Shown: positions 1 through 64,000 of the stretch, one piece after another
Position numbering within the stretch: position 1 is the stretch's first letter
How the letters are laid out: every line of letters begins with the position of its first letter
NCBI GenBank assembly: GCA_951406725.2
Contig: OX597823.1
Coordinates: forward strand, 112,902,001 to 112,966,000
Length of the DNA stretch: 64,000 nucleotides
Reading direction: 5' to 3'
Source: Octopus vulgaris
Lineage: Eukaryota
Program-made: the position numbers and the translations under genes
The notes under the pieces: model-generated
The model's database searches: none
Seen by the model: only the letters and a program-made list of their open reading frames with translations
What the model was told of the DNA's origin: nothing

Positions 1-570
1 AAATATAAAAAGTACAGTAAAGAAATAATAAACAGTATGTGAAGAGTTGAATAATGGAATTAAGAAGAAACAAATAGCAAATGATAAAAAAAAAAGGAGA
101 AAAAAAAAACCTAAACAAAGCACGAATTGACGTAAGTTTGTTGGGGTTGCGATGAAGAAATAACAATGGAGAATAGACTGAAAAATACTGACAGAAATTT
201 GCGAAAACAATTCTTGAAGTGAATCTGAAGTAAAAGTCTTAAACAGGTTAAACAACAACAATAATAATAATAACCAATATGAAAATGGGAAAGAAAAGAA
301 AATGGCAAAAGCAGAATTATGATACGTACATACATACATACATGCATGCATACATACATACATGATATGCATATATATTTACCAGCTCCATTTTTCACAG
401 TCAAAATAATCACAATAATGATTTCTAAGCTTGGCACAACACTAAATATTTAGCGAAATGGTATATCGTATAAAAATGCTATATTGCATAAAATGGGAAT
501 TTACACAGATATAGCGTAGTACATTGGAAAATATTAAAGCTATTCGTAATATGTTACTGATAATGTAAGA

Positions 571-647
571 TGGCGTGCTGGCAGAATCGTTAGTGCGTAG
601 GGCCACATTTCACCCGTGTTTGTTCTGAATTCAAATGTCATCGAATT
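571..647 (+). mobile_element. Degenerate SINE family A head fragment
   Basis: TGGCGTGCTGGCAGAATCGTTAG...GTTCTGAATTCAAAT matches the A-box and B-box of family A copies (e.g. 47576-47807). Confidence 0.6.
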
Positions 648-1061
648 TACAAACTATTAAGCCCATACAAAAAAAAACAACATGATTCTTTTTTCTCATT
701 CATGTAACATGAAAAATTACCGTATGTAAGTGGTGTTCATTCTTTCAAGTTCATATATTTTAATTGGTTTGTATGGCTGTTATATATATAATGGTTAATT
801 TAGGCAGCACTGTGTATATACATATGTAGTTCAGATTTATAGAAAAAACAAAAGACGGAGACAGGCGTAGGAACAACAAACAAGTGTATTAGGTTGACGC
901 TCGGGAAAAATGGAAAAATAGTTTGTTTCGAGCCTACAACTCTTCGATAGAAGGGAATAAGAGGAAATGGAGAGAGGGAATGAAAGATAATATATAAAGT
1001 AATATATATATATACACATAAACACATACATGATATATATATATGTAGATGTATGTAAGTT

Positions 1062-1120
<59 letters not shown>

Positions 1121-1609
1121 AGTATATATATCTGTAGATGTATGTAAGTATGTATATATATATGCTGGTGTGTTTACGTCCCGTCACTTAGTGGTTCGGC
1201 AAAAGAGACCGATAGTTGTATTTGGGGCTCGACTGGTCATGTTGCCAGTTTAGACAATAAAAACTCACGCACTATATATTTGGTGTTCACTTGCTTCAGC
1301 TTTATTTTATATTAATCGTATTTCGGCCAGAGTTCTTTCGTCACACTTCTGTGACCTCATCACTGGTTCGCATGCGTGTATGTATCCCGGGTATGTCTAT
1401 GTGTAAGTGTGTGTGGGAATGTGCCTGCATTATCAGTAACCCCTGTTTATACTCGCTTCGTTTAATTTACTTTTATTTATTTTATTTATTTGTTAATATC
1501 TACTTACTTTTTCTCTTCTTTCTATTTTTTGTATTTAATTTAATTTAATTTATTTTGTTAATGTATATTGTTATTTAACTCAATTTATTCATTTATCAAA
1601 TTAAATTAG

Positions 1610-2165
1610 TCGACGAATTTCTGAGAGACGCGCAGCCAAAGAACTGAGAAAAATACCACAGATGTGCGTGTAGCTGTGAGGGGAAATCATCGAATCATCA
1701 TCTACGGTTTATCAGAAGACGTGCAGATTAGTTACAGTTCAGTTCAGTTCAGTCCATTATCGCTGAAGAGTTGTGTACGAGACGCATGTCTACCAAGTTT
1801 GTGCCAAAATTGCTTTCAGCTGACAACGCACCTGCCCATTCAGCGCAATTTGTGCAGCAGTTTTTGGCTAGGTACAGCTTTCCCCAGGTCTAAAATCCAC
1901 TGTATTCTCCGGATCTCACCCCACTGCGAGTTTTACCTTTTTCCAAAAAAATCAAATTCGACACCGAGGAAATCAAAGTGAATGTGACGAAGCAGCTGCT
2001 GTTTATCCCAGAAAACGATTTCCAGCAATGATTCCATCAATGGAAACAGCGAAGGATTAAGTGTGTGGCTTTCGAAGGGGAGAACTTTGAAGGAGATTAA
2101 ATAACAAATTCGTACGTGTTGTAGTTTTGTTTATATAGCACCAGTCCAGATACTTATTGATCAGT
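1610..2165 (+). pseudogene. Internally deleted mariner transposase remnant, copy 1
   Basis: Frameshifted translation gives KFVPKLLS-ADNAPAHSA, LYSPDL.P.CEFYLFPK and [19 protein letters not shown], matching the mariner WVP, DNA..H and YSPDLAP motifs. Confidence 0.85.
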
Positions 2166-2604
2166 ACATATATATATATATATATATAAATATATATATC
2201 TGTAGATGTATGTAAGTATGTATATATATATTGTTGTATTTGGGGATGGTCATGTTGCCAGTTTAGACAATAAAAACTCACGCACTATATATTTGGTGTT
2301 CACTTGCTTCAGCTTTATTTTATATTAATCGTATTTCGGCCAGAGTTCTTTCGTCACACTTCTGTGACCTCATCACTGGTTCGCATGCGTGTATCCCCGG
2401 GTATGTCTATGTGTGTGTGTAGGAATGTGCCTGCATTATCAGTAACCCCTGTTTATACTCGCTCGTTTAATTTACTTTTATTTATTTGTTAATATCTACT
2501 TACTTTTTCTTTTCTTTCTATTTTTTGTATTTAATTTAATTTAATTTATTTTGTTAATGTATATTGTTATTTAACTCAATTTATTCATTTATCAAATTAA
2601 ATTA

Positions 2605-3155
2605 GTCGACGAATTTCTGAGAGACACGCAACCAAAGAACTGAGAAAAATACCACAGATGTGCGTGTAGCTGTGAGGGGAAATCATCGAATCATCATCTA
2701 CGGTTTATCAGAAGACGTGCAGATTAGTTACAGTTCAGTTCAGTTCAGTCCATTATCGCTGAAGAGTTGTGTACGAGACGCATGTCTACCAAGTTTGTGC
2801 CAAAATTGCTTTCAGCTGACAACGCACCTGCCCATTCAGCGCAATTTGTGCAGCAGTTTTTGGCTAGGTACAGCTTTCCCCAGGTCTAAAATCCACTGTA
2901 TTCTCCGGATCTCACCCCACTGCGAGTTTTACCTTTTTCCAAAAATCAAATTCGACACCGAGGAAATCAAAGTGAATGTGACGAAGCAGCTGCTGTTTAT
3001 CCCAGAAAACGATTTCCAGCAATGATTCCATCAATGGAAACAGCGAAGGATTAAGTGTGTGGCTTTCGAAGGGGAGAACTTTGAAGGAGATTAAATAACA
3101 AATTCGTACGTGTTGTAGTTTTGTTTATATAGCACCAGAGCAGATACTTATTGAT
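2605..3155 (+). pseudogene. Internally deleted mariner transposase remnant, copy 2
   Basis: Duplicate of 1610-2165. Confidence 0.85.
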
Positions 3156-3158
3156 CTG

Positions 3159-3262
<104 letters not shown>

Positions 3263-4686
3263 TGTATGTATGTATGTATGTATATATGTATGTATGTATG
3301 TATATATATATATATATATATACATGGCACACGCATAAGCACAAGACATACACAGACAAATACGAATACAAAGAAAACCCACACAAACAAACAAAAACAG
3401 AGAAAGCAGCCTCTAGGTTATTCCACAATTCCTCAGGCTTCTGTTTTTGCCTTCCAATTTTCGTCTGCGTACCTGGCACATGCAGTACTGGCTTGAATTG
3501 ATTTTAAGTCATGTAAAGAGCCCTTTATCTGCCGAAGGATCATTCTTCAAACATGCAACCTAGTGAAGTCTGCCAATTCAGACAGTCCCCTATTTTACGT
3601 TCCACGAGCATAATAAACAGATCAGTATTCTGCAAACTAAATTCAATAAGTAGGCATTGCGCATTCATTCCACTGTAACATACATTCATATACACTCACG
3701 CTGATATCTGGGATGCAAAAACAAGGGAAAATTAATCACATTGACACAATTTTAAATGTAAAGGAGGAAGACCGAGATGTTTTAATGTTCATGCCTTTTC
3801 CAGGTACATTATTGATGAAATAAGATGGCCAAGAATTGATGATACCAGGTCGCGAATTAAGCATGATTATTTACACATTTGTTTTTATCACAAACAGAAA
3901 AGAATAGAAAAGGCAACGATACTGTTTGCGTTTAATATAAATACGTGGTTATTCTGACAACGCACCAAGATAAGCATTGACTTTTTCTATCAATTAAATT
4001 CTGTCTCAAAAATGGCCGGTAAAATAAAAGTGACAAAAATTGTAACTTTTTAATTGAAAAACAAAAACTTTTCAACGTCACTAAGCTGCTTTCCACTTGT
4101 GTTCTTATTTTTCTCTTTCGAGATGTCCCCAACGACCTATCAATCTTCTGTTGTTTCTCTTACATCCGCCTCATTGTATAACAGCGAAGTGGTGCCACTG
4201 AGAAATGGTCGGTTTTCCATTACTCATTACTCCACTTTCGGGTTTTTAGATTCTTCATAGTCTCTTGGGAGAAAGGACAAAGCAGTTTTATTCGTGTTTT
4301 CCAGTGGTGCAACAGATAGTACCCCACCCCCCCAAAAAAATGACATTAACGGCCATTATCATAGTCTTTGTTGTATCTCAACTTTCAGTTATGTATTTCA
4401 TGAAAATTCTCGTGGGTGGAGGTGTTGTCAATCTAGTTAAAAGTAGTTGAATATAACCACAGCACATTTGTACTGAGAACGTATAAATCCCGAAATAGAA
4501 GGGATATGCCGCAAAATTTTCTCATGAAAATATTTATAAAGAAGACATTGTTTCCTTTATTTATGCTTAGTAAATATCCAAATTCTTCAGAGCAGCATAT
4601 TTCCTTATGTCAACTACAAAAACCAGCAGCAACAAAAACGAGAGCTCTTTTTATCCGAAGACAGCTGTTTTGAAAGCAGTGGTTTC

Positions 4687-4826
4687 GTCGATTCTATCAA
4701 CTTGAGTGATACTCTATTTTATCGAATCCGAAAGAAAGGAAGATAAAGTTGACGAGATTTGAACCCAGAATGTGAAGACAGAACAAATAAAGCAAGTATA
4801 TCTCTGCTGTTATAACGATTCTACCA
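4687..4826 (-). mobile_element. Old degenerate SINE A copy
   Basis: Reverse complement shows TGGTAGAATCGTTA...TTCTGGGTTCAAAT...CTTTCGGATTCGATAAAAT. Confidence 0.55.
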
Positions 4827-4893
4827 ATCAATAATAATTTTCGTTATATTTTGCCACCAGGGCATATTTTTACATGCAATAACTCATGACAAA

Positions 4894-5107
4894 GGGCAGC
4901 GAGCTAGCAGAAACTTTAGCACGCCGGGCGAAATGCCTAGCGGTATTTTGTCTACCTCAGCCGAGGTCGACTTTGCCACTCAGCCTTTCGGGGTCGATAA
5001 ATTAGGTATCAGTTACGCACTGGGGTCGATCTAATCAACTTAATCTCTTTGTCTGTCCTTGTTTGTCCCCTCTATGTTTAGCCCCTTGTGGTCTATAAAG
5101 AAATAAG
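4894..5107 (+). mobile_element. SINE family A, internally deleted, with 14-bp TSD
   Basis: Family A head, core and tail; TSD TAACTCATGACAAA at 4880-4893 and 5108-5121. Confidence 0.9.
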
Positions 5108-5124
5108 TAACTCATGACAAAACA

Positions 5125-6520
5125 ACTTTACAATGACGTAAGAAAGTGAATTGCATTCCAGAAACTTCTTTATTTCAAAGAAGTACAAAACTTTAACAAC
5201 TTTCAAAGTAGGATTCTCTCATTTCAATGTGCTTGCTGTAGAGCTTCGGCCACTTCATGAAGATTCCGTGGACGTCCGCGAAACTGAAGGTGTCAAAGGC
5301 CTTTGACACAACCGTCTTCATCTTAACAAAGTCTTCAGTACCCAAATTTTCTTTCAGCTTGGAGAGTAACCAAAAGTCACAGGAAACGAGGTCTGGACTC
5401 AAGGGAGGATGACGGATAGTTTTGATGCCCATCTCTGTCAAGTATTTGTTTAGCAGAATAGAATTGTGGAATGTTGCTGCATTACCTCGTCTTGGTGCCA
5501 TCGACCCGAGTAGAAGAACTTTGGCTTTTGTGATGTGACTTTTTCCTAAATTTCTTCAAAAGCTCCACAAAATACTCTTTGTTCATCATCTGGTCAGAAG
5601 GACACCAGAGCATGTAGATGATGTCCTTACTGTTGAAAAAGAGGATAACATGAGCTTCCAGGTGAAGGTGCTTGCCTGGCTTTCTTAAGCCGCGAGGAGA
5701 CAAGATACTTCCATTGAGTACTCAGTCTCTTGGTCACTGGATCACAACAGTTGGTCCAGTTTTCGTCATACGTCATCGTAGACTCATTTACTCTTGGGTT
5801 GGAGGTAATTAACTCAAAAATCTCCCTGCAGTTACAGACGCTCCTTTCCTTTTGTTCGTCAATGACCAGACTGGGAACAAAACTTTGTACACATTTTACA
5901 CATGCTCAGATCTTCGTCAATAATTCTGAGTACAATTGCCGCATCATCGTCAAACTGCATGCTTGTTGTTTTTATAGTCACTCGACAGTTACCATCCAGA
6001 AAATTCCGAGTTTTTCCAATCCACGATGATATTCTGCGGCCCTTCACCATGCCACTCCACTCATCGTCCCTCATCTTTTCTCTACTATCCTTGAACCGTT
6101 CAGCGTACAATTTCCACATCATCGTCAAACTGTATGCGTTTTGTCTTTATAAGCACTCGATAGTTTCCATTCAGAAAATTCCGAATTTTCTCAACCCACT
6201 CTGATGTTCTGCGGCCCTTGACCATGTCACTCCTCTCAACATCTCTCATCTTTTCTCTACTATCCTTGAACCTCTTGTGCCAGCGAAAAGCAGATGACCG
6301 ATTCGCACAAGTTTATCCATAAGGAGTATGGAGCATTTCATAAGCTTCTGTATCGTTTTCTGCCAGTTTAGAACAAAAGCTTATTGCTTAGCAAGCTTCA
6401 AATTGTCCCGACTAAATTCTACAAACTAGGGAGCTGTAACAAGCGGTGTTTATTAGGGTGAGATTAATGTGGTGTCACATCCGATTTCCCTAGTCTGAAA
6501 AAAAATATTGGCCACCATAC
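5125..6520 (-). pseudogene. Decayed near-full-length mariner transposon
   Basis: AFRWHKRFKDSREKMRD (HTH), TYDENW..CDP, HPPLSPDLVSCDFWLLSKLKE and C-terminal YFE across frameshifted ORFs 5193-6128; ends approximate. Confidence 0.85.
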
Positions 6521-7775
6521 TATATGTATAATAATGATATTCTAAAATCACAATAACTTAGGAAATTATGATTGCTTCATATATAAAACTCTCAAACCTT
6601 CTGGAATGCACGTCGTATATACACATATGTTGTGTGTATATAAACATATATACATACACACATATATATATATATATATACACACACATATATATATATT
6701 GGTAGATAGATACATGTATGTATTTGTGTGTATGTATATATATGTGTGTGTGTTTTTTTTACATATATGTATATATGTATATATGCTTGTATGTCTACGT
6801 ACGTGTGTGTGCGCGCACGTGTGAATTTATTGGTATTAGGGTGTTAGGCAAGATAACGATACGATAAAATGTATTGGAAAAGATTTGGAATATATAAATG
6901 CGTAAATGGAAATAAAGCACAAAGTGAATGACGGTATTATATGAACATAAAGAGGAGATTTCGGCACCTGAGCTTGGTTAGGGAGTGTGTCGACGATTCA
7001 CGAAATTGTATTAAGGTGGAGGGGTTCACTAGGAGAAAGGATAAAAATCTATGAGGTTGAGTATATGAAGAAACTAGAAGGCCTTTAGTCGCGTTTCTTT
7101 CAAAGTATAGATAAATAAGGTGAAACAAAAAACAAAAAAACTAATAGAAAAAGCACAAAAGAAACAGACATATATCGCAAACAAGGAATAGAATGGCAAA
7201 ATTAAAATGATAATGATACTGATGATGATGATGACGACGCCGCCGACGGCGATGAATATATCGAATATCGTATTACAAAAGGACTACTGTTATCCCAGAC
7301 GCCATTACTACTATGGCCGTGGCCATCAACATCGAAACAACCGCCACCACCAGGAAGAACAAGAATAAGAACAGAAACAACATTACCTTTACAACAACAG
7401 CAACAAATCAATAATGTTTCAGAAGTTTTATTGGCTCAAGCTAACATTTCTCTTCTTATTTGATAACATACAACATTGGAGAATAAATGAAATATTATTT
7501 TGTGTCTACAATTAATGGTTATGTGTTATATCAAAATATTCCAAATGAAAAATATGTTCTATTCAGTAACACCCTACCTCACACACACACACACAGACTC
7601 ACATACACAAAAATGTATACATATATGCATGAATATATATGTGTGTAAGTGCGTATGTATATATATGTGTCCGTGCGTGTGTGTGTACATACATACTAGA
7701 TGTATATACTTATATACATACACACGCAGATATATATGTATATATGTTTATATATATGTGTGTGTATGTGTGCGT

Positions 7776-7815
<40 letters not shown>

Positions 7816-8183
7816 TTATACAACAGGAAGATAGAATAAACAGGCTTTAATTACAAATTACAACAATTGTTTCTGTGCAGTATCAACCGCTTCAAGTTGC
7901 TGATTTTACATAAATTATCTTATGAATAGTCGCATAACTAAACATGATCCAGTAGCAGCTGTTTGTCGGCACTTCATCAGGTACGTTGCTTTTAAAGCAG
8001 TGCTTGATCACGTTCAATTTCATTTCTTATATATGCCTTTGCTTAATCAACTTCCTCTTTTTACCGAGTAGCTCATGGATTCAAGTCAACACAAATTATA
8101 GATACCAATAAATAGCAATATATATATATAAGTCCTGGGGTCGATTTGCTCGAGTAAAAGGAGGTAAAAGAGTACCCTGATAT

Positions 8184-8227
<44 letters not shown>

Positions 8228-8235
8228 GATAAGAA

Positions 8236-8426
8236 AATACAAGATAAGAAAATGGAGAAATACATCTAAATCAAATATCAATTACCAGATAATACTCAAT
8301 CACATACTTTATTAAACCACCACATAAGAGACTGGGGTTAAACATAAAAAAGCAGAACAAATCAGTGTATTATCTGGTAATTGATATTTAATTTAGATGT
8401 ATTTCTCCGTTTTCTTATCTTGTATT
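8236..8426. repeat. 60-bp inverted repeat with 71-bp spacer in a (TA)n-flanked segment
   Basis: 8236-8295 is the reverse complement of 8367-8426 with 2 mismatches. Confidence 0.9.
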
Positions 8427-8598
8427 AGTAATTTGTGGTAAATCATTTTACCTTTGCCCATATAATACAGTAAATGAATTAATTGCATCGCAATCCTTAA
8501 CATTTATGTATTAACTTTGTTGGGTACTTCACTAGCAGTATATTGGATATATGTTATCCCATGGAGGGTTGCATTTACAACCCCTATCTCAATTTGTG

Positions 8599-8632
<34 letters not shown>

Positions 8633-9075
8633 GTGGCAGTGAAAACAGAAATACAACTTTTAAAACAGAGTAGATTCTTTAATGGAAGCAAAAGAAAAAC
8701 CTCAAATAAATGTATAAACATACATCAAAACTAATATCCTGTCTTTTTATTTTATTCTAAGCCTGTCTCTTTTTATTTATTTCATTTTGTCCTGGGACAT
8801 GGACTATAAACATCATTTATCTTTATTGTCTCCACCACGTGACCCATTGCGATCACGATGTATGCATGTCCCTTAGTCCACTTGGAAAACTTAATTTCAT
8901 TTATTTTCGTTCCGAAGAAAGCCTTTTGATAGTCAATAAGATTCTTATCTTATATGAAGAAATTTATTCCCCTTTACCCATTTACACATATTGATGTTCA
9001 TTCACACACGTATAAACCAACATATACACCCTGTTATGGGCAAATACATATATATACAGATTTATATATCTATAC

Positions 9076-9142
<67 letters not shown>

Positions 9143-9654
9143 CTGTCTTTTCTATATATTTACTTCTTTTATCTTCCAACTCTACATACACCCTACATAC
9201 ATACACATCTGCAAAGCCCACATATATACATACACGCATATACTTACATACATGCAAACTATTGGCAATATTTCTCATTTTTTATCGTTACGTTAAATCA
9301 ATGATTTTTTTTTTATTTCCTTACATTCCTTATACTTTTCTAAATGTTTGTTGCTTGCCAATGTGTATTTCTTTAAACGTACAGTAATTGTACGAGAATA
9401 TTTAAACACACTTTCAAGCAACAAATGTATGAGCATCATTTGATTATTATTGGCACGTTCACATTATTATAATCATTACAGGATTATAATCGGGACTTTC
9501 AAATTATTAAAATCATTACATTACTTGTAAACAACAGTACTGACATGTTACTAAAAGTCGTCAACTCATTCTAAAGTACATTTCTGAGACAATAAAATAT
9601 CAATATTACTTTGAACATTAGATGCATGTTTTCTAAATTCTGGAAATGAACCCT

Positions 9655-9945
9655 TCAGTATATGATTGCACTTGAGGATAGCCTCGGAGTATTTGTTAAT
9701 TATTTTATCCCTACATAATATTATCTCGGGATTCACATCCAGGCAGAGGTTACATACTTTAGAATGTGCATGATACGGTTTTGTACTCCGTAAAACCACC
9801 AGGCAATGTTGCTATTTATTTATTTCCTTTTCAGCTCCCATATAAGGTCTGAGTGTGACGTGCGTTGTCTCTTGCAACTGTTGGAAAATGATGCAATATG
9901 GTTTCTATAGTAGTTCTTCAAGCTGGCCCTGGTGGCTTCTATTTA
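9655..9945 (-). pseudogene. Penelope-like element GIY-YIG endonuclease C-terminal remnant
   Basis: *IEATRASLKNYYRNHIASF...LIWELK...IAW...KPY...CNLCL...IINKYSE...CNH follows the PLE pattern YIG.T...FK.RY.NH..SF / IW.LK / PY..C.LCL.EK / LN.R.E..CRH. Confidence 0.75.
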
Positions 9946-11013
9946 TGCATATGTATGTGCAGTAGATAATCGAATAATTCCTGCAAGCACCCCCGCCCAC
10001 ACATTTATGATTATCTAATATGATCCCTGCTCCTAGAGGTAATGTCCCAATTACCAAACACCAAATAAGAATAGATCCCTATGAGAAAGGGAGATAATCT
10101 CAAGAATCAATAACACTCCAAATATGACACGCTACTAAGAAAAACTAGAGTCTCATTGTGCGGATATTGGAGGACGTTCATGAGTATCTGTTTCTACTCA
10201 ATATACGTTGTCAGCACCACAATTCTCCCACGTAATCTCGAGTAACCAAGTGATTCAGACATATTCAAATAAGAGTAATTGTAATTTGCATTCGTTTTAA
10301 AACTTTAGAAAAAGATTAAGAAGTTTTTCTGATGTGAATTTGTATGTGTATGAATATGTGTGTGTTGTGTGTGTATGTACGTATATATATATAGGCACAT
10401 ATATACAAACACACACACACACATATACATATATATATATATATAAATGTATGTGGATAGAGAGTAAGAGATTGGTAGATACATACATATATATGTGTGT
10501 GTATTTGTATCTCTCTCTCTCGCTCTCTGTTTAACTATATATGAATATGCCTGTATGTATTTGTTCATTTGACCAGAATAACTTACCAGTGGCGCCAGTC
10601 ATCTCTGATTACATGATCTCCTTCTCATGGACATGTGAGAGAACGCAATATACTGAAAACAAGATCAGCACGTCCCTCGACACCGTTAGCATTGTTCGCC
10701 CTAGAACATCACGTAATTGTTTCTCGCTATTCAGTTTACACCCCACACTCACAACCGTCATACAAGCCTACTTTTCTGATACATAAAAGAAATCGAATTT
10801 CCTCCTTCAGTACAAGCAAACTATTCTCATTCGCTTGACCGAAAATTCTTAAATGTAATAACGCAAATATTTCACGTTATTTCATTTCATTCCATGGAAA
10901 ACCTGAAAACTTTCTTTACTTTTTATATCAAAACTGAGGAGCAATTTCTTTATTTCTTCTGACTAAATTTAGTATCATTAACAATATACTATTCTGTGTA
11001 CTACCAAACATGT

Positions 11014-11050
<37 letters not shown>

Positions 11051-11249
11051 AACTCATACACGTGCTTGTGCATATATATATCTGTGGGTACGCTCCTGTA
11101 TATGTACATTTAATATTAATACCATTTTTACCCGTTTTCACAAAAAGGGTGTTTTTTAACTCCACGTTATCATTTGTTGCTATATAATACCCAGTGAAAG
11201 TTTCAAATATTTTGGTTTCTCTCCGATCAATTCTAATTAAGAAGGAAAG

Positions 11250-11288
<39 letters not shown>

Positions 11289-11845
11289 GAGTGAGAGAGC
11301 AGTGCATGCCATCAAAGTGACACTGGGGTAAAATATACGAAGCCCAATATACCCATCATGACTACCCGTCTGATAAGGGTACACCAGGCACATGAATCAC
11401 AACCATATGTGCGCGACATGGTGATCTCATATCAAGATAAACAGCACATGGCCTTGCAGGTGGAGCCCAGTTAGAATTTTCTTCAGGTTGAGTAGCCCAT
11501 CCCGCTCAAAAGGTCCCTGAATAAGGGTTGTTTAAGGATGTTGAAAGAACCACCCATGTTTCCAGAGGTGAATTATTCAAACCCCAAAGAATCCCTCTCA
11601 ACACATGGCTATGATGCTCCCCCACTACTTCTGCTCGTGATCAGAGATGCACATATCGTCAGCCACCAAGGGACATGCTCAACTGGTTAAGGTCAAACAA
11701 CTGACAAGCAAATCTGTGGTATTGAGCAGAATATTTGCTGTAGCCCATCTTTTATACCAAGACAAAACAATGTACATGATAGCACTTCCAATCAGTGAAG
11801 ATCAGAAGCCATGAGAGCCACTGCCTGGTACTGCAGCAGGGCATT
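11289..11845. mobile_element. ~555-bp non-coding insert embedded in an (ATT)n microsatellite
   Basis: Complex sequence with sharp edges between (ATT)n at 11251-11288 and 11846-11872; no recognisable ORF. Confidence 0.55.
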
Positions 11846-12363
11846 TATTATTATTATTATTATTATTATTATCGTTGTTGTTGCTATTGACTAAATTTAC
11901 CTTGATAATTCTAAATAATTTCAAATATAAGCGAAAGAAATGATTTTTATTTATCTTTTATTTTTACAGAGAGTTTTATTGAACTACATGGAAGTATACA
12001 ACGCGCTAGAATGTGATAATAAATGGCGTCTTTCCCAAATAATCCTTATTTCTTTTTACATGAAAAATTGAAATCAATAACTGTGTCGTATTACCCGGGA
12101 AACTCCCCCATTTGACAGAATACTAATGATCATTAAAAAACATCTGCTAAGCAGTAAAAAACCAAAGCCGACATGATATTGAAAATAGGGCTCATGTAAT
12201 TGTAGAAAATTTAAACAGAAAAACCCCCAGAAATATTCCAGCAAATAAATTAACATTAGAGAGAGGACAGTTGACGGAAAAACAACAACGACATCTATAA
12301 CATTCACATGTACACTCGTTCTTTCTCAAAGAATATGTTTCAAATGCATGTTAGGTCCCCGTT

Positions 12364-12755
12364 GTGGAGGCGCAATGGCCCAATGGTTAGGGCAGCGGAC
12401 TCGCAGTCATAGGATCAGGGTTTCGATTCCCAGACCGGGCGTTGTGAGTGTTTATTGAGCGAAAACACCTAAAAGCTCCACGAGGCTCCAGCAGGGGATG
12501 GTGGTGATCCCTGCTGTACTCTTTCACCACAACTTTCTCTCACTCACTCTTACTTCCTGTTTCTGTTGTACCCGTATTTCAAGGGGCCGGCCTTGTCACT
12601 CTCTGTGTCACGCTGAATATCCCCGAGAACTACTTTAAGGGTGCACGTGTCTGTGGAGTGCTCAGCCACTTACACGTTAATTTCACGAGCAGGCTGTTCC
12701 GTTGGTTGGGGTCAACCGGAACCCTCATCGTCGTAACCGACGGAGTGCTTCCACC
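12364..12755 (+). mobile_element. tRNA-derived SINE family C, full length
   Basis: A box TGGCCCAATGG, B box GTTTCGATTCC; highly similar to 51974-52356; TSD AGGTCCCCGTT at 12353-12363 and 12756-12766. Confidence 0.92.
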
Positions 12756-12939
12756 AGGTCCCCGTTATTTACAACTTCCTTTTCAAATATAGCAATCTTG
12801 ACAATATTCATTCCTTGCTGAGGGCGGATGCATGGAATCGTCATGTGACGAAAACGGGAATCTAACTGAAAAGTGTCAGGCTTGCGAGTTTGTTTCTTTA
12901 TACTCTCCAAGAAGAACATTGAGGCATTCCTCGCAGATG

Positions 12940-13336
12940 GCTTTATATATAAAAGTGAGGTTGTGTGCTGTCTGTCTCCTACGATTTAGATTCCTAACTA
13001 CTCCCACATTTTGCGGTGCAGTTTAACCAAAACCGGGTATCTTATAGTCGTGATTCCTATCGAGCCCTTCTGGGTATTAACGCGCATCTAAGATGAGTCT
13101 ACGATTTAAAAAAAAATTTACCATCATTTTTTCCCATTTTTAATGCATTTTTGGCATATATAAGGGAAGTAACTCTCTAAAAATTTATTATTAAGTCTCA
13201 GAACGTAAAAAGCTACAGTAACACGCCCTCCTTTGTGGTTAGCCATATTGAGATGGCTGTCATACTTTATATCTCTAAAAATGCTTATATAGTTAATTCC
13301 CTTACAAACCCGAGCAACGCCGGGCGATACTGCTAG
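12940..13336 (+). mobile_element. Non-autonomous Helitron family H1
   Basis: Matches 50405-50799; 3' hairpin CCCGAGCAACGCCGGG then CTAG|T; 5' TC altered to GC. Confidence 0.85.
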
Positions 13337-13920
13337 TGTGGTATATAACTCTTTTTAGTATAGAGGAAGAAAGTATATGTTACCTTCAAAGCTGATAACT
13401 CATTATGGAAGTTGTGTCCCGTACAAGCCCAGGTTGTACAAGACATTCCTAAACATAGTAATTTCCACAATATTTGGAATGGAAAAACATGGAGGAATAT
13501 GAAAGCCACATTAAATGATATCCGTTGTGATGTCGACCGCTAATTTGTGGTCACTCTCATGATGCAATGTAGTGAGCAGGGGATGAGTGATGCTTTTGGC
13601 GATGCATTGGAATGGCGAATATACAAGTCTTCATAACCCTGGACATAGAAAGCCTCTGAACAGGTAACATAACGAGGCAATCGGTGAGTTATTGCCTGAA
13701 TTGAATGCTAGGATGAAAGAACATTAGATTGATAATTCAGGTTAAAATATCCACCTGTTACGTGGATAGCAAGGAAAGCCAAGTTTTCAGCAAATTTTAG
13801 TGATCAGAATAGATTATTTTATTGATCCGTTTTACTGATTGGCTAATATGACATATTGAGACAATACATAATGTAACAACTAGTTTGTTTCAACCAGCCG
13901 TGTTGTGTGAAAGCAAAACC

Positions 13921-14350
13921 GGGATCTTTTCGGTTTGAACGGCAGTTTTTTCTGGCGGTGTCATATGAAATTGTCACCCATAATTATGACCCTAGTATCG
14001 ATCTATTGCATTTCTATCTGTTTTAGGGTTAGGGTTAGTTAAGGTTAGGGGTGGGGGGAAGGGTATATTTTTTTTCTTCACAAATGTAAATAAACCCAAT
14101 CTATTTCTTAAACGAGGGACATATTCATACGACACATAATGCTTTTTAACTCAATAGACGTCATTGATTGTTTGAAATTTCAGAAATTGAAGAAAAAAAC
14201 AACAACAAATATCTTACAAACTATAGAATTTTCTCAATAAAGCCAAGAGAAAAGGATGTTTTATAAACATTCTACCAGTATACGAAGTTTAAAATTTTTT
14301 AGTTACCTAGAAATGATGTTAAAAACTGCCGTTCAAACCAAATAGATCCC
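13921..14350. mobile_element. MITE with ~30-bp TIRs and internal TTAGGG repeats
   Basis: GGGATCTTTTCGGTTTGAACGGCAGTTTTT ... AAAAACTGCCGTTCAAACCAAATAGATCCC; flanked by CAAAAC(C)/CAAAAC(G), a probable TSD. Confidence 0.88.
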
Positions 14351-14670
14351 CAAAACGTACATAAATATCACACACACACACAGACATACACGCGCGCGCG
14401 CGTGTGCGACAAGGCTATGAATTGTTTGCGACTATAAAATTCTGCTGACAACGTATTAGTCAGAGCAGACCGCACTGTAGTAAGAAAGATGTATTTGCCA
14501 ATATAACGCGCAATGAGTACGAACCCGAAACCAAGTGGTTAAGCGAAATTCTTAGCCACAAGGCCATATATATGTGTTCATGTATGTTTAGCTGCATTTA
14601 TAGTTATAAATGTATAGGAATGTGTGTAGTCGCGCGCTTTCATACACACATGAATAGATAGAGAAACAAA

Positions 14671-15061
14671 AGCAGCAAGCAGGCAGAATCGTTAGCACGC
14701 CGGATGAAATGCTTAGCGGTATTTCGGCTGCCGCTACGTTCTGAGTTCAAATTCCGCCGAGGTCGGCTTTGCCTTTCATCCTCTCGGGGTCGATAAGTTA
14801 AGTACCAGTTACGCACTGGGGTTGATGTAATCGACTTAATCCCTTTGCCTGTCCTTGTTTGTCCTCTCTGTGTTTAGCCTCTTGTGAGTAGTAAAGAAAT
14901 AGGTATTTCGTCTGTCTTTACGTTCTGAGTGCAAATTCCGCCGAGGTCGACTTTGCCTCATCCTTTTGGGTTCGATAATGTTAGTAGCAATTGAACACCG
15001 GGGTCGATGCAATCGAATTACCCCTCTCCTAAAATTGTTGGCCCAGAGCCAAAATTTGAAA
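14671..15061 (+). mobile_element. Dimeric SINE A (full monomer plus 5'-truncated monomer with alternative tail)
   Basis: Core GTCGACTTTGCCTTTCATCC...GGTCGATAA occurs twice; junction at 14901/14902. Confidence 0.88.
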
Positions 15062-15234
15062 TTCGTATATACAAAAACTTACACATACACAAGGACACAC
15101 ACAAAGATTAATATGCACACGTAAATATATGTGTGAATGTCTTGATATATACGCTGGCAAGCGGGAGTGTATGTGTCTAGGTATGCATACATACAGGCTT
15201 GTCTACGTATGCCTGTTGGTGTGTGTAAATATTT

Positions 15235-15626
15235 GTGGCTGTCTGGTAAGAAGCGTGCTTCCCAGCCACATGGTTCTGTGTTCAGTCCCACTGCGTGACA
15301 ACTTGGGCAAATGTTTCCTACTATAGCTTCGAGTCGACCAAAGCTGTGTGAGAGGATTTGGTAGACAGAAACTGAAAGAAGCCCGTCGTATATATATGTA
15401 TATATATATTTGTGTGTGTTTGCGTCTTTGTCTGTGATTGTCCCCATCCACCATCACTTGAAAACCGAAGTTGGTGTGTTTATGTTCCTGAAACTTAGCG
15501 GTTCGACAAAATAAACCAATGGAAAAAGTACTAGGCTTACAAAAGTTAAGTTGTGGAGTCGATTTCTTCGACTAGAGGCGGTGTTCCAGCATGGCCGCAC
15601 TCAAATGACTAAAGCGCATAAAAGAG
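15235..15626 (+). mobile_element. SINE family B with internal (TA)/(TG) microsatellite
   Basis: GTGGCTGTCTGGTAAGAAG head, TTGGGCAAATGT, GAAACTGAAAGAAGCCCGTCG, tail CCAGCATGGCCGCA..CAAATGACT; five homologous copies in the window. Confidence 0.9.
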
Positions 15627-15760
15627 TACGCGCATGTATGCATGTAAGTATTCACACACACACACACTCTGACACACACACACACACACATACACTCACA
15701 CACACTCACACACACGAATACACACACACACACGTAAATATCAATCTATATGTGTATAAA

Positions 15761-15974
15761 GGCGGCGAGCTGGCAGAATCGTTAGCACGCCGGGCGAAAT
15801 GCTTAGCAGTATTAGGCCTGCCGCTACGTTCTGAGTTCAAATTCCGCCGAGGTCGACTTTGCCTTTCATTTTTTAGGGGTCGATAAATTAAGTATCAGTT
15901 GCGTATTGAAGTCGATGTAATCGACTGCCTCCCCCCACACCAAAATTTTCAGGCCTTGTGCCTAGAGTAGAAAA
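15761..15974 (+). mobile_element. SINE A with tail type 2 (…GCCTTGTGCCTAGAGTAGAAAA)
   Basis: GGCGGCGAGCTGGCAGAATCG head, B box GAGTTCAAATTCC; TSD-like CAATCTAT..GTGTATAAA on both sides. Confidence 0.9.
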
Positions 15975-16087
15975 CAATCTATGTGTGTGCGTGTGTGTAT
16001 AAAGGTTTAAAGCATCCCACACACGCCGTGAGATACACGAATACATTGATATGTGTGAATGTATGCATGTATATATGAAACTCATGC

Positions 16088-16317
16088 CGAGAGTGTAATT
16101 CAGCAGGAGGACTTAAACGACATGCAAAGGTACATGAAGCCCAGTTACAACTACAGCCGGCTATTACCAGTAAAGGTTTTAGTTGCCAATTCTGTACAAG
16201 ACATTGTAGATCTTTACCTGGGCTAAAAAGTCACATTCGATCACAGCACCAGTAACAGTTAAGCTTCGTGCAATGGCCATACTCGATAACGAATGAGCAG
16301 CCATAATAATAATAATA
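16088..16317 (+). mobile_element. 5'-truncated RTE-type LINE 3' end encoding C2H2 zinc fingers, with (ATA)n tail and 39-bp direct repeat
   Basis: 16085-16255 reads CRECNSAGGLKRHAKVH...FSCQFCTRHCRSLPGLKSHIRSQHQ*; direct repeats at 16049-16087 and 16318-16356. Confidence 0.75.
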
Positions 16318-17503
16318 ATATGTGTGTATGTATGCATGTATATATGAAACTCATGCATACAAACAAGTAAGCTCTTGTGTGTTGGTAAGTAAATAGGATT
16401 ATATGCATGTGGCTTGTCCATTTATCTTATACATGAGACCAATGCGTTTCAGTACATTTACAGCCATTCTAAAACATGCCCCAGTCACTTACGCTAGGAC
16501 AATTAACCGACAACCTTTTTTCATCAGAACAATAACACGCACGCACACACACACACACACACCACTACCATCATTACCATCACCACCATAACCACTGTCG
16601 TCGCCGGCACCACCACTGCTGCCATCACCATCACCATCACCCACCCGACGCCACACATACAAATGCAGACCAATATCCACGCAGTTGTCTTTATTTACTA
16701 ACAAGCGAGTGGATAAATCCATTAACCGGACAACCTACAACTGCAACTGTTATTTAGAAATTATTCATTTATATTTATATTTATTCATGTACTTATTCAA
16801 AGACTTAATCATGTTTACCCATACTCTTAATCAATTAAAGTCTGACCACTTCCAATGCCACAATACCGATATTTATTCGAATCCATTCAATTGAGTGCTC
16901 ATCTCTTGGTCTTCTTATTTTACTTCTATTTTCTCTTCTTCATAGAAACACTTATTTACCCAACCATCTCGGTACATCACTACTTATCGTTTCACACAGA
17001 CCACAACAGCAATGCAATCATTTGCCACACTTAATGACACCATACTAGCCATCAAACTCAACTTACTGGTATGTCACTATCATAGCACACCTACAGCACT
17101 CCCGTTCCATCGAATTAGGAATTTCCTCTATCACAATTATCAGTTGCTATATTTTCCAGAGGAAATTCAATTCCGTATAAATATTATAATATAATTATTT
17201 AATTCTTCAAGCTCTCCACATGCTGAAGAATCGCGCGACGTATGTGACAGTCAATGAAATATATTGATATTTGCATGTTGTTATGTAGTTAAAATGTTAT
17301 GGACCAATTTTCTACATTAATAGCAATCGAAGACGACAATATCTGTAAGATTTTCTGATAAAGTGAAACGTTACCTTCATTTATCAAAATGCTATCAAAT
17401 TAATTAATTTACAGAAGGACTGTTCTCATCAATGAAAATGCAATTTTAATCAATTAAAACGCCCACTTTACTATTAGGTTCCCCAGCAGCAGCAGCAGCA
17501 GTA

Positions 17504-17538
<35 letters not shown>

Positions 17539-18130
17539 TGTTCTTGGGTATTTTTACAAAGTTAGTTTCTTAATTGCTTCTATTTTGACTTTGTTTAATA
17601 TGCAGTTTGGTCTTTTTCCCTGCAAACAATTGCTTTAAGTTTCTGAGACATGCAGCGCCCTCTAATCTTTCCAGTAACTTCGAGACATGATTTAAAGTAA
17701 GTTTGTTCGCTTCAAAATGCAAACCTGGCATAAATTCGTAACAGATACTGGACACAACTAAAAGCACCGAAGAACCTGATAGATGCATTGAAGTGGACGA
17801 TAGATTAAATGTACAAACCGAATAAACGAACGCGAACGATCTTCCCGACAAACTTTCTTCGATTTTTCGTTGAATATTTCTCTAACAATACTATGAGCAT
17901 CCTGAAAATATTGTAAATAAAACAATTGTTTAAGGTGCTGCGTAATTGTATTGAACCCCAAACCATATAATTACGAATATATCTTCTTAAGCATATAGCA
18001 ATGCTATGTGTGCGACAAGAGAGTTAAAGCTGTTTTAGTCTAGTGTATTAATGGAGAATAACAGAAAAGTAGTTTATATTGAATGGCGTTATGCGAAGTA
18101 AGCTCTATACATGCTAATACTATTGAGAAG

Positions 18131-19722
18131 AGCATTATATCTTCTCTACTAACAAACTGGAGAGCTAAAAAGTGAGAACAATCTAAAAATGAAAAGAAAA
18201 AGGACAAGGATTATCAATGTTCAAATAAAGAATTCGATAATCTTCATGGTTTAATATCTATATTGTTCAAAAATGGTGTATGTAGCTAGCTGTAATTTGT
18301 TACCAGATCTGTGGTGTAATGCACGGTGTGCTTCAAAGTGTGAATTCCGTTATTTCCCCATAAATATTTTATCTTCCACTGTTTCTGCTTGATCTAGAAG
18401 TGTACCGCATTTTGCGGTTGTTTGTATGATTTGTTGCTGTTCCTCATGTTATCGCAATGGGTACCACACTCTCGCATATTGTGTGGTGTTTCTCACGTTC
18501 TAACTGAATATGTGGTGTGCTAATTGACAGTGTGGTGGGAAGCTGTTTGCCGTGAAATGTGTGATGTCGTTCTTTGGTAATAATATTTAGTATACCGCTG
18601 TTTGTACCTTAATGTGTACTGCGTTCTGAAATAATGTATGGTCTTCCGCAGTTTCTAGTTGAACATCTAATGTGCCGCAGTTTGTAGCAGAAAAAGTGAG
18701 TGGAAAAAGCCTATTAGAACAGCTGCTGCAGCAATAAAGCTGTTTCTACTGTGCTTGGTGATGTATGATTTATATCCTACTTCGATTATATATTTAATAA
18801 CGACTGAGAATCGACCGGAAAATATCGGTAATAAATCGCCAAAAAGTCCTGCATAAAAACATGGCTTCCAGTGTCAAAATCGAATACAGTATTGCACGTG
18901 ACGTATATAAATTGCAAGACAAAAGTTGCGCATGACTCAGATAAGGATTCGTTCATTTTATCATTCTGAAAGGAATATAACAAAATGTTGTTTTATTTTA
19001 CTTTGAGTCTTAGTGGTAGTATGTGCTTTGGCGAAATGAGAAAAAATTCTTTTGTTTTTCTTTGCTTCTGCTCTCTATCTTTGTGACATGTACGCTTCAT
19101 CATGAAACAGACACTTTTCTTTGCCAACATATTAAATTCTTTTTATCCTTAGGATTTTTGGTTTTCTGCTTTGTCTTGGGAGAAGAAAGAAGAGAAATTG
19201 ATATGATTTCGCAGAATGTTTGATGTTGATGTCTTATCAAAGTATCATTTGTTAGAAAATAGAGCCTGCTTTAGATTAAAAATTATGCCTATCCATTGTG
19301 GGTTTCTAGCTTCATTCTTTATGTTTGTGTTGTAGAATATTTCAGGAACCTGAAAAAAGCACAACAATCACCGCTCAAAAATTTTAGCAAACGATAATAT
19401 TTCTTCTTTTACCTTTTAACACCAAATCTCCTTTATGTATATATTTTAGTGGACTGTAAAAATGAGTACACACATATTCAGAAACACGCAAATAGATAGA
19501 AGTATGTATATGTACATGATGAGTGCGTGTATGTGTATTTATATTTGTATGCATATGTGTGTATAGGTTTCTATACGAATGCATTTTTATGCACAGTCGG
19601 AGAAAGCATTATATCTTCTCTACTAACAAACTCGAGAGAACAATCTAAAAGTGAGAACAATCTACAAATGAAAAGAAAAAGGACAAGGATTATCAATGTT
19701 CAAATAAAGAATTCGATAATCT
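18131..19722. repeat. ~115-bp direct repeat pair ~1.47 kb apart
   Basis: AGCATTATATCTTCTCTACTAACAAACT...GAATTCGATAATCTT at ~18131-18245 and ~19604-19723. Confidence 0.85.
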
Positions 19723-20714
19723 TTATCAGTGCAAATTATATTTATGGGAAACCAGCAGTTGGACATCCCAGATATATTTGCCTTCCGTCAAGAGATTTAG
19801 GGATCCTGAAAGATTTGAAAAGTATGAAGCCTCACTAATGGAGGTAGTTGGCCGATACTTCTCATCTCCGGTTAAGAAAGCTTCAGGTTGTTTCAAAATC
19901 TACAATTTTTCGCTGTCTTTTGATTTCATCCATTTGGGTTGTCGAAGGAAGAGATTGATATCATATCTTTCTAGACACATATAACCACTTTCAATGCTGT
20001 TCAGAGTTACACTTAGAAACATACAGCCGCATATATCATATATACACACACGCATATAATCGATCTTTTAGGTAATGTACTAGATAATATTGTTTACGAA
20101 AGAGAGGTGATTGTTATTACTCAGTAACCAATATTTTAGATTGTGTAAAAGCAGTATTGAAAGAATACCAAAGAGAGAAAATTGCTTGTGGCATTTGGTA
20201 ATGTTCCTTCAAATTTCGTTTGGCATTCAAATCAACGCAGTTCCCTTATTCTTTTATACTTTATCCTCCCTTTGGCCCCAATCCTATGTCGACTGGCTAT
20301 GGTGAAAGAGTTTGTATTGTGGACAACATTGAAAGACCTGAGGACAGATACTTTCTTGTTCGGCCCAACACTCATCGATTTGTTCATGATTTGCTTTGAG
20401 CAGAATTATAGAGAAATTTGGCGAATGTTTAGGTGAGATTATCAGGAGTAGCACATATAAATGTGTCTATTCTCTCTATGTATCTGTTACCTCAGGAATA
20501 CAGCTGGAAGAGTTGCATTACTCTTGGCTTTGGTAATCAAAGTAATCTTTATTGGGCCATTTCATTGGCTTCACATTCACATGCTGTTGTTTTCTCTCTT
20601 TTTGTTCTTTTTGGTAATTAGTTCCATAGAATTCCTAACTTTTTCGAAATATGTTCGTGAAATGTCAACTCATCTGACACACATTTGGTAAATAAAGAAA
20701 TCTATCATCATTAT

Positions 20715-20930
20715 CAGGAACTGGCAAGATTGTTACTGCGCAAAGACAAAATGCTTAGCATTTCTTCAGACTTCTCTTAGATCTGAGTTCAAATGCTGCC
20801 GAGTTTACCTTTGCCTTTCATCCTTCCGGGGTCATTAAAATAAGTATCCGTTCGGTATTTGATCCCAATAGAATCGACTTCTCCACCCTTAAAATTATTG
20901 ACCAGGTGCCAAAATTAGAAGGAATCATTT
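20715..20930 (+). mobile_element. Degenerate SINE A
   Basis: CTGGCAAGATTGTTA..AATGCTTAGC..CTGAGTTCAAAT..TTTGCCTTTCATCCTTCCGGGGTC. Confidence 0.75.
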
Positions 20931-23900
20931 TGTCGTTGTTCCTTAACATGTCGCAATTTTAGTTGTTTTGTTTTTCACTAACAAGCTATCTTTTGCATAT
21001 TAACAATGTCCCAAACCTAACCACAGCTGCGTTATTTTTAAGTTCACTGAGAAATTGATGGCATCATAAATGCGTGCTTATATTGATAACTTGTTTGCTT
21101 GCTTATCGAAGGACGTAAAACACAGTTCTTCGTCCGCCATCAAGGCAGTTAGAGATATCAGAGATGTTGAATCCTTGAAATCTAATTTTTCACAATATTC
21201 TCCCTTTGATATCTTATTCTAGTTATTGTGTATTTTATCATGATTCTTATTTTTTACGTGCCTATATTTGTGCCATCAAATTTCAAAATCATTCATCCAT
21301 ACATCTTTAACGTCTTTCACTGCATAATTGTAAATGAATTGGGCCAGATTATAGCTGTGATTTGTGAACGGTTTCAGTGTCGAGGAGTAAGCAATTCGTA
21401 CTCCTTAATTAATCACTTCTGAATGAGGTTGTGTTCATCGAATTGCGCTCATTCTTTGTCATTATTTCGTTATAGGTTAGCCCCCCCCCCAAATAAAATG
21501 GAGGTCAGTACTCATAAACTTTGCAAGTTTACTTAAAATGGCTTGAAGCAGTTGATGCCCAGTCAAAATATCTGCAAATCAATGCCTGTAGAATAGACAT
21601 GGTTGGACAGAGAATCAAAATTCTGTTTTCCATAGAGTAAACTCCAATAACACTTAAGGGCAAAATGGGGCAACATGATGCTCTATGGTGGTAACAGATC
21701 AGTAATTACATGTGGCGGCACAAGAGGGAGATCAACATGAGGCAAGATGTTGATGATTACTTAAATGTGATATTTAAAAATAACCAACCGGCTTATGTTA
21801 AATAACCGGCCATACACAAGACAGCCATCTCAATCATCACATGTACTCTGGTTGAAATGGCGGATCACTTCAAAGAGCAACAGCAGTAGTAGTTGTAGTA
21901 GCAATAGCAGCAGCACTGTAAAATTGATGGGAATGCAACTACAATCCTTGTTATTGCCAGTAGAGATTTTGCTGGAGCCAAGATTGATATCAATAAATCG
22001 TTTTCTCCTATGGATTTCATGTTTTTATATACGTAAAAATATGCGCCCACGATAGAATTATCAAGGTCTTACATCTACTTTAGAAAGTTTCAGCTCAATG
22101 AATCTCACAAGTATGAAAGGGTCTATGAAGGTCAGGAGTACTGTTCGCTTCCTCCTTGATTAATTTTTTAAAAATGGAAATCTTCAACTCACTCAGGTAT
22201 ATTTGTTCCACTGTCACAACAACTAAATTATTACTGCCTGTATAAACGACACTAAAAGACACTTAACTACATTGAATTAAAACCGCTTAAGAATACATCA
22301 GACATCAATTTTATGTGATATCGACAGTCATTCTAAAATGGCTGCCTAAAGACAGTTATATTGATCAGATAAACTGCCAGCAGATAATAACTGTATTAAC
22401 AACAAACTAATGTTGAAAACTGACTATTTCGTTTTGATTTCTATCTTTCTTTTTGATTCTTTGAAAAATTATTTTGAGTGTTTTCATTTCTCTGTACTAT
22501 ATTAATTTTTTTACTGTTGATAATTTCTGATTCTGGTATTTTTTTCCTTTTTAATGCTATTCTCTTTTTTTTTTGTTTAATGTCATTTTATATTTTTTCT
22601 TCTGAAAGCAAAATGTTTCTTTCATCAGGGAAAAGCTATTAAGCAGCAATATATTATAGAAACATTATAAAACATAAACGAAATATATAATGACAGATAG
22701 AGGTAGTGATGAATATATAGAAAGGGAGAGAGTGAGTGACAGATACAAAAAGAGACAGAGAGAAAGCGAAAAAATCATTAGGGAAAATAATCCATTAAAT
22801 GTATTTTCTTTTTCCTGCTGTAACTCTGAAGTTGAGAGTATTTATTGATAATGTTAGCTAAGCTGGTTACTTTTGACTGAGCTTAGCTTAAGGAGGAACA
22901 ATAAGAGACTACCTTAGGCATAGGAGTAGTTAAAAGCGACAACTTTTTATTATTCAACAAACATAAAAACAGCGTTATATAAAATTATATTACTGGTATA
23001 CGTTTCATCAGGTTAAAGTGGGAATAAAATGGCTTCTAAAGGGACAGCAACATGACCAATGGTCAATGCAGTATGTGCTTTTATGAGATTCTACCCTAGT
23101 TTCTGGCATAGTACATTTGGGGCTGTCAGGAAAGAGAGGGGTTAATAATAGCTACGATGCTTTTAAACACGAGTCTACTCAATGATGGTAGATCTGAAGT
23201 TAAACAACAAAAACAAGAAGAACAACAGCAACGACAACGGCGACGACGACGTCAATGACAACAACAACGACATCATCAACAACAACGAACCTATTACAGT
23301 ATATTACATGTTCATTCTTCATGCGTCTGTGGTGAATTCAGCCATGGATTCAACTAAGATTGAATACCGATAAAATTCAGATTTAAAATAGTGACCATTC
23401 ATAGTTCAACAATATAGAAAATGAATGAAATCTGGTGAATATAAACCCTCAGCTTAGAATAAAACATATCCTGGTGATATATTAAATAAATTTGATTCCG
23501 TTGTTACTAATTAATAGCACCCGCATCGCAGGTAACGATGAAATAGATCTATAGTAAAAGGTAGGCCAACCGTGACAATCTCATTTAAAAAACAAACGAA
23601 GCAATATTTTGAATAACAAAAAATTATACATCATTATTCTAAATACATTCTTTTTCCCATTTTAAGTCAGTAAGATGTAATATAGAGAATTGTTTGTTCA
23701 TTCGAGTATACCACGTGAGCAAACACGGTCGTTTGTTTCAGTGGATAATTAACGTGTGATGAATGGACTGACAGGGACACGTCTGCGTATATTTTGTTGT
23801 CTCAAATTGGTTCTTCTTACCAGTATAACCGAATATGAAATACACACTGCTAAAACTAGTTTGGATACCAAGTTAAACCGTCATGCCTTTTAAAACTACC

Positions 23901-24369
23901 ACCATGGCTGCCATGACCACCGCCCTTTTCACGGCCGCTGCCATCCCCACCAGCACCACAAACAGCCACCATATATTCATCAACTCCACTTTTAGCATGA
24001 AAACAACAGTTAGAAGAATTTGGACGAAGTCTCGAGTCTAAGAATGTCTCGATACGATATATTTCCAACAACAATAACATACGGGCCTTTTGTTTTCTTT
24101 TTCACTTCTCGCCAGTTTACAGATGGTGTCTTTACTTTCCTATTTAAATCTCCTCGCAAACGAACCCTTCAGAGCAGAAGAATTTCGTCCACCAAACGAA
24201 GGCCAGGGTGCGGCGAATTAACTGTCGTCTAAATTAGGAAAAAATGAAAATAACACTGACATCTCATTTTAACAGATATATTTACAAAATTACAGAAAAA
24301 TATTGTTTTTCAGATAAACCGACATCTGTCTGTTCAATGAAGACTTCAAAACTAATTAGTAGCGACTCA

Positions 24370-24670
24370 ATTCAGCATCGTAGTGTTATCAAATGGACAA
24401 AAAGAGTTTAGCCCTCAAAAACATTCATCCACCACATACTTGCTATATCAGAGAAAGATGCGCCAGCCTTATTAACAATGTAAACGTGAACACTTTAATT
24501 TTGAAGGGGAAGCGAGTGTTTTGAAGATGGCCCAAGGTCTGGATACCCTGCAGCTTTCACCACTAAGGAAAACACTGAGCGTGTTCACCACCCGGTGATG
24601 GATAACAGGAAATTGACTATAAATCAAATAGCTAATATCATTAGCATATCCTGCGAGAGAGTTGAGAATT
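24370..24670 (+). pseudogene. Mariner transposase N-terminal remnant
   Basis: QHRSVIK...FEDGPRSGYPAAFTTKENTERVHHPVMDNRKLTINQIANIISIS matches the mariner D..RSGRP / DRR.T..EIA HTH region. Confidence 0.8.
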
Positions 24671-25248
24671 TACCATGTAAATATGACGTTTCAAAAACTC
24701 GCCTTTCTTTTGCGGTTCCGTGTATATGTATATATACGTATGTATGTTGACATCGGTGCAGGCCATAGCGATTTTAAAAGAGAATGTTTTGTATTGTGAC
24801 ACCATTGCTGCGGAGTTCATTTATCTGTAAGTAGCCGGCAGCAGTGCTATAATTTAGTGCAGCTGTACCAGTGGAGTTGTTGTTGTTGCTGTTGTTATTG
24901 TTGTTAAAGCTCCAGATTACCTATAAATCTATGGATGCATCGTGGATAGATTTGCCGTTGTGACCACATTCTTCTTACCTTGAGATTTTCGTATCAAAAG
25001 CTTCTTATCCAGTGAGCCTGTCCTCTTTTACCTTTTTGAAAATATTGGATATGATAGGAAGGGGATTTGTTTTCTATTTGGAGTAACGACACAGATGCCC
25101 TTTTTAGGAATCGACTTGTTATTTTTTGGCTTATCGATACGAGTATAATCCCACCAGCCAAAATCGATCTTAGTACTAGGCAAGCGTGTAAACCAAGTGA
25201 AATCTGCTTTAGGTTTATCTCATTTCTATATACGACCATTGATTGAGT

Positions 25249-25351
25249 GGCAGCGAGCGGGGCAGAATCGTGAGCACACCGGGCAAACCGCATCGCGGTA
25301 CTTCCTCCGGCTCCTCACGTTCTGAGTTCAAATTCCGCCGACGTCGACTTT
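25249..25351 (+). mobile_element. SINE A 5' half, truncated where a family C-like SINE begins
   Basis: GGCAGCGAGCGGGGCAGAATCG...GAGTTCAAATTCCGCCGACGTCGACTTT. Confidence 0.8.
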
Positions 25352-25354
25352 ATA

Positions 25355-25658
25355 GTGGAAGCAGATGGCCTAGTGGTTAGAACAGCGGACTCGCGGTCGA
25401 GGGATGGCGGGTTCGAATCTCAGACCGGGTAATGTGTGTGTTTATGAGCGAAACACCTAAGCTTCACGCGGCTCCGGCTGAAGATAATGGCGAAACTTCT
25501 GCTGACTCTTTCGCCACAACTTTCTCTGACTCTTTCCTCCTGCATCTTGCAGCTCACCTGCGACGGACCGGCGTCGCGTCCAGGTGGGGAACCTATATGC
25601 CAAGGAAACCGGGAAACCGGCCCTTATGAGCCAGGCAGGGCTCGAGAAGGAACAAACA
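25355..25658 (+). mobile_element. SINE with family C-type head and a different 3' half
   Basis: Aligns to family C up to CACAACTTTCTCT (~25530), then continues GCGACGGACCGGCGTCGCGTCCAGG...GGAAACCGG...TATGAGCC. Confidence 0.8.
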
Positions 25659-26232
25659 TTGATTGAGTGCATGAGTTCACATGATGGAAAGAAAAATATT
25701 TACATGGAGTCGAATCAAAATGTAGCTCCTACCCTTAAAGTAATGCCAATAAGAATGAAAGGAGAAAATTTCCCCGGTGGGTAGATTACTGACTGGCCAT
25801 TTGCCCTTCGGTCCTTTTCTATACGTTGATTGGTAACGTGTCGTGACGTTCTGACCCACATATTCCATGCAGGTTACGTCAAGCTGGACATAATTTGAAC
25901 TAAGAATCCAATGGAATGCAAGCAAGCATTTTAGAAGAGCTCACGGAAGAGTTCACCAAGCGTACTCTTTGCCGTAGGATGTGAAAGCATTTAACGTCTC
26001 GTGCATCTACTTCAAATGTTCTTTTGCAGACGTAAAATATGCTAACGTCTTCAGGATTCTTTTTTTTACATTACAATTTAAACATTGTAGAAGTGATATA
26101 CACACAATGAACGTTAATTAATTATATCTGGAAGGAACGTACATCAACATTACTATAGGACCTATAACTAAAACAACTGCACCTTACTGTGATTCTTGTT
26201 CAGAATTACGTAAATGATATTTGTCGTTATTT

Positions 26233-26361
26233 CCGCCGAGCTCGACTTTGTCTTTCATTCTTTCGGAGTGAATAAATTAAGTACCAGTTACGTAATGGAG
26301 TCGATCTAATCGACTGGCCTCCTCCCCTAAAATTTCGAGCGTTTTGCCTAGAGTAGAAAAG
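26233..26361 (+). mobile_element. 5'-truncated SINE A, tail type 2
   Basis: Core plus GCCTAGAGTAGAAAA; TSD GATATTTGT(C/T)GTTATTT at 26216-26232 and 26362-26378. Confidence 0.85.
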
Positions 26362-27699
26362 GATATTTGTTGTTATTTATTTGACCCTAGTCAAAGGTAT
26401 GAACGATAGCAGTTCAGGCGTGTCTATCCAATTATTTTGTTATATCAAGGCTTTATCAATCTAAGGCAGTTCTATATTTTATGAGTCAATGTGTTATTTG
26501 AGGAAAGTTTGGCTGCTTTTTCTTGTAGGTCGAACGACATTCTGTTTAGCTTTCAGATAAACAGCAATGAACTATGTCATCTACACAGTGCCAACTGTGC
26601 GTAATTGATATCTACTGTAAGGTTTGTGGGGCCCAGAATAAAAATTACTTTCATTGAAAAGATAAGAACTCTCAACCTCTGTAACAAATTTCCAGGTTCG
26701 TCGACCACCTAGCCATGCTTGTACTTTCTCAGACGTCCATTTTTTCTACAAAATTTTAATTAGATTTGTTCCGAAATAAAAATATATTTGAACATTCTGA
26801 TCACGGATCTGCATACCACCATAATTTATTGGTTTGTTATTTATTTGATGTTTTCTGATTTTCAGTTTTTATCTGTTTCTAATCTATAGACAGGAGACAA
26901 TTCTATTGATGCAGTTGTCTTTGATAACATCATTCCTCCATGTTCCGTTTCCATAGCTTCATGACAAGGCAATGTCCTTAGCTGCGTCTCCAACAGCGAT
27001 GACGTCATTCAGGTAAACTTTGGTGCGTAGGTTTCCAGTTTTTGGTTGCTTAGTAGCTTTTGTGTATGTCTTTGAAGAATGAGAAACGAAGGTATAATGT
27101 GGGAAATGTATGTGAATGTTAATGTGTGTGCATGATATATATGTGCATGTGGGTATGTATGTTCGTATGTATGTATCAAAGTCTGACTATGCGAGTGTTT
27201 ATATTTACTTCTTTGACGAACTAAGCATGAAAGCATAAACACACGTACTTAGGTATAGGTGCTTTATGCGTGGTTAGTTAACATCATCCCAGCACACGCA
27301 TATATAAGAGCATGCATGCATGAATACACTTACATACACACATATATCTTAAGGTAACAGTTGTAAGTTATATTAAAAAATAATATATATTTTACTTAGT
27401 TTAAACATTGATATGGAATTCAATAGGCTGGGTAGAATGGAAATAAATGTTTATTATACGAAAAAAAAAGATTGCCTACTCAGAGTTTCGCTCTGAGTTA
27501 GGCTAACCAACATACGCAGACATACACACACGTACACATCCACGTACACATCCACACAGTTATATAAATACATTTCTTACATATATACGTATGCCCCTAC
27601 TGAATAGAAAGTAATCAACAGAGAAGTTAATAAAGTGAAAGTGTTTTATTTAATAAAATTAGCATTTTCATGTTTGTGCTGTTTTCATATCATTTTCAG

Positions 27700-28010
27700 A
27701 ATATCTTGTTAGAATGAAGCAAAGATGTATGTATGTTAACTGAATCAAAAGCTTTCGTTAAATCAACAAAGACTTGATAAAAAGGCACATGCTGTTCGGT
27801 TCGTTTCTCTTGTATATCTGAAAGCATAGAATATTTTGTTGATTGTTCCTCTAGCTGATCTTAAATCAACTTGTGATTCGAGAATGGCAGTAGGACGGAT
27901 ATTTTCTATCAGCCTATTCAAAAAAAAAAAAAATGTCTAGCAAGCACATGACAGGATTGTTCCAACGATGTTTCTTGTGTAGTATTCAGTTAACACGTGT
28001 GCTTATATTT
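27700..28010 (-). pseudogene. RTE-like LINE reverse transcriptase remnant
   Basis: NRLIENIRPTAILESQVDLRSARGTINKIF...QVFVDLTKAFDSVN corresponds to LPESQCGFR..RGT.D.IF / FVDLTKAFD. Confidence 0.8.
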
Positions 28011-28869
28011 ATCCCAACATAATTTTCTGCAGATATTTTAGCAACAACATCATAACAATGGGAAAGAAAGCTTCGAAGATACTTTTGGGTAGTTGTGGGT
28101 AGAGTGCGTTATATGCTTCACAGTAGACATTTACGCTTGCATCTTGGGAGTTTTAGGGTGTAAGTATCTCGTTTATTCCTTAAATATTTCATAGTTCTCT
28201 CCCGCTTCACGGACGGAAAAACTATAACCTTCGTGAAGTAATGGTCAAATATCCTCTCCCTCAAGTTTACAAGAACTATTTGTGCATCGCTTTACATGAG
28301 AATTTTCCTACCGAACTGCAGGATGCAATTCATTTCTCTTTATGGTCCATTGGCTGAGGTGCCGTTGTTTAGCAGATGTTATCTTAGTGATATTATTCAG
28401 CCATGAAGACTATCTGCACGGATCTTAAGATTTTTCTCCACTTTTTCGTTTGGAATAGTCTGTTAACACCATGATCGTACGCTTTTTAATGTCCATGAAG
28501 CAGATATGTATGTATTATACATACATACATACAGATAAACACACGCACACTCGTACACATCCGTACACACTCGTACACACTCGTACATATGCACGCACTA
28601 GTACACACACATTTATAGGTACCTATGACAGAACAAAATTTAAAAGTACATTGAAATTACGTTATAACTAAATATAAAATGTAGATAAAGCCGTTTCGTA
28701 TAAGAACACAGGACACAATTACCAATGAGCAAATGAATGAGATTGACAAAAAAAATATCGTTGAATAAATGAGTTGCAATATGCAAGTTGAATTGTACAA
28801 ATGAAACCTCTAAAAAAAAACTAGGAAAATAAAGATATTACATTATATGTAATAAATACACACACACCC

Positions 28870-28900
<31 letters not shown>

Positions 28901-28932
28901 ATTGTTTAATACAAATAATGTAATGTAATGTA

Positions 28933-28991
<59 letters not shown>

Positions 28992-29201
28992 ATGTGTGTT
29001 CAAAGGAGACATTGATGTAATAGCATCAAAGTCAAGATGTACTTTCGGAGACACCGATTGAATATCCCCTGGGGAGATATGTATGGATCTTATTATACAG
29101 GTAAATCATTATCTAATTTAATTAGATTTAAATTTAAATTTAAATCCTGTATTATACGTAGAACTATATGTATCGAAACATTTGTAGCGCTCCTTTTGAC
29201 T

Positions 29202-29298
<97 letters not shown>

Positions 29299-29430
29299 TT
29301 AATAATAATAATAATAATAATAATGATAATAAGGGTGAAAAATAGAATATTAATTTGATTAATATCAATTTAAAACCAGTTGTCAAACATATAGAAAAAT
29401 CTGAAGATTCAAAAAAATTATTTTACATAC

Positions 29431-30031
29431 ATGTAAGATGGATCACCACTAAGTGGACATCCACTATGCTAGAAGTCGTCCCCCTATGGTCTTACCACTA
29501 AGAAAGGAAAGTTCTAAAGATAATTTAGCAAACGCCAGAATGTAAGCGAGCAAGACAAATGGAAAGATACAAAATATACAGTTTAATCACAAACTCTTAT
29601 TATTTTAAATTTAAATTCAAATAACTATGTTCTCAAACCGGCAAAATTCACTGCAGTGAATTATTTTCTGCAGAATTATTTCCGGTATGTTGGTGCGCCA
29701 AAACGAAGACTTTTGAAATATAACCCCAACTGTAACTGGTAGAACTATATACATATTCAATCTCATGCGGACGTCTTGTGTATATTTCTGCATGTTATAT
29801 GTTGCTATGACGGACACACTGACGAGTTGCCGACATCTACGTATGTGCTTACGTAAATGGTAACAAAGAAACCGGGTTTGTGATTAATCTGTATATTTTG
29901 TAACTTTTCATTTGTATTGCTCGCTCACGTTCTGGCGTTTGCTAAATTATCTTGAGAACATTCCTTTCTAAGTAGTAAGACCATAGCGGGTCGACTTCTA
30001 GCATAATGGATGCCCACTTAGTGGTAATCCC

Positions 30032-30040
<9 letters not shown>
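29431..30040. repeat. ~165-bp inverted repeat (foldback) with ~280-bp spacer, ending in (TA)n
   Basis: 29431-29594 is the diverged reverse complement of 29876-30040. Confidence 0.9.
29815..29882 (+). ncRNA. Degenerate minimal type I hammerhead-like motif
   Basis: CACA-CUGACGA-GUUGCC..GGUAAC-(AAA insertion)-GAAA-CCGG-GUU^UGUG; stems I and II pair. Confidence 0.5.
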
Positions 30041-30093
<53 letters not shown>

Positions 30094-30133
30094 AAACACA
30101 CACATATATGTACATACACACACCTACATTTAA

Positions 30134-30215
<82 letters not shown>

Positions 30216-30659
30216 CTAATTATTGAGTTTCACATGTACACAGATCCTTATATACAATTACATTAATAACAGCTACTGTTTTAACTGATATCCAATTTTT
30301 CAGACTGCCAATTCAGAAAATTATAATGTTGATAATTATCATTCAACCATCCTACCATCCAGTTATGAACGTCTACACAAGCAATTATTGACAAAACCTT
30401 GTGGATCCATTTCTTTCTACATCAGGTTATTCACATCAGACTATTGTTATTCTTACATCAATACATTTGTAGCCGAGTGATTGTTTGATATTTCTTCTTC
30501 CATTCGCATACAAAATGTATCGCAATTTCTCACTAAACTAACTAGACAGGATATTGGAAATGTAAACGGTTCAATGTATAATATAGACTTATATATAAGC
30601 ATACAAGCACTGGCGTGTCTCTCTCTCGCTATATATATATATGGAGAGAGAGAGAGAGA

Positions 30660-30798
30660 GATAGTTAGATAGATAGATAGATAGGTAGATAAATGGGTAG
30701 ATGGATAAATGCATAGATAGATAGATAGACAGACAAACAAACAGACAGATAGATAGATAACTAGATAGGTAGATAGAAAGATAAATAGATAGATAGAC

Positions 30799-30843
<45 letters not shown>

Positions 30844-30857
30844 CACAGACAGAGAGG

Positions 30858-30893
<36 letters not shown>

Positions 30894-30901
30894 GAGATAG
30901 G

Positions 30902-30933
<32 letters not shown>

Positions 30934-31014
30934 CAGACAGGCAGACAGACAGATAGGTAGATAGATAGATAGATAGAGAGATAGGTAGATAGATAGATAG
31001 ATAGATAGATAGAC

Positions 31015-31088
<74 letters not shown>

Positions 31089-31097
31089 ATAGATAGA
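30660..31097. repeat. Compound (GATA)n/(GACA)n microsatellite
   Basis: Read directly. Confidence 0.97.
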
Positions 31098-31474
31098 ATA
31101 ATACGACGTACATAAATACATAACCACATTCCGATTTTAAAACGAACTATTTTTATAACAATAACCAGAGCAGAGATAATGGGTGACACACCTACTTACA
31201 GTTTACACTTTTGAAATTCCATTGTGAAACCGGTCAAGTGTCTTCCCCTTTTTAAAAATATAATTGAATTCTAATTAATACTAATTTTTGTCTGTGCATT
31301 ATCCACTTCATTTCTATTACTTTTCTTGTTTCGATTAATAACAATTTTTTTTATATATGTGTGCGTGTGTTTGTGCGTGAGTGTATGTGTGTGTATAAAT
31401 ATGATGGACTTTCTCGTGAAAGACTCTTTCTAAAAAATCGATATTGCTTGAACAAGTATTGAAATGATCGCAGA

Positions 31475-31885
<411 letters not shown>

Positions 31886-31943
31886 ACACACACACACATA
31901 TGTATATATATATATATGAATATATAATAAATATGACGTACAT

Positions 31944-32026
<83 letters not shown>

Positions 32027-32430
32027 ATGTATATATATATATACATACACATATACATATATAAATACGCATGCACACACATACGCATACTCTCACACAC
32101 ATACACACACACAGTTAACAATAAACCCTTTTCAATGCACACACAGAGCCTATGAGGAAAACGCATGTTATCCATGCGAAGGCTTATCTTTAAAAAATGA
32201 AGGAAGATGCCATTTTTTAATAAGCAAAACCCACAAAGATATTTCATGCACTGTTTTCCGTAGTATTTGAATGGATTTGTCGATAATCGACCAAATCACA
32301 TAATAGCACCCTCAGTAATTAACTGGCTGAAAAATGACAAAAAATTAGGTGTGAGGTCATTTTAAGATCCATTTTAAAGAAAACTATGTCCCAGATATTA
32401 TTTTTGGTGTATATATTTATTAAAACTCAC

Positions 32431-32615
32431 CAGCTAGCTCTTCTTCCAAATTCTATACTCAGGCGCTGCCGGCCCACTTGTCTCGCAACCTCTGCTCACT
32501 TTTGTTACGTCCAAAACTCCAGGCTCGCAATAACCGCTATGAACAGTCTTTACATACCTGAACATAAGCTCTCTGGAATCTTTCCCTGGCTCATATCTTC
32601 TCTGTAGGTGTCGGC
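32431..32615 (-). other. Candidate spliced exon of unknown host transcript
   Basis: Acceptor TATATTGTTGCAG|, donor CTG|GTGAGT, alternative donor CAG|GTATGT at 32558; unique GC-richer sequence; no recognised protein homology. Confidence 0.3.
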
Positions 32616-32689
32616 CTGCAACAATATACACAAAACACTAACCACATCTTGTATTCGTATTTAAGTGTTTCTCCCCCGTTCTCTGTCAC

Positions 32690-32781
<92 letters not shown>

Positions 32782-32886
32782 TGCGCGCACGCACACACAC
32801 ACACACACACACACACAAGACACTCAGTTTCATTAGCAGACTGATTTGTAGAGGCATAAATTGTAAAGTTAAGAACTTAAAATTAC

Positions 32887-32930
<44 letters not shown>

Positions 32931-32932
<2 letters not shown>

Positions 32933-33320
32933 AGGTGGCTAGCAGCAATTTAAAACAAATAAGGAAATAATTCACCGTCACTAATAGTGGCAAGAGCGAA
33001 GTGAATACCAGCATTGCTAGGATAGGAGACGTAGACTTCTTAGCCACGAAAGCACATGGTCTCTTTGTATTGAAAGGAGAGAAAACCCTCACTGTGAGCG
33101 AGATGCCTTAGATTAGCATGCTAATTTCGTATAGGAAATTAATACTCATCAGTAATGCACACTCCATCACAGTTGGGAGAGGCCAAATCACTTTGTCAAT
33201 ATTATGAAGAATGCTATTGGAATCAATGACTGATTTCACAAGATGGCAATGTAAAAAATTATAAAATAATCAAGGTGATTAGTAGCAGTTTAAAACCAAG
33301 GAAATAATTCACCTTCACTA
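32931..33320 (-). mobile_element. Terminally redundant 340-bp-period element carrying a hammerhead (retrozyme- or PLE-pLTR-like)
   Basis: Direct repeats 32931-32983 and 33271-33320; TA repeats on both sides; hammerhead inside. Confidence 0.65.
33091..33173 (-). ncRNA. Type I hammerhead ribozyme with intact catalytic core
   Basis: ACUGUGA-UG-GAG-U-GUGCAUUA CUGAUGA GUAU-uaauuuccu-AUAC GAAA UUAG-caug-CUAA UC^ UAAGGCAU-CUC-GC-UCACAGU; all three stems pair; predicted cut between 33111 and 33110. Confidence 0.85.
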
Positions 33321-33760
33321 TATATATACTGATGCAAAGTATGATCAAGGCCTACTAAATGAAAAAAAAATCTTGCTTCTCATTCGCATCTCCACGCAAG
33401 TTGCAATGGCTTTTGTGAGCACGTGATTTGTACAATTTTTCGCGGGTAGGAAGGAGACAGGACATTTCATCGCAGTATCTTATAATTATATAGAAATCAC
33501 TCAGGTTGCTGTTAAACATTTGTTACTAGTCTGTTCTAAATTCATGGAAATGTTGTTTATAATTCTAAAGTTTTGTTATTAAACTTTTGAAAATGGTGAC
33601 ACTACCTTGATAGGTGACGCGTTGGGGTGATGAATAACCAAGATGAAAGATGGAATGATGGTCGCGATTTGATAAGTTCAGAAATTAAGGTTCGTTTATT
33701 CGTTATTTCATTAAAGCCCGCTGTGTTGGCTGTGCAGATTTAATCATGAGTAGAATGTTG

Positions 33761-33842
<82 letters not shown>

Positions 33843-34039
33843 GTATATTATATATCATGATATCTATTTCAAATAGCTATGATATATTTTATTACAAATA
33901 ATTAAGAAAATAATTATTTAATAAATAATTAGATAATTAAATTAAATTAAGAAAATATGAAGTACGTCATAATAGTAATTTAATAATCTTATATAATTTT
34001 AATTATAAATATCTTGTAAGATACAACTGCACTTGTTTA

Positions 34040-34968
34040 TGGCTGACCAAGATTAACCTACCCAGAGTGCAGCGAATCATCGACGTCTTACTGGGGTTCA
34101 GGCCGGCCACGGTGGGGACTCCACTACATGCAGCGGTAGCATGTTGTCGACCAACAAGACTACAATCCTTTTGTCCACCATTGACTGACGGACACCAGTG
34201 CCAGCAGTTTGGGCAAACGCCTCGCCAATGTTGGGTTAGCGTGCTTTCTTTGCACATGGCTACGATGACTGGCTACTTGCACTGCTATCAGAAGATTGTC
34301 TGTTTCCAACGGGAAGAGTGGGCCTTAATTCTCTCCTGAAACTGGATGGCATGCGCTGGGTGTTTTCTTTTGGGATATGCGGCTTTAAGTTGTAGAGATT
34401 CGCCGCTTGTTCCTAGATGATGACGCACCGGAAGTATAGGCATTTCTCTTATTCCTTGAGATAAGGACAAATTAGTTTTCCATATGGGCCCACGAGTTCT
34501 GAGACTCCTGTAAGCGACCTCTGCCTCACCCACAGCCGTTGCAGACTCCTCAACAGGCCATTTATCCCCAGGACAAACAAAAACGTATTCTTTCATAACG
34601 ATAGGCGATAACTTGATAAGCCAATAACGTACGCTGTTGTTGCTAACACTGTAAGATTGTTTGTAATGTGAAAACGTCGTAAGTGAACACAACTTAAAAG
34701 TGCAGAATTATACAGGGCTGCTCAGCTTGCTGCTGCTGCGTCGACCAGTCACGTCTTGTCATATGTACACGTAATCATCTAATAGCGTGCCTAACGAGCT
34801 CTTCTAGACACGCCCACAACAGACAAGAACAAGCGTATGAATTTTCTCAGCAGAAGCTAATTGGTGCGATAAAGGCTTCAAAGGTTAGTGATAACGCTAA
34901 TCCGCTAAACGAAAAGTTAGCTTCGTTAATTAGCTGTTATCGGATTAGCGGGACCGTACCCACTACTG
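34040..34968 (-). mobile_element. 5' half of a decayed hAT transposon (TIR, subterminal repeats, BED finger, DNA-binding domain)
   Basis: End CAGTAGTGGGTACGG at 34968 with CGCTAA repeats; frameshifted WAHMEN*F...NLYNLK..HI..KHP and VDKRIVVLLVDNMLPLHVVESP...MIRCTLGR. Confidence 0.75.
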
Positions 34969-34989
34969 TGATCCTGTCATTTCTTATAA

Positions 34990-35376
34990 CACACGAACTT
35001 CTCCATTGGACTTTCTATCTACCCTTTACGGATTCTCTTTTGGACATTTACCCTCCGGCTGCAACTCTCCTACCTACGGATCACTGTGGACTCTACTCTT
35101 GATGGAAAATCCTTGCAATACACCACGACGTCAAAAAACCTTTGAACTTTACGTAAAACTGCTATTATTATCATTACTTTATTTTTATACTTTCTCTAAA
35201 CTTTCCTGTATTTTCTTCTCTCCTTGTTTTTTTCTGTGTCCCTTTCTGTAGAAGAGCGTAGACTCGAAACGTAAAAGACTTTTAATTCCTGAGCGTTATA
35301 CTAATACATCTGTTTGTTTTGTACACCACCTGTCTTCATCTTTTGTTTTTTTCGTGAACTCCCCCTTTATATATAT
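34990..35376 (+). mobile_element. PLE-like terminal fragment with variant minimal hammerhead
   Basis: CUUU-CUGUAGA-A-GAG-cguaga-CUC-GAAA-CGUA^AAAG at 35242-35277; T-rich tail ending in TA repeats. Confidence 0.55.
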
Positions 35377-35893
35377 CAACTCGAGCAACCACTTATAGCG
35401 CCTTTGTTGAATCCTATTGACATTCGGTCAGACGTTACTGTTACTTGTCTTCATCATCGTTGTTGTCGCCTTTGTTTCTCTTATTGGTAAAACTTGAACA
35501 TTTCGTTTACTTATTTAGTGCCATCTCATTCAAGACATGTATTTCACATGTTTTAAAAAATGGTCTTGCATTTTATGTTATTCTATTTCGTGAAATAGCT
35601 TTGTTTGATTTGAAGAAAATTGGGTTGCTATTTCTAGCACTGTTAAGAGACGGCATAGATGCTTCTTCACTGTTTTCTTTGTTGTTGCTTTTGTTTTTGT
35701 GGATATTGAGAATGATAGTCAATTAAAGAGTATCAACAATCTAGTTATGTTAATCCCCCTTGAGAAGATTCAAGAGATAGAGGAGAGGAAGGCGAGAAAA
35801 GTAGGGAGAGAAAGGGGACAGACGGGAAGAGAGCGAGAAACAGAGAGAGAGTGAAAGAGTGTAGGAAAGAGAGGGAGAGAATGAGAGAGAGAA

Positions 35894-35930
<37 letters not shown>

Positions 35931-36166
35931 TGTTAACCTTTCCCAAGCTGACCTCTTCACAAAAAGCCGTGATAGGTTATAACAGGTTTTCAAATGTCAA
36001 ACTACTTCTTTCTATTAGCTGCTCTTATCAATATGGAGTAGGGTAGTGAAATACCATTGAGTGCGTGTGTGTAAGTGCGAGTGCAACGCGTATATGCACG
36101 TGAATATACTTATGTACATGCATCTGTGTATGTATGTATGTATGTATGTATGTATCTATCTATCTG

Positions 36167-36197
<31 letters not shown>

Positions 36198-36236
36198 GTC
36201 TAATTATATATCTATATATATGCATATATATATATT

Positions 36237-36274
<38 letters not shown>

Positions 36275-36309
36275 CGCATATGCATATTTATAGTATATAT
36301 GTGCACGTG

Positions 36310-36341
<32 letters not shown>

Positions 36342-36376
36342 TATATTCATATATACATATATACAACGTGATAGCT

Positions 36377-36411
<35 letters not shown>

Positions 36412-36418
36412 GTATGCA

Positions 36419-36477
<59 letters not shown>

Positions 36478-36604
36478 GCATAAATACATACACACAGAGA
36501 GACATATATACATATATATATGAATATAAATACATATATGCTTGTGTTTATACACATATGTAGATATGCATGTGTGTATATATATGTGTATTGGTGTGTG
36601 TATG

Positions 36605-36680
<76 letters not shown>

Positions 36681-37565
36681 CACGCAATCACACATACACA
36701 GATATATTTATAACATACAACCGTATGGTTTTTGTGTGTGCGTTATTGACAAATATAGACTTTTTCTCGCTTCCCAATAGTTTGGACCTCGTATTTCAAC
36801 ATTTCCTTACATTTCCTATATAAATACAAGCTTCGCTGTCAATATTCACGAGGATTTCTTCAAACAACACATTTCAACTGTGTATCCTGGTCTGCTCTCC
36901 CCTATCATCGCTACCCCGGTACGTACCTTGAAACCTATGATTCACTGATAAGAGTAAAAACGATTAGCATAAACCTTCTTCCTTTAAGTCAAATAATTAG
37001 AATAATATTAATTATTGTTTAACTACTTCATTTGTTTTTTTTAAATATTCTTTGCTTTAAACATTGTCTATTTTTTGAAATCTTTAACCCAATCTCTTGA
37101 ACACAATATGTCACAATCATTTCTAAAGGCACACATCACTAAATCATATAACCTTCCGGATGTACTCCTCTGATATATTGCTGTAGAGTCACGTACTCCT
37201 TCAGTCCGTTGCTTTTGATGTATAGTACTCGTGCCACAAATTACTTTCGATACTAGCTTCACGCTCGCTTCAAAAGAAATTGATTATGAATCACAGCAGT
37301 TGGACAATAAGTTATTCGGTTCTCCGCAGGTTTTCTGATATTACCATCACAGGGCTATATTACGGAAAGCGTACAGATCGTGATGTCTTGATTTCAAACC
37401 ACGGTGAGCCCTGCATCTTTATCATTCCGGCTTTATTGACAGATCAATAATAAAATACATATCAACAACACAGTCATACACATAACGCACAGGCACATAC
37501 AAACACACACAGAAATACGCATATGCATACTCACACATACACACGCGCGCGCTCACGAGCAACAC

Positions 37566-38175
<610 letters not shown>

Positions 38176-38930
38176 GTCTCTCTGCCTGATTTTTCTTCCT
38201 TTTTTTGTTTCTTTCTTTTTTCCTGGTCTCTCCTTTTCTCTCTCTCTCTCCCTGTGTACACACACACATACACACACGCACACACATATATATATATATA
38301 TATGTATGTATATCCCTCTCTATAAACATATGTACACATATACATACGTACATACACACATACACACACATACACCCCTCACACATGCACATGTATATGC
38401 ACTTTCACATATATATGTACATACATAAAGGAATTCTCGCATTACACAAGATTTATCAATTTATACTATGACTAAAGTAAGATATCTCGTAGCTAGCATT
38501 ACAAACGTAAAGCGGAGTATTACGTTACAACGCAGTTTATCTATAGAGAAAATTGTATCGATAGTATTTCAAAATTTTTGTAGCTTTAAATCACCAAAGA
38601 CATTATAGATATATTATAATAACTTCAGATATCTACTTTTAGTTGACTATAATTTGAAGGTATAGAAAATTTCATCAAACTTTTACGAATGCAATTTTAG
38701 AAATTTGTTTCTTTTTTACCGATTATTGCAAAACTCGAACAGGTTAAAATTTATGGTGATATGTATTACATACACGTACACACAGGTACACACTCCCGAA
38801 GAGAGAGAAAATCAAACAGAAACTCACACACACACACGTGTATGTATACGTCACATATATATGTATATAAATACATTTTTCATACGCATATATACATACA
38901 TATACATACTCGCAGAAACCTAAATACATA

Positions 38931-39329
38931 AGGCGGCAATCTGGCAGAAACGTTAACACGCCGGGCGAAATGCTCACCGGTATGTCGATTGCCGTTACGT
39001 TCTGAGTTCAAATTCCGCCGAGGTCGACTTTGCCTTCCATCCTTTCGAGGTCGATAAATTAAGTACCAGTTACGCACTGGGGACAATGTAATCGACTTAA
39101 TCCGTTTGTCTGTCCTTGTTTGTCCTCTCTGTGTTTAACCCTTGTGGGTAGTAAAGAAATAGGTATTTCGTCTGCCGTTACGTTCTGAGGTCGACTTTGC
39201 TTTTCATGCTTTCAGGATCGATAAATTAAGTACCAGTTACGCACTGGGGTCAGTATAATCGATTTAATCCCTTTGTCTGTCTTAGTTTGTCCCCTCTATG
39301 TTTAGCCCCTTGTAAGCAATAAAGAAATA
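38931..39329 (+). mobile_element. Dimeric SINE A with a single 17-bp TSD
   Basis: TSD AGAAA(C/T)CTAAATACATA at 38914-38930 and 39330-39346; junction 39161/39162. Confidence 0.92.
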
Positions 39330-39366
39330 AGAAATCTAAATACATATTTTCATACATGTATATGCG

Positions 39367-39412
<46 letters not shown>

Positions 39413-40376
39413 TATGCATATGAAACAAAGAAGTGCTTCTGTCTCTCGAAAACTCCGGGAATTCAGAAAATATTACGGAAGAAATGGCGTAGTTATCATT
39501 ACAAAACGAAAATAATCAAAATCATAACATAGTACCAAATAATATTGAAATTAGAAAAACTTAATAATTTCTACTAAATTTACTTTTAAATTAATTCGAA
39601 TTCTGTGAAAGCGAAATAACCATATCTGGCATTTTGGTCATTAGGCAAGTGTAGCTCATATTAATAGCTAAGGATGCAAAATAGAATCCTATAATAAAAC
39701 TATTCTACGCGAGATATTTGTTGTAATATAATGGTAATCCAAAAAATGCTAAGTTAGCGAATATTTGTTTTGAATGTGAATTTACAGGTTTGAATGCGCA
39801 AGAACAACACCATCCCGAATAGCGAACTGATGTAAGGTTTGTACGTTCAATATGAATGTCACCTGTGTGCAGTAATCTAACTAGAAGAACCTGCAATATT
39901 ATTAACCAATATAAATATAGAACGGGAGAACGTAGGAAACATAATGGATAAATATTTACACCAAATTTGATGCCTTAGGAATAGGGAGAACTTCTCTTAC
40001 TGCACACGAGAATTGACTACAAACGTCTGACACAAGAGATGAAAGCCGAGGGAAATTAATAAATAGAAAAAAGATTAACTAGAAGCCCTTAATCAGATGA
40101 AATACAATAAAATGGATATCATTGTTGAAGAGACTAAATACTAAATATATTTCACTTGCAGATCAAACATGTGGCCATACATATAACGATGAGCTCTTAC
40201 ACTCCATATGTCCAACAGGAATACCTATTTGGTACTGGATTCTTCTTTGAACATCATTATCAATTTAGGTTCTATAACGGAATTTAACAACTCGTTTTCC
40301 ATTCCTTCGAACTAAGCACCAATGATTAACATGTCTTTGCAAAATGCTATGCATACATACATACATACGTATATGC

Positions 40377-40422
<46 letters not shown>

Positions 40423-41900
40423 TCACACGCGCACGCACACACACACACACACACACACATATATTAAATGTGGCTTCAAAAGAGAGATGAAAGTATATCA
40501 GCCTTGCCTTATTGATATTTATATCTTGCACTACAACGGGCCAACGCAATTTCTAGATCTTATCTTCAATTACTCATTACGTCACTTAACATGCAATGTT
40601 AAAATCATACCAAATTTTACCTTTGACCTTTTCTGATTCAATTCGATAAATGCCAGGAATACGGCGTGCCATTTGATAATTTATACATCATCTTCATAAT
40701 ACGATAAATTATAATTTCTAATTATGTACCGCAAATCTAATCTGTTTGGGTCTCCAGGCAAATATCATATACACTCTATGGACGTCTATATGCGAATATG
40801 TATGAACGTGTGTGTGTATCTGTAAGTTTGTGTGTGTGTGTGTGTGTGCATTTGTGTGTGTATGTGTGTAAGCTTGTGTGTGCGTGTGACCATGTGAATA
40901 TGCGTGATTGAGCGTCTGTGAGATAATGTGTAGTTGTGTATGTGTATTCCTTATGGTCCATAAATCTATGAATATTTCACAAAGCTAATGGGTAGAATCG
41001 AACCTCAGCTGTTGAACATCGAATCGTGTGAGCAACGGTATAGTGCGAGTTGAAGTAAATACCTTTTGGTATGAAATAGCAAGAATTGTTGAGATTTCTA
41101 ATTTGTCATTTAGTTGTGTGATAGGTAATTAAGAAATAATGATGTTACTTGGGTCATCGATAGTGTATCTTACAATTAATGATGGATGGAATGAGAGAGA
41201 CAAAGGTTTTACAAGCTTAATGGAAGATGATTCTAGAAATGAAATATAGCTGTGCAACCGACTTGATGAACTTGGAATGTTTCTTTCCTGAAAGTCAATG
41301 TAAAGAGCTCTCAAGTAAATTCATTCCACTATTTAGTCAGAACTCGCAAGACTGTGAGTTCAGATTTCATTAGATTTACTTATAATTTTAATCCCTCTAT
41401 CTTTCATTCTTTAGTAAGTAGGAATATATTAAGGAAGCTTCATTAGTTAACAGTAACACTTCGACATCAATTCATTAATGTAACGTCCATTTTCCTTTGA
41501 CATTGGTTCTTTGTGCTCGAGGAGAAAAAGTCAAATATATGTATATGTTTCGTCAACAACGGTGTATAACGTGTGAGGAAAATGTATGTTCAGAGAAACC
41601 CCGATCAATTATACAAGGTCAGTTTACTGTCTACTTAATGTCACTTCATATCTATGTTTTGCTAGTATTGAGAATCGCACGAAGAACCAAATTTATTTTA
41701 GGTTCACTTTTAAATTATTCATCGTAGTAACCACAAAAAAGGAAACGTGAAAAAATTATATTACGTAACTTTTGTTATCTAGTTAATAACCAACAGTAAA
41801 CTATATAGTTTCCTATTGTAAATATAAAGATCATATTTGCATCCTATAAGGGTACATTAGGCGAATTTGCACTTAATGTTTTGCATAATGTACTATTATA

Positions 41901-42101
41901 GGCGTAGGCGTAGCTGTGTGGTAAGAAGCTTGCTTCTCAACCACATGGTTTCGGGTTCAGTCCCACTGCATGGTACCTTGGGCGAGTGACTTCTACTTTA
42001 GTCTCGGACTGACAAAGACTTGTGACTGGATTTCGCAGACGGAAACTGAAAGATGCACGTCGCAGGAATGTGTGTGCGTGTGTGTGTATGTGCGTGTGCA
42101 T

Positions 42102-42140
<39 letters not shown>

Positions 42141-42285
42141 TGTGCGTGCGTGCCCGCAACTTAGCGGTTCTGAAAGAGATAGAATATTTACTAGGCTTAA
42201 AAACGAACTGGAGTCGATTCATTTCACTGATAATAAAAGGTGGTGCTCCAGCATGGACGCAGTGAAATGACTAAAACAAGTAAAA
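41901..42285 (+). mobile_element. SINE family B, full length
   Basis: GGCGTAGGCGTAGCTGTGTGGTAAG head, B box GGTTCAGTCCC, internal (TG)n, family tail. Confidence 0.9.
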
Positions 42286-42399
42286 TAAAAAAAATAACGA
42301 TAAAAGTAAAAATTTATTTAAGAGAAAGCAAAATGTGTCAATCGATCTGTTTTCAAGACTGAGATGATACCAATTCACATCACTTCCATTCAAGGATAA

Positions 42400-42570
42400 A
42401 ATAATTATATAAAATCCATTCTGTCTGTGTGTGTGTCTTCTAGGATCTCGGGCATCCTCCATCCGATTACGCTCAAATTTGATGTATAGAAACCGACGGT
42501 ATCAGGGCGTGCATAAGTCTTCAAAAAATTTCAAAAATCGATTCCAGGTGAGAATGCGATAGATAAAGCC
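42400..42570 (+). mobile_element. Possible Helitron-like 5' fragment
   Basis: TATATAAAA..CTGTCTGTGTGTG..ATCCGATT..AAATTTG resembles Helitron 5' ends; no 3' hairpin-CTAG found. Confidence 0.35.
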
Positions 42571-43363
42571 TTGGGAACGTGCATTTGAACGCGCAAATAC
42601 ACCAGCTGTTGCAATCGATACTACGCGTGTGTGAGAAAAATGCACGTGCAGTTTGCGTAAAAAAAGCCGGTTGGCTTGAAATAATGCCACAAAATGCAGT
42701 ATATTTAAGAGACCAAAAAAGTAAAATGCAAAAGAGATATATTCTTCAAACCTGGCATGAAGGAAGGAAAGACTACTTGGTTTCTCAAGAAGTTTTTTTT
42801 TTTAGCCTTAACTTCGTTTAACAAAACCAAAAATTTTATTGAAATAAAGGCATGCTTAATTATTTTTTAATGAAAAGAAAACACTGATTGGTTTTTATTC
42901 AGTAGATAGGATTCAGCACCATCCATTGGACGGCGGGGGGGGGCGTTTTGCTCGTTTTTGATAAAGCCGTTGACAATATTAAATTCAATGTCCTGCTTTA
43001 AGTGGTTTATGAATGATTGAATAATTTTTAGCATAATATTTGTTGTACAACAAGTAAGAAGCGCCTGACAAACGGAAAATGGATTATAGGTTCAATTCTA
43101 AGTAGAATCCATTTCACTTGAATGATATCTCTAATATCTTGTGGAAAGACATACGTCTCACAACATCCCATTTAACTGTAACTGATAATCGAGTCAAAAA
43201 CAAATGAATATTATCTTAAAGATTAATTCTAGTCATCACTATACGGGGAGGCTAACTCGAAATTGAAATTAATTTAATTTGATAAGGAAATCAAAAATGG
43301 AATCGTTGTAAACGATGATTTAACTCATTATATTAGGTATGGTTGCATGACATTTAATATTAA

Positions 43364-44103
43364 CTAGCAGTATCACCCGGCGTTGCTCGGGTTTTTTTCG
43401 ACCCTTTAGGATTGGAATTTTTGAAAAGTAAAACTTTTGCATTATGTAGCTTGTTATTCTCTTTAAGTGAACATCTTTCTGGTTGAAATACACCAAAAAA
43501 ATGGCGACATAGCAGTCAAAAAATCGTAAAAAAAGGGATTTTTATAGGAAAAAAGCACCTTTTTGATGTAAATAATTTTTGGTGTTAACATGGTCGGATT
43601 TGAAATTTGTTCTACTACGGAAGGAAGAGGAAGCCTTCTTCTATCATACTCTCAATTTTGGTCAACTTGCGCCGCAAGGCCTCGGAAGAGATAGTGTTAG
43701 TTGAAGGCTACCAAACCTGCCATACACAGACAACTTCAGTTTATTTCGACCCTTTAGAATTGGAATTTTTGAAAAGTAAAAACTTTGCATTATGTAGCTT
43801 GTTATTCACTTTAAGTGAACATTTTTCTGGTTGAAATATACCAAAAAATGGCGACACAGCAGTCAAAAAATCGTAAAAAAAGGGATTTTCATAGGAGAAA
43901 AGCAACTTTTTGATGTAAATAAATTTTCGTGTTAACATGATCGGATTTGAAATTTGTTCTTCTACGGAATGAAGAGGAAGCCTTCTTCTTTCATACTCTC
44001 AATTTTGGTCAACTTGCGCCGCAAGGCATCGGAGCAGATAATGTTAGATGAAGGCTACCAAACCTGCCATACACAGACAACTTCAGTTCTATATAGAGAG
44101 AGA
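43364..44103 (-). mobile_element. Non-autonomous Helitron family H2 with internal tandem duplication
   Basis: A|TC at 44103, hairpin plus CTAG|T at 43364; units ~43397-43741 and ~43746-44088. Confidence 0.88.
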
Positions 44104-44336
44104 TTTCTAATTTGAAATCTTTTCCTAATTATTCTTTTACAATTCGTTTGGATCATTAAAGTTCCTAGTCCTAATGATGTCTGTAGTCGTTTACGGTCTC
44201 ATTTCAGGGATAAAGTACTTGTTGAAGGTCTATGATATAGCCCTTCATGTCAGTGTTATTGTTTATGTGACTAAAAATCCTCATTGAAGAGACATATGGG
44301 ATGCATTCCAGCCGTGGTTACATCAATTTTACAGTT

Positions 44337-44645
44337 ACCGGGTATCTTATAGTCGTGATTCATATCGAGCCCTTCTGGGTATTATCGCGCGTCTACGATT
44401 AGTCTACGATTTAAAAAATAAAATTTACCATCAATTTTTCCCATTTTTAATGAATTTTTGGCATATATAAGGGAAATAACTCTCTAAAGATTTATTATTA
44501 AATCTCAGAACGTAAAAAGCTACAGTAACACCCCCCCCCCTTTGTGGTTAGCCATATTGAGATGGCCATTATACTTTACATCTCTAAAAATGCTTATATA
44601 GTTATTTCCCTTACAAACCCGAGCAACGCCGGGCGATACTGCTAG
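44337..44645 (+). mobile_element. 5'-truncated Helitron H1
   Basis: Matches the 3' 310 bp of 50405-50799; ends CTAG|T. Confidence 0.88.
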
Positions 44646-44980
44646 TATGATATATAGGACTACAACACTCACTCATCGCCTTCTGTTCTATTTTCAAAGA
44701 TTAGGTTACGTTATACGGGAGAATGTTAGGTTATGATATACAGGAGAATTAGCTGCTCTTTCTAGTTAGTCGAGAATCCACGTAAAGTATTTCATGTAGT
44801 TTCCCTTTACTCTTAAACGTATGCAAGTGGCATGGAATTGACGGTCTTCTTGTATTTTTCAAATTTCTCAAGAGAGAAGACTGCACACACACACACGCAC
44901 ACATGCACGCACACACATACGTACGCACGCACACGCACATGGCTATATACATGCCTGTTTCTTTATATCTCCATCCATCC

Positions 44981-45032
<52 letters not shown>

Positions 45033-45197
45033 GTCTGTCTATCTTTCTACCTACCTACCTACCTATCTATCTATATGTATATCTATCTATCTACCTACCT
45101 ACCTACCTACCTACCTACCTACCTACCTATCTATCTATCTATCTATTTATCTATCTATATATATATCTGTTCATTTCTCTCACTCTCTCCTCTGTGC

Positions 45198-45261
<64 letters not shown>

Positions 45262-46439
45262 GTATATATATACACCACACAAACATATTCTTACACACGT
45301 TTATACATATATAGATAAACGCAAGCATATATCGACACCAATAAATTCCATCATGCTTACATTCTAGTATCCAAGACCTTCGTACTGACAAGATATAAAA
45401 GTATATAAAAGGTACTGAAAGCCCGTACAGTTTAATGCATCGGCTACGGAGCAATATCGAATTGTTTAACAGAATGGTGGCCATTCTACCGAAATTACTT
45501 CCACCATAACATCGAAAGCAATGATATGGCATCAATTTATCCATTTATTTCGAAAATCATACTGACAGGATGCTCTCTGTAAAGGGATTAGGAAATTAAA
45601 GCTATAACTCTGCAAGCTTATTACTAAATGAAACTGTCACAGCATTAAATGTGCTGACCAATATAATTTGAGTCTGTTATAAAAAGGTCACGTGGGCTAA
45701 AGTCATTCGCATATAAAATTCTGAAAAGTCATTCCGCGTAATACAGTTATTGCGTCAGTAAAGAAAAAAAAAAGAGAGTAATGTATGTGTAAATGTATAT
45801 ATATATATGTCTATATATGCGTGCATAAATATGTACCTTTATCAATGTTCTTATCAACAGAATTATAATTCAAAATAAATGTCTTTTTGAGAAAAAATTG
45901 AAATGGGTTTTGATTTGGTGATAGGGAATTGGACAGATAAAAAAGTAAATGAAAGTAATAAAGAGATTATGCGTCTAGGCCGATTTATCAGAAAAAAAGG
46001 TAGTATCAAGTAATTGAAAAATAAATAGTGTAAATGGCTGAGTACACCAGTGTCATTTTTAGCTGTAATGTTCAAGTTGTATCTGCTTGAATCTGTATGT
46101 GTCAAGCCAGCTTTTTTCAATTACAGACATAATCCACCGGAAAGGCTTCGTCGCAGCTTTCAAGAATTCAATTCCACTCAGAAGTCTTGGATAAACACGG
46201 CTTAGTGGTAAACGATGGACGATCCTCTAGGAAGGAAGGCAGTAGGATAGAAGGCGGAATGTTATGATTGCAAATTTACTCACTTGACCATTGTACCATT
46301 CTGGCATCTGCGTAAGATAAATGCACAGCGCATGCGTACGCACACACACATACACGCACACACACGCAACCAAAGGTGTATGTGGCTCTGTGCGAATATG
46401 AATAGGTATGTATATGTACATGGCTATACATATACATAT

Positions 46440-46757
<318 letters not shown>

Positions 46758-46948
46758 GCTGGTGCTGTTTAGTGCTCTTGTTCACTATATTGACGTATAT
46801 ATTTTTGGCTTTAGGTTGTCAAATTGCGAATTAGCCAACCATATTATGTGTGTGTGTGTGTATGTGTGTTATAAAAATACTTCAAGAAGATATATCAAAA
46901 ATATATTTCCGTTCGGGCAAACATAAACAAATTGAAGAGGATAAGAAT

Positions 46949-47352
46949 ATTCTTTTCTACTCTAGGCACAAGGCCTGAATTTTTTGGAGTGGGTGAGGGG
47001 CAGTCGATCAAATCGACCCCAGTACGCAAATACGTACTTAATATATCGACCCCGACAGGATAAAAGGCAAAATCGACATCGGCGGAATTTGAACTCAGAA
47101 CATAAGGAGAGACGAAATACCTATTTCTTTACTACCCACTAGGAGCTAAATACAGAGGGGACAAACTAGGACAGGCAAACGGATTAAGTCGATTATATCG
47201 ACCCCAGTGTGTAACTGGTACTTATTCAATCGACCCTGAAAGGATGAAAGGCAAAGTCGACCTCGGCGTAATTTGAATTCAGAACGTAACGACAGACGAA
47301 AAACGGCTACGCATTTCGCCCGGCGTGCTAACGGTTCTGCCACCTCGCCGCC
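46949..47352 (-). mobile_element. Dimeric SINE A (second monomer with tail type 2)
   Basis: Junction 47121/47122; imperfect TSD TTGAAGAG..TAAGAAT at 46932-46948 and 47355-47371. Confidence 0.9.
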
Positions 47353-47575
47353 ATTTGAAGAGAGTAAGAATGCTTTAAATATTTACAGTGAGGAACCAAA
47401 GACAACGATCACTATGTATAGTCGTTGCCCTATCGCGTGTAGCTGCTCCGCAACATTGCAAACGCAACACTCGGTTTGCATCCGCAAAACGCTTGTCGAA
47501 CTGTGTGCCTTTATTACTGGCGCATGCGCAGAACTATCCTCTGTACTTCGTTCTATGCATTAAATATATATTAAA

Positions 47576-47807
47576 GGCGGCGAGCTGGCAGAAACGTTAG
47601 CGCGCCTGGCGAAATGCTTATCGGTATTTCGTCTGTCGTTACGTTCTGTGTTCAAATTTCGCCGAGGTCGACTTTGCCTTTCATCCTTTCGGGGTCGATA
47701 AATTAAGTACCAGTTACGCACTGGGGTCGATGTAATCCACTTGATCCCTTTGTCTGTCCTTGTTTGTCCCCTCTCTGTTTAGCCCCTTGTGGGTAGTAAA
47801 GAAATAG
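47576..47807 (+). mobile_element. SINE family A, full-length monomer (tRNA-like head, Deu/Nin-like core)
   Basis: A and B boxes, core GCCTTTCATCCTTTCGGGGTCGATAAATTAAGTACCAG; TSD ATATATTAAA at 47566-47575 and 47808-47817. Confidence 0.93.
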
Positions 47808-48405
47808 ATATATTAAACGCACACGCAAACACACGCTCGCACACGCACGCACCCATAAGCACATATATTACAGCAGGTGTCATGATGCGCTCTGTCGTTA
47901 AGCAAGAAATGCTAATTAATTATAACGACACTATTAATGATGAGAACAGTTATTTTATAAATGACTAATCCATGTTAAATAGAGTTGTAATAATAGAAAA
48001 TCAATGAATTAGAGATTTTAGTACGCGCGTTAGTGTGATGCATAGAAATTTAGTGTTAACGCATGTTTCAATATTTATAGACCTCGTCAGTGACGCATAG
48101 CCTGTTGCATATATAGATTAATTACTGCTTTACATCATTGCCTTTCAAATGACGTAATCTGTGGCTTTGAACTATCAACAGCTTATTATCTTCGTCTGAA
48201 AGTGTTTCACATTATTATTTAGCGATGCCTTCGAGGAATACCTCAAATGTCACTGGTGATATATGTAGCGAATTTATTTATCCGAAAATTTTGGGAGAAT
48301 AAAACAGCAAATACTATTTATACTTAGTGTAGATCCAGAAATATAAGTTCGGTGACCTTTGCTTTGCTTTACTGATTTAAAATCAAGGACACCAACAGCT
48401 GAAGA

Positions 48406-48475
<70 letters not shown>

Positions 48476-48489
48476 TTACTGGCGCTGCT

Positions 48490-48634
48490 GCTCGTCTGCC
48501 GTTACGTTCTGAGTTCAAATTCCGCTGAGGTCGACTTTGTCTTTCATCCTTTCGGGGTCGATAAATTAAGTACCAGTTACGCACCGGGGTCGATGCCCCC
48601 TCTATGTTTATCCCCTTGTGGGCAATAAAGAAAT
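48490..48634 (+). mobile_element. 5'-truncated SINE A following (CTA)n
   Basis: B box, core and shortened tail ending GGCAATAAAGAAAT. Confidence 0.85.
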
Positions 48635-49911
<1,277 letters not shown>

Positions 49912-50404
49912 TATTATTATCATTATTATTATTTTAAAGATTCAAGAAATAATGAAAGAAAATCTTAATTAGAAGCAAATTCTTTTAGAAGTTAATAAGT
50001 GGGTCTAGGTCGAATAGACGTAAGATTAAAGACGTCTCAATCGTCACTTTTATATCTTTTGTCAGGACTTTTGTAACCATGTAAGCGAGACCGCATTATT
50101 GTATATGCGTATGACTGTGTACTTCTGTGCAAAGTGTGTATATATGTACGAGGTGACAATAATATCATATCCGGTGGCACCTGACATCCATGAAATCGAA
50201 TCTTCTCTCATCAGATTCGATAGGAGGAATTGATAACTCCTTGTTCAGAAGAAATAAATACATAATATATAAGTGTACAAAGACCTTGAAAAGGCAGAGC
50301 ATACAATTGGTGGGAAAATTAAAAGAAAGGCGAAGGAATAAAGAAAAAAGAAAATTTGGCGTGTGTATGTGAGATGGGTTGATGCGTTCGCGTCGAGGTT
50401 AACA

Positions 50405-50799
50405 TCTTTATATATAAAAGAGAGGTTGTGTGCTGTCTGTCTCCTACGATTTAGATTCCTAACTACTCCCACATATTGCGGTGCAGTTTAACCAAAACCG
50501 GGTATCATATAGTCGGGATTCATATCGAGCCCTTCTGGGTATTAGCGCGCGTCTACGATGAGTCTACGATTTAAAAAAAAATTACCATCAATTTTTCCCA
50601 TTTTTAATGCATTTTTGGCATATATAAGGGAAGTAACTCTCTAAAAATTTATTATTAAATCTCAGAACGTATAAAGCTACAGTAACCCCCCCCCTTTGTG
50701 GTTAGTCATATTGAGATGGCTATTATACTTTACATCTCTAAAAATGCTTATATAGTTATTTCCCTTACAAACCCGAGCAACGCCGGGCGATACTGCTAG
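50405..50799 (+). mobile_element. Non-autonomous Helitron H1, complete
   Basis: A|TCTTTATATATAAAAG ... CCCGAGCAACGCCGGG-CGATACTG-CTAG|T; no TSD. Confidence 0.93.
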
Positions 50800-51261
50800 T
50801 TCAGAATGTAACCAAACGTGAATGATAAATTTTGATACTTTAGTATGTACAGTCAAACGGCCATACTCACTGCGGTCATTCGAATTACAGCAATATTTGG
50901 AAATGATGAATATTACAGATCATTCACTTCTACACCTATGAGCTCTTGCTTACATCAAATACTCTATCGAGATTGTCAGTGGATTGTAAATATATTAAGT
51001 GACAGATAATCTAAGTGTAAAATTACACGATTTTGAAGCGTTAAGTGACAATGTGTTTATGAGTCGTAAACATTATCTATATTGTATACAGATATGTATG
51101 TCTATGTGTGCGTGCGCGCGTGCATGTGTGTGTATATCTATCAATCTATCTATCAATATACATACACATATAACATACACACGCATATCTATGCTATGTA
51201 TACATATACTGTGGGTATACAACATGTACTTGTATATAATATATATATATATAAATATATA

Positions 51262-51488
51262 CTCTTTTACTTGTTTCAGTCATTTGACTGCGTCCATGCT
51301 GGACCACCGCCTTTAGTCGAGCAAATCGACCCCAAGACTTATTCTTTTTAAGCCTAGTACTTATTCTATCGGTCTCTTTTGCCGAACCATTAAGTTACGA
51401 GGACCTAAACACACCAGCATCGGTTGTCAAGCGATGTTGGGGGGACAAACACAGACACACAAACATATACACACACACACACACACAA

Positions 51489-51529
<41 letters not shown>

Positions 51530-51676
51530 CATATATACGACAGGCTTCTTTCAGTTTCCGTCTACCAAATCCACTCACAAGGCTTTGGTTGGCCCAAGGC
51601 TATAGTACAAGACACTTGCCCAAGGTGCCACGCAGTGAGACTGAACCCGAAACCACGTGAATGAGAAGCAAGCTTC
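51262..51676 (-). mobile_element. SINE family B
   Basis: Reverse complement of 53809-54195 with an internal (TA)(TG) tract. Confidence 0.9.
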
Positions 51677-51973
51677 TTTTATTCATTTAACTGGCCACTA
51701 CGGAAGCTGCGGGCTGGACACACACATAAAGATTTGAATGACAAATGAAATGGTGAAAAGTGAGGGCAACAAGCAAAACCCGCCGATTCCTGTTTACCCT
51801 AAAGGCAGTAGGGTCTGGTTTGAACGAGAGGAACCGCTATTTATATCAAGCTGAAGAAGTGTGAAGGTATTTCTTGATTGTCCAAAAGAAAATTCTTCCA
51901 AGACTTGGAAATATTTTATTAAGTATAAGTGTAAACTAAAAACCTATCATGTAAACGCTATGTTTGAGGTAGA

Positions 51974-52356
51974 TGGAGGCGCAATGGCCCAGTGGTTAGG
52001 GCAGCGGACTCGCGGTCGTAGGATCGCGGTTTCGATTCCCAGACCGGGCGTTGTGAGTGTTTATTGAGCGAAAACATCTAAAGCTCCACGAGGCTCCAGC
52101 AGGGGATGGTGGTGATCCCTGCTGTACTTTTTCACCACAACTTTCTCTCACTCTTACTTCCTGTTTCTGTTGTACCTGTATTTCAAAGGGCCGGCCTTGT
52201 CACTCTCTGTGTCACGCTGAATATCCCCGAGAACTACGTTAAGGGTATACGTGTCTGTGGAGTGCTCAGCCACTTACACGTTAATTTCACGAGCAGGCTG
52301 TTCCGTTGATCGGATCAACCGGAACCCTCATCGTCATAACCGACGGAGTGCTTCAC
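51974..52356 (+). mobile_element. SINE family C, full length
   Basis: TSD ATGTTTGAGGTAGA at 51960-51973 and 52357-52370. Confidence 0.93.
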
Positions 52357-53421
52357 ATGTTTGAGGTAGAATGAAGACGTAACATGCTTTTTGAAATAGA
52401 GCAGATCTTCCGAAAAATTTCCCCCTCAGTGTGCTTACTTGCAACTGTTCAAAACTAAGTCCATACACACTCTGTTTTTATGACTGATTTTAGATTACAC
52501 TTCCACCAACAGAGGAAATTAAAAATATTTGTTTTGAAAATTTATCATTTTACATTCAAATAGCAATAAAATGAAAAATATCATAAACTGATGTTATTTC
52601 TTTTACACATCAGAAAATTATGAAAAGGTATTAGAACCAAACACAGATTTCTGAATTAACCTACGCCATTAGTAACACAGTAATTAAAATGTATACAAAA
52701 GAGATCGTCAAATTGAAAGTGGTCTGGTTTTTATCTTTTATCTTTTTACAAACAAGGCCTACTTCAATTCTTCTAAAGTTCAGGCTTTATAGGATTGTAA
52801 TTGAACAAAATCACAAATCTAGAATCAGAAAAAATTTACATCGTAGGGTAAATTTACCTCTGTTTGGTGATCTCTTAATATTGAATGTCGGCATAACATT
52901 CAACGTATGTTACTCCATGGAAACCAAGTTCCCATTGTTTTATTTCACTTAACAATTAGGTGCAATCCATAGATCCAATGTGCCAAATATTGCTTGTTTC
53001 TTGATTAAAACTCTGCCCACAACTACAGGGTTTCTTTGTATGTGTTTCCCTTCTTTTGATTAAAAACTAGTCACTTAAAACTGACACGGACATAACTTTA
53101 GAAGAGCAGATAGACATAAAGACTTGCTAAAGATGTTAGTATAAATATGATTGAAATAAAGAAAAGATCAACTAGAAATGAAGATAAGATATACAAGAAT
53201 ATAGCAGGACGATGTAACAAAGCGATGGCACCCAAAGTGGATCTACAGTTATCCCGGAGTTCCGTGAAAACCTCGCGTTCTGCAATATAACAAAATTATA
53301 TCTAATAAGATATTATAAAGAAAAGGTGATTTCAGCTTTCAAAATAGTAAATTATTTTTATCTGTATTTCGTTTTTGGATTTGGTTTGCAAGATTCTCTA
53401 TATGAGTTCGAGTGTTGAAGC

Positions 53422-53578
53422 ATATTCTGTTGTGTCTGGGGAGAGTCATTTTCTTTTTGTGCCTTATAATGTAACACACTCACCGGTAAAATTTCCACTT
53501 ATTTCTTATTTTTATTTTCCTAAAATTTTCGTTGCGTCTTGCAACCATTTCAATAGTCTCCCAGACACAACAGAATAT
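53422..53578. repeat. 22-bp inverted repeat next to a degenerate hammerhead-like motif
   Basis: ATATTCTGTTGTGTCTGGG(G)AGA at 53422-53444 versus TCTCCCAGACACAACAGAATAT at 53557-53578. Confidence 0.8.
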
Positions 53579-53808
53579 TTTATCTGTGTTTTATATGAAT
53601 TAATTCTTTTTAATTGCATTTAGGATGGGAGAAATCATCTTTTATATATAGATAGGAATTCTACTGATTTTGGAATGTTTTATGAATGTTACGTGGTAAA
53701 ATTAGTTTAAGGATACCTGTTGTAAAATAGTTTACACCAATATTATTCTAAAACTGTTTAGATATAATGTTATCCTACTGCTGCTATTCACACCTTCTAA
53801 GGTGTAAA

Positions 53809-54195
53809 TAGGAATGGCTATGTGGTAAGTAGCCTGCTTATCAACCACTCGGTTCCGGGTTCATTCCCACTGCGTGGCACCTTGGGCAAGTGTCTTCTAC
53901 TATAGCCACTTGTGAGTGGATTTGGTAGGCGGAAACTGAAAGAAGCCCATCGTATATATGTATGTATATGTATGTGTGTGTATATGTTTGTGTGTCTGCG
54001 TTTGTTCCCCCAACATCGCTTGACAACCGATGCTGGTGTGTTTACGTCCCCGTAACTTAGCGGTTCGGCAAAAGACACCGATAGAATAAGTACTAGGCTT
54101 ACAAAGAATAAGTCCTGGGGTCTATTTGCTCGATTAAAGGCGTAATCCAGCATGGCCGCAGTCTAATGAATGAAACAAGTAAAAGGGTAAAAGAG
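53809..54195 (+). mobile_element. SINE family B
   Basis: Family head, CCTTGGGCAAGTGTCTTC, internal microsatellite and tail. Confidence 0.9.
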
Positions 54196-55009
54196 CATCA
54201 ATGTATGGCTTCTTCTTGGATTCTGGGGTAAACGTGGTATATGTCAAAAGTTACATAACCATCAGATCCGGTTTGAAAGAACTGGTTGTACTAACGAATG
54301 TGTAATTAAATGTTCTTTCTACAGTCAACCGTGATTCTTCAGCGGATTTATAAGATTTAATAAACCGGTAACATTTTCACTGAGCTGATTTGTCTCTTGG
54401 CAAATCAGAAATGCTTTAAAATAATTTTAATTAACATTACATGTGATAGAATAACTTGCAGAAAATTCAGGAATTCTACTGTGGAAATTGATTAGGTTTT
54501 CATGTTAGCTAATCAGGTATTCAATAAGATAACTAATTATACATTCATATGAGATTTTATCTTGCATTAATTATATTTATCATAGCAGAATTGTTGAATT
54601 CTACTCAGGATAGAGTATTAAAACTACAAGTTGGCTTAACATTTATTTTTAATATCAAATTCATTTTATTCATATCTTACTATTCGATCACTTGGAATTA
54701 TACGGGATACTAGTGGAGTACAGGCGGATCCTTATGCATCTAATTAGTCACTGCTAGAAATAGCAGTCAGTTCTCCTTATATCAAATATCATTGTTTCAA
54801 ATTGGAAGATGCCTTCAAGAATTCAGTTCTGAGTACAATCCAAGTGTCACCTTTCTCCCATTTTATAAAATGGGAGAAAGGTGACAATTGGATTGTTTTT
54901 GACCACAGATGACGGGTGATCTGGCGATAAGCAACACTGTCCTCCTCCTCCTCCTCCTCCTCCTCACAATCATTACCATTGACGACAACAGCAACAACAG
55001 CAGCAGCAG

Positions 55010-55630
55010 CCGTCCAAGAATTTGAACCTGGAGATGTCCATTTCCAGCGACCTCGAGGGCCACCACCCAGTGGTGTCGGGCGTCAACGAAGAGCCCTCGA
55101 CTACAACAAGACGACCTCAAGTACTGGCTCTACAAGATCGACCGAGCCATAGGCAAATTTCTTTATTACCCATAAGGGTTCTACAGAAATGGGGACAATA
55201 CAATGATTTGGGGTCGTGTGGATGAAATGGAATTATTTACAATTAAATCGAATGAATTATTTACAATGAAATTGAATGTGTTACCAGAACAAACGAACAA
55301 AAAGGGACATATGAAGTCAAAAAAACAGGATAGCCGACCCCACAAGCCCTGTTAGCCATAGACAGAACCTGCAGAAAGTGCGGAGTGGGAGAGGAGACAG
55401 CGGAGCATGTCATCTACGACTGTCCACAGATCCATCGCCTGCCGCAAATGCCACCCCACCCCCAGACGCTCTGGCCAGTGACCCTACTTCTCCTTGTCCT
55501 TCGGATCTGGGGAAAGTGGACTTCCGCTCCCAACCTGCCAGACGTCTCCCAACCCACAGAACGGACGCAGTGAAATCCCTCTTACCCATCTTGTTGCTTA
55601 ACAACAACAACAACAACAGCAGCAGCAGCA
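55010..55630 (+). mobile_element. I-group-like LINE 3' end with CCHC knuckle and (AAC)n tail, interrupted by a 201-bp insertion
   Basis: Removing 55153-55361 joins DLKYWLYKIDRAI to DRTCRKCGVGEETAEHVIYDCP; stop at 55573. Confidence 0.75.
55153..55353 (-). mobile_element. Nested retroelement 3'UTR fragment
   Basis: TSD AGCCATAG at 55145-55152 and 55354-55361; tail TTGTATTGTCCCC...CCCTTATGGGTAATAAAGAAAT. Confidence 0.8.
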
Positions 55631-55899
55631 ACATTCTGTATTTTGCGCAGCATTAATCCATTAAAAGGCAGTTTTCTTTGGTTCTGTGCCGGGTCAGCCT
55701 CTAACAGGAAATAACGACATGTAATTCGGTTTTGTCAACAAAAGATCCGGAACCCAATGACATCCGGTACAAAATATTGTCCTTACTTTCGCAAGCTTCC
55801 CTTCTCTATCATCAGTTATAAACTGCTCAAAACACTTCGGTAAGATCTGGCTATATCCTTGGATACAGCTAGTAAAACAAGACAGCGTTACTTTTTCAA

Positions 55900-56228
55900 C
55901 AACAGTTGTTTAGAGCTCGGGCTCCCAATCTTGAGATCGTGAGTTCGATTGCCGAACTGAGCTGTTTATTCTACTCTTCAGCAAGACACTTTATTTCACA
56001 TTGCTCCAGTTCACTCAGCTGTAGAAATGAATTGCAACGTCACTGGTGCCAAATTGTATCGGCTTTTGCCTTCTCTTGGACAACATCGGTGGCGTGAAGC
56101 GGGTAGGCTGGTGTGCATACAAAACTACTGGTCTTCCATGAACAATTTTGCCCTGACTTGTACCACGGAGGGTAACTTTCTAGCTGCACTCTCATGGTCA
56201 TTCATGACCGGAGAGGGCTTTTACTCTA
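55900..56228 (+). mobile_element. Old CORE-like SINE
   Basis: B box GAGTTCGATT, then CAGCAAGACACTTTATTTCACATTGCTCCAGTTCACTCAGCTGTAGAAATG. Confidence 0.7.
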
Positions 56229-56338
56229 TTTGAAGGCCAAACTGGCATATGAATCTGGTTTTCCATCGAACAGATATATATCACTGTCAAGAAAACTATA
56301 AGTTTATCACTTGTCTAAATTTTATATATAAATTTCAT

Positions 56339-56770
56339 AGGCGTAGCTATGTGCAAGGAGTTTGCTTCCCAAATACATGGTTCCGGGTTCAGCCCTCCTG
56401 CGTGGCACCTTGCACTGGTGGCTTCTAATAAAGTCTTGGACCGACTAAAGCCTTGTGAGTGGATCTGATTGACGGAAACTAAAAGAAGCCCGTCGTGTAT
56501 GTGTGTGTGAGTATGAGTGTATGTGTGTGTGTGTGCGTGCGTGTTAGTGCGTGTATGTGCGTCTTTGTTCCTGTGTTTGTCCTTCCCGTCACCGCCTGAC
56601 TACCGGTGTTGGTATATTTATGTCCCCGTAATCTAGCGGTTCGGCAAAAGACACCGGCAGAATAAGTAATAGGCTTAATAAATAAGTCCTGGTGTTGATG
56701 TGTTCGACTAAACACCTTCAAGGCGGTGCTCCAGCATGGCCGCAGTCAAATGACTAAAACAAATAAAAGA
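56339..56770 (+). mobile_element. SINE family B
   Basis: Homologous to the other B copies, with internal (TG)n. Confidence 0.9.
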
Positions 56771-57893
56771 ATGCAAGTATACTATCTAAATTTTTTTCCT
56801 CCTTGAACTTGACCCTATTATCAAGAGGTGACTGATAAACAGGCAGGCAGGCGGAAAGGAATGATTGTGGAAACATGTTCAACGACTGTACTCTCTGACA
56901 AAAATTCCTTGTGAAAAGATCGCTTTTTTAGAGAAGTGTTCGATTCTATTCTGTTCTGTTGGATTAATTTCCTTGACCAAATTTACCTGCTGTCACTGAT
57001 ACTGCTTTTGAAAGCCGCAAAAAGACCTGGTCAACAACAATTCCGTCCTAGTCTTAAAAGGCATAGTAATCGTAGTGACATTCTTAGATTAATGTATCTT
57101 GTGGTGCGTTTGCAGTACCAGAATTTGGGGTAGTTGATTGGTCTATCGAAGAAAGTTGCTTTATCGATCATTTACGACATGATGAATATTTCGAAAACAA
57201 TATTCAAATTAGAGGGTAAGTTTTTCATGTTGGCTCTAACTCAGATATCTATTACCTGTGACAAATGTCCAGTAATTATGTGTTAGGGTCTACAACAAAA
57301 TGAAAAAAAAACCAATGTAATCTATAATTAATTTGTGAGCGATCTATTATTGTATACATGTAAAATATACAATTTTGAGGAGCAGTTAGATTTAGCGGTA
57401 GGTACATGAATGGCATTTGTGCAAACAAAACGTTCATATTTGACAGCAGAATACGATAAAATGTTTTCCTAGTTGAAAGCATTTACTTCAATGATATATC
57501 TTTTACCGCTATTCCACACAAGTCTAGATATACACACATATATTTTTTAACAAGCGAACTGGCTAATCGCCACACCAGTGCTTGATAAGGCCCAGAATTT
57601 CTATATATCGCTAGCGTGGGGATGACTCGCAGTCGAGCGTCCATCACTGATGACATCAAGGAAAATCGAAATGATGTGATCTGGTGGTCTTGGTGTTGGA
57701 GTTGCTAGGTATTTATCTCTATGCTTGCAATAGAAAAAAACAAGCGTGCATTCTGCGCCAAAAGCCTATATGAGAGTTTCTCTCATGGTACCCATCGTAG
57801 TAATGTTTGTTCTCTTACAGGATATCCATATTTAAGTGGAAATAAATATTATTTCTTGGTATTAATACTGCCTCTATCGCTAATATATATTAA

Positions 57894-58332
57894 TCTCTCT
57901 ATATATAAACGGCAAAATGCCTATGTGTGTGTGTGTGTGTGTGTGTGCGTGTGCGTGTGCGTGTGTGTGTCTGTGCGTGTGTATCCCTTAAACAAGTGTG
58001 TGTGTATCCCTTAAACAAATCCACAATTTTTCAGTTAGAGGGCTCGTACTTTCTATGGTCATTCAAAACCGTCCAAGGGTGGTCGTGCACATCTTTACAT
58101 TTCCCCTATCACCCTGCAAAGCCATTAAAAAATCAATAGAAGTGACATTTTTGTGACTTTTCTATCCAAAACTCAATCAAAATGCCCGAAACTTGATACG
58201 CCAATTGAATGCTAGCTAGCTGTATGTGATTGGTCGGAGATTTGGACAGTACTCGTATGTATGTGCACACGCACGCAGCTGTATATGCATGCACTAGCAC
58301 TATGACCCGGCGTTGCCAGGTCCTAGTGCTAA
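57894..58332 (+). mobile_element. Non-autonomous Helitron family H3 with extended terminal palindrome
   Basis: A|TCTCTCTATATATAAA...(TG)n...CTAGCACTATGACCCGGC-GTT-GCCAGGTCCTAGTGCTAA|T (CTRR end). Confidence 0.8.
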
Positions 58333-58537
58333 TAATATATATTTTAACAAGCTAACTGTCTAATCGCGACACCAGTGTCTGTTCTGGCATTGAGTTTCGA
58401 TATATCACTAGCCTGTGGGGGTAACTGCAATCTCTAGCGATAGAGCGTCCATAACCTGGGAGTGAACTTAGCCGTGTAAAATGACTGAGACTATATCGAA
58501 CCCTGCCTGAGGGACTGTACCTATATTTCTAAGATCA

Positions 58538-58650
58538 TTCTTGCCACTTGTTGTGTCATGCTGAATCGCGTTCGGGTTTATGTTAGGGGTTCAAGCACCT
58601 CTGGAACATTCGCCTAGTTTCATTCAAATTTTACGTATCAGACGTTCAGT
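58538..58650 (+). mobile_element. Highly degenerate SINE C tail
   Basis: CTTGCCACTTGTTGTGTCATGCTGAAT...TATGTTAGGGGT aligns by eye to CTTGTCACTCTCTGTGTCACGCTGAAT...TACGTTAAGGGT. Confidence 0.5.
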
Positions 58651-59629
58651 AAATCCCAAAACTAAATTCATAGACAGACCTGAAAAAAAGGGATTTAGTA
58701 AATCTGGTTGGTTGATTGATTTATTGAACGTTTAGTCCTACTAAATAATCTATTAGTTAATTTGTTAAGTGGTTAACCAATAAACGAATAAAAATAAAGA
58801 AGTGCGCGTGTGTGTGTAGTACTGGCGTAACCACTCTCTCGAGATGCAAGATATAGATGCTCTCCTTCAAAAGCAAAAGAGGATTCTTCAAACGTGAACA
58901 TGTAGTTAATTTGGTAGAACAACTGGACGATGCATCGTCGAATACGACGGCGATCCATTTATGTAGTGTGTTGACACACATCTGAAGACAGTCTTCGGTT
59001 TATATGTATTAAATTTTCATTATATAAACATCACATTCACTCATAGATGTGTTTTAACAGAAAATTACATCTCGAGCTTCACCAATCTCTTGCATAATTC
59101 TCAGAATCATCACAAATGTCACGCAGATGAATCAAGAACAACAACAGCAAAAACAGCAACAACAACAACAACAACAACAAAGAAAACAAAACCCACCGAC
59201 AATACTAAAATGATGATCACATTTGATTTAGAAACATAACATATTTATGTGTAATTTTTATAGATATGTATCAATGTTCAGGGCAAAATAGCAAGTCTTT
59301 ATCTCGGCGATAAAACATCTAAATGAACAGCAGCATGCAACAATGTGATAATTCCTAATCTATCATTGTTACATTATTGAGTCGTGCCGTTATATTACAT
59401 GTGATATTATCTGATATCTAACATCGCTTAAAGCTGTTTATATCTCTGCCAACCAATACATCTATGTGTACGTATGTGTATATAGTAAATAGGTGTGTGT
59501 GTGTATGTGTGTCTATGTTGTAGATAGGTGTGCGTATATGTATGTATGTGGCTGCGTGTACTTTCATATACAAATTTACCTGAATGTGTATATATATATA
59601 TAGAGAGAGAGATCTATATATATACACAC

Positions 59630-59662
<33 letters not shown>

Positions 59663-59891
59663 TATATACATATATATAAATATGATATATATATATATAT
59701 ATGTGTATGTGTGTGTGTAGGTATACTACGCGTATATAGACACATACATATAAAAATCCATACTTGTATATGCGTATATACATATGCATATATTTACATA
59801 CACGTTCAACAACAGCAACGACAACGACAAAGATAAAGAGGAGGAGGAGGAGGAGGAGGCGGAAGAAGACGATGAGAAAACTAACAAATAA

Positions 59892-59923
<32 letters not shown>

Positions 59924-60074
59924 ACAAGATTCTTCATTGTTAATAGTTGTCTTCTAATAATTGATCTATGGAGGCACGCACAGATTTTTGGTGCTACGAA
60001 GACACAAATACTCTAACAAGTATATATGTGTATTTATCATTATATCGTCGAGTTTATACGTAATTAGGTTTGTG

Positions 60075-60110
<36 letters not shown>

Positions 60111-60269
60111 GTATGGATGTTAGTGCGTATAGTTGTGTGTATGTTTCTCTATGTAAGGCTTTCTGAGTGTGTCAAAGACAGTATCTGTGTGTGTATGTCC
60201 TTGCCTTCATATAACATATATCTTGCACCAATTACCTCGCATCAGCACGCACGCACACACACACGCATA

Positions 60270-60325
<56 letters not shown>

Positions 60326-60588
60326 CAGAGGTACACGTATATACACACACGGTGGTGTGGTGCTGTCCGGTGGTGCCACCGACTGCAACATGTAAGATGG
60401 AGGAAACTGCTTATTTCGCAGAGTGTATTCATGTCTAAATATCTCCATGCACACACACACACACCCACACACACACACACACACATGTATGAATATATAA
60501 ATATATATGTGTGTGTGTATACGAACGTATACACGCATCTATGTACATGTACCAGTATATACATATGTAAATATATACCTATATACAT

Positions 60589-60646
<58 letters not shown>

Positions 60647-60758
60647 ATGTACATATATACCTATATACATATATACATATATACATATGTAAATGTATGT
60701 ATATATATATGTATATATATGTATATGTATATATATACATATACATATACAAATATAT

Positions 60759-60828
<70 letters not shown>

Positions 60829-60975
60829 TAACTGCTCTGTGTATATGTGCATGCATATACATATATAGAAAATTACAGAGATTGAGAAGGGAGAAGCTGA
60901 AAAATAAAAGAGGTGGAGGTAGAAATGAAGTGCTAACCATAATGATTACTACAATGATGTTAATACTTCAAATTT

Positions 60976-61044
<69 letters not shown>

Positions 61045-62160
61045 GTATCTATCTATCTATCTATCTATATATCTATCTATCTATCTATATATCTACCTAC
61101 CTATCAATCAATCTATCTATCTGTCTATCTATCTACCTACCTATGTATATATGCATGTATGTATGTATGTATGTATGTATGTATGTATCTATTTATTTAT
61201 CTATCTATCAATCTATCTACTATATCTGTCTCTCTATTTATATGCCGTTCTATATATAAATACGTATATGTATATAAATGCGTATATGTATATATACATA
61301 CTGCATACAGACATTGGTAATTTACAAAGCCCCTAATAGAAAAATTGAAGGCTTGACAGTTGCATGTACCGATAATCAGACATGCACACACACACGTATG
61401 CTCAAACGTACATAGATATATATACATATGTATGTATTACATGCATATATATATATATGCATATATGTATGTATAAATATATACACGCATACACGCACAC
61501 ACAGTGAGAAAGAGAAAGAGAGTGAGAGAGAAAGAGATATAGTGAGTAAAGGAGTGTGATTGATAGATATAGTTGTTAAATATGTGAGTAATACTTGAGT
61601 CGGAAAGACGGGGAGTGGGAGACGTTATTGTAATCGATTTGTGGTTTTACATCATAGAGATCAGATCATCTGAGACGGTAATAGATGAAAAACTCATGAC
61701 ATAATCTACTTTATATCTTGTCACTGTTTCATGCTGTACAATATCTATACAAGCTGATAACGTTCCTTCCAATCTTGCACACAATGAATGGCCGCTTGCA
61801 TGACAAAAAGGTTTCCGTCATTGATAAGCAATTTACTCAGCGCCAGAGAGAAGTCGCTGTGTTTCCAACCAACCGAGACAGTAACGCTGTTTCTATTCCA
61901 TGTTGCAGATATTGTTGTTACACTAAACCCTTAATTTTTTAATAGTTGTTTTATTTTTAATATTTTAATCTTTAGAACAGTAGCTGCACACCTGAACTTC
62001 GTAGCCATTAGAAGACTGACGAGAGAGAAATTGTTGAATCTGAGTTTGAATATCACCGCGTTAATGTCTGCCAAGGATAACCGTAGACAGCAAATGAATT
62101 TCGGAGTGCTGATCTCCCAGTGGCACTAAATAATTTGGACATAGTATTTTTTAATGTGAT

Positions 62161-62420
62161 GAAGGCGCGTGGCGTAGTGTTTACGATGTGGCACTGACGA
62201 TCGGTAGATCGTGGGTTCGACTCCATGATTGAACCCGTTGTGTTCTTGAGCAAACCACTTCATTTCACATTGCTCAAGTCTACTTTCGATCAGGGGAGGA
62301 TGTTGGCTTGCTCGCCTAGCGAGGTGACGTCCTTTGAAGGCTAAAACAATGCAAAAACACATTGTGATCAGCGATGTATAACAGCATCTACTAGCCTGGT
62401 CGGTTAGGTGATCCCGTGAT
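62161..62420 (+). mobile_element. SINE family D (tRNA-like head plus CORE-like domain)
   Basis: TGGCGTAGTG A box, GGTTCGACTCC B box, GTGTTCTTGAGCAAACCACTTCATTTCACATTGCTC. Confidence 0.75.
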
Positions 62421-62440
62421 TTGATAGTATGATTAAAGAT

Positions 62441-62617
62441 TTTTAATAGTATATTGTTCAAAACTGTTTAATAGTATATTGTTCAATAATAGTATATTGT
62501 TTAATAGTATATTGTTCAATAATAGTATATTGTTTAATAGTATATTGTTCAATAATAGTATATTGTTTAATAGTATATTGTTCAATAATAGTATATTGTT
62601 TAATAGTATATTGTTCA
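62441..62617. repeat. 33-bp minisatellite built from alternating 15- and 18-bp subunits
   Basis: (TTTAATAGTATATTG TTCAATAATAGTATATTG)n, about 4.5 copies. Confidence 0.95.
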
Positions 62618-63223
62618 GAACTGTTGATGGTTACCATTTTGTTTCCTTAATATGTGCAGTGATTGTGACTGGGGCGCTACTGGAGGTGACAATATTATCA
62701 AATCGCCATTGACGAATATGTTTGACTGTTGTTTCTTGAGAAAGTGATGAGTGAACAGTGGTCACGATTGGAACAATTTAATCCTACATGTACATTATCC
62801 GGACTATCCTTAGATTAAGCTCAAAACATACATGGCTTAATCAGCTCCCCTGAATTGCCGGGTTTTCTCTAAGTAAGAGGTTGTTACACTCATTATTCTA
62901 ATTAAACTGATGGCTATGTGGTATGTCTGTATCTTGTCTCTGTAATTTAAAATTTCATGTCAGATCGCATTATTGAAGCGAGCACTGGTAAGACCCCCTT
63001 TGAACAAAGTTTTTATGGAGATGTTTTTACTCAATATTCTTTTATGCTGCACACACTCTCATAATTCCATACCTGAACTTCCTGACGAGTCGTTAATGCG
63101 ACATATCGAGGAGACATATTTGAAGACTTGATTTAGAGTGAAGATTTGTATAATCTGCATTGGATCAAGTATTGACTGGCGATTCGTCAATATGCATACG
63201 TGAACGTGTATGTGTGTGTGAGT

Positions 63224-63254
<31 letters not shown>

Positions 63255-63484
63255 CGTGCGTGTATGTACATGTGTGTGTATGACTTGACAGAACCTTCGG
63301 TTATGCCAGAGATGACAGTGTCATTCAAAGTGTGCACCATTTTTGCCCACTGCTATATTGCGAAGTTTCAAATCGTAGAGACTACAATTGGAGGCTGATC
63401 ATAAGAAGGCAGTTTAGCCAGATGACTGAATGTCACAAATTCTAATATCGCTTCCCCTAAAATTCAATAGAGTTGATGATATAT

Positions 63485-63718
63485 CTATTTCTTTACTACC
63501 CACAAGGGGCTAAACACAGATGGGACAAACAAGGACAGACAAAGGGATTAAGTCGATTACATCGACCCCCAGTGCGTAACTGGTACTTAATTTATCGACC
63601 CCGAAAAGATGAAAGGCAAAGTCGACCTCGGCGGAATTTAAACTTGGAACATAATGACAGACGAAATACGGCTACGCATTTCACCCGGCGTGCTAGCGTT
63701 TCTGCCAGGTCGCCACCC
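63485..63718 (-). mobile_element. SINE family A, full length
   Basis: TSD TAGAGTTGAT(G/A)ATATAT at 63468-63484 and 63719-63735. Confidence 0.93.
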
Positions 63719-64000
63719 TAGAGTTGATAATATATTGGTTGATTTTCTTTATTGTTAAACTCCAAATTAGTCCTAAGCAAGGAACCCGTTTACTCTGTTT
63801 CAGTATGTCCCACGTTGGGTTTTGTTAGGCCCCAGATTATCCCTTATCAAGAAGACATGATAAAGAACGTAAATGCCATGATCATCCAGGTCTATTTTAT
63901 ATCCAAGACTACAATGTTCAAGGTATCATTTTCTTTTGATGGCTCACTTGCATTTACAGTGTAGTTTAAATGGTATTTATAGCACGGCGAACCAAAACGT

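Follow-up and report, generated by a model that had tools for sequence, protein, structure and literature searches.

A 64,000-nucleotide stretch of the Octopus vulgaris genome (GCA_951406725.2, contig OX597823.1, positions 112,902,001 to 112,966,000; here called the window) carries a hammerhead motif on its minus strand, which raises the question whether this is a real and working ribozyme and how it came to lie there. The probable answer is that a type I hammerhead, part of a non-LTR retrozyme-like repeat, was copied by a Penelope-like element (PLE) into (TA)n sequence and now, as a passenger, decays neutrally within the intron of a hAT transposon that is itself broken.

The core, stem II, stem III, the palindrome and the cut site described in the initial annotation are all present on the minus strand as placed there (Table 1). 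A fold constrained to the hammerhead also reproduces the claimed layout of stem I, with 3 bp, a mismatch, 4 bp, a U bulge, 3 bp, a 2x2 loop and 7 bp. The window hammerhead has the core positions C3-A9, G12-A15.1, U16.1 and H17. With stems II and III closed, stem I open and covariation in the family, it is of type I, and core, stems and structural descriptor uphold the natural type I architecture that had been claimed for it. The descriptor has one match in the window and none in 150 block-shuffled windows, which together with the covariation rules out a chance motif. A second CUGA..GAAA arrangement at 48090-48066 (minus strand) fails the descriptor. The annotation had also proposed a comparison with the Rfam hammerhead models, which failed: Rfam gave no match at the gathering threshold over the whole window, and its hammerhead models gave none at E ≤ 10 over 32900-33400. 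As the motif is otherwise real, we regard this miss as a gap of the library and not as a structural failure.

Table 1. Hammerhead, repeat unit and host transposon features in window coordinates.
Feature	Position	Strand	Basis
Type I hammerhead ribozyme	33091..33173	minus	sequence, descriptor, covariation, folding
Hammerhead core: CUGAUGA	33152-33146	minus	sequence
Stem II GUAU/AUAC and 9-nt loop II	33145-33129	minus	sequence
Hammerhead core: GAAA	33128-33125	minus	sequence
Stem III palindrome AUUAGCAUGCUAAU, 14 nt	33125-33112	minus	sequence
AUC with C17 at 33111, predicted cut between 33111 and 33110	33113-33111	minus	sequence
Retrozyme-type unit, one period and ~55-nt terminal repeat	32929..33318	minus	starts at 33318 and 32981
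(TA)5 at 5' junction of unit	33319..33328		sequence; junction common to 18/19 hAT copies checked
(TA)n at 3' junction of unit	32888..32930		sequence
Left terminal inverted repeat of host hAT	34954..34968	minus	sequence comparison
Decayed hAT transposase exon 1, aa 4-231 of homolog P0001	34006..34590	minus	30-45% identity, broken
Transposase intron holding the unit	32850..34012	minus	homology ends at 32850, before 3' splice site

The covariation among homologs, another check named in the annotation, was found in the stems across the family. In 58 copies, 86.8% of the cells of the hammerhead structure are paired and 74 cells have double changes, counted as sequences and not as independent events, compared to 27.6 after shuffling (0 of 500 shuffles as high). 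One stem II pair changed from UA to CG in seven copies, one stem III pair from AU to GC in five, and three outer stem I pairs have double changes in 14-22 copies. Since the changes follow the splits between the subfamilies A, B and C, they amount to few events, about two to three. Measures based on pair counts and type counts were not above the shuffles (188/500 and 319/500, respectively), and RNAalifold returned an empty structure for the alignment A1. The pairs specific to the competing rod fold discussed below (columns 27-41 with 50-66) have one double change, and the covariation favours the hammerhead over the rod. An intact core is present in 27 of the 58 copies, and the core together with all 14 inner pairs in three, the window copy not being one of them.

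The hammerhead is part of a non-coding unit with a period of 337 nt in the window copy and 343 nt in the copy L002, which has the size and content of a retrozyme (a non-coding repeat of 150-450 nt with one type I hammerhead per period). We searched 2.8 Gb of genome sequence for the unit family. Three unit queries had 316, 345 and 543 candidates, the last one with a subfamily B query, of which the best 40 each were scored; the best 40 of the 316 candidates contained 43 matches. Two 21-mers from stem III, searched with at most one mismatch, had 65 + 30 matches, five of them shared, and the controls had none. There are thus at least 90 stem III matches in the genome, and they are dispersed, with two genome-wide occurrences of the exact 42-nt core. 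In total 81 hammerhead copies were recovered, of which 58 were kept; nine segmental duplicates were dropped, as were 14 copies with truncations or deletions. The unit family is old and dispersed, and contigs from four sequencing runs contain mixed copies of it.

Arrangements with more than one hammerhead are restricted to partial tandems and inverted pairs. There was no direct tandem with two complete hammerheads among the 81 hammerhead copies and no same-strand stem III pair about 343 nt apart among the 65 + 30 pattern matches, so that the ancestral tandem master is a putative one. Around 22 pattern matches on one contig (G000:C31) were rejected as a young array because they look like segmental duplicates of a single decayed copy; the six that were compared have flanks 92-96% identical and one decayed unit in each. 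Besides this contig, the group includes some contig ends (L029, L107-L112, L114, L133, L137). A distant relative of the unit at L212:2465-2720 (minus strand) has a decayed hammerhead and the same downstream hairpin and 3' end, and lies beside (AAG)n, which suggests further retrozyme families in the genome.

The window copy of the unit lies in the remnant of a DNA transposon. Many copies are homologous for a further 1.7 kb or so upstream and 1.9 kb downstream, which gives an element of ~4 kb. Like hAT (BED-type) transposons, it has a BED/hAT transposase, short terminal inverted repeats and 8-bp TSDs. The TSDs are perfect at the filled locus L036 and the empty locus L219, and match at 7/8 positions in L222 and 6/8 in L033; these counts are small since the full-length comparison covered four of 16 hAT loci with empty or partial introns. 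The transposase has 73% identity with P0001, a protein with relatives called BED-type or HAT C-terminal dimerisation. Its identity as hAT is taken from such names of homologs and from precomputed domains; Pfam scans run directly on the hAT fragments and on P0001 had no match. The closeness of the transposase at L031:3422-4084 (minus strand) to a lobster protein is 73% identity and to fish proteins 61-64%, and judging from these sequences a horizontal transfer of the hAT is possible. A GT-AG intron splits the transposase gene at amino acid ~231. The window hAT copy (34968-32850) is truncated, with exon 1 and the intron donor broken (AT, where L031 and L035 have GT) and exon 2 absent from the window.

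Inside the intron, the unit lies in sense to the transposase and ends ~70 nt before the acceptor. Among 30 loci with the start of exon 2, ten have most or all of the unit, three have remnants without the hammerhead and three have clearly empty introns with a short repeat at the site, while the rest are uninformative. The filled hAT copies have one 5' junction in common (18 of 19), unlike the copies outside hAT elements. In a tree of 56 units, all 24 hAT-borne units form one starred clade of 29 together with five solo copies (support 97/95), and the hAT label requires three changes on the tree. The window copy has a terminal branch of 0.089, above the median of the hAT-borne copies. The hAT copies are 17-19% apart, and their exon 2 and 5' trees are star-like; empty and filled elements are weakly split on the exon 2 tree (69/78) and not separated on the 5' tree, so some of the empty introns could be secondary losses. 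One full-length hAT (L222:2267-2322) keeps in its intron just a 58-nt terminal repeat of the unit, as if by recombination between terminal repeats. Judging from the shared junction, the TSDs, the empty introns and the tree, the unit would have been inserted into a hAT once and then spread by hAT amplification. Nesting of transposable elements is common in general; this host differs from other hAT (BED-type) transposons in carrying a hammerhead retroelement in its transposase intron.

How the unit itself moved is recorded in the 39 solo copies, i.e. the loci without hAT flanks. Most of their 3' ends are at +47 to +58, followed by (TA)n-rich sequence. Their 5' starts are variable, most of them from -304 to -503, with an inverted piece at the 5' junction in nine of the 39. 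Several copies extend beyond the second cut site or carry a second, inverted hammerhead. These are junctions of PLE type, where the 3' end is fixed within a microsatellite and the 5' end is truncated, with an inverted 5' copy, and the same anatomy of partial tandem, 5' truncation, inverted 5' copy and (TA)n is described for PLEs in the accessible text of PMC8557442. As every copy longer than about 190 nt crosses the cut site, the RNA template was presumably a circle or an uncut multimer.

Among the PLEs of the genome is a young one (L203, L206, L207 and L208, e.g. G000:C5:1040000-1049999) with copies 98-99% identical. It encodes a 479-aa ORF1 and an intact 781-aa RT with a CxxxxCxxC linker plus GIY-YIG at its C-terminus, and this domain order, together with the Cys linker, is the ground for its label as Neptune, which is not derived from a tree. 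Its 456-bp pLTR ends in (TA)n, and a related locus has an inverted 5' piece. Within the pLTR there is a degenerate motif resembling a hammerhead, 66 nt away from the 3' junction; it has U in position 3, A in position 8 and a CAUG loop as in the unit. BLASTN of the unit against the PLE terminal repeats of 30 + 16 GIY-YIG loci (drawn from at least 148 matches, the best 150 of 6136 candidates) showed no homology, and it is therefore the insertion anatomy that links the unit to PLEs. Supplement S1 of PMC8557442 lists a (TA)n preference for Octopus Naiads, and Naiads are described in that study as old remnants in cephalopods; the partner could thus come from either clade, Neptune-like or Naiad. Separately, a minimal hammerhead-like motif with a GUAC palindromic loop was seen at L176:2360-2420 (plus strand), 3' of a GIY-YIG ORF and about 130 nt before (TA)n.

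The missing sequence link to the pLTRs of these GIY-YIG loci would also be expected if a LINE other than a PLE had mobilised the element by target-primed reverse transcription with twin priming. Inverted 5' pieces are also known in L1 insertions, and the window itself has a LINE-like fragment beside microsatellites (49447-49941). We consider this origin improbable, as the combination of partial tandem, inverted 5' piece and (TA)n targets is the PLE pattern, the 3' flanks of the solo copies inspected have no poly(A) tail, and the PLEs of the genome have the same ends, with the listed (TA)n preference of the Octopus Naiads (PMC8557442) pointing the same way. That the unit is instead a solo pLTR, detached from a long autonomous PLE, might be proposed because hammerheads reside in pLTRs (PMC4209133) and the Xenopus retrozymes are described as related to pLTRs (10.64898/2026.07.22.740005). 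Upstream of position 1, however, the solo copies run into the previous period of the unit and not into coding sequence, and this periodic continuation reaches up to about two periods when inverted pieces are counted. A broken-off pLTR is thus very hard to reconcile with the copies, while a remote pLTR ancestry of the unit is possible.

Two further explanations give the hammerhead a function where it now lies. As a selected part of the hAT it would cut the intron of the transposase pre-mRNA and damp transposition, for which its sense orientation about 260 nt before the 3' splice site and the excess of introns with the unit (10 of the 30 exon 2 loci against three clear empties) could speak. We rate this as quite improbable, given that empty introns occur, the monomer is predicted to be switched off and the hAT copies show no excess conservation of the core, in a test that is blind to selection during the burst. 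Domestication as a locus-specific, active ribozyme of a host gene would fit the fully intact core and the rarity of its exact 42-nt sequence. Such cores are, however, found in 10 of 24 hAT-borne copies as well as in the wider family, at the neutral expectation in the hAT set, and the window copy combines its above-median terminal branch with two changes in stem I. The 150 longest of 206 filtered window ORFs contain no Pfam family of a host gene, a search which short exons would escape. Domestication thus seems highly unlikely, and so does any function of the hammerhead at the window locus. We return to the retrozyme-like passenger as the preferred explanation.

The activity of the window copy can be judged from its changes, its predicted folds and the decay of its relatives. 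Compared to the family majority, U1.4 to G creates an A.G mismatch that breaks stem Ia, and A2.7 to U closes the internal loop of stem I at its A.A opening. The initial annotation had expected a tertiary contact between stem I and loop II. Its canonical form, the Hoogsteen contact of U1.7 with an A of loop II described in PMC11875169, is absent across the family and cannot form as such in the window copy: A occupies position 1.7 here and in most copies, and the last base of loop II is U. Mussel retrozyme hammerheads are reported to lack the usual contacts and yet to cut at about 0.1/min (PMC7229834).

None of 200 shuffles folds as well as the 106-nt region (z -3.35), whose minimum free energy structure is a rod and not the hammerhead. 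For the monomer, ViennaRNA gives -17.6 for the hammerhead and -26.8 for the rod, a gap of 9.2 kcal/mol; these and the following energies are nearest-neighbour values that ignore tertiary contacts and are not calibrated on a known active hammerhead. In the rod, loop II pairs with GAAAUUA. The gap has a median of 10.3 kcal/mol over 57 of the 58 family copies, with one subfamily C copy at 0.0. When loop II is forced open, another fold that is not a hammerhead is still best (-21.6), so loop II is not the sole competitor. In the dimer, a double hammerhead (-52.2) comes close to two rods (-53.6), the all-rod dimer being more stable still (-59.4), and these energies bear out the earlier statement that the palindrome permits dimer folding. 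Pairing in the circular monomer is weakly above that of shuffles (z -1.5 and -1.9).

The cores of the hAT-borne copies decay neutrally. In 24 hAT-borne units the core has diverged by 5.5%, compared to 7.0% elsewhere (14/253 vs 471/6728, p=0.45), and ten intact cores were observed where 10.0 were expected. In the 14 copies of subfamily B the divergence is 5.9% in the core and 12.1% outside it. Pure decay after insertion from one master does not account for this better-preserved core, which could result from several masters or from ascertainment by the stem III pattern. With the stem I changes, the better rod fold and the neutral decay, the description of the window copy as probably active does not hold for the monomer, and by these predictions the window copy is most likely inert. 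Slow cleavage in vitro that can be detected is conceivable, although we would not expect it, and efficient cleavage as a monomer is unlikely. A dimer formed through the palindrome is likelier to be the working form than the monomer according to the folding energies, and for metazoan type I motifs the established model is activity as a dimer by way of a palindromic helix III (PMC4209133).

The probable course of events begins with an ancestral tandem, whose multimeric transcripts would have been cut to monomers by pairs of hammerheads joined through the 14-nt stem III palindrome. In a monomer on its own, loop II is predicted to pair with G12-A15 and stem III and to keep the ribozyme off. A PLE enzyme would then prime at a nicked (TA)n and copy a circular or uncut multimeric RNA for longer than one period, with a fixed starting point some 190 nt downstream of the cut site. 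The result would be the 5'-truncated copies visible in the sequence, sometimes with an inverted 5' piece. As the empty sites show, a copy entered the hAT transposase intron at a short (TA)n close to its 3' end, and this would have been one event, multiplied by the hAT; since then, as the statistics show, the hAT-borne copies have been losing core bases at the background rate. A more far-reaching version, in which the loop II-core pairing is a built-in off switch, only the dimer cuts and circles are spared, while the element is copied by a PLE without a shared pLTR and spread by a hAT whose transposase pre-mRNA it possibly cuts, is rather doubtful.

Type I hammerheads in short animal repeats are an already described class and the window copy is most likely inert, and thus the motif alone is ordinary. 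Known metazoan non-LTR retrozymes include those of Mytilus (350-390 nt) and axolotl (330/350 nt) (Cervera and de la Pena 2020, PMC7229834). As far as they are described in the accessible text of that study, the octopus unit resembles them in its type I hammerhead, non-coding period of 343 nt, GC content below 50%, mollusc host and lack of an LTR, and its hammerhead, like those of the mussels, is without the usual loop 1-loop 2 bases. It differs from them in consisting of copies of a monomer plus a fraction, with no tandem array found, in its low copy number and age, and in a stem III of 5 bp instead of 1-2 bp. Most circles of metazoan retrozymes are predicted there to leave the hammerhead free, whereas in the octopus unit loop II is predicted to block the core. 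This predicted self-block offers a testable answer to how retrozyme circles escape self-cutting, a question left open in PMC7229834.

With the retrozymes of the Xenopus study (Li, Clavereau, Pollet, 10.64898/2026.07.22.740005) the octopus unit shares the dispersed solo monomers and the co-occurrence of PLEs. That study, which according to its main text sampled no mollusc, reports pLTR homology for Xenopus, while the octopus unit had none in the GIY-YIG loci compared but has PLE-type junctions. It calls a retrozyme active if tandem copies with two or more complete hammerheads are present; in the absence of such tandems among the 81 copies and 90 pattern matches, the octopus unit is a dispersed monomer-type copy and not an active retrozyme. 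Most of the elements predicted there did not cleave (1/9 did). As in the Neptune and Naiad PLEs described in PMC8557442 and PMC4209133, there are (TA)n targets, 5' truncation, partial tandems and inverted 5' copies, and a palindromic loop 3 with a proposed dimeric hammerhead; unlike them, the octopus unit has no ORF and a hammerhead of canonical size rather than a minimal one. The junctions of the unit family thereby give anatomical support to the proposed mobilisation of animal retrozymes by PLEs. A search of the open-access literature at the level of listings found neither an octopus retrozyme nor one borne by a hAT, and the supplements of PMC7229834 and PMC4209133 may list cephalopod examples.

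Besides the unit and its host, the window contains traces of other elements. In the Pfam search of the 150 longest filtered window ORFs, the sole matches were a transposase fragment and DUF3929, both below the cut-off. The former is a remnant of a Mariner-like transposase at 5196-5905 (minus strand; Transposase_1, E 9e-5). A two-copy tandem of 347 nt with 93% identity at 43391-44088 has no match to the hammerhead descriptor. A dispersed, SINE-like repeat of ~240 nt is found at 14668-14906, 47573-47811 and other positions. The LINE-like fragment at 49447-49941 (minus strand) is the C-terminal part of an ORF and lies between (TCA)n and (ATT)n tracts, and its two best homologs are in Octopus bimaculoides, with 87% and 81% identity.
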